The notes below the pieces were generated by a model. It was not told the DNA's origin, did not search any database, and saw only the letters and a list, made by a program, of their open reading frames with translations. A program made the translations under genes and the position numbers. Source: Occultella glacieicola (GTDB taxonomy: Bacteria > Actinomycetota > Actinomycetes > Actinomycetales > Beutenbergiaceae). Taken from it: a stretch of DNA of 64,000 nucleotides. Below are positions 1-64,000 of this stretch, piece after piece. How positions within the stretch are numbered: position 1 is the stretch's first letter; the number at the start of each line of letters is the position of its first letter. The stretch spans positions 1 to 64,000 of the forward strand of contig NZ_SMNA01000012.1 of NCBI RefSeq assembly GCF_004353825.1, read 5' to 3'.

Positions 1-75
1 CCCCGGCCCCTGCCGCCGAGTCGCCCGCGCCCGCCGCCGCGTCCCCGGCCCCCGCCGCCGAGTCGCCCGCGCCGG
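1..75 (+). repeat. ~42-bp tandem repeat encoding the [14 protein letters not shown] linker of E2
   Basis: ccccggccccYgccgccgagtcgcccgcgcc occurs at 1 and 43. Confidence 0.7.
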
Positions 76-1064
76 CCCAGCCGGAGCCCAGTCGGGCCGA
101 GGCCTCCGAGGAGGGCCCGACCTCCTACGTGACCCCACTCGTCCGGAAGCTCGCTGCGGACAAGGGTGTTGACCTGGCTTCCGTCACCGGCTCCGGCGTG
201 GGTGGGCGGGTCCGCAAGCAGGACGTGCTCGCCGCCGCCGAGGCCGCGGAGAAGGCCGCCGCCGCGAAGTCCGCCGCCGCCGACGCTCCTGCCGCTGCCC
301 CGGCTCCGGCCGCTCAGGCCGCGAAGTCGACCCCGGCGGTCTCGCCGCTGCGCGGCACCAGGGAGAAGATGTCTCGCCTGCGCAAGATTGTCGCGTCCCG
401 GATGGTGGAGTCGCTGCAGGTGTCCGCCCAGCTGACCACCGTGGTCGAGGTGGACGTGACCAAGGTGGCCCGCCTGCGGGCCCGGGCGAAGAACGACTTC
501 GCCGCCCGCGAGGGTGCCAAGCTGACCTTCCTGCCGTTCTTCACGCTGGCCGCCACCGAGGCTCTCAAGGAGTTCCCGAAGCTCAACGCCAGCATCGACG
601 GCGAGGAGATCGTCTACCACGGCTCGGAGAACATCGGCCTCGCTGTGGACACCGACCGTGGCCTCGTGGTCCCGGTCATCAAGGACGCCGGTGACCTCAA
701 CATCGCCGGCATCGCCCGCAAGATCGCCGACCTGGCCGGTCGCACCCGGGTGAACAAGGCCACCCCGGACGAACTGTCCGGCGGCACCTTCACGATCACC
801 AACACCGGCAGCGGTGGCGCCCTGTTCGACACGCCGATCCTGCTCCAGCCGCAGGTCGGCATCCTCGGTATCGGCACCATCGTCAAGCGCCCCGTGGTGG
901 TCACCGACGCCGACGGCGCCGAGGTCATCGCGGTCCGCTCGATGGTCTACCTCGCGCTGTCCTACGACCACCGCCTGGTGGACGGTGCGGACGCGGCCCG
1001 GTTCCTCATGTCGATGAAGAACCGTCTGGAGGAGGGTGCGTTCGAGGCCGACCTCGGTCTCTGA
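1..1064 (+). CDS. sucB: 2-oxoacid dehydrogenase E2 component, dihydrolipoamide acyltransferase (5' part lies outside the window)
   Basis: Pro/Ala linker, E3-binding domain (TPLVRKLA...[13 protein letters not shown]), catalytic domain with TFTITN and DHRLVDG; upstream of lipB/lipA as in actinobacteria (dlaT). Confidence 0.95.
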
Positions 1065-1089
1065 ACGCTCTCCTGAAAACGCACTGCCC

Positions 1090-1126
1090 GACGGCGGCCG
1101 TTCCCTTCCGGGGGCCGGCCGCCGTC
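1090..1126 (+). terminator. GC-rich hairpin after sucB, probable terminator
   Basis: gacggcggccg (1090-1100) / cggccgccgtc (1116-1126) inverted repeat. Confidence 0.65.
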
Positions 1127-1163
1127 TCGTAGGGTGGCGGACGGGTCGAGCGAAGGGGCGCAG

Positions 1164-1772
1164 ATGAGGTATCTGCTCGGCGGGATGCTCCTGCTGACCG
1201 TCATCGTGCTGTTCTCGGGTCTACTGCCGAACGTCGAGGACACGGGTTCCGGCGAGGGTGGCGGCGACACCTCGATGATCTTCGGCATCTGGTGCGGGCT
1301 CTACCTCGTTGCCTCCGCATTGACGATCTGGGACGCGGTTCGTGGCGCGCGGCGCGGCGACCTCGCCGGACTGCGACGCGGCGCGGTCTTCGTCAAGCTC
1401 GCCGGGATCCCGTTCTTCGTCCTGAACTTCCTGTTCCTGTGGTTGATCACGACCGGCCTGCTGTTCTTCGGGATCGGGTTCCTCCTGGCGCCGATCGCGG
1501 TCGTCTGGACCTACCTCGTGATGCTCCCGACCTCGGCGTACGGGATCGCCTGCCTCGTGGTGCTGAGGCGCACGGGGACGACCTCGCGACAGTTCCTCAC
1601 CACCAACCTGATCCTGCACCTGGTGTTCGTGGGCGACGTGGTGAGCACCCTCGTGGTCGCCACCAGGACAGGTGCGGCGCTCAGAACGGTGCCACGCGCA
1701 CCGCGTCCGGCTCAGGTCGCGTCCGACCACCCGCCCGGTTCCCTGTCCGCGCAGGGCGGGCGGGCGTTCTGA
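1164..1772 (+). CDS. hypothetical integral membrane protein
   Basis: ORF with about 5 hydrophobic segments; ATG at 1164 after a purine-rich stretch. Confidence 0.7.
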   Translation: MRYLLGGMLLLTVIVLFSGLLPNVEDTGSGEGGGDTSMIFGIWCGLYLVASALTIWDAVRGARRGDLAGLRRGAVFVKLAGIPFFVLNFLFLWLITTGLLFFGIGFLLAPIAVVWTYLVMLPTSAYGIACLVVLRRTGTTSRQFLTTNLILHLVFVGDVVSTLVVATRTGAALRTVPRAPRPAQVASDHPPGSLSAQGGRAF

Positions 1773-1853
1773 GTCCGTTCCACACCGCTGCTGCGGGCAG
1801 CGCCCCCACTGCGTAGGGTGGCGAGGACCGGATGGGCGAGGGACGGAGCCGAC

Positions 1854-2744
1854 GTGGGTGCAGTGGTCGTCGCCGGCGGATCCGGCCTGATCGGCACCAC
1901 CGTCGTGGACGCGCTGCGGGCGCAGGGCCGCGAGGTACGGCAATTGGTCCGCCGCGAGCCGCAGGCGCCGGGCGAGGTCCGCTGGGACCCGGACTCGGGC
2001 CTGTTGCCGGACGAGGTCCTCGACGGTGCCGCCGCGGTGGTCAACCTCGGCGGCGCGGGCGTGGGCGATCGCCGGTGGACCCGGTCCCGTAAGGCGTACC
2101 TGCTCCGCTCCCGGGTGGCCGGCACCTCGCTGATCGCCACCAGGCTCGCCGGGCGCAGGGAGCCGATCCGGATGATCCAGGCCTCGGCCGTCGGGTTCTA
2201 CGGCGACACCGGTGAGACCGAGGTCCGCGAGGACCACCCGTCCGGGGCGACGTTCCTGTCCGGGCTGTGCCGCTCCTGGGAGGCCGCTGTCGCGCCCGCG
2301 GCCGACGCCGGCGTGCCGGTCGCGCGGGTGCGCACCGGGATCGTGCTGAGCCCGACCGGCGGCGCGCTCGGACCGTTGAACGTGCTGCTGCGGCTCGGGC
2401 TCGCGGGCCCGATGGGGTCGGGGCGCCAGTGGTGGCCGTGGATCACACTCGCCGACCAGGTTGGCGCGATCGTGCACCTGATGGACTCCGACGTCACCGG
2501 TCCGGTGAACCTGTGTGCCCCCGAGCCGGCCCGCAACCGGGACCTGATCCGCACCCTGGCCTCCGCGCTGCACCGCCCCGCGGTGGTCCCGGTGCCCGGG
2601 TTCGCGCTGCACCTGGCCCTCGGTGAGTTCGCCGGCGAACTGCTGCAGTCCCAACGGGTGGTACCCGGTGTGCTGGCCGGCGACGGATTCACGTTCGCGC
2701 ACCCCACGCCGGAGGCGGCAGCGCGCTACCTGTACGGCGGGTGA
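1854..2744 (+). CDS. TIGR01777 family NAD-dependent epimerase/oxidoreductase
   Basis: GGSGLIG Rossmann motif, SAVGFYG, GSGRQWWPWI, C-terminal SQRVVP; usual neighbour of dlaT. Confidence 0.9.
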   Translation: MGAVVVAGGSGLIGTTVVDALRAQGREVRQLVRREPQAPGEVRWDPDSGLLPDEVLDGAAAVVNLGGAGVGDRRWTRSRKAYLLRSRVAGTSLIATRLAGRREPIRMIQASAVGFYGDTGETEVREDHPSGATFLSGLCRSWEAAVAPAADAGVPVARVRTGIVLSPTGGALGPLNVLLRLGLAGPMGSGRQWWPWITLADQVGAIVHLMDSDVTGPVNLCAPEPARNRDLIRTLASALHRPAVVPVPGFALHLALGEFAGELLQSQRVVPGVLAGDGFTFAHPTPEAAARYLYGG

Positions 2745-2770
2745 GCGAGGGCGACCGCAGGTAGGTCGGG

Positions 2771-4108
2771 TCAGTCCGGGCAGTGCGTCAGGTCCCTGAC
2801 CAGCCAGGTCCGGTCCACGGCCGCGAGCGTGAACTCCACGCATCGCGCAGCGAGCGCGGGCATGGTGGCCGGCTCGGCTCCGTCGGCGGTGCGACGTTCG
2901 TGCGCGCCCTGGGTCAGCAACGCCCGAACCACGGCCTCCTCGCCTGTCTCGCGCACCAGGTCCACGGCGGTCACCGTGGTCTCCAGGCCGACCAGCTCGA
3001 TCTCGGCGGCTCGCAGTGCCGTGAGGAGTTGTGCGTCCGCTGCGTCAGCGGGCGAGCCCGGGACGCTCAGGGCGGCGAGGGCGACGGCATCCCCGGTCAT
3101 CAACGCCCGATCGCGCTCGGCGGTCAGGGTGATCACGGCGCTCGCCGGGCCGGTCATGGATCCCGCTCCGCCCGCGGGACTCGGCGCCGCAGGTTCGGCG
3201 AACACCGGTCGCCATCCGGTCAGGGTCGCGGCGCCGACCGCGGCGCCGAGCAACATCACCAGGCAGGCCGCCACCTGCCAACGTCGGGACCGCCGGTGCC
3301 GGGCCCGGCGCCGCGCCCTGCGGACCGGTCGGCGGATGGTCTCCTCCCGCCGGGCCTGCTCCCGCAGGCTCGCCCCGGCGAGGACCCGGGCATCGGGGAG
3401 CCGGATCGGGGCGGACTCCCGATCACGTAGCCGGTCCCGCAGGTCCACGAGGGAGGGTCGCGCCCGCGGCTCACCGGCGGTCAGGTCGCCGAGGACCTCC
3501 CGGAGCGCGACCCGATCGGTGTCCGCGACGGCCCACCGGGCGACCGCCCCGAGGCCGTACACATCCGTCGCGGTGGACACCTCGTGACCCGTCGCAACCT
3601 CCGGTGCCCGGAACCCGTCGGTGCCGGCCTCGAGCCCCGAGCCGCCGAGCAGGTCCACGAGCACCGGCTGCGCGTCGGGGTTCGCCAACACGATGTTCGC
3701 CGGTGACACGTCGCCATGCACCACCCCCGCCTGATGCAGTGCGGCGAGCGAGCCGGCCACGCTTGAGACCAGGCCGACGGTCTCGGCGAGATCCAGACCG
3801 TGCCGGGCGGCCCGCACCGTGGCCAGGGTGGCGCCGTCGACGAGGTCCTGGACCACCGCCGAGCGGCCGTCGTCGCAGTCGAGCACGGCGAGCACCCGGG
3901 CCAGCCCGGCGTGGTCGATCCGAGCGAGCGCCCCGAGCCGTCGCTGCCGGGCGGCCCGGGCGTCGGGCTCGAGGGGCTCGGTCAGCCGGATGGCGACCGG
4001 CCGGCCTCGCGGCCCGAGCTCACGGGCCGCCCACACGCGAGCCTCGGCACCGAGCCCCAGTGGCCCATCCACCAGGTAGCCCGGTATCTGCGGTGCTCCC
4101 CCGTCCAT
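2771..4108 (-). CDS. membrane-anchored Ser/Thr protein kinase-like protein (degenerate motifs)
   Basis: IPGY, LGLGA, VHGDVSPANI, GTDGFRAPE, DVYGLG; TM helix then extracellular domain. Confidence 0.8.
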   Translation of the reverse strand: MDGGAPQIPGYLVDGPLGLGAEARVWAARELGPRGRPVAIRLTEPLEPDARAARQRRLGALARIDHAGLARVLAVLDCDDGRSAVVQDLVDGATLATVRAARHGLDLAETVGLVSSVAGSLAALHQAGVVHGDVSPANIVLANPDAQPVLVDLLGGSGLEAGTDGFRAPEVATGHEVSTATDVYGLGAVARWAVADTDRVALREVLGDLTAGEPRARPSLVDLRDRLRDRESAPIRLPDARVLAGASLREQARREETIRRPVRRARRRARHRRSRRWQVAACLVMLLGAAVGAATLTGWRPVFAEPAAPSPAGGAGSMTGPASAVITLTAERDRALMTGDAVALAALSVPGSPADAADAQLLTALRAAEIELVGLETTVTAVDLVRETGEEAVVRALLTQGAHERRTADGAEPATMPALAARCVEFTLAAVDRTWLVRDLTHCPD

Positions 4109-4170
4109 GGCTCCCAGCAAACACCGGTCCGGGATTCGCTGCCGCGGCTATCCACAGGCGGCTCGGGCTG

Positions 4171-6489
4171 CTACTCGGCCTCGAACACGCGGACGTAGTC
4201 GAACGTGGCGACCGTCGACGGCGTGGCGCCGCCACCTGCGTAGAGCCCGATCGACGGATCGGAACCGGCGGGCAGGGTCCACGTCGCTCCCCAGCGCCAG
4301 GTCTCGCCGTCGAGCGAGGTGGCCGAGCGGTAGAGCAGATCGCCGGTGTCCGGGTCGACGGTGTGGTGCAGCTGCAACCACATCGTCGGTGCCACCGGGC
4401 CGCCGAGGTGGGCGCCCCAGTTGAACCTCCCGTCCTGCACGAGTTCCTTGCCGAACTCGGCCTGGCGGCTGCTCCAGATGGCGACCGTGCCGAGCCGTAG
4501 GAAGTCGTCGTCGGAGTTATGGACGATCAGCCCGGCCTGCTGGTAGTTGCGGACCGTATCGACACCGAGGTCCAGGGTCAGGCGGGTCTGCATGATCCAC
4601 TCGCCCTCGGGCGCGTCCCGCAGCAGGAGTGCTCCTGTGTTGTTCTCCCCCACGACGTCGACCGATTCGAGCGGCCACTGCAGGTTGCCGTCCGCGACGC
4701 CGATCTGCTCGGACGGACGCACCCACTCCCAGCCGGCGTCCAGTTCGCCGTCGAACTCCTCGGCGAACAGCGCGGTCCCGGGTCGGGGTTCGGCGACCGC
4801 CTCGGTCACCGGCTCGTAGGCGCCCACGACGCTCAGGTTGTCCACCTGTACCGCACCGCCGGTGGCCACCAGTTCGAGGGGCCGTTGCTTCTGCGCACCC
4901 CGCGGCAGGTCGACCCGGACCTCGGCGAGGACGTCACCGAGCCGGCTCTCCGAGAGCACCGCGTGCAGGGCGCCGTCGCGCATCTCGATCGACAGCGCCG
5001 TGAAGGCCTCCGCAGCGAACAGGTCCGTCAGCGGTGCCACCTCGACGGTGGTGTCGTGGCCCTGGGTCACCTCCGCGCGCAGTTCCCCGGCCGCCCGGTC
5101 GATGGTCACCGAGATCGCGTTACGACCGGCGTGTGCCAGTCCCACCGTGAACGTCTGGGCGCCGTCGAGGAAGCGGACGTCGGTCTCCACCCGCACGTCC
5201 CTCGGGGTCGGGCGGTTCGAGACCACGCTCGCGGTCCTGCCGAGCGGCTCGAGCAGGCCCACCCCACCGGCGTCGTTGAGTGTCTCGTCGGCAGCGGTCC
5301 AGGCTCCCCACGTTGCCCGCAGGGCCTGGTTCGCGGCCGGGTCGCTCTGGTCGATACCGAGCGCCGTGCCGGTGACCGGTCCGGTCAGGGCGCCCTCGGT
5401 CGGGCCGGCCCCGGCGTTCGTGACGGGCCAGCCGTCGATCCAGTCGAGCCGGTCGACGAACGTCGGCCGCTCGTTCACGCCACCGGGTGCGTCGAGCCAG
5501 GCGTCGTCACGCTCGATGCCGTGATACAGGATCCAGTCCTGGCCGGCGGTGTCGGTGAAGATCGCATGGTGACCGACCCCGATGATGGAGTTCCCGTTCT
5601 GGGCGAGCACCTGGGTGCCACCGACTCGGGAGTCGAGCATCGAGAATCCTTCGTGGTCGACGAACGGGCCGAGCGGCGAGGTGGACCGGCCGGCGTACAC
5701 GCTGTAGCCGGTCACGGGACCGGCGCAGCAGTTCGCCGACGACGCGGTCATGTAGTAGTAGCCGTCCCGCTTCACCACGAACGAACCCTCGTACCGGTCC
5801 GGTCGGGCCACCTGGGTCGGCTCGCCGACCGCGCTCAGGCCGCTCTCGTCGAGTTCGGTGACCCACAGCCCGCCGTGGAACCCCCCGAAGTACAGGTAGC
5901 GGGTGCCGTCGTCGTCGACGAACAGGGCGGGGTCGATCGTGTTGAAGTACCCGTCACCGCCGTCGCGACGCGGCTCGACGACGGCGGCCCCGGAGTCCGT
6001 CCACGGGCCCGCGGGAGTGGGCGCCGTGGCCGCACCGATCGCATAGTTCCACTGCCCCGGGTCGGCGACCGTGTCGGTCACCGTGTAGTAAAGGACGTAC
6101 TCGCCGTCGACGTACCGGATGTCCGGGGCCCAGAGGAACGACCCGGAGGTGGCCCAGGCGGGACGGGTGCTCTCGTCGAAGACCTCGCCGAGGTACTCCC
6201 AGTTCGTGAAGTCCGTGCTCCGCGCGATGTGCATCAGACCGAACGGGCTCGGCGCCTCGGTGAGCGGGTCGCTGGTCGCGTACATGTACCAGTACCCGTC
6301 CTTGCCGCGGATGATCGCCGGGTCGGCGTAGGTGTCGGAGAACTCGTCGGAGATCGGGTTCGTGACCGTCGGGGCTGACGGTGGGCTGGAGGACGCGGCC
6401 GGCGGGTCGGCCGTCGCGGCGGGGATCCCGGCGCCGAGCAGGCACAGGCTCGCCGCGGCCGCGAGCACCGAACGGAGGGAGGGTCGCAT
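4171..6489 (-). CDS. secreted family 43 glycoside hydrolase with C-terminal beta-sandwich domains
   Basis: signal peptide; ADPAII, WAPDI, IDPALF, YEG, GHHAIF motifs of the GH43 five-bladed propeller. Confidence 0.88.
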   Translation of the reverse strand: MRPSLRSVLAAAASLCLLGAGIPAATADPPAASSSPPSAPTVTNPISDEFSDTYADPAIIRGKDGYWYMYATSDPLTEAPSPFGLMHIARSTDFTNWEYLGEVFDESTRPAWATSGSFLWAPDIRYVDGEYVLYYTVTDTVADPGQWNYAIGAATAPTPAGPWTDSGAAVVEPRRDGGDGYFNTIDPALFVDDDGTRYLYFGGFHGGLWVTELDESGLSAVGEPTQVARPDRYEGSFVVKRDGYYYMTASSANCCAGPVTGYSVYAGRSTSPLGPFVDHEGFSMLDSRVGGTQVLAQNGNSIIGVGHHAIFTDTAGQDWILYHGIERDDAWLDAPGGVNERPTFVDRLDWIDGWPVTNAGAGPTEGALTGPVTGTALGIDQSDPAANQALRATWGAWTAADETLNDAGGVGLLEPLGRTASVVSNRPTPRDVRVETDVRFLDGAQTFTVGLAHAGRNAISVTIDRAAGELRAEVTQGHDTTVEVAPLTDLFAAEAFTALSIEMRDGALHAVLSESRLGDVLAEVRVDLPRGAQKQRPLELVATGGAVQVDNLSVVGAYEPVTEAVAEPRPGTALFAEEFDGELDAGWEWVRPSEQIGVADGNLQWPLESVDVVGENNTGALLLRDAPEGEWIMQTRLTLDLGVDTVRNYQQAGLIVHNSDDDFLRLGTVAIWSSRQAEFGKELVQDGRFNWGAHLGGPVAPTMWLQLHHTVDPDTGDLLYRSATSLDGETWRWGATWTLPAGSDPSIGLYAGGGATPSTVATFDYVRVFEAE

Positions 6490-6600
6490 CGTCGTCAACC
6501 TTTCAGACCGCAGCACCTGACACCGTCGCTCAGGCGGTGCGCAATGTGGTTCGGCCGAGTCATGGCAGGGTCAGGGGACGGTCATTCGTCTTCCGAGCGT

Positions 6601-6655
6601 CTTTACAACGGATACCTCGGCCTCTTGTCTAGCGAAGTCTTCCAACGTTGTAAAG
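6601..6655. promoter_or_regulatory. candidate LacI-type operator region upstream of the GH43 gene
   Basis: ctttacaacg (6601-6610) and cgttgtaaag (6646-6655) are inverted copies; near-palindrome TTCCAACGTTGTAA at 6640-6653. Confidence 0.5.
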
Positions 6656-6683
6656 AGGTCCGCTACTCCCCAGCCGAGTCGGC

Positions 6684-6701
6684 GCGCTTCCGCGGAAGCG
6701 C
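6684..6701. repeat. perfect palindrome GCGCTTCCGCGGAAGCGC, dispersed repeat also at 53288 and 53431
   Basis: identical 16-bp core CGCTTCCGCGGAAGCG at three intergenic sites. Confidence 0.75.
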
Positions 6702-6718
6702 CTCGAGGCGACCGGGAA

Positions 6719-7699
6719 CTACACCACGGCCGCGTCTCGCCGCGCGCGCCGTGCCTTGACGAAGCCGTCGAGCGGCCAGACAGCGGCGGACGCGAGCACG
6801 AGGAGCGCGAGCACCGACGCGACCGCGCCGCCCGACCCGAGCTGCTCGACGGCGTCCGTCCAGCCGGTCCGGGCGAGGTACGCCGGGTTGAACAGCGTCC
6901 CCGTGGCCAGCGTCCACGCGACCGGCACCGCTGTCGCGGTCGCGAGCAGCAGGCTGACCAGCACGAAACCGTAGCTCCAGCGACCGTGGCGGAACAGGAC
7001 GGTCCAGAAGAGCAGGTGGACCGCGAGGAGCGCCAGCAGGTACCACGACAGCCAGGCCCAGGTGGCCGGCTCGAGGAATGGCACGGACTCCCCACCGTCA
7101 GGCGAGGGCACCAGCCGCGGTCCCACGAGGATCAGCGCGGCGGCGATAACGACCATCACGACGTTCGCGACGTAGTCGACCAGCATCTGGTTGCGTGGCG
7201 GCTCGGTCAGGGCCGGGAGCTGGTCCGGAGTCCACTCGAGCACCGACCTGCCGCCGCTGAGCCGGTCGATGATCGCGAACACCAGGGTCGTCCAGAAGGC
7301 GAGGTGCACGGTGACCATGATCAGGACGACGACCAGTCCACCGATGATGTCGCCGAAGCTGGCGCCGTCGATCATCTGGGCGAGCGCGTACCCGAACGCG
7401 GCGGCCGGAAGCACGATCGCCAGCAGCAGCTTCAGGAGCCGCCTCCACAGGAGGTAGTGGGCGGGGCCGATGAGCTGCAGCGGCCGGTCGGAATACGCGG
7501 CCGCGAGCGCGTCGGGGTCCCCGAGCTCGACCAGGACGGCATGCTCCGCGGCCTCCCGGTCGTCGCCCGCCTGAAGCCTCGCGTCCGTTGCGTCGGCGAT
7601 CCGCTCGGCGATCTCGCGGCGGAGCTCCTCACGTTGCGGCTCCGGGACACTTCGGGTGGCGGCGAACAGGTAGCGGTCGGTCAGCGTCGCGTTCGTCAT
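6719..7699 (-). CDS. permease-prefix/HAAS-type membrane protein partnered with PadR
   Basis: N-terminal LTDRYL...ELGDPDALAAAY...LIGP then several TM helices; 4-bp overlap with padR. Confidence 0.8.
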   Translation of the reverse strand: MTNATLTDRYLFAATRSVPEPQREELRREIAERIADATDARLQAGDDREAAEHAVLVELGDPDALAAAYSDRPLQLIGPAHYLLWRRLLKLLLAIVLPAAAFGYALAQMIDGASFGDIIGGLVVVLIMVTVHLAFWTTLVFAIIDRLSGGRSVLEWTPDQLPALTEPPRNQMLVDYVANVVMVVIAAALILVGPRLVPSPDGGESVPFLEPATWAWLSWYLLALLAVHLLFWTVLFRHGRWSYGFVLVSLLLATATAVPVAWTLATGTLFNPAYLARTGWTDAVEQLGSGGAVASVLALLVLASAAVWPLDGFVKARRARRDAAVV

Positions 7700-8037
7700 G
7701 ATTCCCCTTGGTCGATGACGCCGCGCAGAGCGGCGTCCAGGCGGTACCAGTCCTGGGTGAGGTCGCGAGCGAGTCGTTCGCCGTCATCCGAGGTGCGGTA
7801 GAACTTGCGGGGTCGTGTCTCCCCCGTGCTCCACTCGCTCGTGACCAGGCCCTGCTTCTCGAGTCGCCGCAACAGCGGATAGAGGGTGTTCGCATCGACG
7901 TCGATGCCATCGGCCGCCAACGCCTCCAGCAGCGCGTATCCGTAGTCGGGTCGGCGCAGCCGCAGCAGGCACGCCAGTGCGACAGTGCCACGCCGCAGTT
8001 CCTGGCGGTGGCCGGCCGAGACATCATCAATTGGCAC
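7696..8037 (-). CDS. PadR family transcriptional regulator
   Basis: ELRRG, YGY, NTLYPLLRRLEKQGLV, RPRKFY. Confidence 0.9.
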   Translation of the reverse strand: MPIDDVSAGHRQELRRGTVALACLLRLRRPDYGYALLEALAADGIDVDANTLYPLLRRLEKQGLVTSEWSTGETRPRKFYRTSDDGERLARDLTQDWYRLDAALRGVIDQGES

Positions 8038-8134
8038 ACGACGCACTTTACTGTGCGTCACACATCAATGCAACGGACGGAGGTCAGTCTTCACGGTGGA
8101 CCGGACGTCCTCGCGGACGCTCCAGCGGTACGGC

Positions 8135-8755
8135 TCAGTGACCGGCGACGGTCACGTCGGTGCTCCCCGGCCAGGTCCTCAGGGACCATCCGTCCGCGTC
8201 CACGTGCACCTCGGCGACGCCGCACGGCGGGATCCACCGCTCCCCGGTCATGCCAGGCTGCCCGGCCGCGAGATGCGGCAGCACCAGCGACATCACCCCG
8301 CCGTGGCTGACCACCAGGACGGTCTCGCCGCGGAACCGGTCCGCGATCTCCTCGGCCGCATCCCGGAACCGGTCGACCACCCGTGTGCCGGACTCCCCGC
8401 CCGGCAGGGCGGCGTCGAGGTCACCGGCCACCCACCGCCGCATCACCTGCACGGCCGCGGCTTCGCCGTCGGGCGTCTGCGCGTCCGGACCCAGATCGAA
8501 CTCGACCAGGCCCGCCAGCGCCTCGGGTTCCAGCCCGAGTTCGGCACCGACCACGGCGCCGGTCTCGACGGCGCGGCGCAGCGTGCTGGTGAACAGTCCG
8601 GCGACCCGCCGCCCCCGGAGCGAGTCGGCGAAGGCGCAGGCCTGGGCGACGCCGTCGGACGTGAGGCCGAGGTCGCCGTCGTCGCCGGGCTCCGGCTCGT
8701 GGGCGTGCCCGTGCCGGGCCACCAGCAACACCGCCGCGCACTGCAGATCGCTCAC
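8135..8755 (-). CDS. histidine phosphatase (phosphoglycerate mutase) family protein
   Basis: ARHG, STLRRAVET, GES, VSHGG. Confidence 0.88.
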   Translation of the reverse strand: MSDLQCAAVLLVARHGHAHEPEPGDDGDLGLTSDGVAQACAFADSLRGRRVAGLFTSTLRRAVETGAVVGAELGLEPEALAGLVEFDLGPDAQTPDGEAAAVQVMRRWVAGDLDAALPGGESGTRVVDRFRDAAEEIADRFRGETVLVVSHGGVMSLVLPHLAAGQPGMTGERWIPPCGVAEVHVDADGWSLRTWPGSTDVTVAGH

Positions 8756-8786
8756 CCGTCGGACGTTACCCCAGGCCGGACGCCCG

Positions 8787-9575
8787 CTACAGCGCCTCCG
8801 GATCGAGCCCGAGCACGGACCGGCCGCCGTCGATCGGGATCACGGTGCCGGAGATGAAGTCCGATCGTGAGGACAGCAGGAACGCGATCGCCTCCGCGAC
8901 GTCGACGGGGCGGCCAACGCGCCCGAGCGGATGCAGCGCGGCCATCTGGGCGTCGACGCCGGGATGGTCGCGCCGATACACCTCGTAGCGCTCGGTCGTG
9001 ATCGAGCCCAGGGCGACGGCGTTGACCCGGATGCCCTCCGGCCCATGGTCGACGGCGGCCGCTCGGGTCAGGCCCTCGATGGCGGCCTTCGCGGTCGCGT
9101 AGGGCAGCGCGCCGCGCACGGGCCGCTGGGCCTGATGGGAGGAGACGTTCACGATCGAACCGGCGCGGGCGTGGGTGCGGAAGTGCCCGACGGCGGTGTG
9201 GGTCCCGACCAGGGCCAGGGTCAGGTTCGCGGCGATCAGGTCGCCGATCTCGGCCGCGGTCGCGGTGCCGAGGCCGGCGTCGGCGAAGATGGCCGCGTTG
9301 TTCACCCAGCCGCGCAACGGGGCGCGGGCCTCCGCGAGCCGAGCGGCCTCACGACATGCCTCCGGGTCAGCGGCGTCCGCCCGGACATGCTCGATGCCGG
9401 CGTGGTCATGGGAGGGCGGGGCCGGGTCGAGGGTCACCACCTGGCCGGCCCGGGCGAGCCGTTCGGCGATGACGCGTCCGATGCCGCCGCTGCCGCCGGT
9501 GACGACGACGGAGCCCGCCATGCCCTCCACCGGAGTATCGGCCGGCTCAGCCTCGGCCCTCGGGCTCCCGCCCAT
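8787..9575 (-). CDS. SDR family oxidoreductase
   Basis: TGGSGGIG, VNNAA, YATAK, IRVNAV; RBS caggag before ATG 9575 (C-terminal part of the long ORF 8787-11423). Confidence 0.88.
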   Translation of the reverse strand: MGGSPRAEAEPADTPVEGMAGSVVVTGGSGGIGRVIAERLARAGQVVTLDPAPPSHDHAGIEHVRADAADPEACREAARLAEARAPLRGWVNNAAIFADAGLGTATAAEIGDLIAANLTLALVGTHTAVGHFRTHARAGSIVNVSSHQAQRPVRGALPYATAKAAIEGLTRAAAVDHGPEGIRVNAVALGSITTERYEVYRRDHPGVDAQMAALHPLGRVGRPVDVAEAIAFLLSSRSDFISGTVIPIDGGRSVLGLDPEAL

Positions 9576-9722
9576 CTCGGTCTCCTGTCGCTCGCGGCCA
9601 TCGCCGAGCCTACGGCGCGGCGGGCAGGTCCAGGCGGATGTCACAGATCGCCCGGCTACGGCGTCATCAAGGTACGCGGCTCCACGAGCCGGCGATCGAG
9701 TAGCGAACGGAGTGGGTGCCAC

Positions 9723-11333
9723 GTGAGCGCAGGCAGCGCCAGGGGCAGTCAGATCATGGACCGGCTGGCCGAGGCATTCCAGCACCGGACCCGGGCGGGC
9801 GCGCGCCTGCGGAGGTGGCGACTGCACGCGTTCACGGACACTTGGTCGGTGCTGCTCGGTCAGATCCTGGTCGCGAGCTTCCTCGTCTGCATCCTCACCG
9901 GCGCGTTCCTGACGTTCTTCTACGACCCCTCGATCGCCCGGGTGATCTACGACGGCCCGTTCGACTCGCTCCGGGGCGTCGAGATCTCCCGCGCCTACGA
10001 GTCGACCCTGGAGATCGCCTTCGAGGTCCGTGGCGGCTTCCTCATGCGCCAGCTGCACCGGTGGAGCGCGAACCTCATGATCGCCGCGCTGATGATGCTC
10101 ATCCTGCGGGTCTTCTTCACCGCTCAGTTCCGGTGGCCCCGAACCGGGACGTGGCTCGTCCTCTTCGGCGCCCTGTTCGCGGGCATGGGTGCGGGCCTCA
10201 CCGGCGCCGTCCTGCCCGACGACCTGCTCGCCGGCAGCAGCCTCGCGGTCCTCGACGGCCTCCTCAAGAGCGTCCCGGTATTGGGCGCCACGCTGTCCAC
10301 CCTGGTGTTCCAGGGCAACTTCCCGGGCGGGGCGATCGCCACGCTGTACCCGGTCCACGCGTTCGTGCTCCCGGGCATTCTGCTGCTGCTCGGGCTGTGG
10401 GCCCTGGCCAGTGCGATCGCCGGACGTGACCGGGCCGACGCGGGCCGCGCGACCGGCGGCCACAACCGCGCGGCCCGGGTGACCCCCGCCGTCAGACGGT
10501 TGGGTGTGTACTCGTTCGTGGTCGGCGGCCTGATCCTGGTCTCCGCGACCGTCACCGTGAGCCCCGTCTGGGACCACGGCCCGGCCGACCCGGGCAACAC
10601 CTCGGCGGGCGCGGGCGCACTCTGGTACCTCGCCTTCCTCGACGGCGCCCAGAAGTTGATCCCGCCCGGGTGGGAGTTCGTCTGGCTCGGCCGGACCTGG
10701 GCCCTGGCACTCCTCGTGCCGCTCGCGGTGTCCGGGGCGTTCCTGCTGGCCGCGATGCTCTACCCGTTCCTGGAGCGGTGGATCACCGGGGTCCGGACCG
10801 CGCACCACCGCCCGACCAGGCCACGCAACGCCCCGAACCGCACCGCGATCGGGGTCGCCGGAGTCACGTTCTACGGCGCGCTCTGGGCCGCGGCCGGCAT
10901 CGACACCCTCGCGCTGACGTTCGGCGTCGCCTTCGAGGTTCTCGTATGGGCGCTGCGCGCCGTGCTCCTGCTCGGCCCAGTGGTCGGGTTCGTCCTGACC
11001 AGACGCATCTGCATCGCCCTCCAACGGAAGGACAGGGAACTCGTGCTCCACGGCCATGAGACCGGCAAGGTGGTCCGCTCCTCGACGGGTGAGTACGTCG
11101 AGGTACGCACACCACTGGACGCCTACGAACGCTGGCGCCTCGTCGACTACGAGATCATCGAACCGTTGACGATCGAGCCGGACGCGAACGGCCGGCTCCG
11201 GTGGCGCGACCGGCTCCGGATGGCCCTGTCGCGCTGGTACTACCGGGACCAGATCCAGCCGGTCACCCCGGCCGAACTGCGCGCCGCGCAAGAACGGGAT
11301 GCGATCACCCTCGCGTTGACTTCCGACCTCTGA
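9723..11333 (+). CDS. qcrB: cytochrome bc1 cytochrome b subunit (QcrB)-like paralog, atypical
   Basis: [58 protein letters not shown] actinobacterial QcrB motifs; no qcrA/qcrC nearby. Confidence 0.85.
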
Positions 11334-11394
11334 CGTCCGGCTTCCGTCACGGCTGCCGCAACATCGACGTCGTCCGAGTCCTATGGTGTTGTCC

Positions 11395-12090
11395 ATGCTG
11401 ACGCACCGCTGGGGCCTGGGCACCGAGCTCGTCGACTACGAGGAGGCGTGGGCGCAGCAGCGGGCGATCCATGAGCGGGTGGTCGCCGGGGGGCCGGACG
11501 AGTTGCTGCTGTTGGAGCACGCGAGCGTCTACACGGCCGGCAAACGCACCGCCACCTGGGACCGGCCCACCGACGGCACCCGGGTGGTCGACGTGGATCG
11601 CGGCGGGCGGATCACCTGGCACGGGCCGGGCCAGCTCGTCGTCTACCCGATCGTACGGCTCGTCGAGCCGGTCGACGTGGTCGCCTACGTGCGGGTGCTC
11701 GAGCAGGCGGTCATCGACCTGTGCGCCGACCTCGGTGTCCACGCCGAGCGGGTGGAGGGTCGCAGCGGGGTCTGGATCGTGGGGGTCGACGGCGGCCCGG
11801 ACCGCAAGCTCGCGGCGATCGGTGTGCGCGTGGCCAAGGGGGTGACGATGCACGGCGTGGCCGTGAACGCCTGCCCGGACCTGAGCGCGTTCGAGCGGAT
11901 CGTGCCGTGTGGCATCACCGGCACCGGTGTGATCTCGCTCACGGAACTGCTCGGCCGGCAGGTGGACGTCACCGAGTGCGCCGACCTGCTCACCCCCCAT
12001 CTGGCGCGCAATCTCGCGGTGGTGCGGGCCGCCGTCGCCCCCGCCCCGGTGAGCCGAACGACCGGGGCGAGCGCCGCCGTCGTCCACTGA
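11395..12090 (+). CDS. lipB: lipoyl(octanoyl) transferase
   Basis: [48 protein letters not shown]. Confidence 0.96.
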
Positions 12091-12185
12091 CTGGACCACG
12101 GGCGTGCTCGACCGCCCTCCGGCTCCCGCCGGGTCGTAGGGTGACGGCAAGGGCATTCCGATCGACGCAGAAACGGGTGAACCGG

Positions 12186-13187
12186 GTGACCATCGCGCCA
12201 GAGGGACGACGCTTGCTTCGAGTGGAGGCGCGTAACTCCGCGGTTCCGATCGAGAAGAAGCCCGAGTGGATCAAGACCCGCGCCACGATGGGCCCGGAGT
12301 ACTCCGAGCTGAAGGGCCTGGTCCGCCGCGAGGGCCTGCACACGGTCTGCGAGGAGGCGGGCTGCCCGAACATCTTCGAGTGCTGGGAGGACCGCGAGGC
12401 CACGTTCCTCATCGGCGGGGACCAGTGCACGCGGCGCTGTGACTTCTGCCAGATCGACACCGGCAAGCCGGCCGACTTCGACGCGGACGAGCCGCGCCGG
12501 GTGGCCGCGTCGGTGCAGGCGATGGGCCTGAAGTACGCAACCGTCACCGGGGTGGCCCGCGACGACCTGGCCGACGGCGGCGCCTGGCTCTACGCCGAGA
12601 CCGTCCGCCAGATCCACCAGGTGAACCCGGGCACCGGCGTCGAGCTGCTGATCCCGGACTTCAACGCCGACCCCGACCAGCTCGCCGAGGTGTTCTCCTC
12701 CCGGCCGGAGGTGCTCGCGCACAACCTGGAGACGGTGCCGCGGGTGTTCAAGCGGATCCGCCCCGGGTTCCGCTACGAACGCTCGCTCAAGGTCATCACG
12801 ATGGCGCGCGACGCCGGGTTCGTGACGAAGTCGAACCTCATCCTGGGCATGGGCGAGACGTTCGAGGAGGCCGCGAGCACGCTGCAGGACCTGCACGACG
12901 CCGGCTGCGACCTGATCACGATCACCCAGTACCTGCGCCCGTCGCTGCGGCACCACCCGGTGGACCGGTGGGTCAAGCCCGAGGAGTTCGTGGCGCTGTC
13001 GGAGGAGGCCGAGGACATCGGGTTCCTCGGTGTGATGGCCGGGCCCCTGGTGCGTTCGTCCTACCGGGCCGGGCGGCTCTGGGGGCAGGCGATGGCCCGC
13101 CGCGGGCAGGCCGTCCCCGAAGCGCTGCAGCACCTGACCGAGCCGACCACGGCGCGCCAGGAGGCGGCCTCCCTGCTGCACGGGTGA
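12186..13187 (+). CDS. lipA: lipoyl synthase
   Basis: [21 protein letters not shown] radical SAM motif, RSSY. Confidence 0.97.
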
Positions 13188-13241
13188 GGCGCACCGGGGC
13201 GCCCTGAGGCGCTTCGCGCGACCGGTAGGCTTGACCCCATC

Positions 13242-13955
13242 ATGGCGAAGAACTCCTCCCCCGAAGCGGCGGCCCCGAAACCCAAGAAGAAGCGCTGGTA
13301 CCACCAGCTGTGGGACGTCTACAAGATGGTCCGCGAGGCGCAGCCGTCGATCACGTGGATCCTGCTGCTGATCATCGTCGGCGGCACCGCCCTCGGGTTC
13401 GGGCTCGGCGTGATCTTCAACCAGGAGGTCTACTTCACCATCCTGGCGCTGCCGTTCGCGCTGCTCGGCGCGATGTTCCTGCTCGCCCGGCGGGCGGAGT
13501 CGACGGCGTACCGCCGCATCGAGGGTGAGCCCGGGGCGGTCTCGGCTGCTCTGGGCACGATCCGGCGCGGCTGGAACATCGAGGACGAGCCGGTCGTGAT
13601 CGACCCGCGCACCCAGGACATGGTGTTCCGCGCCGTCGGCAAGCCCGGCGTGGTGCTGATCTCCGAGGGCCCGCCGCACCGGGTGAAGAAACTGCTCGAG
13701 AACGAGCGCCGGCGCACCGCCCGCGTCATCCCGAACGTACCCTTCGTGCTGCTCGAGTGCGGGCAGGAGGAGGGTCAGATCCCGCTGCCGAAGATCGCCT
13801 CCCGGGTCCAGAAGCAGAAGGGCAAGCTCACCAAGAACGAGGTCGCCGAGGTGTCCAAGCGGCTGCGAGCGCTGCACCGGAACACGCTGCCGATCCCGAA
13901 GGGCGTGGACCCGCGCCGGGCCCGCCCCGACCGCAAGGGGATGCGCGGCCGCTGA
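13242..13955 (+). CDS. DUF4191 domain membrane protein
   Basis: two TM helices, C-terminal PIPKGVDP; conserved position after lipA. Confidence 0.88.
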   Translation: MAKNSSPEAAAPKPKKKRWYHQLWDVYKMVREAQPSITWILLLIIVGGTALGFGLGVIFNQEVYFTILALPFALLGAMFLLARRAESTAYRRIEGEPGAVSAALGTIRRGWNIEDEPVVIDPRTQDMVFRAVGKPGVVLISEGPPHRVKKLLENERRRTARVIPNVPFVLLECGQEEGQIPLPKIASRVQKQKGKLTKNEVAEVSKRLRALHRNTLPIPKGVDPRRARPDRKGMRGR

Positions 13956-14043
13956 GCCGGGCCAAACGGGACCACCGGGGTCCACGGGGGTGCGGTTCTG
14001 CGGCGTATGAGCGTGGTGCGCCGCACGATGGCACCCTCGCGGG

Positions 14044-15435
14044 CTATCGGGCGACCGTCACCAGGTCGGTGTCGCCGAGTTCGAGCTGCCGACGGCGGAG
14101 CAGGCCGATGAGGTCCGCGGCCACTTCTGCATAGGCCGGGTCGGCGTAGACGTTGTGGACCTCGGAGGGGTCGCTCAGGTCGTAGAGCTCGATTTCCGAG
14201 GAGGTCTCGGCCGCGGCGCCGTCCAGGTAGCAGATCAGCTTGTACTTCTCGGTGCGCACGCCGAGGTGCGCCGGCACCCGGTGCGGGTCGGACAGGTGCT
14301 CCCAGTACCGGTAGTAGACGTCGGTCTGCCGGTGCGCGGGCTCGCGCCCGGCGAGCGAGTCGACCATCGAGTGGCCCTGGAGCCTGCCCGGCAGCGGAGC
14401 GCCGGCGAGTTCGAGCAGGGTCGGCGCGAGGTCCACGTTCGTGACGATGTCCGGGCAGTGGGTGCCGGGGCTGGTCAGCGGCGGGTAGCTGGCCAGGAAC
14501 GGCATCCGCAGCGACTCCTCGTACATGAGCCGCTTGTCGTACCAGCCGTGGTCGCCGAGGAAGAAGCCCTGGTCGGAGGTGTAGACGACGAGGGTGTTCG
14601 CGGTCAAGCCGTGCTCCTCGAGCCAGTCGAGGACCCGGCCCACGTTGTCGTCGACCGACGCGACGCAGCGCAGGTAGTCGGCCAGGTACCGCTGGTAGCG
14701 CCAGGACCGCTCCTGCTGCGCGGTCAGCCCCTCGGGCACCGGCAGCTTCAGGTCCCGCTCGTCCAGGTCCGCCATGCTCATCCGGAGCGCGTCGAGGGCG
14801 CGGGAGCGGCCGGCGAGGTCGTCGTCGAACGTGGGCGGCTCGGGGATGGTGCCCTCCGGGTACAGATGCCGGTGCTTGGCGTCCGGCTCCCAGCTCCGGT
14901 GCGGTGCCTTGTGGTTGAGCATGAGCAGGAACGGCCGGTCCCGCTCGCGCTGCTCCAGCCATTCGAGGGACAGGTCGGTGATGATGTCGGTGACGTAGCC
15001 GGTGTGCTGCTGCGGGCCATCAGGGCCGACCAGCACCGGGTCGTGGTACTCCCCCTGGTCCCGTAGGACCCGCCAGTGGTCGAAGCCTGCCGGGTCGTGC
15101 GCGGGCCCTTCGCCGAGGTGCCACTTGCCGACGATCGCGGTCTGGTAGCCGACCTCCCGCAGCTCGGCCTGCACCTGCGGGCGGGTGTTGTCGAGGTCGT
15201 CGAACAAGGTGCGCACGCCGTTGACGTGGTTGTACTCGCCGGTGAGGATCGCGGCCCGGCTCGGCGTACAGATCGAGTTCGTGCAGAAGCAGTTGTCGAA
15301 CCGGACGCCGGCGGTCGCGATCCGGTCGATGTTCGGGGTCGTGTTGACCCGACTGCCGTAGGCGGAGATCGCGTGCGCGGCATGGTCGTCGCTCATGATC
15401 ACGAGGAGATTGGGCTGGCCGGTCGCGGGCGCCAT
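14044..15435 (-). CDS. sulfatase (Cys-type, cytoplasmic)
   Basis: PNLLVIMSDDH, CTPSRA formylglycine motif, GKWHL, HKAPH, YTSDQG, DKR. Confidence 0.92.
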   Translation of the reverse strand: MAPATGQPNLLVIMSDDHAAHAISAYGSRVNTTPNIDRIATAGVRFDNCFCTNSICTPSRAAILTGEYNHVNGVRTLFDDLDNTRPQVQAELREVGYQTAIVGKWHLGEGPAHDPAGFDHWRVLRDQGEYHDPVLVGPDGPQQHTGYVTDIITDLSLEWLEQRERDRPFLLMLNHKAPHRSWEPDAKHRHLYPEGTIPEPPTFDDDLAGRSRALDALRMSMADLDERDLKLPVPEGLTAQQERSWRYQRYLADYLRCVASVDDNVGRVLDWLEEHGLTANTLVVYTSDQGFFLGDHGWYDKRLMYEESLRMPFLASYPPLTSPGTHCPDIVTNVDLAPTLLELAGAPLPGRLQGHSMVDSLAGREPAHRQTDVYYRYWEHLSDPHRVPAHLGVRTEKYKLICYLDGAAAETSSEIELYDLSDPSEVHNVYADPAYAEVAADLIGLLRRRQLELGDTDLVTVAR

Positions 15436-15471
15436 GACTGGACTCCTTCGTCGGGGCCGGGTCGTTCGAGG

Positions 15472-16644
15472 CTATCGGGAGCCCTCCACCGGCGCCCAGT
15501 CCCGCCCGAACCAGCGCCGTGCCCGCTCGGCGCCGAACGCCTGCTTCTCCGCGCTGTTCGGCAGCGAGGGGCCGTCCATCCCACCGAACGGCGCCTGCCC
15601 GGGCAGGAACGTGACGTCGACCTTGGCGACCTGTCCCCCGCCGAACTCCATGTAGCAGATGCCCTGGCCGCCGTAGGTGGCGTCGGAGCCCTCGCCGCGG
15701 GCGCGGGCGATGAGTTGCTCGGCGACGACCTTCGCCTGACCCTCGGAGAACACGCCCGCCTTGGGGGTGCCGACGCTGGTCACGTCCCCGATCGCGTACA
15801 CATCCTCGAACCTGGTCCGAAGGTTCCGCGGGTCCACCGGGATCCACCCGTCCTCGGTCAGCCCTGACTCCACGACCACCGCGGGTGCGACGTGCTTGGG
15901 CACCGCGAGCAGCAGGTCGAAGCCGATCTCCTCGCCGTCGCCCAGTGCCGCGACCTTCCGGGCCGGCTCCACGGAGCGGACCAGGGAGCCCGGGTGCCAC
16001 CCGATGCCACGCTCGGTGAACGCCTCGAGGATCGCTTCCGACGCGAGCGGCGACGGCGGGATCGGCCGCGGCAGCGGCATCACCAGGTCGATGCTCGACC
16101 CACGGCGCAGGCCACGCTCGGTCAGGAAGTCGTGCACGAGCAACGCCGTCTCGCTCGGCGCCGGCGGGCACTTGAAGGGCGTCGACGTCACGGCGATGAC
16201 CACCCGGCCGCCGTCGAACGCGTCGAGGGCGTCCCGCGCGGCGACCGCTCCGGGCACCGTGTAGAACTCGTGCCCGCCCTCCACCAGGCCCGGCGTCGCC
16301 GACGGGTCGAGGTCGGCGCCGAGGGCGACCACGAGGACGTCGGCCTCGAGTACCTCCCCGGAGTCCAGCGTGGCGGTCCGCGCGGCCGGGTCGATGCCCA
16401 CGACCTCGGCGCGAACCATCCGCACACCCGGGTGCGCGACGTCCGCGTACGCCAGGTGCACCCGCTCGGCCGCGGTATGGCCGAACATGAGGTCGAGTTT
16501 GGAGAACCCGAACACGAAACTGTCGGCGCGGTCGACGAGCGTGGCATCCACGCCCTCGCCGAGGGCCTCCGACAGCATCGACGCCACCTCCAGGCCACCG
16601 AAGCCGGCGCCGAGGATCACTACCCGCAGTCTGGTTGTCGTCAC
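15472..16644 (-). CDS. FAD-dependent oxidoreductase, sulfide:quinone oxidoreductase (SQR)-like
   Basis: GAGFGG, FKCPPAP, AIGDV, PKAG, CYMEFG. Confidence 0.75.
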   Translation of the reverse strand: MTTTRLRVVILGAGFGGLEVASMLSEALGEGVDATLVDRADSFVFGFSKLDLMFGHTAAERVHLAYADVAHPGVRMVRAEVVGIDPAARTATLDSGEVLEADVLVVALGADLDPSATPGLVEGGHEFYTVPGAVAARDALDAFDGGRVVIAVTSTPFKCPPAPSETALLVHDFLTERGLRRGSSIDLVMPLPRPIPPSPLASEAILEAFTERGIGWHPGSLVRSVEPARKVAALGDGEEIGFDLLLAVPKHVAPAVVVESGLTEDGWIPVDPRNLRTRFEDVYAIGDVTSVGTPKAGVFSEGQAKVVAEQLIARARGEGSDATYGGQGICYMEFGGGQVAKVDVTFLPGQAPFGGMDGPSLPNSAEKQAFGAERARRWFGRDWAPVEGSR

Positions 16645-16720
16645 CCGGTCATGCTGTCATCGCTGGGCGCGGCGGGTCCGGTGAATGGGCACTCAGTCCC
16701 GCCCACCCTCCTCAGGCTCC

Positions 16721-16793
16721 CCTCGAGATCGAACCTCTCCCGTCGAGATCGGACCCGCGCATGGACGATCTCGAGGTGGCAGGTACGAGGTCG
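16721..16793. repeat. intergenic inverted repeat and degenerate copy of the 53.2-53.4 kb repeat
   Basis: cctcgagatcg/cgatctcgagg inverted pair; 16739-16755 and 16782-16793 match segments of the 53 kb unit in reverse complement. Confidence 0.55.
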
Positions 16794-16830
16794 ACGCGCA
16801 CTCGGACGTACAACCGTTCACCGCGCGCGA

Positions 16831-17676
16831 TCAGGTCGTCGCCGTGACCAGCCAGGCGTGTGCCACGAACCGGACCGTGCCGTCGACCGTTCGCTCGCGC
16901 ACCTCCTGGCGCGCCTGCTCAAGCGCCGCCGCCCACCCGGCGGCACCGAGGCGTGGTTCGAGCTCGGCCCGCAGGGCCCGCCCGGTCTGCCCGCCGAGCA
17001 CGATGGCCAGGCGTTCCTCAATGCCGTCGCTGCCGTCCACGCCGTAGTCGCAGTCGCCGTCGACCGGCGCCACGGTCACGTCCCGCCAGCCGGCACCGGC
17101 GAGCACCTGCCGTACCCGCGCCCCGTCGGCCAGGCCCATCGGGCCGGGCACGCCTGACGGCGGTGGGCCGGGTGGGTCGTCGAGCCTCCCCATGAGCGAG
17201 CGGAGCCCGAGGTGGAACAGGTCCGTCTCGCCGTCGCGCCAGCACACGAACGCCAGCCGGGCGCCGGGCGCCGCCGCCGAGCGCAGGTTCGTGAACGCGG
17301 CGACCGGGTCGGCGAAGAACATCACCCCGAGCCGGGAGACGATCCGGTCGAACGGGTCGCCGGACGTGCCGGCGCGGAGGTCCTCGACCTGCGCATCGGC
17401 GACGATCACGCGGGCGCCGGGGACCCGCCGTCGGGCCGCGGCGACCATGTCGGCGGAGATGTCGACGCCGACCGGGTCGGCGCCCACCGCGGCCGCCGCC
17501 TCGAGCAGCGTGCCGGTGCCACAGCCGACGTCGAGGACCCGGTGCCCGGGCGCCAGTTCCGCGGCGGTGAGCAGCGCCGTCGTGAACGGTGCGAAGACGC
17601 AGTCGTACAGGTGCTGGTGCCGGATCCAGCCCGCCGAGCCGGTCGACCAGACCGCACGCATCGCCTCGTTGCCCAC
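16831..17676 (-). CDS. class I SAM-dependent methyltransferase
   Basis: VLDVGCGTG, GVDIS, SRLGVMFFADP. Confidence 0.9.
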   Translation of the reverse strand: MGNEAMRAVWSTGSAGWIRHQHLYDCVFAPFTTALLTAAELAPGHRVLDVGCGTGTLLEAAAAVGADPVGVDISADMVAAARRRVPGARVIVADAQVEDLRAGTSGDPFDRIVSRLGVMFFADPVAAFTNLRSAAAPGARLAFVCWRDGETDLFHLGLRSLMGRLDDPPGPPPSGVPGPMGLADGARVRQVLAGAGWRDVTVAPVDGDCDYGVDGSDGIEERLAIVLGGQTGRALRAELEPRLGAAGWAAALEQARQEVRERTVDGTVRFVAHAWLVTATT

Positions 17677-17799
17677 GGAAACGAACGTAGCGCTCGCGAC
17701 TCAGCGACAACAGTAGGAGCAACCCGGCACCGACACCCCGACCCGCTCCCATGCAGCGGTACCCTCGGGCAGGGTCCGCAGTCGTGCAGAGAGGGCAAC

Positions 17800-20700
17800 T
17801 TGTTCGCAGTCCACGGCTTCTGGTCCGGTGACGGCCTGTCTCTCTGGGCCGAGGACTCCGACCTCCCGACCTCGACCTCCAGCCAAGCGGTCCGGTCCGT
17901 GCGGCCGCACCCGTTCGCCGCCACCGCGGACGCTCTCACCGGCCTGCTCCCCGGCACGCCCACGACGGCGGAACTCCAGCTGCCGTCCCAGCGCAGCGCG
18001 CCGCTGGACTCGCCGGAGCTGCTCCGGGTGAACCCGCGCCGGGCCACCCGGGTCGATCCCGTGCTGTCCTCCTGGCGGGTGCCCGCCGTGCGGCTCGAGG
18101 GCGCGGCCGGCCTGGCCTGGCTGACCGATCCCGGGCAGGTCGCGGCCCGGTTCGGCGCCTCCGTGACGCACCTGCGGGACCTGGCCCGCTTCGCCCGGGA
18201 CCTGGCCGAGCGTGGCCGGGTGTTGCCCGCGGTGACGCCGACCGGAACCGGCGGGGTAGCGCACTGGCGGCCGGTGCTCCAGGGACCCGACGCTCTCGCT
18301 CAGCATCGGCTCGTGGCAGCCCTGCCGCCGGTGTCGCGGGCCGCAGGCGGGCAGGGCGACGCCCGTGCCATCGTCGACGAGGCGCTGCACCGGCTCACCG
18401 ATGCCGCCGTGCGGGAGCGGCTCGCCGAGGCGGGCTCCCTGCTCCCGGCGCGCCGCGGTCGCCGTCCGACGGTCGAACCGGTCGCCGACGCGTGGCTGGG
18501 CGCGCTCACCGGTCCCGACGGGAGGTTCGCCGCACCGCCCGACGGCGTCGCCCGCCTCGCGCAGGCACTGTCGCCCTGGGCCCAGCTCGGGTCCGGCGAG
18601 GACGAGCCCGCTCGGGCGACGTTCCGGCTCGTCGAGCCGCCGGCCGACGCCACGCCGGCCGTGGACACCCCGCAGCCGTGGCGCCTGGAGTTCCTGCTGC
18701 AGTCCACGACCGACCCGAGCCTGCTCATCCCCGCACCGCAGGCGTGGGACGGCGGCGGGCCGCTGCGCCGATGGGTCGACCGGCCCCAGGAACTGCTGCT
18801 GACCGAGCTCGGCCGGGCCAGTCGCCTCTACCCCGCCCTCGCCACCGGCCTGCGCAGCGCCCGCCCGGACCACCTCGACCTGGACCATGCCGACGCGCTC
18901 GAGTTCCTCACCGTCGCCGCTCCCGCACTGGACGAGGCCGGATTCGGTATGCTCATGCCCAACTGGTGGCGCCGCCGGCGCCCCCTCGGCCTGAGGATGA
19001 CCTCGAGCACGCCCACCGACGCCGCCGCGACCGAGGGCAGGTTCGGTCGCGACCAGGTCGCCGACTTCGAGTGGCGGCTCGCCCTCGGCGACGAGTCGCT
19101 CACCGACGCCGAGATCGAGGCAATCGCCGCCACCAAGGCACCCCTGGTGCGGCTGCGCGGGCAGTGGGTCGCCGTGGACCCCGAGCAGCTGCGCCGGGGC
19201 CTGGACTTCCTCGAACGCGAGGGAACCGGACGCACCACCGCGGCGCAGGTGCTCGCGCTCGCCGCGACCCACCCCGAAGACGTCGACCTCCCGCTCCGGG
19301 TCAGCGGGATCGAGGCGGACGGGTGGCTCGGCGCCCTGCTGGCGGGCACCACCGCCGAGCAGCTCGAACCCGTCGCACCCACCGAGCGACTGCGGGCGAA
19401 CCTGCGCCCCTATCAGGAGCGCGGCCTGTCCTGGCTGACGTTCCTGTCCCGGGTCGGCCTCGGCGCCTGCCTGGCCGACGACATGGGGCTGGGCAAGACC
19501 CTCCAGCTCCTCGCCCTGGAGGCCACCGAACGCGACGGCACCGATGAGGCCGCCGAACACCTCCCCTCCCTGCTGTTGTGCCCGATGTCGCTGATCGGCA
19601 ACTGGCAGGCAGAGGTCCGCAAGTTCGCTCCGCACCTGCGCCTCCACGTCCACCACGGGCCGCAGCGGTTGTCCGGACCGGACCTCACGGACCGGCTCGC
19701 GGAGACCGACATCGTCGTCACGACCTACTCGACCGCCACCCGGGACATCGACGACCTCGAGCCCGTCTCGTGGAACCGGGTGGTGCTCGACGAGGCCCAG
19801 GCGATCAAGAACCGGCACTCCCGCGCCGCGAAGGCCGTCGGTCGGCTGCAGGCTCGGCACCGCGTCGCACTCACCGGGACCCCGGTGGAGAACCGTCTCG
19901 GCGAGCTGTGGTCCATCATGAACTTCCTCAACCCCGGCCTGCTCGGCTCCCCGGAGACGTTCCGGGCCCGGTACGCGATCCCGGTCGAACGGCACGCCGA
20001 CACCGACGCCGCAGTCCGGCTCCGGCAGGTCACCCGTCCCTACCTGTTGCGCCGGGTCAAGACCGACCCGGCGATCATTGACGACCTCCCCGAGAAGATC
20101 GAGGTCAAGCAGTACTACCGGCTGACCACCGAGCAGGCCTCGCTCTACCAGTCCGTCGTGGACGACATGATGGACCGGATCGCCGGCTCCGACGGCATCG
20201 AACGCCGCGGCAACGTGCTGGCGGCCATGACCAAGCTCAAGCAGGTCTGCAACCACCCCGCCCAGCTCCTGCACGAGCGGTCCGCGGTCGGGCGCCGCTC
20301 CGGCAAGGTGATCCGGCTGGAGGAGATCGTGGAGGAGATCCTCGCCGAGGACGACCGGGCGCTGCTGTTCACCCAGTACGCGGGCTTCGCCGAACTGGTC
20401 GTCCCGCACCTGGCCGCCCGCTTCGGCACCGACGTCCTCTACCTGCACGGCGGCACCCCGCGGGCCGCCCGGGAGCGGATGGTCGAGCGGTTCCAGTCCG
20501 ACCAGGGCCCACCGATGTTCGTGCTGTCCCTCAAGGCCGGCGGCACCGGCCTGAACCTGACCGCCGCCAACCACGTGATCCACCTGGACCGGTGGTGGAA
20601 CCCCGCCGTGGAGAACCAGGCCACGGACCGGGCCTTCCGGATCGGCCAGAAGCGCAACGTGCAGGTGCGCAAGTTCATCGGCACCGGCACCCTGGAGGAG

Positions 20701-20838
20701 AAGATCGACACCTTGCTGGAGGAGAAGGCGGCGCTCGCGGACATGGTGGTCAGCGACGGCGAGGGCTGGCTGACGGAGCTGTCCACCGGTGATCTGCGCG
20801 AGTTGTTCACGCTGTCGGAAGGAGCCGTGGGTGAATGA
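17800..20838 (+). CDS. SNF2-family helicase/ATPase (HelZ-like)
   Basis: LRPYQ, LADDMGLGKT, DEAQ, LTGTPVEN, SLKAGGTGLNL, QATDRAFRIGQ; TTG start after gaggg. Confidence 0.93.
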   Translation: MFAVHGFWSGDGLSLWAEDSDLPTSTSSQAVRSVRPHPFAATADALTGLLPGTPTTAELQLPSQRSAPLDSPELLRVNPRRATRVDPVLSSWRVPAVRLEGAAGLAWLTDPGQVAARFGASVTHLRDLARFARDLAERGRVLPAVTPTGTGGVAHWRPVLQGPDALAQHRLVAALPPVSRAAGGQGDARAIVDEALHRLTDAAVRERLAEAGSLLPARRGRRPTVEPVADAWLGALTGPDGRFAAPPDGVARLAQALSPWAQLGSGEDEPARATFRLVEPPADATPAVDTPQPWRLEFLLQSTTDPSLLIPAPQAWDGGGPLRRWVDRPQELLLTELGRASRLYPALATGLRSARPDHLDLDHADALEFLTVAAPALDEAGFGMLMPNWWRRRRPLGLRMTSSTPTDAAATEGRFGRDQVADFEWRLALGDESLTDAEIEAIAATKAPLVRLRGQWVAVDPEQLRRGLDFLEREGTGRTTAAQVLALAATHPEDVDLPLRVSGIEADGWLGALLAGTTAEQLEPVAPTERLRANLRPYQERGLSWLTFLSRVGLGACLADDMGLGKTLQLLALEATERDGTDEAAEHLPSLLLCPMSLIGNWQAEVRKFAPHLRLHVHHGPQRLSGPDLTDRLAETDIVVTTYSTATRDIDDLEPVSWNRVVLDEAQAIKNRHSRAAKAVGRLQARHRVALTGTPVENRLGELWSIMNFLNPGLLGSPETFRARYAIPVERHADTDAAVRLRQVTRPYLLRRVKTDPAIIDDLPEKIEVKQYYRLTTEQASLYQSVVDDMMDRIAGSDGIERRGNVLAAMTKLKQVCNHPAQLLHERSAVGRRSGKVIRLEEIVEEILAEDDRALLFTQYAGFAELVVPHLAARFGTDVLYLHGGTPRAARERMVERFQSDQGPPMFVLSLKAGGTGLNLTAANHVIHLDRWWNPAVENQATDRAFRIGQKRNVQVRKFIGTGTLEEKIDTLLEEKAALADMVVSDGEGWLTELSTGDLRELFTLSEGAVGE

Positions 20839-21640
20839 CCGGTTCTTCCCGACCGGGAAGCCGCGCGCCGTGCAGGGCGGGATCAAGGCCCGCAGCAGCC
20901 GGGGCGCCATCGCCCAGACCTGGTGGGGCGAGCGGTTCATCGCCGTCCTCGAGCGCGCCGGGATCGGTGGCCGCCTGCAGCGTGGCAAGACCTACGCCCG
21001 TAAAGGCCAAGTCATCTCGATGGAGGTCACCGCCGGCCGCGTCGACGCGGTCGTCCAGGGCAGCCGCCCGAAGCCGTACCGGGTCCGGATCGGCGCACCG
21101 GCCTTCGGCAAGGCCGAGTGGGCAGCGGTGGAGAGCGAACTGGCCGGCAGCGCCTGGTACCTGGCCCGGCTGCTCGCCGGTGAGATGCCGGCCGACATCG
21201 AGGAGGTGTTCTCGAAGGTCGGGCTGAGCCTGTTCCCGAAGGGGCCCCAGGAGCTGTCCATGGACTGCACGTGCCCGGACTGGGGCGTGCCGTGCAAGCA
21301 CGTCGCGGCCGCGATCTACCTGCTCGCGGAGTCCTTCGACGACGACCCGTTCCGCATCCTCGCCTGGCGGGGCCGAACCCGCGAGGACCTCCTCGCCAAG
21401 CTGACCATCGCCTCAGGTGGCGGGGCCCCCGCCGGCGCCGGAGCGGCCGCCCCCGAGAGCCCGGACGTTCCCCTCGCCGACCTGCTCGACTCCTACTTCA
21501 CCCTCCAGGGCGCGCTGCCCGGACCGAGCCCGGCAGCCGCCGTCGGCATCCTCGTGCAGGCACCGGACGTGGACGTCACGGTGCGCGGGCAAGCCCTCAC
21601 CGCACTGCTCGCCCCCGCCTACCGGGATCTGGCGGACTGA
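20831..21640 (+). CDS. SWIM zinc-finger protein
   Basis: CTCPDWGVPCKH, RLQRGKTYARKG; overlaps the SNF2 stop. Confidence 0.9.
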   Translation: MNDRFFPTGKPRAVQGGIKARSSRGAIAQTWWGERFIAVLERAGIGGRLQRGKTYARKGQVISMEVTAGRVDAVVQGSRPKPYRVRIGAPAFGKAEWAAVESELAGSAWYLARLLAGEMPADIEEVFSKVGLSLFPKGPQELSMDCTCPDWGVPCKHVAAAIYLLAESFDDDPFRILAWRGRTREDLLAKLTIASGGGAPAGAGAAAPESPDVPLADLLDSYFTLQGALPGPSPAAAVGILVQAPDVDVTVRGQALTALLAPAYRDLAD

Positions 21641-21657
21641 TCACACCCGCCGGTGGG

Positions 21658-22050
21658 TCATGCCGGGATGATCTCGACCTCGTACTCCTGCAGTATTCGA
21701 TCGGCGGTGACAAGTGGAGTCCCGAGCATCTGTGCCTGTGCCACGAGGATGCGATCGAAGGGGTCGCGATGGTGGTCCGGCAACTCGCCGGCGCGAAGCG
21801 CGTGGGCGTGTTCCACGGCGAGGGCGGTCGTTGCCGATCGACGCATCCGGTCCGGTACGTAGGTCGACGGCGCCTCGGGCAGACGCAGCTTTCCGAGCCG
21901 ATACTTGATTGCGATCTCCCATGCGCTGGCGGCCGAGAGCAAGATCTCCGTCCCGGCGTCCGCAATCATTGACAGCGCCTCACCACGCAGGCTACCTGGC
22001 TCGGTGTGCATCCAGAGCCAGACGTGCGTGTCGACAAGCGCCCTGCTCAC
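21658..22050 (-). CDS. vapC: PIN-domain toxin of a type II TA system
   Basis: VDTHVWLW, SAASAWEIAIK, HHRDPFDRILVAQA. Confidence 0.92.
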   Translation of the reverse strand: MSRALVDTHVWLWMHTEPGSLRGEALSMIADAGTEILLSAASAWEIAIKYRLGKLRLPEAPSTYVPDRMRRSATTALAVEHAHALRAGELPDHHRDPFDRILVAQAQMLGTPLVTADRILQEYEVEIIPA

Positions 22051-22292
22051 GCCTGGAACCCCGCGAGCACGTCGTCCGGCAGTGGCTCGTCGAAGTCCTC
22101 CGGGACGACGAAAACACCCTCGTCCAGCCCGAGACGTCGCTCCGAAGGGAGAGATGCCGGCACCAGACGAGCCACAGGCCGTCCCCCACGGCGAATCTCG
22201 ACCTCTTGCCCGGCGTCGACAAGGCGCAGTAGCTCGGAGAGTCGTGTCTTCGCTTCGTGGACCCCAACACTGCGCACCGTTGACTTAGTCAT
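22047..22292 (-). CDS. Phd/YefM-type antitoxin
   Basis: VHEAKTRLSEL, GRPVARLVP, VPEDFDEPLP; 4-bp overlap with the toxin. Confidence 0.9.
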   Translation of the reverse strand: MTKSTVRSVGVHEAKTRLSELLRLVDAGQEVEIRRGGRPVARLVPASLPSERRLGLDEGVFVVPEDFDEPLPDDVLAGFQA

Positions 22293-22315
22293 GAACTTAG
22301 TCTACTGCCGCTCCT

Positions 22316-22708
22316 TCAGCGTCGAACGATCCTGGTCTTCGCCCACATATCGTGCAGTCCGCGTCCGTCCGGGCCCGTGATCACCGGCGGGAACGCCAGG
22401 CACAGGGCCACGGTCCGCACGGCCGCGCGCACCGGGCCCGGCAGCCCGCCCTCGAGGCCGCGCACCCCGATGCCGAGGATCCGGTGCCCGATGGTGCACC
22501 CGAGCGTCGCCACCAGCAGGTAGGTCATCAGCGCGAACACGCCGAGACTGGCGAGCGGGTGGTAGTCCAGGAACGCGTAACTGATCACGCTCGCGATGCC
22601 CCAGTCGATGCCCAGGGCGACCAGTCGCCGACCGAGCGGCGCGTTCGCGACGTGCGCTCCGCCGTCGGGCATCGCCCTGCCTTTGGTCCCGGCGGGTCCT
22701 CCACTCAT
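22316..22708 (-). CDS. RDD family membrane protein
   Basis: RRLVALGIDW, DGRGLHD; divergent from glnA as usual in actinobacteria. Confidence 0.88.
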   Translation of the reverse strand: MSGGPAGTKGRAMPDGGAHVANAPLGRRLVALGIDWGIASVISYAFLDYHPLASLGVFALMTYLLVATLGCTIGHRILGIGVRGLEGGLPGPVRAAVRTVALCLAFPPVITGPDGRGLHDMWAKTRIVRR

Positions 22709-22762
22709 GGACCCGAGCGTAGTCCCGAGATGGACACCCCGACGGCGGGGGTCGCGTCGCGT

Positions 22763-22800
22763 TTAACATGGCGGACACATTTGGGTCACGGTAGGGAAAT
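22763..22800 (+). promoter_or_regulatory. tandem GlnR box upstream of glnA
   Basis: TTAAC-n6-GACAC-n6-GTCAC-n6-GAAAT fits the gTnAc-n6-GaAAc repeat consensus. Confidence 0.8.
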
Positions 22801-22857
22801 GCCGCGCCCCTACCGTGTGTCCGAACCCAGTTGGGGTCCAAGACCAAGGAGCAACGG

Positions 22858-24282
22858 ATGTTCAGTACTGCCGAGGAGGCCATCGCCTTCACCAAGGAGC
22901 AGGACGTCAAGTTCGTCGACGTCCGGTTCTGCGATCTGCCGGGGGTGATGCAGCACTTCAACATTCCGGTCGAGGCCTTCACCGAGGACGCCTTCACCGA
23001 GGGGTTGATGTTCGACGGGTCGTCGATCCGCGGCTTCCAGGCCATCCACGAGTCCGACATGAAGCTCGTACCGGACGTCTCCAGCGCGTTCGTGGACCCG
23101 TTCCGCGCGCAGAAGACGCTGGTCGTGAACTTCTCCATCGTGGACCCGTTCACCGACGAGCCGTACTCCCGCGACCCGCGCAACATCGCCGCGAAGGCCG
23201 AGGCCTACCTCACCTCCACCGGCATCGCGGACACCGTCTACTTCGGCGCCGAGGCCGAGTTCTACATCTTCGACGACGTCCGGTTCTCCACCAGCGCCCA
23301 GAGCTCCTTCTACCACCTGAACTCCAACGAGGCCGCGTGGAACACCGGCCGCGAGGAGGAGGGCGGCAACCTCGGGTACAAGACCCGCTACAAGGGCGGC
23401 TACTTCCCGGTCTCCCCCAACGACCAGATGGCGGACCTGCGCGACTCCATGGTGACCACGCTGCAGGAGGTCGGCCTGGAGGTCGAGCGCGCGCACCACG
23501 AGGTGGGCACCGCCGGCCAGCAGGAGATCAACTACCGCTTCGACAGCCTGCGCGCCGCCGCGGACGACGTGATGAAGTTCAAGTACGTCATCAAGAACGT
23601 CGCCTGGGCGGCGGGCAAGTCCGCCACGTTCATGCCCAAGCCGCTGTTCGGTGACAACGGCTCCGGGATGCACTCCCACCAGAGCCTGTGGAAGAACGGT
23701 GAGCCGCTGTTCTACGACGAGCGCGGCTACGGCGGCCTGTCCGACACCGCCCGCTGGTACATCGGCGGCCTGCTCACCCACGCCCCGTCGCTGCTCGCGT
23801 TCACGAACCCGTCGGTGAACTCCTACCACCGCCTCGTGCCGGGCTTCGAGGCCCCGGTGAACCTGGTCTACTCGGCCCGCAACCGCTCCGCGTGCATCCG
23901 GATCCCGGTCACCGGCACCTCTCCGAAGGCCAAGCGCGTCGAGTTCCGGGTACCGGACCCCTCGTCCAACCCCTACCTCGCGTTCTCCGCGATGCTGATG
24001 GCCGGCATCGACGGCATCAAGAACCGCATCGAGCCGCCGGAGCCGGTCGACAAGGACCTGTACGAGCTGCCGCCCGAGGAGCACGCGCAGATCGCCCAGG
24101 TGCCGGACTCGCTGCCGGCCGTGCTGGACTCGCTCGAGGCCGACCACGACTACCTCACCGAGGGCGACGTGTTCACCCCCGACCTGATCGAGACCTGGAT
24201 CGACTACAAGCGCTCCAACGAGGTCGACGCGCTGCGGCTGCGCCCGCACCCGCACGAGTTCGAGCTGTACTACGACATCTGA
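22858..24282 (+). CDS. glnA: glutamine synthetase type I
   Basis: [31 protein letters not shown], adenylylation site KDLY. Confidence 0.98.
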
Positions 24283-24318
24283 CAGTCGGGGTTTGAGCGA
24301 CCTCCGCGAGGAGGCCTG

Positions 24319-24376
24319 AAACGGCGTCTGACCTGCACGAACGCTACGCAGTGTTCGGCAGCGTCAGACGCCGTTT
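24319..24376. terminator. long hairpin, probable bidirectional terminator after glnA
   Basis: aaacggcgtctgac / gtcagacgccgttt 14-bp perfect stem plus inner pairing, between convergent genes. Confidence 0.7.
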
Positions 24377-24496
24377 GTCGCTCCTCTGTGTCAATTTGGT
24401 GTGGTCCGCCGCCCTGCAGGGCGCGATTGGTCTGGGCAGCGTGGCGACGCACGATTCATGTTGAGCCCCTGCGCCAAGAACGCCCCCGTGGATGAT

Positions 24497-25270
24497 TCAG
24501 GCAGTAAGAATGCGCAGTGCCACCTGGCCGTTCGTACGCCACGGTTCCTCCAGTGACCTCCACTCGCGAGCACGGTCGGTCAGCGCCCGAGCGAGCATCA
24601 GCAGGCGCGACCGATCCGACCCGGCGAGCTGCTGACGCTCGGCTCGCGGATCGTCGATCACGGCAAGCAGTAGCGCGGCGTCCTGGAGGTGCCGCTCCCT
24701 GTCACGGGAATCGGTCTGGTAGGCGGCCGCCTTCAGGATCACGGCACCGAACGGCGAAGGAACGCTCACGGTAGTCGACCGCCCGACCACGATCTCCACT
24801 CTGGCATTGATGGTGCGCTTGAGCGCCTGAGTGCCCCCTTCGATCGCGACCATTCTCCTGCCGTGAATCTTCTGCGTCACCGTCGGTGCCGCGTGGTCGG
24901 CGACAAGCACGTCGACGACGTCTGCCTCGCTGGTGACGAGATCAACGGTCGCCTCTCCTCGCCGAAAGCGGTGGGCCGTGTGATTGCGGTCATCGATCGA
25001 CGGCATGAACTCGTAACCGAGCGACTCCAGTGCTCGCGAGGTCTCGCCAACGACTCCACGTGTGGTCTCGATATGCAACACCATGTCGACGTCATTGGTC
25101 GCACGGAGTGTGTCGATGCTGCGGTAGATCCCATGGAGTTGGGTCATCAGGCCACCCACGAGCGTCCACTTCTCGTGCGGTAGCACCGCTTCGATCTCGG
25201 CGACGTTCGGCCATGGCGCCATCCACCCGGCCGGCGGGCTCGGGACGTCGATGGTCCTACGGTCAGCCAC
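24497..25270 (-). CDS. AbiEii-like nucleotidyltransferase, putative type IV TA toxin
   Basis: LVGGL...RATNDVD pol-beta-type motif; LKAAAY...RERHLQD; GTG start overlaps the upstream stop. Confidence 0.6.
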   Translation of the reverse strand: MADRRTIDVPSPPAGWMAPWPNVAEIEAVLPHEKWTLVGGLMTQLHGIYRSIDTLRATNDVDMVLHIETTRGVVGETSRALESLGYEFMPSIDDRNHTAHRFRRGEATVDLVTSEADVVDVLVADHAAPTVTQKIHGRRMVAIEGGTQALKRTINARVEIVVGRSTTVSVPSPFGAVILKAAAYQTDSRDRERHLQDAALLLAVIDDPRAERQQLAGSDRSRLLMLARALTDRAREWRSLEEPWRTNGQVALRILTA

Positions 25271-25925
25271 GGAACGCCGCCAACGCGCGGTCGAGTGCGT
25301 CCACGCCTGAACGGCGTTCGCGGACATCGAGTGACTCTGCAAGATCGAGGGCAGCGAGCACGACACCGCGGTTGGCGAGGTCCTTGACGATTCCGAGATC
25401 CGTTGTGGTCGTTCGAAGCGTGACCCGACCATCGTCGTCACGAATCAGGCCGTGATCGCGGACCAGGTCGGTCAAGGCGTCAGCTGTCACATAGCCGTCG
25501 ATGCTGCCGGCCTCGGCCAGACCAAGTCGGGCTGCCCTATCGATGACGTGAACGAGCTCGCCGCGCAGGTGCTGCCCGGCACTGGCGTGAGCCCGGTAGC
25601 GGGAGACCTCGGCGCGGTTCCGAGCACGCTCGACCAACTCGGCTGCGGTGAGTTCTCGGAGTCGGGCCCGCAGACGCGACCGCTGGGTCTGCCCCATCCA
25701 CTCCGCGTCGCCCCCCGACAGGAGCGACACCGCGCCCCACGCCGTCGCCTCGGCCCATGCTCGCTTGTGCGAGCCGCCACGGACTGCGACCAGTCTCTCG
25801 ACAGAGCTCTCGTCGACGATGCCGCGAGCGGGTTGGCGCAACGCACCTCGTAGGACCAGGTGCTGCACCTGTCGCGTCGAGACGCCGAGGCGCGCAGCGG
25901 CCTCGGAAACCGCCAACAGACCCAT
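25263..25925 (-). CDS. HTH protein with AbiEi-like C-terminus, putative antitoxin/regulator
   Basis: N-terminal VSEAAARLGVSTRQVQHLV HTH; C-terminal LAALDLAESLDVRER. Confidence 0.6.
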   Translation of the reverse strand: MGLLAVSEAAARLGVSTRQVQHLVLRGALRQPARGIVDESSVERLVAVRGGSHKRAWAEATAWGAVSLLSGGDAEWMGQTQRSRLRARLRELTAAELVERARNRAEVSRYRAHASAGQHLRGELVHVIDRAARLGLAEAGSIDGYVTADALTDLVRDHGLIRDDDGRVTLRTTTTDLGIVKDLANRGVVLAALDLAESLDVRERRSGVDALDRALAAFRG

Positions 25926-25999
25926 GACAGATAGTGTCGCATACACGCACTTGTCTGCCAACCGTGGGATCCCGATGAACTGGCTGCCGCAGGGCCCGG

Positions 26000-26583
26000 T
26001 CAGTCGGCCTGGACCTCGAACCCGGTCTCGCGGATCACTCGGGCCGGGACGCCCGCCACGATCGTGTTCGCGGGGACGTCCCTGGTCACCACCGCACCGG
26101 CGCCCACGATCGCTCCGTCGCCGATCGTGACGCCCGGCACGACGGTCACGTTCGCCCCGAGCCAGACCTTGCGGCCGATCACGACCGGCGCCGGGACCAT
26201 GTCCGCCCGCCGGGCCGGGTCGACCCCGCGGTTCAGGGTGGTCAGCGTGGTGCCGTGACCGATGAGGGACCCGTCTCCGATCGTGGTGCCGCCGGTGTCC
26301 TGGAACGCGCAGCCCATGTTGATGAAGACGTCCCGGCCGAGGGTCAGGTTCTTGCCGAACTCGCAGTAGAACGGCGGGAACAGGGCGACCGACTCGTGGA
26401 CCGGGCGCCCGGTCAGCGTGGCGAGCAGGTCGCGCACCTCGCCGGCGGGGTGGTAGCCGCCGTTGCGTGCGGCGACGACCGCAGCGCCTCCTGGGCGACC
26501 TCGTGCATCAGGTGGCGGGCGGGCGAACCGCCCTCGATGACGGTGCCGGAGCGGACGTGCTCCTGGGACTCGGGCAGCTCCAT
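26000..26583 (-). pseudogene. sugar O-acetyltransferase (maltose acetyltransferase-like) with a 1-bp frameshift near 26480
   Basis: N-part MELPES...AQEALR and C-part [19 protein letters not shown]...[11 protein letters not shown]...VAGVPARV lie in different frames. Confidence 0.75.
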
Positions 26584-26608
26584 GGCGGTCACGGTATCCC
26601 GCCGACGC

Positions 26609-27844
26609 TCAGCCCACCCGGAGGGCCGCCACCGCCGGCGCCAGCGCCGACGCTGGTGCGAGCCGCGGCAGCAGGACCGCCTGGAGGGCGTGGTAGATGT
26701 CGGCCTTGCCGTCGCGGATCGTGGCGCTGGGGACGTTGTCCTCATCGAGCTCGTGGTGCCAGGAGCCGTGGGCCTCGTCGACGAGGTACCGCTCGGCGTA
26801 GTCCCACCAGGTCTCGTAGCGGCGGGCGTGGCGCTCGTCGCCGGTGACCTGCCACAGCGCCGTGGCCGCGGCCAGGGCCTCGCACAGGACCCAGTGCAGG
26901 CGGTTCCGGATCACCGGCGTGCCGTCCCAGTCCACGGTGTAGACGAAGCCAGGAGCACCGTCGGCGGCCCAGCCATCGCGCACCGCCGCATCGGCCAGTT
27001 TCTCGGCGGCGGGAATCAGCCAGTCCGGGGCACCGCCCGGGGCCGAGTCCAGGGCGACGTGCAGGTGCACCAGCAGCCGGGCCCACTCCAGGCCGTGCCC
27101 GGGGGTGGCCCCGAACGGCTTGAACGGGTCCCGGGGCTGGTCGCGGTAGCGGTCCGGGTCCGGGCGCCACGCGGCGTCGAAGTGCTCGGGCAGACGCCAG
27201 TCGAACCGGCGGGCGGCGTCCACGATCCGCGAGCTGATCCGCAGGGCGCGCTCGCGCCACACGTCCCGCCCGGTGACTGCCCAGGCAGCCAGGAACGCCT
27301 CGACCGAGTGCATGTTCGCGTTCGCGCCGCGTTCGTCGTCGAGCCGGGTGAAGCCCGCGTCCCACTGCTCGAGGACCATCCCGGCGTCCTCGTCCCAGAA
27401 CCGCTGTTCGATCACACGCAGGGCCTCGTCGAGGAGTTCGGCGGCGCCGGGTCGCCCGATCGTGGCGGCGCTCGCGGCGGCGAGCACCACGAACGCGTGC
27501 GGGTAGGACCACTTGCGGTCGTCGACCGGTCCGTCGGGTCCCACCGAGGTGAACCAGCCCGGATGCACCGGGTCCGCGAACACCTCGCGCACGGCGCGCA
27601 GCCCATGGTCGACGAGGCCCTCGGCGCCGTCGACCCCGAGCAGCGCCCCGAGTGAGAATGCGTGCGTCATCCGGCAGGTCACGTACAGCGGCCGCGGTCG
27701 GCCCGGGGTGAGCGCGCCGGTCGCGTCCAGCCAACCGAAGCCACCGTCGGCACACCGGGCGAACCGCGCGAACTCCAGGAGCCGGCGCGCCTCCGCCTCG
27801 AGCCGGGCATGGTGGGCCGGGGACGCGAGGAGCGCACCGGTCAC
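26609..27844 (-). CDS. AGE-family sugar epimerase/isomerase (YihS/mannose isomerase-like)
   Basis: GGFGWLD, TCRMTH, ANANMHSVEA, TPGHGLEW, HWVLCEA, SWHHELD, DIYH. Confidence 0.9.
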   Translation of the reverse strand: MTGALLASPAHHARLEAEARRLLEFARFARCADGGFGWLDATGALTPGRPRPLYVTCRMTHAFSLGALLGVDGAEGLVDHGLRAVREVFADPVHPGWFTSVGPDGPVDDRKWSYPHAFVVLAAASAATIGRPGAAELLDEALRVIEQRFWDEDAGMVLEQWDAGFTRLDDERGANANMHSVEAFLAAWAVTGRDVWRERALRISSRIVDAARRFDWRLPEHFDAAWRPDPDRYRDQPRDPFKPFGATPGHGLEWARLLVHLHVALDSAPGGAPDWLIPAAEKLADAAVRDGWAADGAPGFVYTVDWDGTPVIRNRLHWVLCEALAAATALWQVTGDERHARRYETWWDYAERYLVDEAHGSWHHELDEDNVPSATIRDGKADIYHALQAVLLPRLAPASALAPAVAALRVG

Positions 27845-28995
27845 GGCACGTGCACCAGGAAGGACTCGAGGGAGTCGCCGCGGGTGAACGCCCGCACCGC
27901 CCGCCGGCCGAGCATGGTCTCGTGGATCTCGCTGGTCCCGTCGAAGATCTGGGTGACCTTGGCGTCCCGGTTCAGCCGGTTCACCCACGAGGACTCCACG
28001 ATGCCCTCGGCCCCGAAGATCTGCACGGCCTCATCCGTGTGCCGCCGGGCGGCGTCCGAGGCGAACATCTTCGCCATCGAGATGATGTCCTGGTCGCCGC
28101 CGTCGCCGCGGGCGAAGGACTCCGAGGCCAGCCGGGTCAGTTCGCGGGCGGCCCGGTAGTCGGCGGCCATCCGGCCGATCTTGCTCTGGATCGAGGGCAG
28201 GTGACCGAGCGGCTTGCCGAACGCCTCCCGGGTGGCGGCGCGCTCGATGCTCGCCTCGAGCGCCCCGCGCAGCAGGCCGCACGCGTACGAGGCGGCGTCG
28301 ATCCGGGCCAGGTTCAGTCCGTCCATCATGCCGCCGAAACCCTCGACGGCGAGGCGCGAGGTCGCGGGTACGCGCACCCGGTCGAAGGCGAGCGTGCCGT
28401 TGGCCATGCCCCGTAGGCCGGAGAACGCGGGCCCGTGCGCCTGGGTCACGCCGGGCAGCGAGGTGTCCACCACCAGGGCCACCATCGGGGCGTCCCGGTC
28501 CGTGGTCGCCTCCTTGGCGAGCACGATCGCGTAGTGGCCGTTCGGGGCGTACCCGACCCAGGACTTCTGCCCGCTGAGCAGGTAGTCGTCCCCGTCCCGG
28601 GTGGCCACCGTGGTCATGCCCCGCACGTCCGAGCCGGCGTGCGGCTCCGTGATCGCGAACGCACCGAACGCCCGGCCGGCGAGGGTGGGCTCCACCCAGC
28701 GCTCGATCACGTCCGCGGGCGCGTACTTCATCAGCAGATAGGTGGTCAGCCGCCCGTTGCTGATCGCGACCGCGGCGGCCATCGAGTGCATCGCCAGCCG
28801 CTCGGAGACCTCGTGGACGAGGGTCGCCCGGCTGACGTCGAGCGTGCCGTCACCGCCGACCAGGACCCGCTGCAGACCGATCCTCGCGGCGGCGTCCACG
28901 ACGTCCTGCGGGAACTCGGCACTGGCGTCGATCTCGGGCGCGCGCGGCGCGAGGGTGGTGGCGATCATCTCGTCGAGCTCGTCGAGGATGCTCAT
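27841..28995 (-). CDS. acyl-CoA dehydrogenase family protein (copy 1)
   Basis: FAITEPHAGSD, GQKSWV, REAFGKP, SMAKMFAS, QIFDGTSEI. Confidence 0.9.
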   Translation of the reverse strand: MSILDELDEMIATTLAPRAPEIDASAEFPQDVVDAAARIGLQRVLVGGDGTLDVSRATLVHEVSERLAMHSMAAAVAISNGRLTTYLLMKYAPADVIERWVEPTLAGRAFGAFAITEPHAGSDVRGMTTVATRDGDDYLLSGQKSWVGYAPNGHYAIVLAKEATTDRDAPMVALVVDTSLPGVTQAHGPAFSGLRGMANGTLAFDRVRVPATSRLAVEGFGGMMDGLNLARIDAASYACGLLRGALEASIERAATREAFGKPLGHLPSIQSKIGRMAADYRAARELTRLASESFARGDGGDQDIISMAKMFASDAARRHTDEAVQIFGAEGIVESSWVNRLNRDAKVTQIFDGTSEIHETMLGRRAVRAFTRGDSLESFLVHVP

Positions 28996-29429
28996 GACGG
29001 TGCTCCTTCGTCCTCGGGGTAGCAGTACAGGATGTGGATGGCGGCGAGCACCTGCTCGCCGCGCTGGTTCATGACGGTGACCTCCGCGAAGGCCTTGCCG
29101 GTCGCGGGGTCCACCTCGGTGGTGCGGTAGCGCGCCTCGACCGTGTCCCCGAGGAACACTGGCCGGAGGAAGCGCAGCCGGTCGTAGCCGTAGGAGACCG
29201 CGACCACGCCCTCCTGGGCGCACAGCAGCGACGCAGCGGTGGAGGCGACACCGAGGGTGAGGATGCCGTGCGCGACGCGCTGCCCGGCCGGGTGGGTCCT
29301 CATGTACTCGGCGTCGATGTGCTGGGGCGCGAAGTCGCCGGTGATGCCGGCGAACAGACCGACGTCCGCCTCCGTGATCGTCTTCGCGAACCGGCTCGTG
29401 GAGCCCACCGCGGGGAACCCGGCGCTCAT
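28992..29429 (-). CDS. MaoC-like (R)-hydratase (copy 1)
   Basis: FAGITGDFAPQHID, AHG, RFLRPVFLGDT. Confidence 0.9.
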   Translation of the reverse strand: MSAGFPAVGSTSRFAKTITEADVGLFAGITGDFAPQHIDAEYMRTHPAGQRVAHGILTLGVASTAASLLCAQEGVVAVSYGYDRLRFLRPVFLGDTVEARYRTTEVDPATGKAFAEVTVMNQRGEQVLAAIHILYCYPEDEGAPS

Positions 29430-30691
29430 GCGGCACCGCCGAGGTGCACGATGCCGTCCCTCGCCAGGCGTTCGGCGTCACCGGCGTCCAGGCCCAGTTC
29501 CGCGAGCACCTCGGCCGAGTGCTCACCGTGGCGCGGCGCCGGGCGCCGCACCGGCAGCCGGTGGCCGTCGACCGAGAGCGGGTTCAGGACCAGGTCGACC
29601 GGCCCGATGCCCGGGTGGGTCACCCTCGCGTGCCGGCCCGCCCAGCCGACGACCGGGTCGGTCGCCATCGTGTCCAGGTCGTTGACCGGGGCGCACCACA
29701 CGCCGTTGGCCTCCAGGACGGCCAGCGCTTCGGCCGTGGTGCGGGGGGCGAGGAGTGCGCCGACCTCCGCGACGAGGTCGTCGCGCCCCTCGAGCGCGGC
29801 CGCCTTGTCCGGGAACCGCTCGTGCAGGTCCGGAAGCCCGAGCGCGCGGGCGAGGTCCGCCGTCGGGCACATCGAGATCGCGATCCACCCGTCGCTCGTC
29901 GCGTAGACGCCGTAGGGGCCCTCCATGAACGGGTTCGACGGCGAGGGCGAGCGTCGCGAGGAGCGGTCACCGTTGTGGTGGGAGACGAGTTCCTGGGTCA
30001 TCTGGTGCAGCATCGAGCCGACCAGGTCGATCTCGAGGTGCCGCCCGACGCCGGTGCGGGTCCTCTCGAACAGGGCGGCACACACCCCGAGCGCGAGCAT
30101 CGACGCGGCGTGCGCGTCGGCGATGAACGGACCGGCAGGCGACGGCGGGCCGCCGTGCTGCCCGGTCAGCCACATCGCGCCGCTGCGGGCCTGGGCGAGG
30201 AGATCCTGCCCGGGCCGGTCGGCCTCGTCGCCCCCGTAGCCGGAACCGGAGCAGTAGACCAGGCCCGGGTTCAGGGCGTGCACCTCGTCCCAGCCCAGTC
30301 CGAGCCGGCCGATCACCCCGGGCCGGAAGTTCTGCACCAGCACGTCGGCGCGGGCCACGAGATCCCGGGCGATCGCGATCCCGGCCTCCGACTTCAGGTC
30401 GAGCGCAAGGGAGCGCTTGTTGCGGTTCATGGCGAGGTAGAAGGCGGAGTGGCCGCCGATCCGCGTGGTTCCGGACTCCCGGCCCCGCTCACCGCCCCGC
30501 ACGTGTTCCACCTTGATCACGTCGGCCCCGAGATCGGCGAGCATCTCGGTGGCCCAGGGCCCCTGCATCATGTGGGACAGGTCGAGGACCCGCACCCCGT
30601 GCAGGGGCAGCCCGTCCGATCCGGGCGCACCGTTCGTGTCGGGTGCACCGTCCGCCCCGGCGAGCGTCCCGTACTGGCTGATCATGCTCAC
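29426..30691 (-). CDS. CaiB/BaiF family III CoA-transferase (copy 1)
   Basis: LADLGADVIKVE, NRNKRS, NFRPG, RPGQD; RBS ggaggg before GTG 30691. Confidence 0.9.
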   Translation of the reverse strand: MSMISQYGTLAGADGAPDTNGAPGSDGLPLHGVRVLDLSHMMQGPWATEMLADLGADVIKVEHVRGGERGRESGTTRIGGHSAFYLAMNRNKRSLALDLKSEAGIAIARDLVARADVLVQNFRPGVIGRLGLGWDEVHALNPGLVYCSGSGYGGDEADRPGQDLLAQARSGAMWLTGQHGGPPSPAGPFIADAHAASMLALGVCAALFERTRTGVGRHLEIDLVGSMLHQMTQELVSHHNGDRSSRRSPSPSNPFMEGPYGVYATSDGWIAISMCPTADLARALGLPDLHERFPDKAAALEGRDDLVAEVGALLAPRTTAEALAVLEANGVWCAPVNDLDTMATDPVVGWAGRHARVTHPGIGPVDLVLNPLSVDGHRLPVRRPAPRHGEHSAEVLAELGLDAGDAERLARDGIVHLGGAA

Positions 30692-30771
30692 GTACCCTCC
30701 TGTCTTGACGGGGAGCCACGTTGGTCCCGGCCGCGCACTCCGCGTTCGGCGAGAAGGCGCTAAGGTCACTG

Positions 30772-30785
30772 TTATATCGATCTAC
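30772..30785. promoter_or_regulatory. candidate LacI operator TTATATCGATCTAC
   Basis: 12/14 match to palindrome GTAGATCGATCTAC; lies between divergent caiB and lacI; related sites at 37302 and 37457. Confidence 0.6.
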
Positions 30786-30823
30786 TGAAGCGTAGCACCG
30801 AGTATCGGAACGGAGCGAAGGCC

Positions 30824-31849
30824 ATGGGGCGGGTCACCCTCAATGACGTAAGTGCCCGGGCTGGCGTGTCGCGGGCGACGGCTTCGCTCGTAGTCCGCGG
30901 CAGCACCCGGATCTCGCCCGCGACGACAGAGCGGGTGCGGGCCGCCATGGCCGAACTCGGCTACGTCTACGACCGCCGCGCCGCCATGCTCCGTGGCTCC
31001 CGTTCGATGACGATCGGCGTAGTGGTGCCGGAAATCCGGAACCCGTACCTCAGCGAGATGATCATGTCCGTCGAGCAGACGCTTCACGACGAGGGCTTCA
31101 CCGTGCTCGTCGGGCACAGTCACGACCAGGCCGAACGCGAGTTCGAGGTCCTGTCCACCATGCTCGAGCGGCACGTGGACGGGATCCTCCTGCAGCCGGC
31201 CCAGGACCTGACCGTGGAGCAGGTAGACCGATACACCAAGCCGACCGACACTCCCCTCGTGATGCTCATGCGGTACCTGACCGACGGTGACAACTTCGTC
31301 GGTCCCGACAACGAGCTGGCCGGGGTGCTGCTCGGTCGGCACCTGCAAACCCTGGGCGCCCGCTCGGTGACCCTCGTCGGCGGCCCCCGGACGTCCTCGG
31401 CGCGTCGCCAACGCGTGGCCGGCCTGCGCGCCGCGCTCGGGCCGGAGATCGAGTTCGACTCCGGGGAGGCCACGGCCACCCCGACGAACTACACCGACGT
31501 GGGCGAACGGGCCATGGCGCACATCTTCGACCAGGGTCGCCTGCCCGACGTGGTGGTCGGCTACAGCGACGTGGTCGCGATGGGGATGTACGCGGAGATC
31601 TACCGCCGGGGCCTGACCCCCGGGCGGGATGTGGCCGTGGCCGGGTTCGACGACATCCCGATGGCGTCGTGGCTGGCTCCCCCGCTGACCTCGGTGGCGT
31701 CCTGGCCCGAGCGGGTCGGCAAGGCGGCCGCCGAACTGCTCCTGGCCAGGATCGCGGACGACTCCGCGCCGCCGGTGCGGGTGGAACTCGAACCGGCGCT
31801 CCGACTGCGGGCCTCGACCCTCTCCTGGGGCAAGCGGTCGCGGGACTGA
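30824..31849 (+). CDS. LacI family transcriptional regulator
   Basis: TLNDVSARAGVSRATAS, VAGFDD, PPLTSV. Confidence 0.93.
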   Translation: MGRVTLNDVSARAGVSRATASLVVRGSTRISPATTERVRAAMAELGYVYDRRAAMLRGSRSMTIGVVVPEIRNPYLSEMIMSVEQTLHDEGFTVLVGHSHDQAEREFEVLSTMLERHVDGILLQPAQDLTVEQVDRYTKPTDTPLVMLMRYLTDGDNFVGPDNELAGVLLGRHLQTLGARSVTLVGGPRTSSARRQRVAGLRAALGPEIEFDSGEATATPTNYTDVGERAMAHIFDQGRLPDVVVGYSDVVAMGMYAEIYRRGLTPGRDVAVAGFDDIPMASWLAPPLTSVASWPERVGKAAAELLLARIADDSAPPVRVELEPALRLRASTLSWGKRSRD

Positions 31850-31860
31850 GCCCGTTCGCC

Positions 31861-32655
31861 CTACCGACCGCTGAACTCCGGCGTCCGCTTCTCGCCGAAT
31901 GCTGCCACGCCCTCGGCGAGGTCGTCGGTGCCGACGGACAGGCCACCGGCCAGGGCCTCGACCACCGACGCCGGGGCACCCTCGAGGGTCGCCGTGACGA
32001 GCTGCTTCGCCAGGGCCACGGCCACCGGCGCGCCGCCCCGGATCCGGGTGCTCCAGCGCTGCACGCACTCCGGCAGTGCCGACGGTGCGGCGACCTCGTT
32101 CACCAGCCCCCAGGCGAGCGCCGCGTCCGCCGCCACCTCCCGGCGGGCGAGGATCATCTCCTTCGCCCGGGACGGACCGACGAGCGCCGGCAGCCGGCCG
32201 GTGCCGCCCCAGCCGGGGACGGTGCCCAGGCCCGTCTCCGGGAGAGCGAGCCGGGCGCCGTCGGCCATGATGCGGAAGTCGCAGGCCAGGGCCAGTTCGA
32301 GGCCGCCGCCGAAGGCGAGACCGTCGATGACGGCGATCGTGGGACACCGGATCGCCTCGAGGGCGCTGAACGCCCGGTGCCCGACGCTGATCCAGTCGCG
32401 CCACATCTCGACGCCGCCGAGGGCGCCGAACATCGTGATGTCCGCGCCGACGCAGAACACCCTGGTTCCGGCCGTGCGCACGAGGACCAGCCGGGCCGGG
32501 GAGTCGTCAGCCTCCCGGGCCACTCGCTCCAGGTCGCGCAGCATCGCCGGGGTGAGCGCATTGAGCTTCGCGGCCCGGTCCAGCGTGATCGTCGCGACCT
32601 CGCCGGAGTCGTCGAACGAGATGGCGGCGGTGCCGTGGTCCGGTGTCCCGGTCAT
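31861..32655 (-). CDS. enoyl-CoA hydratase/isomerase (crotonase family)
   Basis: KLNAL, FCVGADI, GGGLELALACD, LPE, KRTPEF. Confidence 0.9.
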   Translation of the reverse strand: MTGTPDHGTAAISFDDSGEVATITLDRAAKLNALTPAMLRDLERVAREADDSPARLVLVRTAGTRVFCVGADITMFGALGGVEMWRDWISVGHRAFSALEAIRCPTIAVIDGLAFGGGLELALACDFRIMADGARLALPETGLGTVPGWGGTGRLPALVGPSRAKEMILARREVAADAALAWGLVNEVAAPSALPECVQRWSTRIRGGAPVAVALAKQLVTATLEGAPASVVEALAGGLSVGTDDLAEGVAAFGEKRTPEFSGR

Positions 32656-34292
32656 CGCCCGCTCCCCTCCGTCGTTGCGGCGCGGCGGGCGAGCCGGCCG
32701 TGCCCCGGGTGCTCGGGCAGCGTCAGTCCCATCGCGCCCTCGCGGAACAGCGCGCGGTCCATCAGGCGTAGGTCGTCGCTGACCAGCAGTCCGAACGCGC
32801 TGCGGGCCAACACGTCCCTGTCCAGGTCGACACCCGGAGCGATCTCGGTGACGGTGATCCCCTCGGGGCGCAGCTGCATCACGCAGCGCTCGGTCACGTA
32901 CGTCACCCGCTGGCCGCGGCTCAGGGCGAGCTGGCCGTTGAAGGTGACCGCGGCGACCTCGGGCACCAGCTTGGTGTGCGGACCGTCGGCGACGATCCCG
33001 AGCCCGTCCGCGCCCACGTCGATCTGCCGCCGACCCGCGGTGAACGACCCCACGAACACGATCTCCGGGGCCGCGGCGGTGATGTCCGCGAAGCCGCCCA
33101 CGCCGGCGGTGACGTGCCGGCGGTGGGGCAGGTGGTGGACGTTGACGTTGCCATGGGCGTCGATCTCCAGGAAGGAGAGCAGGCTGTGGGAGAAGCCCCC
33201 GCCCTGCAGCAGGGTGAACTGGTCGGCGCTCTGCATGATCGCGTCGGGGTTCTGCGAGCAGCCGAACGCGAAGTCGAGCAGCGGGATGCCTCCCACGGCC
33301 CCCTGCTCGAGCACCCACGAGACCGCGGTGCCGTGGCCCTCCTCGTTCAGCACGTGCGGCACCAGGGCGGAGACACCGAACCCGAGGTTGACGGTCTCCC
33401 CGGCGGCGAGCTCAGTGGCGGCGCGCCGGGCCATCACCTTCTCGAGGGAGTAGGCCACTGGGGGCAGGTCGGCGAGGGGGCGACGCAGCTGCCCGGAGAT
33501 GGCCGGGTCGTAGTGGGTGTGGGTGGTCTGCATCTGGTCCGGGTCGATGACGACGGCGTCGACGAGGATCCCCGGAACGCGCACCTTCTGCGGGTCGAGG
33601 CTGCGGCCGCTGGCCATTCGCTTCACCTGCGCGATCACCAGGCCGCCGTTGTTGTGCGAGGCGTAGGCGAGGTCGAGGGCGCCGAGCGGGGAGCCCTCGT
33701 CCTCGAACGTGAGGTTCCCGAACTCATCGGCCGTGGTCGCCCGGATGATCGCCACGTCCGGAACGATCGACCGGAAGAACAACCACTCCTGGTCGTCGAC
33801 CGTGTGCAGCTCGACGATGTCCGCGGGTGTGGTCTCGTTCATCCGGCCACCGCCCTCGCGCGGATCGATGAACGTGCCCTGACCGACCTTCGTGAGCACG
33901 CCGGGCTGGTGCGCCGCGACGGCCCGGTGCATCTGGAACAGCGTGCCCGAGGGGAAGTTGTAGGCCTCGACCTGCTCGTGCTCGATCATCGCCCAGATCG
34001 CGGGCGGCTCGGCCGAGGACGGGCCCGAGGGGTAGGAGCCCGCGACCACCCGCTTCAGCAGGCCGGGCCGGGCGAGGTGGTCGATCCCGCGGATGCCGTA
34101 CATGTCCCCGGCGGCGATCGGGTGGACGGACGTCAGCGCCCGCGGCGCCTGCGTCTGCTCGAACCGCTGACCGATCCCGCGCAGGACCGCGTCCGGGCAC
34201 CCGAGCCCGGACGAGGAACTGACCGTGACGACGTCTCCGTCCTCGATGAGTTCGGCCGCCTCGCGTGCGGTGAGGATCTCGACTCTCTTCAT
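32652..34292 (-). CDS. acyl-CoA:acetate/3-ketoacid CoA-transferase (family I, YdiF/Pct-like)
   Basis: GTFIDPR, ADEFGN, NLGFG, catalytic EQG, GNVNV, YVTERCV, EIAPGVDL. Confidence 0.9.
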   Translation of the reverse strand: MKRVEILTAREAAELIEDGDVVTVSSSSGLGCPDAVLRGIGQRFEQTQAPRALTSVHPIAAGDMYGIRGIDHLARPGLLKRVVAGSYPSGPSSAEPPAIWAMIEHEQVEAYNFPSGTLFQMHRAVAAHQPGVLTKVGQGTFIDPREGGGRMNETTPADIVELHTVDDQEWLFFRSIVPDVAIIRATTADEFGNLTFEDEGSPLGALDLAYASHNNGGLVIAQVKRMASGRSLDPQKVRVPGILVDAVVIDPDQMQTTHTHYDPAISGQLRRPLADLPPVAYSLEKVMARRAATELAAGETVNLGFGVSALVPHVLNEEGHGTAVSWVLEQGAVGGIPLLDFAFGCSQNPDAIMQSADQFTLLQGGGFSHSLLSFLEIDAHGNVNVHHLPHRRHVTAGVGGFADITAAAPEIVFVGSFTAGRRQIDVGADGLGIVADGPHTKLVPEVAAVTFNGQLALSRGQRVTYVTERCVMQLRPEGITVTEIAPGVDLDRDVLARSAFGLLVSDDLRLMDRALFREGAMGLTLPEHPGHGRLARRAATTEGSGR

Positions 34293-34316
34293 GCGTGCAG
34301 CTTCCTTGAAGGTTGA

Positions 34317-34347
34317 GCGTGGCCCCACCGAGCGGGTGGGGCCACGC
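34317..34347. terminator. intercistronic hairpin between dctM and the CoA-transferase gene
   Basis: gcgtggccccacc / ggtggggccacgc 13-bp inverted repeat. Confidence 0.5.
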
Positions 34348-34357
34348 GACGAATCTG

Positions 34358-35641
34358 CTACTCGCCACCCAGTCCGGGCAGCCACAGGACGACGTCCGGT
34401 ACCAGGATCGCCAGCGCCATCGTCGCCACGATCACCAATCCGAACGGAGCCATTGGTTTGATCGCCTGGATCACCGGGATCTTGCCGATCTTGGCCGCGA
34501 GCAGCAGGCACAGCCCGTACGGTGGCGTGATCAGTCCGAACGCGAGCGCGATGACGGCAACCACGCCGTACTGGACCGGGTCCACCCCGGCGGCCAGCAC
34601 CGCGGGTGCGAGCACCGGAATCATGATCGCCATCGCGGGCAGGGCGTCCAGGAACGTCCCCAGGACCACGAAGATCAGCACGACCACCCACAGGATCGCC
34701 CAACTCGGCACGCCGGCGAGCGCGTCCTCGAAGATGAACGGGATCCGGTAGAACGCGAGCAAATAGGCGAACACCGCCGCGGCGGCCAGCGCGAACAGCG
34801 GCAGCGCCGTCAGCAGCGCGCTCTCCCGGAAGATCTTCGGCAGGTCCCGGATCTTGATGGTCCGGTAGACGACCAGCCCGAGGAACAGCGCGTACAGCAC
34901 GGCCAGGACCGACGCCTCGGTTGCGGTGACGAAGCCGCCGATGATGCCTCCGAGCACGATCACGATCATGACCAGGGCCAGGGCGGAGTCCCGGAAGGCC
35001 ACGGCGACCTCCTTGAACGGCATCCGCGGCTCCCGCGGGTAGTCGTGCCGGCGGGCCTCGACATAGGCGACCAGCATCATCCCGCCACCGATCATGACGC
35101 CGGGCACCACCCCACCGAGGAACATGGCCCCGATCGAGGTGTTCGTCAGGGATCCCCAGACCACCATCTGGATCGAGGGCGGGATGATCGTGCCGATCAC
35201 AGCGGACGCGGCCGTGATCCCGACCGCGTACCCGGCCGCGTACCCGCGGCGTTTCATCTGCGGGATCAGGATCGACCCGAGGCCGGCGACGTCCGCGGTC
35301 GACGAACCTGACACGCCCCCGAATCCCATCGAGGTCGCGACATTGACCATTCCCAGTCCACCGCGGACCCACCCGACCAGTGCGTTCGCGAGGGCGAGCA
35401 ACCGGTCGGTGACCTTCGCCGCGTTCATGATGCCGCCGGCGAGGACGAAGAAGGGCACGGCGAGCAGCACGAACGAGTCCACGCCCGCGTACATCCGCTG
35501 CACCAACAGTTCGGAGTTCAGCCGGTCCGCCAGGAAGAAGAACGGAAGGCAGGCCAGCAGCAGCGCGTAGGCGATCGGTACCCGGAGCAGGCAGATGACG
35601 ATGAAGATGACCAGCAGCGACACGGCGATGGTGACCATCAC
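34358..35641 (-). CDS. dctM: TRAP transporter large permease
   Basis: LAVPFF, SGSSTAD, IIPPSI, TATEAS, TPPYG. Confidence 0.93.
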   Translation of the reverse strand: MMVTIAVSLLVIFIVICLLRVPIAYALLLACLPFFFLADRLNSELLVQRMYAGVDSFVLLAVPFFVLAGGIMNAAKVTDRLLALANALVGWVRGGLGMVNVATSMGFGGVSGSSTADVAGLGSILIPQMKRRGYAAGYAVGITAASAVIGTIIPPSIQMVVWGSLTNTSIGAMFLGGVVPGVMIGGGMMLVAYVEARRHDYPREPRMPFKEVAVAFRDSALALVMIVIVLGGIIGGFVTATEASVLAVLYALFLGLVVYRTIKIRDLPKIFRESALLTALPLFALAAAAVFAYLLAFYRIPFIFEDALAGVPSWAILWVVVLIFVVLGTFLDALPAMAIMIPVLAPAVLAAGVDPVQYGVVAVIALAFGLITPPYGLCLLLAAKIGKIPVIQAIKPMAPFGLVIVATMALAILVPDVVLWLPGLGGE

Positions 35642-36186
35642 TCACCAACTCCTTCGATGCCGTGTCCCTCAGGAGTCACGGCCGTTTGGTCGACCAGATC
35701 AGCACCGATCTCCTCCACGGCCTCGCCGCGCAGGGTCCGCACGGCCAGCTCGATGACGAAGAAGAGCATGCACAGGCCCGCTACGGGTAGGGAGGCGAAC
35801 GCCCAGGTGAGCGTGATGCCCGACGTCGTCGAGGTCCGGCCGAGCCCGGTCTCAGCGAGCGCGAGGCCGCCGACGATGATCGCGACCGAGGCGAGTGCCA
35901 GGAAGGCCAGGATGACGAGTTGGATCGGTACCCGGAACCTCGTCGCGACCCTCGACGGGATGACGTCGATGATGAAGTGTTCGTTGCGACGGATGGCGAG
36001 CGCGGCACCAAGGAACACGAGCCACTCCAGGCAGAGCCGGGAGATCTCCTCGGTCCAGATCGCGCGCGGGATGAACGGCACGTAACGGCCGATCACCTGA
36101 TAGGAGACCACGACGGTCAGCGCTCCGAGAAGCACCGTCACGGCAACGAGCAACGCCCGGTAGAGCCGGTCTGCGGCGGCGACCAT
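35638..36186 (-). CDS. dctQ: TRAP transporter small permease
   Basis: QVIGRY, WTEEISR, WLVFLGA, four TM helices. Confidence 0.9.
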   Translation of the reverse strand: MVAAADRLYRALLVAVTVLLGALTVVVSYQVIGRYVPFIPRAIWTEEISRLCLEWLVFLGAALAIRRNEHFIIDVIPSRVATRFRVPIQLVILAFLALASVAIIVGGLALAETGLGRTSTTSGITLTWAFASLPVAGLCMLFFVIELAVRTLRGEAVEEIGADLVDQTAVTPEGHGIEGVGE

Positions 36187-36187
36187 G

Positions 36188-37222
36188 TCAGCCCCGCAAC
36201 TCGATGATCTGCTCCAGTACGTCCTCCATGCCCCACTGGCCGGCATACTCCTCCCAGACCGGGCGGACCATGTCGATCGCACCGGAGGTGTCCGCCTCGA
36301 CCACAGTGACCCCGTCCAGCTCAGCCAGGCCGGCCAGCTGCTCGTCGTCGACCTCGGCCTCGAGGTCACGCTCGAACTGGCCGGCCTCGTCGGCCGCGTC
36401 GAGCACAGCCGCGCGCAGGTCCTCCGGCAGCCCTTCCAGCGTGGACGACGCGATCATCAGGGGACGGATCGTGACCTCATGGTTCGTGATCAGGATGTTC
36501 GGTGCCGGCTCGTAGAACTTCTGGCTCTCGATGAACACGGACTCGTTCTCCGCGCCCCCGACGACCCCGGTCTGCAGCGCGTTGTAGAGCTCGTTGTAGG
36601 CGACCACGGTCGGCTCGAGCCCGACCGCGGCGAACGAGTCCGTGAGGACCTCACTGGGCTGAACCCGGAAGAGCCGCCCGCCGATGTCCTCGAGGCCGGT
36701 GGCCGGCTCGGTGAAGAACATCTGGCGGATACCACCGCCGAAGTAGGTCATCGGAACCACGCCGGAGGTCTCCTCGATGCTGGTGGCGAGGTCCTCGGCG
36801 ATCGACCCCTCGATGATCGCGTCGCGCTGCTCCCGGCTGGTGACCAGGAACGGCATCGAGAGGATCGACACCTGCGGCACGAACTCGGCGATCGAGCCCG
36901 GCGCGACGATCGCGACATCCATCGTGCCGGACTGCATGGCCTGGAACATGTCCGTCTCGGTGCCGAGCTCGGCGTTCGGGTGGACCTCGACGGTGACCTG
37001 CCCGTCGGTCTTCTCCTCGACGAGTCGGGCGAACTCGTCCAGGCCCTGATCGAACGGGGTATCGGCAGCCAGCTGATGGCCCGCGACGAGCGTGAAGGTC
37101 TCATCCTCGGCCCCACCGCCCTCCCCGTTGATGGCGTCCTCGCTGCAGGCGGCAACCGATGCGGTCAGCGCAGCGGCGACGAGCAGGACGCCGGCCCGGC
37201 GTGCGGTCGTGGTGGTTCGCAT
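36188..37222 (-). CDS. dctP: TRAP substrate-binding lipoprotein
   Basis: lipobox VAAC, PNAELG, FRVQ (conserved Arg), ELYNALQTGVV..AEN. Confidence 0.92.
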   Translation of the reverse strand: MRTTTTARRAGVLLVAAALTASVAACSEDAINGEGGGAEDETFTLVAGHQLAADTPFDQGLDEFARLVEEKTDGQVTVEVHPNAELGTETDMFQAMQSGTMDVAIVAPGSIAEFVPQVSILSMPFLVTSREQRDAIIEGSIAEDLATSIEETSGVVPMTYFGGGIRQMFFTEPATGLEDIGGRLFRVQPSEVLTDSFAAVGLEPTVVAYNELYNALQTGVVGGAENESVFIESQKFYEPAPNILITNHEVTIRPLMIASSTLEGLPEDLRAAVLDAADEAGQFERDLEAEVDDEQLAGLAELDGVTVVEADTSGAIDMVRPVWEEYAGQWGMEDVLEQIIELRG

Positions 37223-37301
37223 GGTGGTGGACCCTCTCAGTCTTCGTTGACGCCGTCACACCGCGGTGACGGCTGGCCGGCGACTCGGAGACGCCGGGCT
37301 G

Positions 37302-37315
37302 GTAGATCGATCACG
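37302..37315. promoter_or_regulatory. candidate LacI operator upstream of dctP (GTAGATCGATCACG)
   Basis: 11/14 match to the same palindrome; adjacent to a minus-strand TAGCGT -10-like hexamer. Confidence 0.55.
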
Positions 37316-37456
37316 CTAGGATAGACATAGAAGGTCGTCAACCTGCAACCGAGCGACGGCTACCAACCAGCTATGAGGCCGGCGCATCGCACATCCTCCC
37401 GAACTCTCGGGACATCGTGCGAGCGTTCGGTGAGCGACGGATCGCGGCTCGACGGA

Positions 37457-37470
37457 TTAGACCGATCTAC
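37457..37470. promoter_or_regulatory. candidate LacI operator upstream of the CoA-transferase relic (TTAGACCGATCTAC)
   Basis: 12/14 match to the same palindrome. Confidence 0.5.
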
Positions 37471-37503
37471 GTCAGATCTCGCTCGAGGGTCGAAAAGAGG
37501 CCC

Positions 37504-38075
37504 ATGCGCACCCAACCGATCCTCACGTCCGGCCAAGCCGCAGATCTCGTCCGCGACGGCGCGACCGCGACCGTCCCGTTCCCTTCCGGGCTTGGCTGCC
37601 CCGACGCGGTTCCGCCGTCGCTCGGGCGCCGCTTCCGCCTCCAGATGCACCGGGCCGCGGCGATGCGCCACCCGGCGTGCTCACCGAGGTCGGTACGGGT
37701 ACGTGCGCGGATCTGAGACAGTCCGACGCCCGGATGAACGACGTGACCGAGGAGTCCGTCCGGGTCGAGCACTCGGTAGGAACTAGGACTGACTGGCGTC
37801 GACCAGTTCACGCTGCTCGCCGGTGGAGCATCGACGTGGCGATGCTGTCGGGCGCCGGGCCAATGGGTCACGATCGCGACCGGACGCGCGGTCCTGCGCC
37901 TCACGCTCACGGGACTCGGAGGGCCACGAGATCACACCCGGCATCGACCTCCGGCGCGACGTGCTCGCCCGCGCCGACTGCGACCTGCGCGTCAGCGGCG
38001 AACATCGACCCATGGACGACACGCTCGTCCGTGAAGGCGACCTGCGACTGGAACCCGGCCCTCGCGGTCGGCCAG
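37504..38075 (+). pseudogene. heavily deleted relic of a second family I CoA-transferase
   Basis: colinear fragments ILTSGQAADLVRDG..SGLGCPDAV, QMHRA, LTEVGTGT..RMND, DQFTLL.GG and EITPGIDLRRDVLAR match the 32652-34292 protein across several frames. Confidence 0.8.
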
Positions 38076-38078
38076 CAC

Positions 38079-38699
38079 TCATCCCACCCGCTGTGCCGCC
38101 TGCTCCCACACGAAGCCGTCCGCGTCCGTGAACGACCCCGCGTCGCCGCCGATCAGCAGCCGGTGCGAGCCCGACCCGTCGGGTGAGACGCCGGCGTTCT
38201 TCGCAGCGAGCTTGCGCGGGTTCAGCGCCAAGGTCAGGCCACCCCGGGTGTCGGCGAACTCGGCATACTTGCCGCCGAAACTGCGGGTGGCGTTGAACCC
38301 GCGCTCGACGTAGAACTGCTTGCTCGCCTTGACGTCCGCCACCCCGAGCAGGAGCACGATGTCCTCGATGTCCAGGCTCACCGGGCCGCTGTCCTTCTTC
38401 GCGGACGACGCAAGCGTCCAGGACGTCCCGTCCGGCGACTGGAACGCGGCTCCATAGCCCCACAGGGACTTCTCGGCGGGCTTGACGACATTTGCTCCGG
38501 CCTCCACGGCCGCATTCAGCAACGCGTCGACGTTGCCCGGCTGGGACACCACGAGGGAGATCGAGAAGCCGCGGAATCCCACGCTCGGCTCGCCGCCGGC
38601 GCGCGCGCCGATCCGCTCGCTCACGCGGAGGGCGGCGCAGATCGCGGTGGTGGCGGCCGGGTCGGCCGCCTCGATGGTCAGGGACGTGATGGAGCTCAT
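38079..38699 (-). CDS. glyoxalase/VOC family protein (two modules)
   Basis: KPAEKSLWGYGAAFQSPDG, LGVADVKASKQFY, FTDADGFVWE. Confidence 0.85.
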   Translation of the reverse strand: MSSITSLTIEAADPAATTAICAALRVSERIGARAGGEPSVGFRGFSISLVVSQPGNVDALLNAAVEAGANVVKPAEKSLWGYGAAFQSPDGTSWTLASSAKKDSGPVSLDIEDIVLLLGVADVKASKQFYVERGFNATRSFGGKYAEFADTRGGLTLALNPRKLAAKNAGVSPDGSGSHRLLIGGDAGSFTDADGFVWEQAAQRVG

Positions 38700-38920
38700 C
38701 GCTGGTGCACCTTCTCTGTTCGGTTCGATCGGGGCGCCGGTACGCGGGACGATCGGCGTGTTCCTCACGCTAGGTCGCGCTGCGCCGGTCCCGCTTCTCG
38801 ATTCCTGACCGGTCGCGGAACCGGACGTCGGCCATGATCGGTACCATCGGCGGCACCGGCCGGGCGAGGACGCCACCCTCGATCTGGCGCCGCCGCGCAC
38901 CGACGAGACGGAGACCGAAC

Positions 38921-39556
38921 GTGACCGACATGATCGTGGGCGCCCTCGCGCTGATACTCGGGCTGCTGCTGTGCTTCCGCGGAAGCAGCGCGATGCGCGG
39001 CCTGCTGGCCCTGTGGGGCGCTGCCATCGGGTTCGGCCTCGGGGTGGTGCTCGTCGCTGCGGTCGCCGACGAGGGGTACCTGGCCACCGGTGCCGCCTGG
39101 TTCGCGGCGATCGTCCTCGCGGTCGTGTTCGGCGCGCTCGCCTACGCCTTCTACGCGGTCGCTGTGGTGCTGGCGTTCGTCTCGATGGGTTACGTGCTCG
39201 GCCAGACGATCGCCGTCGCGTTCGGCGTCTCGCAGGTGTGGCTGCTCATCGTCCTCGGTGTCCTCGGCGGCCTCGTGCTGGGCGTGCTCGCCATCCTGAC
39301 GAACCTGCCCGAGCTGGTGCTGATCGTGATCAGTGCCCTGGCCGGGGCCGCGGTCGCCGTGGCCGGGGCACTGATCCTGCTCGACACCCTTGATCTCGAC
39401 GGGCTCACACAGACCCAGTTCCGGATCGCCGACCAGCCGCTCTGGTACGTCGTTCAGCTCGTGCTCGCCGTGCTCGGTATCGTGGTCCAGATCCGGTACG
39501 ACCGCCGACGGAAGCTGAGCACGGTGCGCACGTCCTGGGCCGCGGCCGGACGGTAG
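38921..39556 (+). CDS. multi-pass membrane protein (DUF4203-like)
   Basis: LGLLLCFRG start, about 7 hydrophobic helices, GIVVQ end. Confidence 0.75.
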   Translation: MTDMIVGALALILGLLLCFRGSSAMRGLLALWGAAIGFGLGVVLVAAVADEGYLATGAAWFAAIVLAVVFGALAYAFYAVAVVLAFVSMGYVLGQTIAVAFGVSQVWLLIVLGVLGGLVLGVLAILTNLPELVLIVISALAGAAVAVAGALILLDTLDLDGLTQTQFRIADQPLWYVVQLVLAVLGIVVQIRYDRRRKLSTVRTSWAAAGR

Positions 39557-39590
39557 CGGTGGGTAACACGGGACCAGCCGAGCCCCCTTC

Positions 39591-40217
39591 TCAGCCCAGC
39601 CATTGGCGGGCAGTCAGCACGTCCTGGCTGGTGATCCGGTGACCGACCGGCAGCTCGTGCTGGATCACCAGAGCTCCCGCACGGCGCAACCGTTCGGCCA
39701 GTCGTCGGCCGTCGCCGGACGATCGGCGGACGTCCTTCGCGCCGTCGACGATCAGGACGGGCGTGCCGTCCAGCAGATGGGGCGGATCCACGGCGAACGG
39801 CGACAGTGGCCGGAACAGGATCGCCCGCTCGAACAGTCCGGGCCGCGTGATCAGCAGCGCTGCCACCATGATCGCACCGTTGGAGAAGCCGACGGCGACC
39901 GGGCGTCCGGTGAGGTTGTGATCGACGCACGACTTCTCGATGAACGTCGAGAGCGCCGGCACCGCGGCGACAATGGCGTCCTCATCCAGTCGACGATCCG
40001 GGGAGCGCCGGAAGAAGGCATACCCCGGCTCCATGGCGACCGTTCCGCGGACGCCGAGCTTTGCCGCCCCCGGCGCCAACTCCTCTGCCAGCGGCAGGAG
40101 ATCCGTTTCGTAGCCGTTCGAACCGTGGAGCAGCACGAGGGGCGCCAGGCTGGTATCGGCGCCGGCCACGAAGGTGTGGACGTGACCAAGATCTGGACCA
40201 CGAATCGGGCCTCTCAT
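39591..40217 (-). CDS. alpha/beta hydrolase, carboxylesterase/phospholipase (MhqD-like)
   Basis: LLHGSNG, AFFRR, GFSNGA, GH. Confidence 0.85.
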   Translation of the reverse strand: MRGPIRGPDLGHVHTFVAGADTSLAPLVLLHGSNGYETDLLPLAEELAPGAAKLGVRGTVAMEPGYAFFRRSPDRRLDEDAIVAAVPALSTFIEKSCVDHNLTGRPVAVGFSNGAIMVAALLITRPGLFERAILFRPLSPFAVDPPHLLDGTPVLIVDGAKDVRRSSGDGRRLAERLRRAGALVIQHELPVGHRITSQDVLTARQWLG

Positions 40218-41056
40218 CGTGGTCTCGCGTGCTCGCTCACGGTGCGTGACACCAGCCCTCGCAGGTGATGGGCCAGCAGGTCCGGCTGATCGAGCGGCAC
40301 GAGGGTCGCCGCGTCCGGGATGCGCACGAACTCGGCGTCGGGCAGCAGGTCCGCGAGGCGCGGGCCGTGTTCGGCGGGCATCATCCGGTCGTCGTCGGCC
40401 CATGCCACGAGCGCGGGACCGGTGAACGCGGCGAGTCCGCTGGACCAGTCACGAGCAGCCGGGATCGGGAACCGGGCGCTGAACCGGCGCAGATCCCCGC
40501 GAATGCTCGCCTCACGCGAGGGTTCGAACCATCGACGCAGGCGCTCGTCCGGGATGGGGTGGGCAGCCATCGCGGCCGCGAGCCGGCGCCGCACGGCGCG
40601 CACCTTCGTCAGTTGCCCCTGAAGGGCGAGCCCACCGGGGATGCGTGACATTCGTGCCAACATCCGCCCCGGCTGTCCGGCGGGCACATTGTCGAACGCC
40701 TCGCAGGCGACCAGGGCAAGGCGGGCGACCCGGTCGGCAAGGCCCAGTTCCACGATGATCTGCGCCCCGCCCCAGTCGTTGAGCACCAGCGTCACATCCC
40801 GCAGGTCCAACGCGAGGAGCAGGTCCGCCACGAGCCTGGTCAATGACTCGTTGGTCAGGTCGTTCCCAGGTGCCGGACGACGGTGTGCGCCCAGCGGCAG
40901 GGTCGGGGCGATGCACCGAAGGTCGGGGAGCCGGTCGATCACCCCGTCCCAGACGCTGGCGTCCAGGAGTGGCCCGTGCAGGAGCACGAGCGTGGGGCCG
41001 TCGCCGCCGGTGTCGGTGATGTCGAGCGTCGCCGTCGGCAGATCGATAGCGGGCAC
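40214..41056 (-). CDS. alpha/beta hydrolase with an Asp nucleophile (NDWGG)
   Basis: LLHG, LPLGAH, NDWGGA, PLDQP. Confidence 0.82.
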   Translation of the reverse strand: MPAIDLPTATLDITDTGGDGPTLVLLHGPLLDASVWDGVIDRLPDLRCIAPTLPLGAHRRPAPGNDLTNESLTRLVADLLLALDLRDVTLVLNDWGGAQIIVELGLADRVARLALVACEAFDNVPAGQPGRMLARMSRIPGGLALQGQLTKVRAVRRRLAAAMAAHPIPDERLRRWFEPSREASIRGDLRRFSARFPIPAARDWSSGLAAFTGPALVAWADDDRMMPAEHGPRLADLLPDAEFVRIPDAATLVPLDQPDLLAHHLRGLVSRTVSEHARPR

Positions 41057-41061
41057 GGCAG

Positions 41062-41625
41062 TCAGCGGGTGCGCTGGTGGATGGTGACCAGCACGCCGTC
41101 GCCGTACGTCGTCGCCTCGGTGAGCGCCCAGGTGGACTTGTCTGGGGTCTGCGGCCACAGGGTACGGCCGAACCCGAGGATGACCGGCGAGACCATCAGG
41201 TGGATCTCATCCACCAGGTCGTGCGCCAGCAGACCCTGGGCGAGCTGGATGCTGCCGGCCACCGAGATCTCGCCGTCGATCTCGCTCTTGAGCCGGGACA
41301 CGTCCTCGACGAGGTCGCCGGAGAGCACGGTGGTGTTGGTCCACTCGGGGTCGGTGAGCGTCCGGGAGACGACGTACTTCGGCATGCTGTTGTACTTGTC
41401 GGCGAGTTCGCCCTCGTACCCTGGCCAGGCCTGCGCGAACCCTTCGTAGGTCGTGCGCCCGAGAAGCAGCGCCGCGGACCGGAGCGCTTCCACCTCCTTG
41501 AACCGTTCGCCGTCGGGCCCCCGGTCGATCTCGAAGCTCCAGTCCGGGTACTTGAAGTCCTCGCCGCCCGGTGCCTCCACGACTCCGTCGATGGAGATGA
41601 ATTCGGTGATCACGATCGTACCCAT
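41062..41625 (-). CDS. dihydrofolate reductase/RibD C-terminal family protein
   Basis: ISIDGVVEAP, LLGRTTYE, PKYVVS, LVDEIHL. Confidence 0.9.
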   Translation of the reverse strand: MGTIVITEFISIDGVVEAPGGEDFKYPDWSFEIDRGPDGERFKEVEALRSAALLLGRTTYEGFAQAWPGYEGELADKYNSMPKYVVSRTLTDPEWTNTTVLSGDLVEDVSRLKSEIDGEISVAGSIQLAQGLLAHDLVDEIHLMVSPVILGFGRTLWPQTPDKSTWALTEATTYGDGVLVTIHQRTR

Positions 41626-41626
41626 G

Positions 41627-42523
41627 TCAGTACTCCTTGTTTCGCTCGTCGGAAGCCGCCGCGTCGAGAAGCCGGTCGAGGGTTCCGCCGACGCTGGTGT
41701 GCACGCGCACGCTCCGGTCGCCCCGCGGCGCCAGCAGTCCTTGCTCATCGGCTCGGTAGAGCTCGGCCACGCTTGTGGCGATGTGCTCTCGCATGCCCGC
41801 GTCCGCCAGCGCTCCAGCCCAGGCCTCGTCAGGGAGCGTGGCGACCTGGAGCTGGCGGCCGAGCGCATCGCCGAGCGCCACAGCGACCGCCCTCTCGGAG
41901 TATGCGGGCCCGATGACGTCGACGGCTTCGCTGACCGTGGGAGGCGCGAGGAGCGCGTCGGCGGCGAGGTGCCCGAGGTCGCGGGTGGCGACCATCGGTC
42001 GGGGCGCGTCGGCGGAGGCCGCGAACACCGGGTAGATCCCGCGCTCGCGTGCGACGTCGATCAGGTCGGTGACCTTCTCCTGGAAGTGGCCCGGGCGTAG
42101 TGCCGTCAGGGTGGTACCGGTGGCGAGCAGCGCCTGCTCCAACCGGTGCAGCCCGGTGATGGGACCCGTCCCCTCGGCCAGGTCGGCCCCGCCGGAGGAG
42201 AGCATGACGACGTGCGGAACCCGTCGGTCGGCGACCGCACCTGCGATCGAGTCGATCAGGGTGCCGGCGTGCGCGTCGAGGTCATCGACGGTCAGGTCGA
42301 ACGGCAGCAGCACGAAGAACCCCGAGCAGCCTTCGAGCGCGCTTCCCAGCCCGGCCCGGTCCTCGAGATCGACGACCCGGGCCTCGGCGCCCCGCGCCCG
42401 CCAGGCGTCGCCGTCGGACTGACGGCGAACCAGGACGCGAACGTTCGCACCGGCCGCGAGCAGGCTGCGTGCCGTCGCCGATCCCACCCGGCCGGTCGCT
42501 CCTGCGACGGCGAACGTGCCCAT
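41627..42523 (-). CDS. NmrA-like NAD(P)H-binding protein
   Basis: AGATGRVG, LSSGGA, LRPGHFQE, MVATRDLG. Confidence 0.87.
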   Translation of the reverse strand: MGTFAVAGATGRVGSATARSLLAAGANVRVLVRRQSDGDAWRARGAEARVVDLEDRAGLGSALEGCSGFFVLLPFDLTVDDLDAHAGTLIDSIAGAVADRRVPHVVMLSSGGADLAEGTGPITGLHRLEQALLATGTTLTALRPGHFQEKVTDLIDVARERGIYPVFAASADAPRPMVATRDLGHLAADALLAPPTVSEAVDVIGPAYSERAVAVALGDALGRQLQVATLPDEAWAGALADAGMREHIATSVAELYRADEQGLLAPRGDRSVRVHTSVGGTLDRLLDAAASDERNKEY

Positions 42524-42524
42524 C

Positions 42525-43340
42525 TCACTTCTCCTTGATGAAGGTGCGCAGCGCCTGGGCGAGCACCTCGGGGGTGGTGCTGTGCTCCTGCCCAGGTACC
42601 GGCTTCAGGGTCGCGGTGGGCAGGTGCGCGGCGATGGTCCGCGCCGCGTCGGCGAGGAACGGCCAGGTGTCGATGCCGTGCATGGCCAGCACGGGTACCT
42701 CGACCCGGTCCCACAGATCGGCCCGCAACGGCCGCCCGGACATGGCGTCGCCCACTTGGCGTCCGTCGTAGGCGATCGTCGGGGCGATGGCCTCGAGACC
42801 GGGCCAGAAGTCCTCGCCGCGCATCCCGGCGACCATCTCCTCCGGCATCATCACGGCGGCGGTCATGAACAGGGCGACGGCGTCGCCCGGCCGGCCCTCG
42901 TCCACGGCGGTCTCGAGGCGCTCGACGTAGTCGGCCGGCAGGGGCGGGCGGGAGTCGTCGGTCACGGCGTTCGCCTCGAACACGGCCAGCCGCGCGATCG
43001 GGACTCCGGCCTGGGCGGCATTCAGGGCCAGGTTGCCGCCGGAGGACCAGCCGAACACCGTCGTGGGACCGCCGTGGCCGGCCTGGTCGATGATCGCGGC
43101 CAGATCCTCGAACTCCCGCTCGACGGCGTAGGGCGCCTTGTCGCCGCTCTCGCCGCGTCCGCGGCGGTCGTAGTTGATGACGAGGAACTCGTCGGCGAGC
43201 AGGTCCGCCGTCGCCGCGTTCTCGGGGGTGCTGGCGCGGTAGGCGGTCGCGCCGTCGATGATGACGATCGGGTCGCCGTCACCCCACGCCGTGTAGGCGA
43301 TGGTGGTGCCGTCTGCCGAGGTGACAGTGCCGTCGGACAT
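42525..43340 (-). CDS. alpha/beta hydrolase
   Basis: SADGTTIAY, YDRRGRGESGD, GWSSGG, GQEH. Confidence 0.88.
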   Translation of the reverse strand: MSDGTVTSADGTTIAYTAWGDGDPIVIIDGATAYRASTPENAATADLLADEFLVINYDRRGRGESGDKAPYAVEREFEDLAAIIDQAGHGGPTTVFGWSSGGNLALNAAQAGVPIARLAVFEANAVTDDSRPPLPADYVERLETAVDEGRPGDAVALFMTAAVMMPEEMVAGMRGEDFWPGLEAIAPTIAYDGRQVGDAMSGRPLRADLWDRVEVPVLAMHGIDTWPFLADAARTIAAHLPTATLKPVPGQEHSTTPEVLAQALRTFIKEK

Positions 43341-43397
43341 GGACGTTTCTCCTCATTCTCGGGAGTCGCGGTGTCGATCACCGCGACGGGAATGACG

Positions 43398-44120
43398 TTA
43401 GGAACCCGCCGGGTCCCCTGGCTTGTACAGGAGCGACATCGGCTCCGCGACCCGGTCACGCTGACGGAGCTGCGTCGCGGTGCGGCCGATGAAACGCTGG
43501 AGCGACCGGGCCAGGTGCGGCTGGTCGTAGTAGCCGAGCCGGTGGACGGCGTCGAGGGGTGCGGCTCCCTCACCGAGCAGCACGGCCGCCTCCCGCGCGC
43601 GGTGGATCTGCCGGATCGCCCCCTGGGTGAGCCCGGTCGCCGCGGCCACCCGGCGCTGCACCGACCGCGAGCCCACCCTGGCCAGGCCGCCCCACACCAC
43701 GTCGGCCACCAGCGGGTCCCGGACGAGCACGCCGGCACCGACGAGGTCGCGCACCAGGAGTTCGGCGTCGTCGAGGCCGGGGATCTCCCGCACCTCGTCC
43801 CGCAGCTCGAACGTGCGGCCGGTGACGCGCGGACTCTGCCGCTCACGATCCACGAGGTCCGCGACCGGAAGGTGCGGCATGGAGGTGCCATGCGCGAACG
43901 TGATCCCGAACGCCTCCGAGTCGCCGTTGAACGGCACGGTCGAGGCCGTCGTCTCGGGTCCCCGGACGGCGGCATGGACGACGCCCCGGTCCTCCCAGAA
44001 CACCAGCTCCCAGGTCGACGTCGCGACCGACGTCATGCTCCCGGCGCCGCTGGTGCGCCCGCGCCAGACCCGCTCCACATACGGCGAGTCGGAACCGCGG
44101 TGAATGCTCTCGACCGGCAT
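43398..44120 (-). CDS. AraC-family transcriptional regulator
   Basis: SDSPYVERVW, RSVQRR, GYYDQPHLARSLQRFIG. Confidence 0.85.
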   Translation of the reverse strand: MPVESIHRGSDSPYVERVWRGRTSGAGSMTSVATSTWELVFWEDRGVVHAAVRGPETTASTVPFNGDSEAFGITFAHGTSMPHLPVADLVDRERQSPRVTGRTFELRDEVREIPGLDDAELLVRDLVGAGVLVRDPLVADVVWGGLARVGSRSVQRRVAAATGLTQGAIRQIHRAREAAVLLGEGAAPLDAVHRLGYYDQPHLARSLQRFIGRTATQLRQRDRVAEPMSLLYKPGDPAGS

Positions 44121-44374
44121 GCCACACCTTTCCGAGGAGTGCGCGGAGTAGCGGAGACACGTCGACGATACGACCCGGCAGGTCGGCTCGCGTCGGCCGG
44201 AGAGCGTAGACGCGGCTACGTCGATCGACGCATGGCGCCCGGCGGGCCCGCGACCCGGGCTCACCGTCCCGAGGTACGTCACAGGACGTAGGGGAAGTGT
44301 CGCGCCCGGTGGTACCTGCGCAGTCCTCCGACGCGCGAATGTAGGGCCTCCACCACTCGCTCACGGAGGTCATC

Positions 44375-45679
44375 ATGAGAGTCCGTCACACCGCGTTCGG
44401 CCTCGCCGCCGGCGTGCTCGCGCTCGCCCTGGTCGCGCCGAGCACGCCCGCGCAGGGATCGCCGCCGACACCGACATCGGCGGTCACCCGGTGGGTCGAG
44501 CGACACGCCGTCGCCGTCCCGGACGACCCGACCCGACCCGGCCGCGACCTCGCGGCGATCGCTCGGGCCACCGCCGGGGCGGAGGTGATCGGACTCGGCG
44601 AACCCGGCCACACGATCGGCGAGGTCACCACGCTGCAGGCCCGCTACCTGCGCCACCTGGTCACCCACGAGGGAGTGCGGGCGATCGCGTTCGAGATGGA
44701 CTGGACGCTCTCCCTCAGCGTCAGCGACTACGTACTGGGCGTCCGCGACGATCTCGACGCCGTGCTCGACGTGCAGGAGAGGATCTGGCGGACCACCGAG
44801 TTCCGCGACGTGCTCGAGTGGCTCCGCCACTACAACGACACGCACGTCACCGATGTGCGGATCGCCGGAACCGAGTACTTCGCGACCGGGTCGCCCGCCT
44901 ATGACGCCGTCGAGGCCCATGTCGCCGCGAACGCGCCCGACCGGATGACCGAGCTGCTGACGTACTTCGAGTGGGTGCGGCCGGATCCCGGGGTCGATCC
45001 GCGCACCCACCTGGGCGAGTACCTGGCGATCGTGGACAAGACGCCCTACGTGGAGGCTGCCGCCGCGGTCGAGCAGCTCGTCGAAACCATCGGAGGCGGC
45101 GACAGTGGTGACCTCGCCGCCCACCACGCCCGGCAGATCCACTCCTGGTACGAGGCGTTCAGCCTGCCGTGGGACGACATTCCCGACTACCGGGACGCCA
45201 GATCAGCGGAGAACGTGCGCTGGTGGCAGCACCACACGGGGGCGCGCACCGTCTACTGGGCCGCGTCCGCGCACGTCGCCGACGCGCCGCGCCTGACGAT
45301 CACCGAGCCGGGTGAGCCGGACACCACCTTCGCGAGCGCGGGATCCCACCTCGAGGACTGGTACGGGCGGCACTACGTGACCATCGGGTTCACCTTCGAC
45401 CACGGCACGTACCTCACCGAGGACGGCACGACCGTCGCGATGCCGCCGGCCTCCCCCGGCTGGTTCGAGCGGCCCCTCGCGGACGTCCGCCACGCCCAGT
45501 TCGTCGTCGGGCTCGACCGGCACGTGCCACGGGCGGTCCGCGACTGGCTCGACGCCCAGCTCAGGACCCGCGGCCTTCCCGAGTACGGAAGCGGGTCGCT
45601 CGCCCACGGCGGCACCCTTCGCGAGTGGTTCGACGTGCTCGTCCACACGCAGGAGGTCACCCCCGCGGAGCCGCTCTGA
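44375..45679 (+). CDS. secreted erythromycin esterase family protein
   Basis: signal peptide; IGLGEPGH, AFEMDW, WLRHYN, RDARSAENV, AH, FDVLVH. Confidence 0.85.
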   Translation: MRVRHTAFGLAAGVLALALVAPSTPAQGSPPTPTSAVTRWVERHAVAVPDDPTRPGRDLAAIARATAGAEVIGLGEPGHTIGEVTTLQARYLRHLVTHEGVRAIAFEMDWTLSLSVSDYVLGVRDDLDAVLDVQERIWRTTEFRDVLEWLRHYNDTHVTDVRIAGTEYFATGSPAYDAVEAHVAANAPDRMTELLTYFEWVRPDPGVDPRTHLGEYLAIVDKTPYVEAAAAVEQLVETIGGGDSGDLAAHHARQIHSWYEAFSLPWDDIPDYRDARSAENVRWWQHHTGARTVYWAASAHVADAPRLTITEPGEPDTTFASAGSHLEDWYGRHYVTIGFTFDHGTYLTEDGTTVAMPPASPGWFERPLADVRHAQFVVGLDRHVPRAVRDWLDAQLRTRGLPEYGSGSLAHGGTLREWFDVLVHTQEVTPAEPL

Positions 45680-45694
45680 GGCAGGGCGACACCG

Positions 45695-47299
45695 CTACCG
45701 CCCCGAACGCGCGGCCCGTGGCCGCTCCGGCGGGACCGCCGCGAGCAGTCGCTGCGTGTACTCCTCGCGCGGGTCGGCGAACAACTCTCCGGCGGGGCGG
45801 TACTCCACCGCGACACCCTCCTGCATGACCAGCACGTCGTGACTCATGTCCTGCACGATCGCGAGGTCGTGGGCGATGAACAGGTAGGTCAGCGCCAGCT
45901 CCTGCTGCAGGTCGCGCAACAGGCCGAGCACCTGCGCCTGGATCGAGGCGTCCAGGGAGGCGGTCGCCTCGTCGAGGATCAGCAGGTCCGGTTCCAGCGC
46001 CAGCGCCCGCGCGATCGAGACCCGCTGGCGCTGGCCGCCGGAGAGTTCGTGCGGGAACCGGGACGCGAAGGCCGTCGGGAGCCGGACCAGGTCGAACAGC
46101 GCGGCGACCCGCTCGCGGTGCCGCCCGGGCCGCAGCCGGTGCACCCGCAATGGCTCGGCGACGGCGTCGCCGGCGCGGATACGCGGGTCGAGTGAGGAGA
46201 ACGGGTCCTGGAAGACCATGGCGAGGCGCCGCCGTCGGTCCCGTGGCACCTTGCCGAGCAACGGCTGCCCCTCCAGCGTGGCGCTCCCGTTCGCCCGCAC
46301 GAGCCCGGTGAGCGCGTTCGCGATGGTGGACTTGCCCGAACCCGACTCCCCCACCAGGCCCAGCGTGGTCCCGCGCCGCACCTGGAAGGAGACGTCCCGA
46401 ACCGCGTGGATCTGGGCGCGGCCGGTCGGCGTGGAGACGGGGAAGCGGACGTCGAGGTTCGCCACGTCCAGCAGCACCGCCCCGGAGTCGTCCACCGGCG
46501 GCGGGGGCGAGCCACCGAGGCGCGGCCGGGCCGCGAGCAGCACCTGCGTGTACGGATGAGCGGGTGCGTCGACGAGTTCGACGATCGGGCGGTGTTCGAC
46601 CACCTGGCCCTGCTGCAGCACGATCACGTCATCGGCGACCTGCCCGATCACGCCCAGGTCGTGGCTGATCCAGACCACGGCGGTGCCGCGTTGCTCCTGC
46701 AGGTCTCGCACCAGGTCGATGATCTGCGCCTGCGTGGTCACGTCCAGGGCGGTGGTGGGCTCGTCGGCGATCAGCAGGCCCGGGTCACAGGCGAGCGCGA
46801 TCGCGATCATGACGCGCTGGCGCTGGCCGCCGGAGAGCTGGTGCGGGTAGGCGTCCAGGCGGTTCTCGGGCGTGGGGATCCCGACGGCGGAGAGCAGGTC
46901 GAGCGCGCGGGTGCGGGCCGCGCGGCGGGTCAGGTTCCGGTGCGCCTCCAGCGACTCGGTGATCTGCCGCTCGAGGGTGAGCAGCGGGTTCAGGGACGTG
47001 GACGGGTCCTGGAAGACGAACCCGATGGCGTCCCCGTGCACGCGGCGCAGCGCCTTCGGGCTCGCTCCGATGAGCCGGGCCAGCCCGAGTCGGTCGTCGC
47101 GCAGGATCGCCGAGCCACCGACCCTGGCGCCGGGGGCGTCGAGGAGCCCGGTGGCGGCGAGCACGGTCATCGACTTCCCGGAGCCGGACTCCCCCACGAT
47201 GCCGAGGGTCTGCTCACGCTCCAGGGCGAAGGAGACCCCGCGGACGATGTCGGTGCGGCCGATCGAGACATGCAGGTCGGCGACCTCGAGGACGTTCAT
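45695..47299 (-). CDS. peptide/nickel-type ABC transporter ATP-binding protein (two ATPase domains)
   Basis: two GESGSGKS Walker A motifs and two LSGGQRQR signatures. Confidence 0.93.
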   Translation of the reverse strand: MNVLEVADLHVSIGRTDIVRGVSFALEREQTLGIVGESGSGKSMTVLAATGLLDAPGARVGGSAILRDDRLGLARLIGASPKALRRVHGDAIGFVFQDPSTSLNPLLTLERQITESLEAHRNLTRRAARTRALDLLSAVGIPTPENRLDAYPHQLSGGQRQRVMIAIALACDPGLLIADEPTTALDVTTQAQIIDLVRDLQEQRGTAVVWISHDLGVIGQVADDVIVLQQGQVVEHRPIVELVDAPAHPYTQVLLAARPRLGGSPPPPVDDSGAVLLDVANLDVRFPVSTPTGRAQIHAVRDVSFQVRRGTTLGLVGESGSGKSTIANALTGLVRANGSATLEGQPLLGKVPRDRRRRLAMVFQDPFSSLDPRIRAGDAVAEPLRVHRLRPGRHRERVAALFDLVRLPTAFASRFPHELSGGQRQRVSIARALALEPDLLILDEATASLDASIQAQVLGLLRDLQQELALTYLFIAHDLAIVQDMSHDVLVMQEGVAVEYRPAGELFADPREEYTQRLLAAVPPERPRAARSGR

Positions 47300-48291
47300 C
47301 GGTGCCGGGCCTCCATCCGGGTGCGCTGCTTGGGGTCGAGGACGTCCCGCAGTCCGTCGCCGAGCAGGTTGAACGCCAGCACGGTCACGAAGATCGCCAG
47401 GCCCGGGAAGACGCTCATCCACCACGCCTGGGTGACGAAGCCCTGGGCGGCGAACAGCATCCCGCCCCAGGACGGCTGCGGCGGCTGGATACCGAGGCCG
47501 AGGAAGGACAGTGCGGCCTCGGACAGGATCGCGAACGCCAGCGACAGGGACGTCTGCACGATCAGCGGCCCGGTGATGTTCGGCAGCACGTGCCGGCGCA
47601 GGATCCGCCACCACGGGGTGCCCATGGTCTGGGCCACCTGCACGTACGGTTCGGTGCGCACCGACAGCGTCGAGGCCCGGGCCACCCGGGCGAAGATCGG
47701 CGTGTAGACGATCCCGATGGCGAGCATCGTGGTCGCCATGCCCGGCTGCAGGATCGCCACGATCGCCAGGGCCAGCAGCAGCACCGGGAACGCGAACATC
47801 ACGTCGACCACGCGCATCGAGACGGTGTCGAGCCAGCCGCCGACGTACCCGGAGATGATCCCGATCGGCACCCCGACGCAGAACGCGAACGTCACCGACA
47901 CCACGGCGACCTGCAGCGAGGTGCTCGCGGCGAGCATCACCCTGGAGAGGATGTCGCGGCCGAGGTCGTCGGTGCCGAACGGGTGCGCCCAGCTCGGCGG
48001 CTGCAACGCGCCGGCGACGTCCACCTCGTTCACGCCGTACGGAGCGATCCACTGGGCGGTGAGCGCCACGAACACCACGACGGCGAGGGTGGCCGCGGCG
48101 GCGACGGTGACCGGATTGGCGACGAGCAGCCGCCAGGCGGCGACCCGGCGCTCAGGCGCGGCGTCGTCGACCGGGCCGGCGCCACCGGCGCTGGGAGGCC
48201 CGAACGCCGGTCCGCCCAGCGGGTCCACCCCGCCAACGGACGCCGACCCGCCCGGCCCGACCTGCGCCGTCGGGCGCTGTGCGTTGCTCAT
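47296..48291 (-). CDS. ABC transporter permease (DppC-like)
   Basis: HPFGTDDLGRD, RHVLPN, EAALSFLGLG. Confidence 0.92.
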   Translation of the reverse strand: MSNAQRPTAQVGPGGSASVGGVDPLGGPAFGPPSAGGAGPVDDAAPERRVAAWRLLVANPVTVAAAATLAVVVFVALTAQWIAPYGVNEVDVAGALQPPSWAHPFGTDDLGRDILSRVMLAASTSLQVAVVSVTFAFCVGVPIGIISGYVGGWLDTVSMRVVDVMFAFPVLLLALAIVAILQPGMATTMLAIGIVYTPIFARVARASTLSVRTEPYVQVAQTMGTPWWRILRRHVLPNITGPLIVQTSLSLAFAILSEAALSFLGLGIQPPQPSWGGMLFAAQGFVTQAWWMSVFPGLAIFVTVLAFNLLGDGLRDVLDPKQRTRMEARHR

Positions 48292-49256
48292 GACAGCCGG
48301 ATCCGCGGGTCGACCACCGCGTAGAGCACGTCCACGACCAGGTTCACCACCAGGAACATCACCGCGATCAACAGCACGGCGCCCTGGATGAGCGCGTAGT
48401 CGCGGGCGGCCACCGCGTCGTAGACGAGCCGGCCGAGACCGGGCCAGGCGAACACGACCTCCACCACGATCACCCCGGACAGGATCGTCGCGAGCTGGAT
48501 CCCCACGATGGTCAGCACCGGCACCAGCGCGTTGCGCACGATGTGCCGCCCGGTGACCACGCTCGGCGCCAGCCCCTTCGAGCGGGCGGTCCGCACGAAG
48601 CCGGCGTGCGCCACCTCGAGCACGGCGGCACGGATGTACCGGGTCAGGATCGCGGCCGCCACCAGGCCCACGGTCAGCGCCGGCAGGATCACCCGGCGGG
48701 CCCACCCGGCCGGATCCTCCGCTAGCGGGGCGTACCCGCTGGAGGGCAGCCAGCCGAGCACCCCTGCGAACAGGGTGATCAGCAGCAGCCCCATCCAGAA
48801 GTCCGGGATCGACACCCCGAACTGCGAGGTGACCCGCACGATCCCGTCGGCCAGCCGGCCCTCCCGCAGCCCGGCCCAGATCCCGGCGGGAACCGAGATG
48901 AGCAGGGCGATCAGCACGCCGACCAGCGCCAGCGAGATCGTCGCGGGCAGCCGTTCGAGAAGCAGCAACGTCACCGGCTGCCCGCTGCGGAAACTCACGC
49001 CGAGGTCCCCGGTGAGCGCACCGGTCACGTAGGAGACGAACTGCTCGTGCAACGGCCGGTCGAGCCCGCTGGCGGCCCGCAGCGCGTCGTAGGCGTCCTG
49101 GTTGAACCGGGTCCCCAGGGCGAGCCGGATCGGGTCACCGGGCACGAGCTGGACGATCGCGAACGTCACCACGAGCACCCCGAACAGGACGACCGCCGAG
49201 TACAGCAGCCGCCTGCCGAGGAAGACGAAGAGCGCTCGGGGCGAGCCCGACCTCAC
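48288..49256 (-). CDS. ABC transporter permease (DppB-like)
   Basis: PGDP, GDLGVS, TARSKGL, VEVVFAWPGLG. Confidence 0.92.
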   Translation of the reverse strand: MRSGSPRALFVFLGRRLLYSAVVLFGVLVVTFAIVQLVPGDPIRLALGTRFNQDAYDALRAASGLDRPLHEQFVSYVTGALTGDLGVSFRSGQPVTLLLLERLPATISLALVGVLIALLISVPAGIWAGLREGRLADGIVRVTSQFGVSIPDFWMGLLLITLFAGVLGWLPSSGYAPLAEDPAGWARRVILPALTVGLVAAAILTRYIRAAVLEVAHAGFVRTARSKGLAPSVVTGRHIVRNALVPVLTIVGIQLATILSGVIVVEVVFAWPGLGRLVYDAVAARDYALIQGAVLLIAVMFLVVNLVVDVLYAVVDPRIRLS

Positions 49257-50797
49257 GAGGCTGCGAGCTCCACGGACCGGAATCGGATGGCCCGGTCCGG
49301 CAGCACCTCGTACCCGGTCAGGTCCGGGCTCCAGGCCTGGATCACCGAGGGGTTGTAGAGGTAGATGTAACTGGCCTCGTCGGCGATGATCGTGGCGGCC
49401 TGCGCGTACAGGTCGTAGCGCGCATCCTGGTCGGTCTCGACCCGGCCGGCGTCGAGCAGCTCGTCCACCTCGGCGTTGGCGTAGCCCTGCGCGTTGGAGG
49501 AGCCGCCGGAGTGGTGCTGGGCGTAGTAGAAGTCGTCCGGGTCGATGTTGCCGAGCCATCCCATCATCAGCATGTCGAAGTTGCCGGTGTTCTGTTCGTC
49601 GAGCCAGGTGGAGAAGTCCGGCTGGCGGATCGAGACCTCGATGCCGAGCGGTTCCAGGTTCGAGGCGATGATCTGCGCGGCCGTGACCGTCTCCGGGTAG
49701 TCGGTGGTGACCAGCAGGTCGAGGGTGCCGCCGGTGTAGCCGACCTCGTCGAGGAGCTCCTGGGCCCGGTCCAGGTCCGTGGAGTAGGTGTCGTACTCGG
49801 TGTACCAGATGCTCTGCTCCGGGATCGCGAGCTGGTTCGCGGCGGCGGTGCCGTAGCTCACGGCCTGGATGATCGCGTCCCGGTCGATCGCGTAGGCGAT
49901 CGCCTGCCGGGCGCGCGGGTCGCTCCAGGGCTCGCGGGCCTCGTTGAGCGCGAGGTACCAGTAGTCGCTGGACGGCGCCACGCCCAGTTCCACGGCGTCG
50001 TCCCCCTCGAGCTCCTCAACCTGCTGCGGCGGGACCACGTCGGTCCAGTCGATCTCGCCGGAACGCAGTGCCGCCAGCGCCGTGGACGGCTCGGAGATGA
50101 ACTGGTACTCGACGCCGGCGAGGCTCGGCGCGCCGCCCCAGTAGTCGGGGTTCGCCTCCAGGGTGATGTGGTCGCCGGAGGCGTACTCGGTCAGCGCGAA
50201 CGGCCCGGTGCCGACCGGGGCGGTGGTGATCTCCCCGGACTCGACGTTCTCCTGGTTCACGATCGCCATGCCCTTGAAGCCGCCGAGGTTGGACAGCAGG
50301 TTCGGGGTGGGCTGGGTCAGGGTGATGACGACCGTGATGGGGTCCGGGGCCTGGATGTCACTGATCGAGGTGAACTTCCACGCGTTGGAGAGCTCCTCGT
50401 CGATGATTCGGCGGTAGCTGTAGACCACGTCCTCGCTGGTGAACTCGGAACCGTCGTGGAACGTGACGCCCTCGCGGAGCGTGAATGTCCAGGTGAGCTG
50501 GTCGTCGCTGGTATCCCAGCTCTCGGCCAGCGCGGGCTGCATCTCGAGGTTCGCGTCGGTCTCGACGAGCGTGTCGTAGACGTTCTCGAGCACCTGGAAG
50601 GAGAAGTAGGAGGAGGTCTTGTTCGGGTCGAGCTGGTCGGGTTCGCCGCCGATCGCGACGCGCAGGACCTCGCCCGCCGACCCGGCGTCCGTCCCGGAGC
50701 CGGTGCCGTCGTCGATGTCGACGCCCTCGCCCGGCGAGCACGCGGCCAGCAGGGCGAGACCGGCCAGCGCGGCGATCAGAGATGCGGGGCGACGCAT
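49253..50797 (-). CDS. ABC substrate-binding lipoprotein, family 5
   Basis: lipobox LAAC, LAESW, LREGVTFHDGS, PVGTGPF, RQAIAYAIDR. Confidence 0.92.
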   Translation of the reverse strand: MRRPASLIAALAGLALLAACSPGEGVDIDDGTGSGTDAGSAGEVLRVAIGGEPDQLDPNKTSSYFSFQVLENVYDTLVETDANLEMQPALAESWDTSDDQLTWTFTLREGVTFHDGSEFTSEDVVYSYRRIIDEELSNAWKFTSISDIQAPDPITVVITLTQPTPNLLSNLGGFKGMAIVNQENVESGEITTAPVGTGPFALTEYASGDHITLEANPDYWGGAPSLAGVEYQFISEPSTALAALRSGEIDWTDVVPPQQVEELEGDDAVELGVAPSSDYWYLALNEAREPWSDPRARQAIAYAIDRDAIIQAVSYGTAAANQLAIPEQSIWYTEYDTYSTDLDRAQELLDEVGYTGGTLDLLVTTDYPETVTAAQIIASNLEPLGIEVSIRQPDFSTWLDEQNTGNFDMLMMGWLGNIDPDDFYYAQHHSGGSSNAQGYANAEVDELLDAGRVETDQDARYDLYAQAATIIADEASYIYLYNPSVIQAWSPDLTGYEVLPDRAIRFRSVELAAS

Positions 50798-50904
50798 GAG
50801 GACTCCTTCGATCACTCAAATGATGATTCGATCAGTATGTGCGAGACTGCGGGTCGAGGCAAGGCGCACGCGCAACCGTCACCGAAACGAGACCCCGGGG
50901 AAAC

Positions 50905-51540
50905 ATGACGTACACGGTGATCGCTCTGGACCGCGGCCGCACGGCCATCGGCATCGCCACGGCGAGCCGGTCGCTCGCGGTCGGCGCGACCGTGCCCGCG
51001 CTCGATCCGCGCGTCGGAGCGGCGGCCAGCCAGGCTTGGACCAACCCGCGCCTGCGGGGCCTCCTGCTGGACGCCGTACGGTTTGGACGCTCCCCCGCGG
51101 AGGCGACCGCCGCCGTCGGGCACTGGGACGACGAGCCCGAGCTCCGGCAGGTGGCCGTGCTCGCGCTGGACGGACGCGGCGCCGCCCACACCGGCCGCGC
51201 CACCACGCCGTGGCGCGGGCAGGTGGTGCGCGACGGCGTCATCGCCCTGGGCAATCTGCTCACCGGGCCCGAGGTGCTCGAGGCGATGCTGGCCGCCTTC
51301 GGCGCCCCGACCGAGCCCGACGGCGCCGGTTCGCTCGCCCGGGCGCTGCTCCGTTCGCTCGTGGCCGGGCAGGAGGCGGGCGGCGACACCCGCGGGCGGC
51401 AGAGCGCGGCGCTGCTCGTCGCCGAGGTCGCCGCCGAGGCGGTCGCCTACGATCTGCGCGTCGATGACGACGTCGACCCGCTCGCTCGCCTCGAGGACCT
51501 GGTGCGGCTGCGCGCCGCCGGGTCGACCTCCGCGCCCTGA
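50905..51540 (+). CDS. DUF1028 family (Ntn-hydrolase-like) protein
   Basis: MTYTVIA, SLAVGATVP, GGDTRGRQSAAL, DLRVDD. Confidence 0.85.
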   Translation: MTYTVIALDRGRTAIGIATASRSLAVGATVPALDPRVGAAASQAWTNPRLRGLLLDAVRFGRSPAEATAAVGHWDDEPELRQVAVLALDGRGAAHTGRATTPWRGQVVRDGVIALGNLLTGPEVLEAMLAAFGAPTEPDGAGSLARALLRSLVAGQEAGGDTRGRQSAALLVAEVAAEAVAYDLRVDDDVDPLARLEDLVRLRAAGSTSAP

Positions 51541-51664
51541 CGCGGTTCCCCAACGGGCAACGAACGTGCCCTCGGGTCCGCCTCCGCCACCCCGCACCGA
51601 ACGGGTGGGCGGGCCTAGGATCCGGGCTGACGCCGCCGTTCGGGCGGCATCCTGGAGGGCCGCG

Positions 51665-52663
51665 ATGGCTCACGAACACTCCGAACGGCCCGCGCCGGCC
51701 ACGGCCTGGCGACGCCCCTCGCGGCCGGCGGACGAGATCGACGCTCCCGGTCGGCCGCTGACTCTCGCCACCCTGCAGGGTGCGGCCGGGAACCGCGCGG
51801 TGGCCCAGCTCCTGGCCCGTGCGGGCCGCGGGCAGCCGACGCTCGCGCACCTGCCGGCGGTCCAGCGGAACGCGAAGTTCGACGAGGCAGCCCTCGGCAA
51901 GGCCTTCGACGTGGAGGGCGCCCCGGACTCGCTCGGGCTACCGCCGGAACTCGCCGCCGGGCTCGCGGCGGCCTGGGACGCGTCCTTCCCCGAGGGCAAG
52001 TCGATGGAGCAGGGCGGGATCCTGGTCAAGACCAAGGACGGCAAGTACGTCTGGCGCGCGGGCGTCGGCAAGGCCAGCGGCTCGTTCCAGGTCAACTACA
52101 AGGACGTCGGACCGGACGAGGTGCTGGTCGCCTCCGGCCACACCCACCCCTACGACACGTCGGAGGGCGGCTTCACCGACATCGCCTTCAGCGCCGGCGA
52201 CCTGTCCAACATGGTGTGGCAGCAGGAGCGGGTCAAGGTGGTGCAGTCCGGCACGGCGCGTTTCGCCGTCGCCAAGACCAGCGAGTTCGATGCGCTCGTC
52301 GCCGCCGCGGACACCCCGGAGAAGAAGACGGCGCTGCGCCTGGAGATGAACGCGCTCTGGAACACCACGTTCGCCGCCGGCGCGGCGAAGAAGCTCGCCT
52401 TCAAGATCCGGGTCGAGCAGGCGGCGCAGGCCGTCTGCGACAAGTACCACCTGGTGTACTACGCGGGCAAGGACGACACCGTCACCGCCAAGCCACAGGC
52501 CCACGTGGAGAGCGCGGCACCGACCCTGCCGCCCGAGCCTGCGAAGCTGCCACCCGTGCCCACCACGGAGCAGGCCGCGACCGACACCGCGGCGAAGGGC
52601 ACCGGCACCCCGGTGCAGCAGTCATGGCTCGGCCGGCTCTGGTCCTGGATCACGGGCGGGTGA
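51665..52663 (+). CDS. putative effector/toxin: LQxxAGNRAV leader plus JAB/MPN-like (DUF4329-like) domain
   Basis: RBS ggagg; LQGAAGNRAVAQLL..VQR; EQGG...GHTHP...FSAGD. Confidence 0.65.
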   Translation: MAHEHSERPAPATAWRRPSRPADEIDAPGRPLTLATLQGAAGNRAVAQLLARAGRGQPTLAHLPAVQRNAKFDEAALGKAFDVEGAPDSLGLPPELAAGLAAAWDASFPEGKSMEQGGILVKTKDGKYVWRAGVGKASGSFQVNYKDVGPDEVLVASGHTHPYDTSEGGFTDIAFSAGDLSNMVWQQERVKVVQSGTARFAVAKTSEFDALVAAADTPEKKTALRLEMNALWNTTFAAGAAKKLAFKIRVEQAAQAVCDKYHLVYYAGKDDTVTAKPQAHVESAAPTLPPEPAKLPPVPTTEQAATDTAAKGTGTPVQQSWLGRLWSWITGG

Positions 52664-52722
52664 GAGCGGTCGGCCCGCTACAGCTACACGATGATGGCAG
52701 GTGACGACGCGAGGAGGACAGG

Positions 52723-53118
52723 ATGGCCGATCCGGACGGTTCGACCGTGATCCGTGAGGAACGCTCGGTGGGCGACGGTGCGGCGGCCGGTGTAGGCGAG
52801 GTGACTCTCGCCGCGGGCGAGCCGGAGCGGCCGGCGCACCGCCGGGTGGCCGCGGCGAAGGCCTGGTTGGCGGTGGCTACGTCGCAGCCCGAGGGGGCCG
52901 AGACGGTGGCACTCGACGCCGCGGAGCGGGGCCTGGCCGAACTCGGTGACGCCTACCTGGCCGCCGCCGACGAGACCCTCGAGGACGACACCACCCTGAA
53001 GCACCTGGCGGCCCAGGAGTTGCGGGACCAGGGCTCCGAGCACGCGGCAACGGCGATGACTCGGGTCCTCGAGTCACGGATCGAACTCTTCGACCAGGGG
53101 CGAGGACGGGCGGGATAG
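52723..53118 (+). CDS. small acidic helical protein, candidate immunity protein
   Basis: strong RBS gaggagg; co-oriented 59 bp downstream of the putative toxin. Confidence 0.55.
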   Translation: MADPDGSTVIREERSVGDGAAAGVGEVTLAAGEPERPAHRRVAAAKAWLAVATSQPEGAETVALDAAERGLAELGDAYLAAADETLEDDTTLKHLAAQELRDQGSEHAATAMTRVLESRIELFDQGRGRAG

Positions 53119-53190
53119 CCCACGGCGCCCCGCTCGCGGCGGACCGGCGCGGCGTGAACGGAGGGGACCGCGCCTTTGGCGGCCTCCGAC

Positions 53191-53446
53191 TCGGGACCCG
53201 TGGCCCCGACCTCGTACCCGGCACTCTGACCTAGTACCCCGAGCCGTACGAGGTCAGCACGCCAGGTCCGATCTCAACGGGCCCACCCGCTTCCGCGGAA
53301 GCGGCGGTGAGATCATGCCTGGCCGCCGACGAATCGGGACCTGCTGGCCCGACCTCGCACCCGGCACTCTGACCTAGTACCCCGAGCCGTACGAGGTCAG
53401 CACGCCGGGTCCGATCTCAACGGGCCCACCCGCTTCCGCGGAAGCG
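53191..53446. repeat. imperfect direct repeat (period 143 bp) with internal hairpins and palindromes, REP/MITE-like
   Basis: 53191-53303 matches 53334-53446; each ends in CGCTTCCGCGGAAGCG and contains ctgacct..aggtcag. Confidence 0.85.
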
Positions 53447-53462
53447 CCTCGCGCGGCCGCCG

Positions 53463-54044
53463 TCACCGTTCGGACGCCGTGACGGCCCCGATCACCACGG
53501 TGGGCACGTCGGCGACATTCGCCCACCAGTGCGGGGTCTCGCACCCGTAGGTCGCCGAGTCCCCCGGCTCGAGTGTCTCCCGGCGCTCCCCATGGGCGAG
53601 CAGCAGTCGTCCGCTCTCGACCGTGATCGACTCGGTGGCCAGGTGCCGGAACGGCTGCTCCTCGTTGGAGAACCCGATCGGCAGCGTCGACCGGATCACC
53701 TGCAGGCGGGTGTCCCCGCGCGGGGTGAGCAGCTCGCGCACGACTCGCTGGCGCTCCGATCCCTCGCGAATCGGGAGCCGGTGCCGCTCCCCCGCCCGGA
53801 CCACGCTGACATCCTCCAGGGCCGGCTCGAGCAGGTCCGCCACGCCGACGCCCAGCACCGTCGCGAGCCGGCGCAGCGTGTGCAGCGACGGGTTCCCGCG
53901 CCCCCGTTCCAGCGTGCTGACCAGGCCGAGGCTGACGTCGGCGCGGTCGGCGAACTGCTGCACCGACAGGCCCAAGCGTTTGCGCCCGGCCCGCACCGCC
54001 TGCCCGATCACGCTGACCGCTAGCTCGTCGTCGCTGAGAGTCAT
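53463..54044 (-). CDS. XRE-family HTH plus cupin transcriptional regulator
   Basis: LSVQQFADRADVS..LERGRGNPSL; LEPGDS...PHWW cupin. Confidence 0.9.
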   Translation of the reverse strand: MTLSDDELAVSVIGQAVRAGRKRLGLSVQQFADRADVSLGLVSTLERGRGNPSLHTLRRLATVLGVGVADLLEPALEDVSVVRAGERHRLPIREGSERQRVVRELLTPRGDTRLQVIRSTLPIGFSNEEQPFRHLATESITVESGRLLLAHGERRETLEPGDSATYGCETPHWWANVADVPTVVIGAVTASER

Positions 54045-54175
54045 GGGGGCCATCCTGCCGTGCCGGGCCGCGATCGCCGAGCGTCCGCACGGGCGTCAGC
54101 ACGATGTAAGCGAGATGAAACCACGCCGGCCCAGGGTGGTCACGACCGAACACCCATGATGAGGAGCATCAACCC

Positions 54176-54568
54176 GTGATCATCGCCCGTATCCGCCAGA
54201 GCACCCTCGCGGTGCTGGCCGCCCTGACGCTCGCGCTGACCGCCGTCGGCACGGCAACCCCCGCCGCGCAGGCGTCCTCCAACGACCCGCCCGGTGGGGC
54301 GTACACCGGCTGCCCGCGCGGAGCCGTGTGCGTTTACCCGGATGCGGACTGGAACGGCGGCAATCCGTCGTACATCTTCTTCTCCTACGGTGCCCACCGG
54401 ATCTACAACCAGTACGGCGAGCACCGCATCTTCAACAACCAGACCGGTGGCGCCGGCGCCACCCTGTGCGCCACGAGCCACGGCACCTCCTGCCGGATCG
54501 GGGTGCTCGCGGGCGGCTACCGCGACCTCGACCTGACCCCGATCAACTCGATCCGTCTGTTCGAGTAG
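54176..54568 (+). CDS. small secreted disulfide protein (peptidase inhibitor I36 / beta-gamma crystallin-like)
   Basis: signal peptide, GCPRGAVCVY..WNG, NNQTGGA, INSIRL. Confidence 0.65.
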   Translation: MIIARIRQSTLAVLAALTLALTAVGTATPAAQASSNDPPGGAYTGCPRGAVCVYPDADWNGGNPSYIFFSYGAHRIYNQYGEHRIFNNQTGGAGATLCATSHGTSCRIGVLAGGYRDLDLTPINSIRLFE

Positions 54569-54738
54569 CCGCAGCCGCCGAGGTGAGCTCCGGTGTCTTT
54601 GGCGACGACCACCGACACGGGAGCCCTCACGGGCGTGGGGCCACACCCGCTGGGCCCCCACGGCCTTGCTGGGTCGGGGGACCGTCACTACCCTGGACGT
54701 GGCTCGGACACATCGACGGTCCGCCACGGGAGGATCCG

Positions 54739-56067
54739 ATGGGCGTGCACCAGGTCCTGAGTCGGAGCAGTTCGAGAAGCACCGTCGACCGCGAGCGCGG
54801 CCGTGCGGGCGCGCCGCACCGGGACGAGCGGGTCACTCAGCGGGCCCTGGCCGATGCCGCGTCGCTGGGTCACGCGGACGTGCACACGTTGCAGCGGACC
54901 GCCGGCAACCGGGCCGTCGCCGCCCTCCTGCGCACCCCGGTGCAACGCGTCGGCGGGCCCCCGCAGGCCGTCGGCGGCCGGAACGTCATCACGTTCAACG
55001 GCACGGACTACCAGTTCGAGAAGATGAGCATCGGCCGCCTCTCGCGGCTGCTCGACGCCATCACCGGCACCCCGGACGAGCACCGCCAGATCGGGATCGT
55101 CAGCGAGGCGCGCCGGCAGTTGCGGCGCCGGATCGAGACGAAGGGCCTGCCCAAGCCGCCGCCGGTCGATCCGACCGGAACCAAGGCGCAACGCCAGGAC
55201 CGCCGGCACAGCGAGTACGCGGCCATGCGGGAACTGAAATTCCAGTGGAGCACCTTCGTCGGCGTCCAGCTGGCCCGCGGGGTGGCGAGCCGGCCGAGCC
55301 TGGTCGCGGCCTACCGCAAGGCCGACCAGGCACTGCAGGACGCTGTCCGGGCGAAGCGATGCCTGGAGAAGCGCGTCGAGATCGAGACGCTGTTCGCCAA
55401 CATCCGGGACACCTACCGGGCCGAGCGGATCGCCGCGTCGACGGTCAAGACGGCGCTGAACCCGCGGACCGTGACGATCGAGACCGCGCTCATCAACATC
55501 CGCGACCACCTCGGCACCTCCGGCCTGCAGAACAAGACGGCCCTGAAGAAGGAGGTCGACGCCCTGAACCAGACGTTCTCCGGCCTCAGGTTCAAGGTCG
55601 TGCGGATCCTCGACCTGCGGGACGGTTTCGACCATCTCACGGCCGACGTGATCGACCTGGCCGAGCGTGCCGCGAACCTGAAGCTCGCCGGGAAGCCGAC
55701 CGGAGCCTCCGGCCTGAGCCGGTACTACGGCGCCCACGACGGTCACAATCAGGTGATCACGAACGCGAGCCCGCTGATCCTGGTCCCGCTGAGCAACTCG
55801 GCGGCCATCGCCAAGGGCACGAACGTCATCACGGCCGTCCAGCACGGTGACCAGCTGGCCGTGGCCGCGAAGACCCACGCCAACAGCGTCACCATCATCG
55901 GGACCGGGGACAAGCAGCAGTTCCACATCCGGCTGTCCCAGGGAACCACCCAGATCCGGTTGGAGACGATCGTCACCACCCAGTCGGTCCCGCACCCGGA
56001 CGATGCGAGCGCACCGAAGAAGAAGCTGCACCTCATCGATTTCAAGCAGATCCAGTTCGGGCACTGA
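54739..56067 (+). CDS. putative effector with an LQRTAGNRAV leader and an unknown basic C-terminal region
   Basis: RBS ggagg; LQRTAGNRAVAALL..VQR; GC3-biased codons show it is coding. Confidence 0.65.
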   Translation: MGVHQVLSRSSSRSTVDRERGRAGAPHRDERVTQRALADAASLGHADVHTLQRTAGNRAVAALLRTPVQRVGGPPQAVGGRNVITFNGTDYQFEKMSIGRLSRLLDAITGTPDEHRQIGIVSEARRQLRRRIETKGLPKPPPVDPTGTKAQRQDRRHSEYAAMRELKFQWSTFVGVQLARGVASRPSLVAAYRKADQALQDAVRAKRCLEKRVEIETLFANIRDTYRAERIAASTVKTALNPRTVTIETALINIRDHLGTSGLQNKTALKKEVDALNQTFSGLRFKVVRILDLRDGFDHLTADVIDLAERAANLKLAGKPTGASGLSRYYGAHDGHNQVITNASPLILVPLSNSAAIAKGTNVITAVQHGDQLAVAAKTHANSVTIIGTGDKQQFHIRLSQGTTQIRLETIVTTQSVPHPDDASAPKKKLHLIDFKQIQFGH

Positions 56068-56089
56068 CGTCGCGGTCGCCGGGGCGGGC

Positions 56090-56308
56090 TCAGGCCCGGG
56101 GTTGGACCGTCCCCACCACCACGGTCCGGACCGGCACGCCGTCGACCGTGTCGGGCAGGTCATGGGCGTCGTCGGCGGTGCGCAGGTTCACCCGGACCCC
56201 GTGGCCGTCCGGCACGCGCACCAGGCCGACGCCGACGATCCCGTCCCGGTCGCCGAACTCGGCGCGCACGCGTTCCTTGGCGGCCCGGGCGGCCTCGAGG
56301 TCGCTCAT
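56090..56308 (-). CDS. small protein resembling a protease pro/N-terminal domain
   Basis: GIVGVGL..GVRVNL..LPDTVDGVPVRTVVVG; ATGA overlap with the upstream protease. Confidence 0.65.
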   Translation of the reverse strand: MSDLEAARAAKERVRAEFGDRDGIVGVGLVRVPDGHGVRVNLRTADDAHDLPDTVDGVPVRTVVVGTVQPRA

Positions 56309-57282
56309 CGCGAGCCGCGGACCAGGCTGGCGTCGAGGGCGGTCAGCACCGCCTCGATCTGGTTCAGGTAGGTCAGGCCGGTGCCATTCGTGCCGCCGGT
56401 CTCGCTGCCGGCGAACAGCAGCCCGACTGCGGCGGCGTCGTCCGGGCGGTAGACGAGCGACCCGCTGTCGCCGCCCTGGGAGAACGGCCCGGCCGTGGTG
56501 GACTCCACCTCGATCTGGTCGTCGAAGGTGAGCTGGCCGAGGCCCTCGCCGTAGTCGATCACGATCCCGTCCAGTTCGATGGCGCTCACCCGACCGTCGG
56601 TGACGCCGGTGGTGCGGCCGATCTTCTGCACCGGCTCGTCGCCCTCGACCGTGGTCGTGCCGGTCAGCGTCCCGGCGGGGTAGGTCGGGTCGAACTCGAC
56701 GTCCTCCAGCGAGGCGAGGGCGGCGTCGACCGTCGCGGCTCGGCCGGCCTCCAACGCCACCACGGCGGCCAGGGCGCCGATCCGGTCCTGCGGGTAGCGG
56801 CCTCCGTCGGCCGGGCCCGGTTGCAGCACCGGGTCGCCGAGCCGCGCCTGCGGCGACCCCGCGAGAACGTGGAAGTTCGACAGGACGTACGGATCGCCGT
56901 CGGGCCGGGTGACGAACGCGCCGAGCGTGCCCGCCGTGACGTCGCGGTGGCCGATCGAGAGGCCCGGCCGCAGCGGGCGGACCCGGCCCTGCTCCCCCAC
57001 CGTTGGCGCGGTGGGTTCGGTGAGCGCCCGGACCCGTCCGACCGCCCGCACGTCCGCGTCCGGACCGAGCTCGGCGGCGAGGTCCTCCGCGACCGCCAGT
57101 ACCCGGTCGTCGTGGTGGTCGTAGCGCACCGCCACCCCGTAATCGGCCCCGCCGCGCGGCGCGATGCCGACGGCGAACGGCGCCAGCCCGGGCGTCGCGA
57201 ACGCGCCGGCCGCGCTCGCGAACCGGTCGCCGACGGACGCGATGACCTGTCTCTTGAGTGCACGTGCGTCATTGAGGTCCAT
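56305..57282 (-). CDS. trypsin-like (S1, Nal1-like) serine protease without a signal peptide
   Basis: GTLGAFV, LSNFHVL (His), VDAAL (Asp), KIGRTTG, GDSGS (Ser). Confidence 0.8.
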   Translation of the reverse strand: MDLNDARALKRQVIASVGDRFASAAGAFATPGLAPFAVGIAPRGGADYGVAVRYDHHDDRVLAVAEDLAAELGPDADVRAVGRVRALTEPTAPTVGEQGRVRPLRPGLSIGHRDVTAGTLGAFVTRPDGDPYVLSNFHVLAGSPQARLGDPVLQPGPADGGRYPQDRIGALAAVVALEAGRAATVDAALASLEDVEFDPTYPAGTLTGTTTVEGDEPVQKIGRTTGVTDGRVSAIELDGIVIDYGEGLGQLTFDDQIEVESTTAGPFSQGGDSGSLVYRPDDAAAVGLLFAGSETGGTNGTGLTYLNQIEAVLTALDASLVRGSR

Positions 57283-57352
57283 GGCGTCCAGTCTGCGCCC
57301 CGCCTCCGACATCCGCGCCCGGGGCTACCGGCACCGGAGCGGCTTCTCGGCG

Positions 57353-59263
57353 CTACCGGCTCTCGAACCGGAACCGCCGATCGTCGCCCTCGCGGGCCCC
57401 CTCGAACCGAACGCTCGTGCTCCCGACGTTCGGGGCGCCGTCGGCGATCAGCGTGAGCCGGTGCAGCGACTCTCCCCAGACCGGCCCGAGCCGCACGTCG
57501 TCGATGTCGATCACCTCGTGCTCGGTGCGGCACAGCCCGGCGTCGTGGTGCAGCCGCACCCGCGCCCGCTCGCCCGCGAGTTCGAGGACGCCGGGGACGA
57601 TCACCACCGGTTCGCGGCGCAGCAGCAGGTGCCACCGCAGCGGGCCCGCGGCCTCGAGGTCCCAGGTGTCCCGGACGGTGACCTGCCCGGCGGCCCGGTC
57701 GAGCATCACCTCGCGCCACCAGGACCGGATCCCGGCGCCGCGGTCGTAGGCGTCGGCCAGATCCGCCCGGAACGTCGCCGACTGCTCGTCCAGGGTCGCC
57801 GCAACGCTGCGGGCGGCGAACTCGCGCCCGTCCCGCTGCTCCCAGCGCCCCACTTGCGGCAGGTTGTGGAACGTCGAACGCATCGTCCAGATCTGGTACC
57901 GGTCGGCCGAGAACGTGCGCCGGGTGTACTCCCCGACACCGGCGTCCACGACCACCGGGTCGCCGTCCCACGCGAGCACGAACGACCCGACGTCGTTGTG
58001 GTTGTGGCTCTCCGCGTTGTGCCCGCCCTTGACCGCCACGAACGGGCCCTGCGCGCTGCCGGCCCGGGTGCGGGCGGTGAGGACCTCGGTGCGCGGCAGC
58101 CAGGTGTGCGCGAGCAGCGGCGGGTCGGCGGGTGGCGCGGCGTGCCAGTCTGCGTCGAACAGGGCAGGCAGGACCCGGCCGAGGGAGTAGGACGGTTCGA
58201 CCGCGGGTCCCGCGCCCCGCATCGCCCGGGCGTGCGCCTGGACCTGGTGGTCCCCGATGCGGCGGCCGAACAGGTGCAGCAACCGGGGCGAGGCGCCGTT
58301 GCGGCTCGCGCCCCGGTCGGCGCGGGCGGCTCCGTCGGCGAAGTTGACGTACCAGGGCCCGCCCACGTGCACGCCGAGCGGGTATCGGGCCGCGGCGCGC
58401 AGGTACGGCTCGTCGTAGAGGTCGAGGGCGCCGCCGGAGGCCGAGTGCAGCCATTCCAGGCACTCGAACAGGCTCGCCGCGGCGCGCCACCAGTAGTCCA
58501 CGCCCTCGTCGCAGCCACCGTCGTCCGGGACCGCGGCCAGGTGGTGGTCCAGCCCGGCCGCCACCTTGAGCATGGTGGCCACGCGGCGCTCCCGGTCGTC
58601 CTCGAGCAGCAGGGTGGCGGCCACGAGGTTGGAGTGGATCCACGGGTTCCAGTTGTTCGCGGAGCCGGAGTACCAGCGCCAGGTCGTATCGGAGAGGTAG
58701 GGGGCCAGGGCCCGACGGCGGACCTCACCCCGGATCCGGGACCGCAGCCCGGGTGCACGGTCGGCCAGGCGCGGGCCGAGCACGTGGTCGGCCCAGGCCA
58801 GCGCGGCCGCCGTCTCGGCGGCGAACAGGTCGAGGGAGGGCCGAGCCGGGTCCGGCAGCGCACCCCCGCCGTCAGGCTCGCCGAAGTCGTGCGGCGGCAG
58901 GCACCACGCGCTCTCCTCACAGACGGCCCAGAGCCCGTCGACGACGTCGTCGAGGAAGCGGTCGTCCGCGGTCAGGGCCGCGGCCACCACGCCCGCCGCG
59001 AGCCGGTCCCGGCGGGCGAAGTAGTGCCGTTCGAACGGCAGCCGCAGCCCGTCCCGGGCGTAGGCGAGCCAGGCCGTCGCGGGCAGCGTCGGCCACGGCC
59101 CGGTGCACCGCTGCTCGGCCTCGACGAGCAGGACGCTCCGCACGGCGGCGTCCACCGCATCCCAGGCGGCCCGATCATCGACCGGCGGCACCGGCCGCCA
59201 CGCCCCCGGCTCCGGGAGGTGCTCCCGCAGCACCGCCTCGGCGAGTCGGTCACTGACACGCAC
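57353..59263 (-). CDS. heparinase II/III family polysaccharide lyase-like protein
   Basis: NNWNPW, DGGCDEG..YW, VNFAD, KGGHNAESHNHNDVGSF, HN; no signal peptide. Confidence 0.85.
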   Translation of the reverse strand: MRVSDRLAEAVLREHLPEPGAWRPVPPVDDRAAWDAVDAAVRSVLLVEAEQRCTGPWPTLPATAWLAYARDGLRLPFERHYFARRDRLAAGVVAAALTADDRFLDDVVDGLWAVCEESAWCLPPHDFGEPDGGGALPDPARPSLDLFAAETAAALAWADHVLGPRLADRAPGLRSRIRGEVRRRALAPYLSDTTWRWYSGSANNWNPWIHSNLVAATLLLEDDRERRVATMLKVAAGLDHHLAAVPDDGGCDEGVDYWWRAAASLFECLEWLHSASGGALDLYDEPYLRAAARYPLGVHVGGPWYVNFADGAARADRGASRNGASPRLLHLFGRRIGDHQVQAHARAMRGAGPAVEPSYSLGRVLPALFDADWHAAPPADPPLLAHTWLPRTEVLTARTRAGSAQGPFVAVKGGHNAESHNHNDVGSFVLAWDGDPVVVDAGVGEYTRRTFSADRYQIWTMRSTFHNLPQVGRWEQRDGREFAARSVAATLDEQSATFRADLADAYDRGAGIRSWWREVMLDRAAGQVTVRDTWDLEAAGPLRWHLLLRREPVVIVPGVLELAGERARVRLHHDAGLCRTEHEVIDIDDVRLGPVWGESLHRLTLIADGAPNVGSTSVRFEGAREGDDRRFRFESR

Positions 59264-59662
59264 TGTTCCTCCTGGTCACCCTCGAACACGACCACGCCAT
59301 CCTTGCGCACCGGCCGGCCGTTGCCGAACGCCACCGGCCACGCGGCGGTCCGTCGCCGACCACCGCTGCCACCGCCGTCGCGCCGAAACCGGTGCCCTTG
59401 CCGCGCCCCGTCCCTGAGGCCGCGGTCCGGGTTGGCGATCCTCTTGATCAGGGCATTGACCGCCGTGGTCGCGATCTCGGCGTGATCGGCCGGCGCACCG
59501 CCGGCGACGTTCTGGAGCGAGTACCGAACGCGGCCCTGAAGACGTTCTCGCGGGAAGCCAGGCGCCGTGCACCCGGTCGGTCCTGAGCCTCGCCCGGAGC
59601 ATGCTCCAGGCGGCCGTCGCAGGAACGAACTTTCCGCAGATAGTTGTTCTTCGGCTCTGCCC

Positions 59663-60772
59663 TCAGGCGTGCGCCGCGCCCCTCGCCTCGGCCGGCGGGG
59701 CGGTCGAGGACCGCAGGATCAGCTTGGCCGGCCGCACCACGAGCTGCGGCGGCCCGCCGTGGGCGGCCGGCCCGCCGATCCGGTGGAGCAACAGCTCCCC
59801 GGCCCGCTCCCCCACCCACGCGGCGGCGCTGTCCACGGTGGTCAGCCCGATCCCGGGCAGCGAGCCGGCGCTGATGTTGTCGTGCCCGATGATCGAGACG
59901 TCCCACGGCACGCTGAGCGCGAGTTCCGCGCAGGCCACCAGTCCGCCGAGGGCCATCACGTCGTTCGCGTAGTGCAGCGCGGTGGGCCGCGGGGTGCGGG
60001 CGAGCAGCTCGTGCGTGCCGAGCCGGCCGTCCTCCATCATCGAGCCCACGGTGACCGAGACGGCGTCCGGAAGGTCCGCCGTCGCCGCCTCGAAGCCGCG
60101 CAGTCGGTCGTGGAACGGCTTCACGCTCTGGTTGCTGGCCACGTAACCGATCCGGGTGTGGCCGAGGTCGCGCAGGTGCTTGACCGCGATCTCGGCGCCC
60201 TGGACGTTGTCGATGACCACGGTGTCCCAGAGCAGTTCCGGCAGGTCGCGGCTGGCCAGCACGGTCGGGACGCCGAGTTCCTCGATGAACTCCAGCTCGG
60301 CGGAACCGCCCTGGACCGAGGCGAGGATCAGCCCGTCCACCCGCCGCTGGATGAGCGAGCGGATGATCTCGACCTCCCGGTCGCCGTCCCGCCCGGAGCT
60401 GCCCAGGATCAGGTTGTAGCCGCGCGTCTCGACCACGCTCTGCAGGCTGGCGACCAGATCGGGGAAGAACGGGTTCATGATGTCGGCGATCACGAGGCCG
60501 ATCGTCATCGAGGAGCCGCTGGTCAGGCTGCGGGCGATCGGGCTCGGGTGATAGTCGAGCTCACGGATCGCGTCCTCGATCCTGGCCCGGGTCTTCGGCG
60601 CCACGGAGTACCCGAGCGAGACGTTCAGGAACTTCGAGACCGTGGCCTTCGACACGCCCGCGCGCGCGGCCACGTCGTTGATCGTGGGCTTGGCGGGCCG
60701 GCGCGCCTCGGCGCCCTCACCGGGCGCGGCCCACGACTCGGCCGCGCCCTCGACCGCGGGCCCGTCGTTCAC
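59663..60772 (-). CDS. LacI family transcriptional regulator
   Basis: TINDVAARAGVSKATVS, NPFF, IGHDN, LTTV; GTGA overlap with the SDR gene. Confidence 0.92.
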   Translation of the reverse strand: MNDGPAVEGAAESWAAPGEGAEARRPAKPTINDVAARAGVSKATVSKFLNVSLGYSVAPKTRARIEDAIRELDYHPSPIARSLTSGSSMTIGLVIADIMNPFFPDLVASLQSVVETRGYNLILGSSGRDGDREVEIIRSLIQRRVDGLILASVQGGSAELEFIEELGVPTVLASRDLPELLWDTVVIDNVQGAEIAVKHLRDLGHTRIGYVASNQSVKPFHDRLRGFEAATADLPDAVSVTVGSMMEDGRLGTHELLARTPRPTALHYANDVMALGGLVACAELALSVPWDVSIIGHDNISAGSLPGIGLTTVDSAAAWVGERAGELLLHRIGGPAAHGGPPQLVVRPAKLILRSSTAPPAEARGAAHA

Positions 60773-61551
60773 CCGAGCACCCCGCCGCCGTTCAGGTGCA
60801 GCGTCTGCCCGTGGAACAGGGGGGCACCGGGGCCGACCAGGAACGTGACCGCCGGCCCGATCTCCTCGGGCAGGCCGAGCCGGCCGATCACCGAGTCCCG
60901 GGTGCGGGTGTGCACCCATTCCGGGGTCGCGTGCGGGGTCACCATCGGGGTGTCGATCGGCCCGGGCGCGATCGCGTTGACCCGTACCGTCGGCCCGACC
61001 TCGCGGGCCAGCGCCCGGGTGAAGCCGAGCAGCCCGGCCTTCGCCGTGCAGTAGGCGACGAAGTCGGTGGCGCCCTTGTAGGCGAGCTGCGAGCTCAGAT
61101 TCACGATGCGCCCCTCCCCTCGCTCCAGCATGCCCGGCACCACCAGGCGGGTCACGATGAACACGCCGTCCAGGTCGACGGACATGGTCCGTCGCCACTG
61201 GGCGAGGTCGGTGTCCACGAGCCGTCGCGACTCCATCCAGCCCGCGTTGTTGACCAGGATATCGATCGGACCCAACCGCTCCTGCGCGTCCTCGAGGGCG
61301 GCGGCGACGGCGTCCCAGTCCGTCACGTCGGCGGAGACCTCGACGGTGCGCACGCCGAGGTCCTCGAGCTCGCCGCACAGGGCCAGCGCCTGCTCACGCT
61401 GGTCGAGGTGGTGCACCACGATGTCCGCGCCCGCGCGGGCGAGGTCACGGCAGATCGCCGCACCGAGGGCACCGACCGCGCCGGTGACCAGGGCCACCGA
61501 TCCGGTCAGCGTCCCGGGGGCCGCAGCGGCGGGAGTTCGGTCGTCGGTCAT
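60769..61551 (-). CDS. SDR family oxidoreductase (FabG-like)
   Basis: VTGAVGALG, LVNNAG, YCTAK, VNAIAPG. Confidence 0.9.
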   Translation of the reverse strand: MTDDRTPAAAAPGTLTGSVALVTGAVGALGAAICRDLARAGADIVVHHLDQREQALALCGELEDLGVRTVEVSADVTDWDAVAAALEDAQERLGPIDILVNNAGWMESRRLVDTDLAQWRRTMSVDLDGVFIVTRLVVPGMLERGEGRIVNLSSQLAYKGATDFVAYCTAKAGLLGFTRALAREVGPTVRVNAIAPGPIDTPMVTPHATPEWVHTRTRDSVIGRLGLPEEIGPAVTFLVGPGAPLFHGQTLHLNGGGVLG

Positions 61552-62732
61552 CGGAGGCCTCCAGGTCCGGTCGCGCTGAGTGCCGCGGTCCGCTCGGTAT
61601 GGATGAAGGGGTCGAGCCGGCCGGTGGCCTGGGCTCGCAGTGCCCTACGCCCCAGCATCGTCTCGTGGATCTCACTGGTGCCGTCGAAGATCTGGGTCAC
61701 CTTCGCGTCCCGGTGCATCCGGTTGACCGGCTCGTCGGTCACGATGCCGAGGGCACCGTGGATCTGCATCGCCTCGTCCGTGGCTCGGCGGGCGGCGTCG
61801 GAGGCGAACATCTTCGCCATCGAGATGAGGTCCTGGTCGCCGCCGTCACCGTCGGCGAAGGACCGGGCCGCGCGCAGGGTCAGGGCCGAGGCCGCGTGCA
61901 GGTCGGTGGCCATCCGGCCGATCTTGCGCTGGATGATCGCCAGCTCGGCCAGCGGTCGCCCGAACGCGGAGCGGCCGTTGGCCCGGTCCAGGCTCGCGAC
62001 CAGCGCTCCCCGCAGCAGCCCGCAGCCGTAGGCGGCCGCGTCGATGCGGGCCATGTTCAGCCCGTCCATCATCCCCGCGAACCCCTCCACGTCGAGACGG
62101 TCGGCGGCGGGCACGGACACGTCGGTGAAGTGCAGCTCCCCGTTCGGCATCCCGCGGAACCCCGAGAGCTCCGGACCCGGGCGGCCGGACGCGCCGGGGC
62201 TGGACATGTCGACCACGAGCGCGACCATCGGCGCGTCCCGGTCGGCGGAGCCGACCTTGGCGAGAACGATCGCGAAGTCCGCGACCGGGGCGAACCCCAC
62301 CCAACACTTGCCGCCGTTGAGGACGTACCGGTCGCCGTCGGGCATCGCGACGGTCTGCAGACCCCGCACGTCGGTGCCGGCCTCGGGCTCGGTGATCGCG
62401 AACGACCCGAACGTGCGCCCGGCGAGCGTCGGCTCCAGCCACCGTTCGACCAGGTGGGCGGGTGCGTACTTGCCGAGCAGGTAGGTGCTCAGCCGGGTCC
62501 CGGCGACCAGGAGCGCGACCGCCGGGGAGTGCGCCGCGAGTGACATCGAGACCTCGCAGGCGGTCTCGATCCGGGTCGGGTCGGGCCGGCCCCCCGGTCC
62601 GGCGAGGATCCGCTGCAGCCCGAGGGCGGCGGCCCGCTCGATCAGGTCGGGTGGGATGTTTGCGTCGCGGTCGATCGCCTGCGCTCGCGGGGCGACCTCG
62701 GCGTCGATGAAGGTTTCCAGTCCAGGGATCAT
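61548..62732 (-). CDS. acyl-CoA dehydrogenase family protein (copy 2)
   Basis: FAITEPEAGTD, GGKCWV, SMAKMFAS, QIFDGTSEI. Confidence 0.9.
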   Translation of the reverse strand: MIPGLETFIDAEVAPRAQAIDRDANIPPDLIERAAALGLQRILAGPGGRPDPTRIETACEVSMSLAAHSPAVALLVAGTRLSTYLLGKYAPAHLVERWLEPTLAGRTFGSFAITEPEAGTDVRGLQTVAMPDGDRYVLNGGKCWVGFAPVADFAIVLAKVGSADRDAPMVALVVDMSSPGASGRPGPELSGFRGMPNGELHFTDVSVPAADRLDVEGFAGMMDGLNMARIDAAAYGCGLLRGALVASLDRANGRSAFGRPLAELAIIQRKIGRMATDLHAASALTLRAARSFADGDGGDQDLISMAKMFASDAARRATDEAMQIHGALGIVTDEPVNRMHRDAKVTQIFDGTSEIHETMLGRRALRAQATGRLDPFIHTERTAALSATGPGGLR

Positions 62733-63181
62733 GAGGCACCGCCGGTCTCCGGGTAGCAGTACAGGATGTGGGTCCCGACCAGGACGAGCTCCTCGCCCCG
62801 CCGGGTGGTCACGCGCATCTCGGCGAGGGCCTGATGCCGGCCCGGGTCCACGGACGCGACCGTGTACTCGACCCGGACCGTGTCCCCGAGGAAGACCGGG
62901 CGGATGAACCGCACCCGGTCGTAGCCGTAGGAGACCGCGGTCACGCCGTGCTCGTCGCACAGCCGCGCGGCCGCCGTGGACGTGAGCGCGAGCACGAGGC
63001 TGCCGTGGGCGATCCGGCGCCCCTGCGGGCGCTCCTGCATGTACTCCTCGTCGATGTGCTGGGGCGCGAGGTCGCCGGTGATCCCGGCGAACAGGCCCAC
63101 GTCGGCCTCGGTGACGGTCTTGCGGAAGACGACCGAGGCGCCGACGGCGGGGAGCCCGTCGCGCAGTCCGGTGGCACTCAT
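62729..63181 (-). CDS. MaoC-like (R)-hydratase (copy 2)
   Basis: FAGITGDLAPQHID, AHG, RFIRPVFLGDT. Confidence 0.9.
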   Translation of the reverse strand: MSATGLRDGLPAVGASVVFRKTVTEADVGLFAGITGDLAPQHIDEEYMQERPQGRRIAHGSLVLALTSTAAARLCDEHGVTAVSYGYDRVRFIRPVFLGDTVRVEYTVASVDPGRHQALAEMRVTTRRGEELVLVGTHILYCYPETGGAS

Positions 63182-64000
63182 GCGCTCACTCGCTCGGGTC
63201 GTCCGGCGCCGACGGCGCCGCGGGCGAGGAGCGCGTCGTAGTCGTCGGCGAGGCCGAGTTCGGCGAGCACCTCGCCGGTGTGCTCGCCCAGCAGCGGCGC
63301 GGGACGACGGGCGGGCAGTTGGCCGCCGTCCAGGGTGATCGGGTTGCCGACCAGGTCCAGGCGGCCCGCCTCGGGGTGGTCCACCTGCAGGCGGCGGCTC
63401 GGCCAGGCGACCATCGGGTCCGCCGTCATCGCGGGGTAGTCGTTCACCGGTGCGCACCAGACCCCGGCCGCGTCGAGTGCGGCGAGGCAGTCCGCCGTGC
63501 GTAGCCGCGCCACGATCTCGCCGACCCGGGCGTTCAGCTCGTCGCGGCGCTGGGTCGCGGCGTCCTTGTCCGGGAACTCGGCGAGCAGGTCCGGCCGGCC
63601 CAGCCCCTCGGCCAGCGCCGCCATCGTGGTCAGGGAGATCGCGACGTGCCCGTCCAGGGTGGCGTGGACGCCGTACGGGGCCTCGATCGAGGCGCTGCCG
63701 GGCACGGTCGGGCGCTCCGGGACCTCACCGGAGTTGAGGGCGGTGACCACCTCCTGGGTGGTCTGGTGCAGCATGGCGCCGACCAGGTCGACCTCGATCA
63801 GCCGGCCCTGCCCGGTGGCGCCGCGCTCAACGAGGGCGGCGGCGGCGCCGAGGGCGAGCATGGTCGCGGCGTGCACATCGGCCACGAACGGCCCGGCCGG
63901 CGTCGGGTCGGAGGCCCGGGTGCCGGTCAGCCAGAGGGCCCCGGTCCGAGCCTGGGCGAGCAGGTCCTGGCCGGGCATCCGCTGGTCCGCGGCATGCGGG
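63178..64000 (-). CDS. CaiB/BaiF CoA-transferase (copy 2; 5' part outside the window)
   Basis: PGQDLLAQAR, GPFVAD, GVWCAPVN, APLLGEHT. Confidence 0.88.
   Translation of the reverse strand, partial: PHAADQRMPGQDLLAQARTGALWLTGTRASDPTPAGPFVADVHAATMLALGAAAALVERGATGQGRLIEVDLVGAMLHQTTQEVVTALNSGEVPERPTVPGSASIEAPYGVHATLDGHVAISLTTMAALAEGLGRPDLLAEFPDKDAATQRRDELNARVGEIVARLRTADCLAALDAAGVWCAPVNDYPAMTADPMVAWPSRRLQVDHPEAGRLDLVGNPITLDGGQLPARRPAPLLGEHTGEVLAELGLADDYDALLARGAVGAGRPERVSA

Follow-up and report, generated by a model that had tools for sequence, protein, structure and literature searches.

ORF1 and ORF2, two genes in the window (the whole 64,000-nt stretch of Occultella glacieicola DNA that was analysed, on contig C3), probably encode orphan cargo (effectors) for the only contractile injection system (CIS) of this genome, which is encoded on contig C11. 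In the best reading of the sequences, both genes would carry a sequence-defined cargo leader and belong to a dispersed regulon of one CIS subtype. The two genes and their leaders are as follows.

51665..52663, + strand: ORF1, candidate CIS cargo; ATG start, 332 aa, GGAGG ribosome-binding site; leader, JAB/JAMM-fold payload, Pro/Thr linker, and C-terminal amphipathic helix
51773..51814, + strand: ORF1 leader core LQGAAGNRAVAQLL, aa 37-50
51860..51868, + strand: ORF1 VQR, aa 66-68; the conserved body begins immediately behind it
54739..56067, + strand: ORF2, candidate CIS cargo; ATG start, 442 aa, GGAGG ribosome-binding site; leader, then a payload without known family
54889..54930, + strand: ORF2 leader core LQRTAGNRAVAALL, aa 51-64
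54940..54948, + strand: ORF2 VQR, aa 68-70

The leader consists of a disordered Arg/Ala/Pro stretch, a helical hairpin of the form LQRxAGNxAVxxL, and [VL]QR at its end. The original prediction, made from the window alone, was that ORF1 and ORF2 share such a leader, and this was confirmed, VQR included. Among the called genes, the 11-residue pattern common to both was seen twice, compared with about 1e-6 expected, and a looser leader pattern was seen 8 times, compared with 0.05 expected. In the ORF1 model, the leader forms short helices at 34-40 and 44-54 with a pLDDT of about 80 and disordered stretches on either side, and pLDDT values <50 at aa 1-9, 12-21, and 57-67, together with the leader composition, indicate a hydrophilic, largely disordered N-terminus. 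Both proteins start with the predicted Arg/Ala-rich stretch, whereas the Ser richness also claimed was found only in ORF2 and not in ORF1. The supposed lack of a Sec signal agrees with the absence of a hydrophobic stretch from either leader, as judged by eye. Behind VQR, the bodies diverge as had been noted (best alignment E 5.2), and they are indeed Lys-rich, at 7.6% in ORF1 and 5.9% in ORF2 compared with 0% in the leaders and 1.3% genome-wide. No DUF4157 or CIS gene was found among the called genes of the window, as had also been stated; the Pfam search gave no eCIS_core match in ORF1 or ORF2, and for the leader there was no match to any NCBIfam model or, at a best E of 0.23, to a PDB sequence. 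The neighbours of the two genes in the window are of the DUF1028, HTH-cupin, I36-like, and protease-like types, with no small DUF4157 or sheath gene flanking them.

The original prediction had placed the delivery machinery elsewhere and had made the cargo reading depend on an extracellular CIS in this genome. A complete actinobacterial-type CIS cluster, whose genes are those of Streptomyces type IId, was found at C11:~165,500-188,800, and tube, sheath, and DUF4157 searches of the genome gave matches on C11 only. The link to a CIS is thus upheld, whereas the word extracellular may be wrong, a related Streptomyces CIS being intracellular according to the available part of PMC10286715. The leader was found 11 times in the genome, namely in ORF1, ORF2, the cluster's DUF4157 protein, and 8 other scattered genes, with one copy interrupted by an IS256-type element. 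Ten of the bodies are intact and show no relationship to one another, comprising a JAB/JAMM fold (ORF1), nucleases, peptidases, and orphans (ORF2), and domains in other carriers include Endonuclea_NS_2, VanY, and SH3; the portable leader with swappable payloads that had been proposed is seen as payloads varying behind [VI]QR. Similar segments had been said to head DUF4157 proteins, and the sole DUF4157 (eCIS_core) protein of the genome, a small one encoded beside the sheath gene within the C11 cluster, is itself a leader carrier.

In a profile search (E<=1e-3), at least 2,485 protein clusters were found to carry the leader, which ranges across the actinobacterial phylum and also occurs in Chloroflexota and one archaeon. 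The motif starts at a median residue of 39 in the top 150 leader proteins. The C-termini, which had been expected to vary, are highly variable, with 101 bodies of sampled leader proteins falling into 86 BLAST groups. Because eCIS_core was present in only 10/103 sampled leader proteins, leaving about 90% without DUF4157, predictors based on DUF4157 or on distance from a cluster would miss them. Pattern matches in Paraburkholderia and a spirochaete were unconfirmed by the profile, and those genomes had no tube.

The enrichment in CIS-bearing genomes that the original prediction called for proved strong at three levels. The leader was present in 7/26 tube-positive versus 0/124 tube-negative genomes of the order, in 11/23 Pvc16-positive genomes of the phylum versus 2/277, and in 42/56 CIS-bearing versus 0/25 CIS-less genomes of one genus, although Fisher p-values overstate this co-occurrence because related genomes are not independent. 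One of the two exceptions among the 277 has sheath, tubes, and DUF4157, and counting G362 as CIS-bearing leaves 1/277. All three congeners (3/3) have a CIS and carry 5-7 leaders each. At the order level, five further matches (G104, G008, G018, G069, and G082; E 0.002-0.007; four tube-negative) were dropped as shadow-frame or non-motif matches. The leader is almost confined to CIS-building bacteria and is, therefore, probably a cargo address label for loading; we consider it quite likely that it marks CIS cargo. An indirect CIS link, with the leader either serving another export route (e.g., vesicles or type VII) or being a low-complexity motif general to high-GC genomes, would accommodate G384; this genome (80 contigs, 96% complete) has a convincing leader gene, and neither a tube nor DUF4157, a sheath, or an AAA was found in it. 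It is nevertheless highly improbable, considering the CIS-negative high-GC genomes (0/124, 1/277, and 0/25), the 8 leader copies in the archaeon, which has CIS tubes and a GC content of 48%, and a promoter box common to leader genes and CIS promoters, as described below.

The leader goes with a single CIS subtype and does not occur with the Tme type, a pattern that may partly be detection bias because the profile was derived from G000-like actinobacteria. In the large samples, scoring covered only 25-95 candidates per genome. It was found in 40/45 genomes with a full-length G000-like sheath, being missing from 5/45, and in 0/8 with only a Tme-type sheath. A Tme-type DUF4157 protein of 2,247 aa is without the leader, which is therefore not universal. 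When 64 hand-picked genomes were compared by AAA clade, the leader was present in 22/30 with a G000-like AAA versus 2/27 with a weaker AAA, with G362, G384, G049, and G447 as exceptions. Sheath and AAA are discordant in G472 and G505, which have another sheath type, a G000-like AAA, and the leader, and in G442, which has a G000-like sheath, only a weak AAA, and no leader. G024 and G362 were discarded as test cases of AAA versus sheath, as both clusters are decayed. G362 has three leaders beside its decayed cluster and no AAA was found there, and G450 has a single leader match in a 57-aa frame and no tube. Like G384, these two carry leaders in the absence of a machine to match, which counts against the cargo reading.

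The promoters of the CIS cluster contain a palindrome, TGCCCG-WW-CGGGCA (4 CIS-cluster sites), which also occurs in front of ORF1.

51546..51559, no strand: CIS box of ORF1, lying 119 nt upstream of the gene and differing from TGCCCG-WW-CGGGCA at 2 positions

In this genome, the box is upstream of 7/11 leader genes compared with 1.5% of 4,801 gene upstreams, and in other genomes it is upstream of 38/91 leader genes compared with 2/93 controls; ORF2 has no box upstream at <=2 mismatches. The ORF1 box is a candidate site for binding of the CIS cluster regulator, a small LuxR or BTAD/AAA type protein that may activate the operon and, along with it, the cargo genes scattered over the genome. Alternatively, the orphans could be former DUF4157 effectors that lost the domain and kept the leader by inertia after loading had ceased. 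Such an origin would fit the occurrence of one payload both with and without DUF4157, the patchy and mobile occurrence of leader genes with the IS256-interrupted copy, and the leaders retained in G362 next to a decayed cluster. We regard it as very unlikely, however, considering that the hairpin is kept in 14/16 ORF1 homologues (39-67% identity) while the flanking residues vary, that the leader is absent in all 25 CIS-less genomes of the genus mentioned above, and that the box is retained at 11/14 orphan loci of the order-level set. Subtype restriction, the promoter palindrome, and the partner gene of ORF1 described below go beyond what the original prediction foresaw.

With respect to the loading of such cargo, the machinery would recognise the disordered N-terminus and the LQRxAGNxAV helical hairpin, and the reader would most likely be a Pvc15-like AAA+ ATPase, possibly with the small DUF4157 protein as an adaptor. 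The ATPase may then unfold the cargo into the tube, and [VL]QR would mark where the leader ends, as a tube anchor or a site of cleavage. The C11 cluster encodes a WHD + AAA protein (Pvc15-type AAA+ ATPase) that adjoins Pvc16_N and is of the same kind as the ATPases that read Pvc15/Alg15-dependent loading sequences, and AlgoCIS loading requires both a disordered N-terminal domain and the AAA+ Alg15 (available part of bioRxiv 10.64898/2026.05.27.728243). Direct reading of the leader by the AAA+ ATPase is proposed tentatively, as slightly more doubtful than an even call; a complex prediction of the two gave a score of 0.00 (mark 0.32) and was not used for or against binding.

It is also conceivable, but unlikely, that the hairpin docks not on the AAA+ ATPase but on the small DUF4157 protein (Sle2-like) or a tube initiator, so that the DUF4157 protein gives in trans what fused effectors have in cis and tethers the cargo to the baseplate or tube. 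Sle2 binds SlpT2 as well as the N-terminal part of Sle1, an SLP cargo of Streptomyces lividans (available part of PMC13277306), and this genome has 10 DUF4157-less leader genes and, encoded next to the sheath gene, one small DUF4157 protein, in whose model the hairpin (H41-52 and H54-63) immediately precedes DUF4157. On the other hand, the pLDDT of this hairpin (73-74, compared with 93-98 for the DUF4157 core) does not suggest tight packing, DUF4157 is dispensable for AlgoCIS loading (same preprint, available part), and where sheath and AAA are discordant, the leader goes with the clade of the AAA. Rather less likely is a processing signal, compatible with loading, in which the DUF4157 zincin would cleave [VL]QR in trans and the leader would act as a pro-peptide, keeping the payload inactive until release. 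The conserved body follows VQR directly in ORF1 and ORF2 homologues, the HExxH of the small DUF4157 protein is intact, and Zhang 2012 proposed toxin release by autoproteolysis of this domain (available part of PMC3482391); a fold search with the small DUF4157 model gave weak zincin matches only (best E 0.44). In 128/150 proteins, [VLIA]QR is found no more than 80 aa from the hairpin, compared with about 6% by chance, a figure in part built into the profile used, and it was present at only 74/117 loci found by pattern; therefore, the mark is not obligatory. Moreover, a low-complexity protein of the CIS cluster (1,055 aa) has 9 [VLIA]QR repeats and no payload, which would fit an anchoring repeat equally, and the metalloprotease motif is not needed for Cgo1 activity (cited in PMC11297309, available part).

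Considering known systems, the leader resembles the N-terminal domains of PVC Pdp1/Pnf, Afp18, and AlgoCIS Cgo1/Cgo2 in being N-terminal, hydrophilic, mostly disordered, and Sec-less in front of a variable C-terminal payload. Known eCIS loading signals are reported to have no conserved sequence (available parts of PMC11297309 and bioRxiv 10.64898/2026.05.27.728243), whereas in the leader both the hairpin and the end mark are sharply conserved, and its carriers are mostly distant from the cluster. DUF4157/eCIS_core toxins (PMC3482391; PMC8213781; PMC11297309) likewise combine a constant N-terminal module with a swappable toxin domain, and the leader precedes DUF4157 in many of them; ORF1 and ORF2 differ in having neither a DUF4157 domain nor a DUF4157 or CIS neighbour. 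As far as the available part of PMC13277306 describes it, the Sle1/Sle2 system belongs to the same CIS subtype and its cargo is DUF4157-less with a variable C-terminus; Sle1, however, is a tape-measure-like coiled coil encoded next to the sheath gene, whereas ORF1 and ORF2 are short, coil-less orphans (no tape-measure-type coiled coil in the ORF1 model and no such match for ORF2). The leader is not described for Sle1/Sle2 in that part of the paper, the supplementary alignments lying outside its scope, and a gene pair of G473 with Sle1/Sle2 synteny and architecture has the leader on both proteins. Streptomyces type IId clusters are often without a recognisable toxin, and mass spectrometry of the purified S. 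coelicolor CIS detected cluster proteins only, which counts against the cargo reading (available part of PMC10020575). Nothing relevant to the leader motif or the CIS box was found in the literature searched, most subscription journals being outside it.

CIS cargo choice is an open question, and a short conserved motif opens it to point mutation and fusion tests. The predicted repertoire of hidden effectors outside CIS clusters amounts to about 10 in this genome; overall, it comprises at least 2,485 protein clusters. If true, such orphan effectors, mostly without a known domain, escape cluster- and DUF4157-based searches. The palindrome, new in the present analysis, provides a second, independent handle on CIS-linked genes. 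The widest proposal is that a portable AAA+-read loading signal of actinobacterial-type CIS and a palindrome regulon, taking in spare tail fibres and also a second sheath locus besides the scattered cargo, would expose thousands of orphan effectors; we judge it to be evenly balanced.

Regarding the payloads, that of ORF2 belongs to no Pfam family, aa 71-442 and 320-442 gave no usable Atlas match, aa 315-442 have no homologue among longer proteins, and ORF2 has no partner gene. One homologue of near length was found. Similarity to the homologue in G530 (65%) starts at aa 72, and the leader there is retained but diverged. The payload of ORF1 lies in a cassette with the following features.

51872..52489, + strand: JAB/MPN (JAMM) domain of ORF1, aa about 70-275
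52723..53118, + strand: partner gene, 131 aa, candidate immunity protein; homologue behind the JAB gene in 18/22 loci
53177-53303 and 53320-53446, no strand: two direct repeats of 127 nt, 92% similar to each other, bordering the ORF1-partner cassette on the right

The model indicates that the ORF1 body has the MPN fold. All top ranks of the Foldseek search are JAMM/MPN, yet with a best E of only 8e-3, and in VIA, where MPN chains fill the top ranks, the body matches Cap3 (Z 7.9, rmsd 3.8, 120 aligned) and PfJAMM1 (Z 7.8). E115, H159, H161, S176, and D179 are invariant in 16 sequences and correspond to the catalytic Glu and the HxH...S..D zinc ligands. ORF1 thus shares the fold and the E...HxH...S..D residues with JAB/JAMM metallo-isopeptidases and Tox-JAB (DUF4329), but differs in its DUF4329 match of 15.2 bits, below the Pfam cut-off of 28.6, in its 14-20% identity to solved structures, and in its dedicated partner gene. 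The JAB domain is also found behind DUF4157, to which it is fused in 2/22 loci with an identical [VI]QR junction. The 131-aa partner belongs to no known family; of the 4/22 JAB loci from which it is absent, three are at or near a contig end and one is a 26%-identity outlier. ORF1 and the 131-aa gene are a candidate toxin-immunity pair, in which the payload may be a toxin (a zinc JAMM-type isopeptidase/peptidase or a nuclease) restrained by the partner. At the corresponding site of the congener G053, window positions 51516-53354 are missing.

The genes at 51665-52663 (ORF1, 332 aa) and 54739-56067 (ORF2, 442 aa) had been predicted to encode unrelated proteins sharing an N-terminal LQxxAGNRAVAxLL...VQR leader, as orphan cargo of a delivery system encoded elsewhere. 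This leader comprises a disordered stretch, an LQRxAGNxAV helical hairpin and [VL]QR. The two reading frames, their motifs and the positions of VQR were all as originally given, and the 11-residue pattern common to the two leaders was found twice in the 4,817 called genes, where about 1e-6 occurrences were expected. The bodies after VQR were unrelated (E 5.2) and Lys-rich (7.6% in ORF1 and 5.9% in ORF2 vs 1.3% genome-wide), as claimed. Neither protein is a member of the DUF4157 or Sle1 family.

The source genome, Occultella glacieicola (5.34 Mb, 100% complete, 71% GC), has one contractile injection system (CIS) cluster, which is on contig C11, the window being contig C3, in agreement with machinery encoded elsewhere.

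Genes of the C11 CIS cluster
First part: CisA-like gene, small LuxR, DUF11/PD40 protein, Pvc16_N, WHD-AAA+ ATPase
Middle: 250-aa eCIS_core (DUF4157) protein, sheath, tube, DUF6760, 1,055-aa low-complexity protein
Later part: second tube, CIS_tube, VgrG-like, gp25, baseplate J, Tail_P2_I
Last part: zinc-ribbon fibre, BTAD/AAA regulator

We take the first gene to be CisA-like and the cluster to be type IId. These labels are our reading of the gene order beside that in the available text of Streptomyces papers (PMC10020575). Searching the genome with the motif (pattern and HMM, all six frames) yielded 11 leaders: one in the DUF4157 protein, the sole eCIS_core match in the genome, nine in intact orphans outside the cluster, and one cut by an IS256-family element just after the hairpin (L014:2657-4302, C17). 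In line with the proposed swappable payloads, the ten intact bodies gave no cross-matches at E<=0.01; Pfam assigned Endonuclea_NS_2 (C1), VanY (C22) and SH3 (C18), and an HExxH protein (C17) and a papain-like protein with Cys...His (C23) were read by eye. A SUFU-family gene (L008:7242-8060) is divergent from the leader gene C18:449941-451968; SUFU-family proteins are often toxin immunity proteins. In the CIS cluster, the 1,055-aa protein (L005:13997-17164) lacks the leader hairpin and contains nine [VLIA]QR repeats, and the small DUF4157 protein ends C-terminally in three VQREGEEEE repeats.

A 32-position leader profile matched 2,485 of 1.84 billion 50%-clusters at E<=1e-3. Among the best 150 of these, the motif started at a median of residue 39 (5-95%: 16-79), 40 carried it twice, and 128 had [VLIA]QR within 80 residues, a feature partly built into the profile; 101 of their bodies formed 86 BLAST groups. 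In this set, 103 proteins were at least 150 aa long; 10 of them contained eCIS_core and 84 had no Pfam match at 1e-4, the other matches being zeta toxin with ADP-ribosyltransferase, RNase, PT-TG, PG-binding, DUF6782, deaminase and HEAT. A degenerate-pattern scan of GTDB genomes gave at least 123 loci, and the 80 named among the matches listed were mostly from Actinomycetota of many orders, with several Chloroflexota and Ca. Methanoperedens, the last having eight profile matches and three CIS tubes. In archaeal and Chloroflexota-like carriers, the hairpin is succeeded by another recurrent motif, QAKL.VG.P.D.YE.EADR.A..V, which in other carriers comes after DUF4157 (L070, L149-L152, L168, L169, L178, L228, L237). 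At L098, a contig labelled Melainabacteria with 70% GC that may be misbinned or transferred, a leader-DUF4157 gene adjoins a CIS cluster like that of the source genome.

The leader co-occurred with CIS at each taxonomic level. In 150 genomes of the order (completeness >=90%, source genome left out, leader E<1e-3), it was present in 7/26 with a gp19-type tube vs 0/124 without, all seven positives having such tubes; this tube family also matches prophages, so that the 26 overcount CIS. Five weaker order-level matches were dropped after inspection. Across 300 genomes of the phylum, the leader was present in 11/23 Pvc16-positive vs 2/277 Pvc16-negative genomes, or in 10/21 of the former when two unpublished genomes were omitted, G294 with both leader and Pvc16 and G237 with Pvc16 alone; of the two Pvc16-negative carriers, G362 has a decayed cluster with sheath, two tubes and DUF4157, and no CIS gene was found in G384. 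In one genus (g69, probably Streptomyces by cluster layout; 81 genomes), the counts were 42/56 vs 0/25, and three congeners of the source genome all have Pvc16 and five to seven leaders each. Fisher p values were 2e-6 (order), 3e-12 (phylum) and 3e-11 (g69), and are overstated because kin are not independent.

This association was with one CIS subtype. In g69, the leader was present in 40/45 genomes with a full-length sheath like that of the source genome, 2/3 of the double-sheath type and 0/8 with only a Tme-type cluster (the type is treated in the accessible part of PMC11126660), a pattern in which detection bias is possible, the profile having been built from source-like sequences. A 2,247-aa DUF4157 protein of Tme-type architecture was also without the leader. 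Among 52 other CIS-candidate genomes, it was found in 16/20 with sheath matches at E<=1e-170, 2/11 at 1e-129 to 1e-153, 2/13 with weaker matches and 1/8 with none. In 64 hand-picked genomes, it accompanied a source-like AAA+ (E<=1e-100) in 22/30, five of the eight negatives having been picked as such, and was found in 2/27 whose AAA+ was weaker and in 2/7 for which no AAA+ was found. In the discordant genomes G472, G505 and G442, the leader tracks the AAA+ rather than the sheath; G362, G384, G049 and G447 are exceptions. In G473, two proteins encoded divergently from the sheath gene, one a coiled-coil protein of 981 aa and the other a DUF4157 protein of 223 aa, both carry it, and they resemble Sle1/Sle2, as described in the available part of PMC13277306, in synteny and architecture, the only features compared. 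CisA-like genes are tandemly duplicated in two Streptomyces-type clusters (L185, two copies; L191, three).

Reading of upstream DNA revealed a palindrome, TGCCCG-WW-CGGGCA (box), which was derived from the source genome only and then tested elsewhere. Within the CIS cluster, it occurs four times with 0-1 mismatch, three of these sites being intergenic, before the DUF11, DUF4157 and sheath genes.

Box positions
C11:167700, 174162 and 175026: 14-bp palindrome at CIS promoters
Window 51546: box of ORF1, 2 mismatches

Of the 11 leader genes, 7 had the box upstream at <=2 mismatches, vs 1.5% of 4,801 gene upstreams, and single sites mean little because the genome has 231, many before unrelated genes. 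Elsewhere, it was found at 20/70 GTDB loci vs 4/278 control windows, after exclusion of five loci judged chance or truncated and with five more uncounted (no upstream DNA, or no match that could be read), and at 18/21 order-level loci, including 11/14 orphans, two loci being orthologues of source-genome genes. Pooled, 38/91 leader genes had it vs 2/93 non-leader gene upstreams in the same loci, mostly 170-245 nt before the LQ codons; 3/10 Streptomyces-type cluster regions with leaders had no box (L186, L187, L190). The box is a candidate operator that would link scattered genes into a CIS regulon. In the source genome, boxes also precede the CIS-cluster BTAD regulator, a haem peroxidase, a DUF7507 protein on C21 (a perfect site) and two further genes. 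One is a divergent second sheath-like gene (Phage_sheath_1C; 1 mismatch; L252:6-2955, C5:1-2955, minus), accompanied by two more genes that extend past the end of the contig; it may mark a second tail-like locus. The other is an orphan zinc-ribbon fibre-like gene (2 mismatches; L253:6327-8393, C23:180323-182392, minus), followed by an M23 peptidase; its N-terminal Pfam set is that of the CIS fibre, making it a candidate spare tail fibre.

ORF1 had 15 homologues (39-67% identity), and the hairpin was kept in 13, the other two having a VQ-like end only or beginning at the junction. In its AlphaFold2 model (mean pLDDT 78.6), helices 34-40 and 44-54 (pLDDT ~80) are flanked by disordered stretches, and a compact domain follows the leader at 70-275. 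This domain has the JAB/MPN fold: every top Foldseek rank was JAMM (best E 8e-3), VIA gave Z 7.9, rmsd 3.8 and 120 aligned, and E115, H159, H161, S176 and D179 are invariant. In 22 metagenome loci, the part ahead of the domain was the leader (5), DUF4157 (2), a Sec signal (2) or another N-terminus, indicating that export modules are exchanged in front of this payload. The junction in the DUF4157 fusions is VIQR, then D-K-x-F-D; therefore, the leader stands in for the DUF4157 module at the same junction.

Partner gene of ORF1
52723-53118: 131-aa gene, homologue downstream in 18/22 loci

Its product is likely an immunity protein; several homologues have lipoprotein-like signal peptides by eye. 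The cassette (51516-53354) is absent at the same site in the congener G053. Its edge (53177-53446) has a pair of 127-nt direct repeats that include an internal palindrome and have two weak partial copies on C11.

We observed the motif, its distribution, the modular swap and the common box, and the leader is real and widespread; the proteins that it marks are linked to a single CIS subtype, and a promoter element goes with it. Leader genes would be induced together with the CIS operon, and the disordered stretch and hairpin would be recognised either by an AAA+ unfoldase, on the model of Alg15 and Pvc15, or by the small DUF4157 adaptor; cargo would then be threaded into the tube and released on contraction, and VQR may be an anchor or cut site. 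Related Streptomyces CIS are intracellular according to the accessible parts of PMC10286715 and PMC10020575, so that the target may be either the producing cell itself or a neighbouring one. The leader may work like known eCIS loading sequences. In the available part of PMC11297309, no conserved eCIS signal was detected and 88% of known effectors were within ten genes of the operon, and in that of bioRxiv 10.64898/2026.05.27.728243, an N-terminal domain was needed, DUF4157 was dispensable and the loading sequence was 'not conserved'; DUF4157/eCIS_core toxins are treated in PMC3482391 and PMC8213781. We found no description of the leader motif or box in the literature, where subscription journals, figures and supplements beyond those read could hold one, and the leader is apparently undescribed so far.

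ORF2 had one homologue (65%), which occurred in 1/25 relatives. The homologous frame in G530 has a diverged leader upstream of the body, and the start of the public record of the homologue (P0169) lies after the leader; therefore, start miscalls can conceal it. No assignable payload family, partner gene or promoter box was found for ORF2, the last two meaning that its case is made by the leader alone. Just upstream of ORF2, 54176-54568 encodes a 130-aa protein that is secreted and weakly matches peptidase-inhibitor I36; it is probably unrelated. Two genes at 56090-57312 (minus) converge on ORF2, one of 72 aa and the other for a Nal1-like serine protease of 335 aa; the protease region is also found in G053, at a different position.
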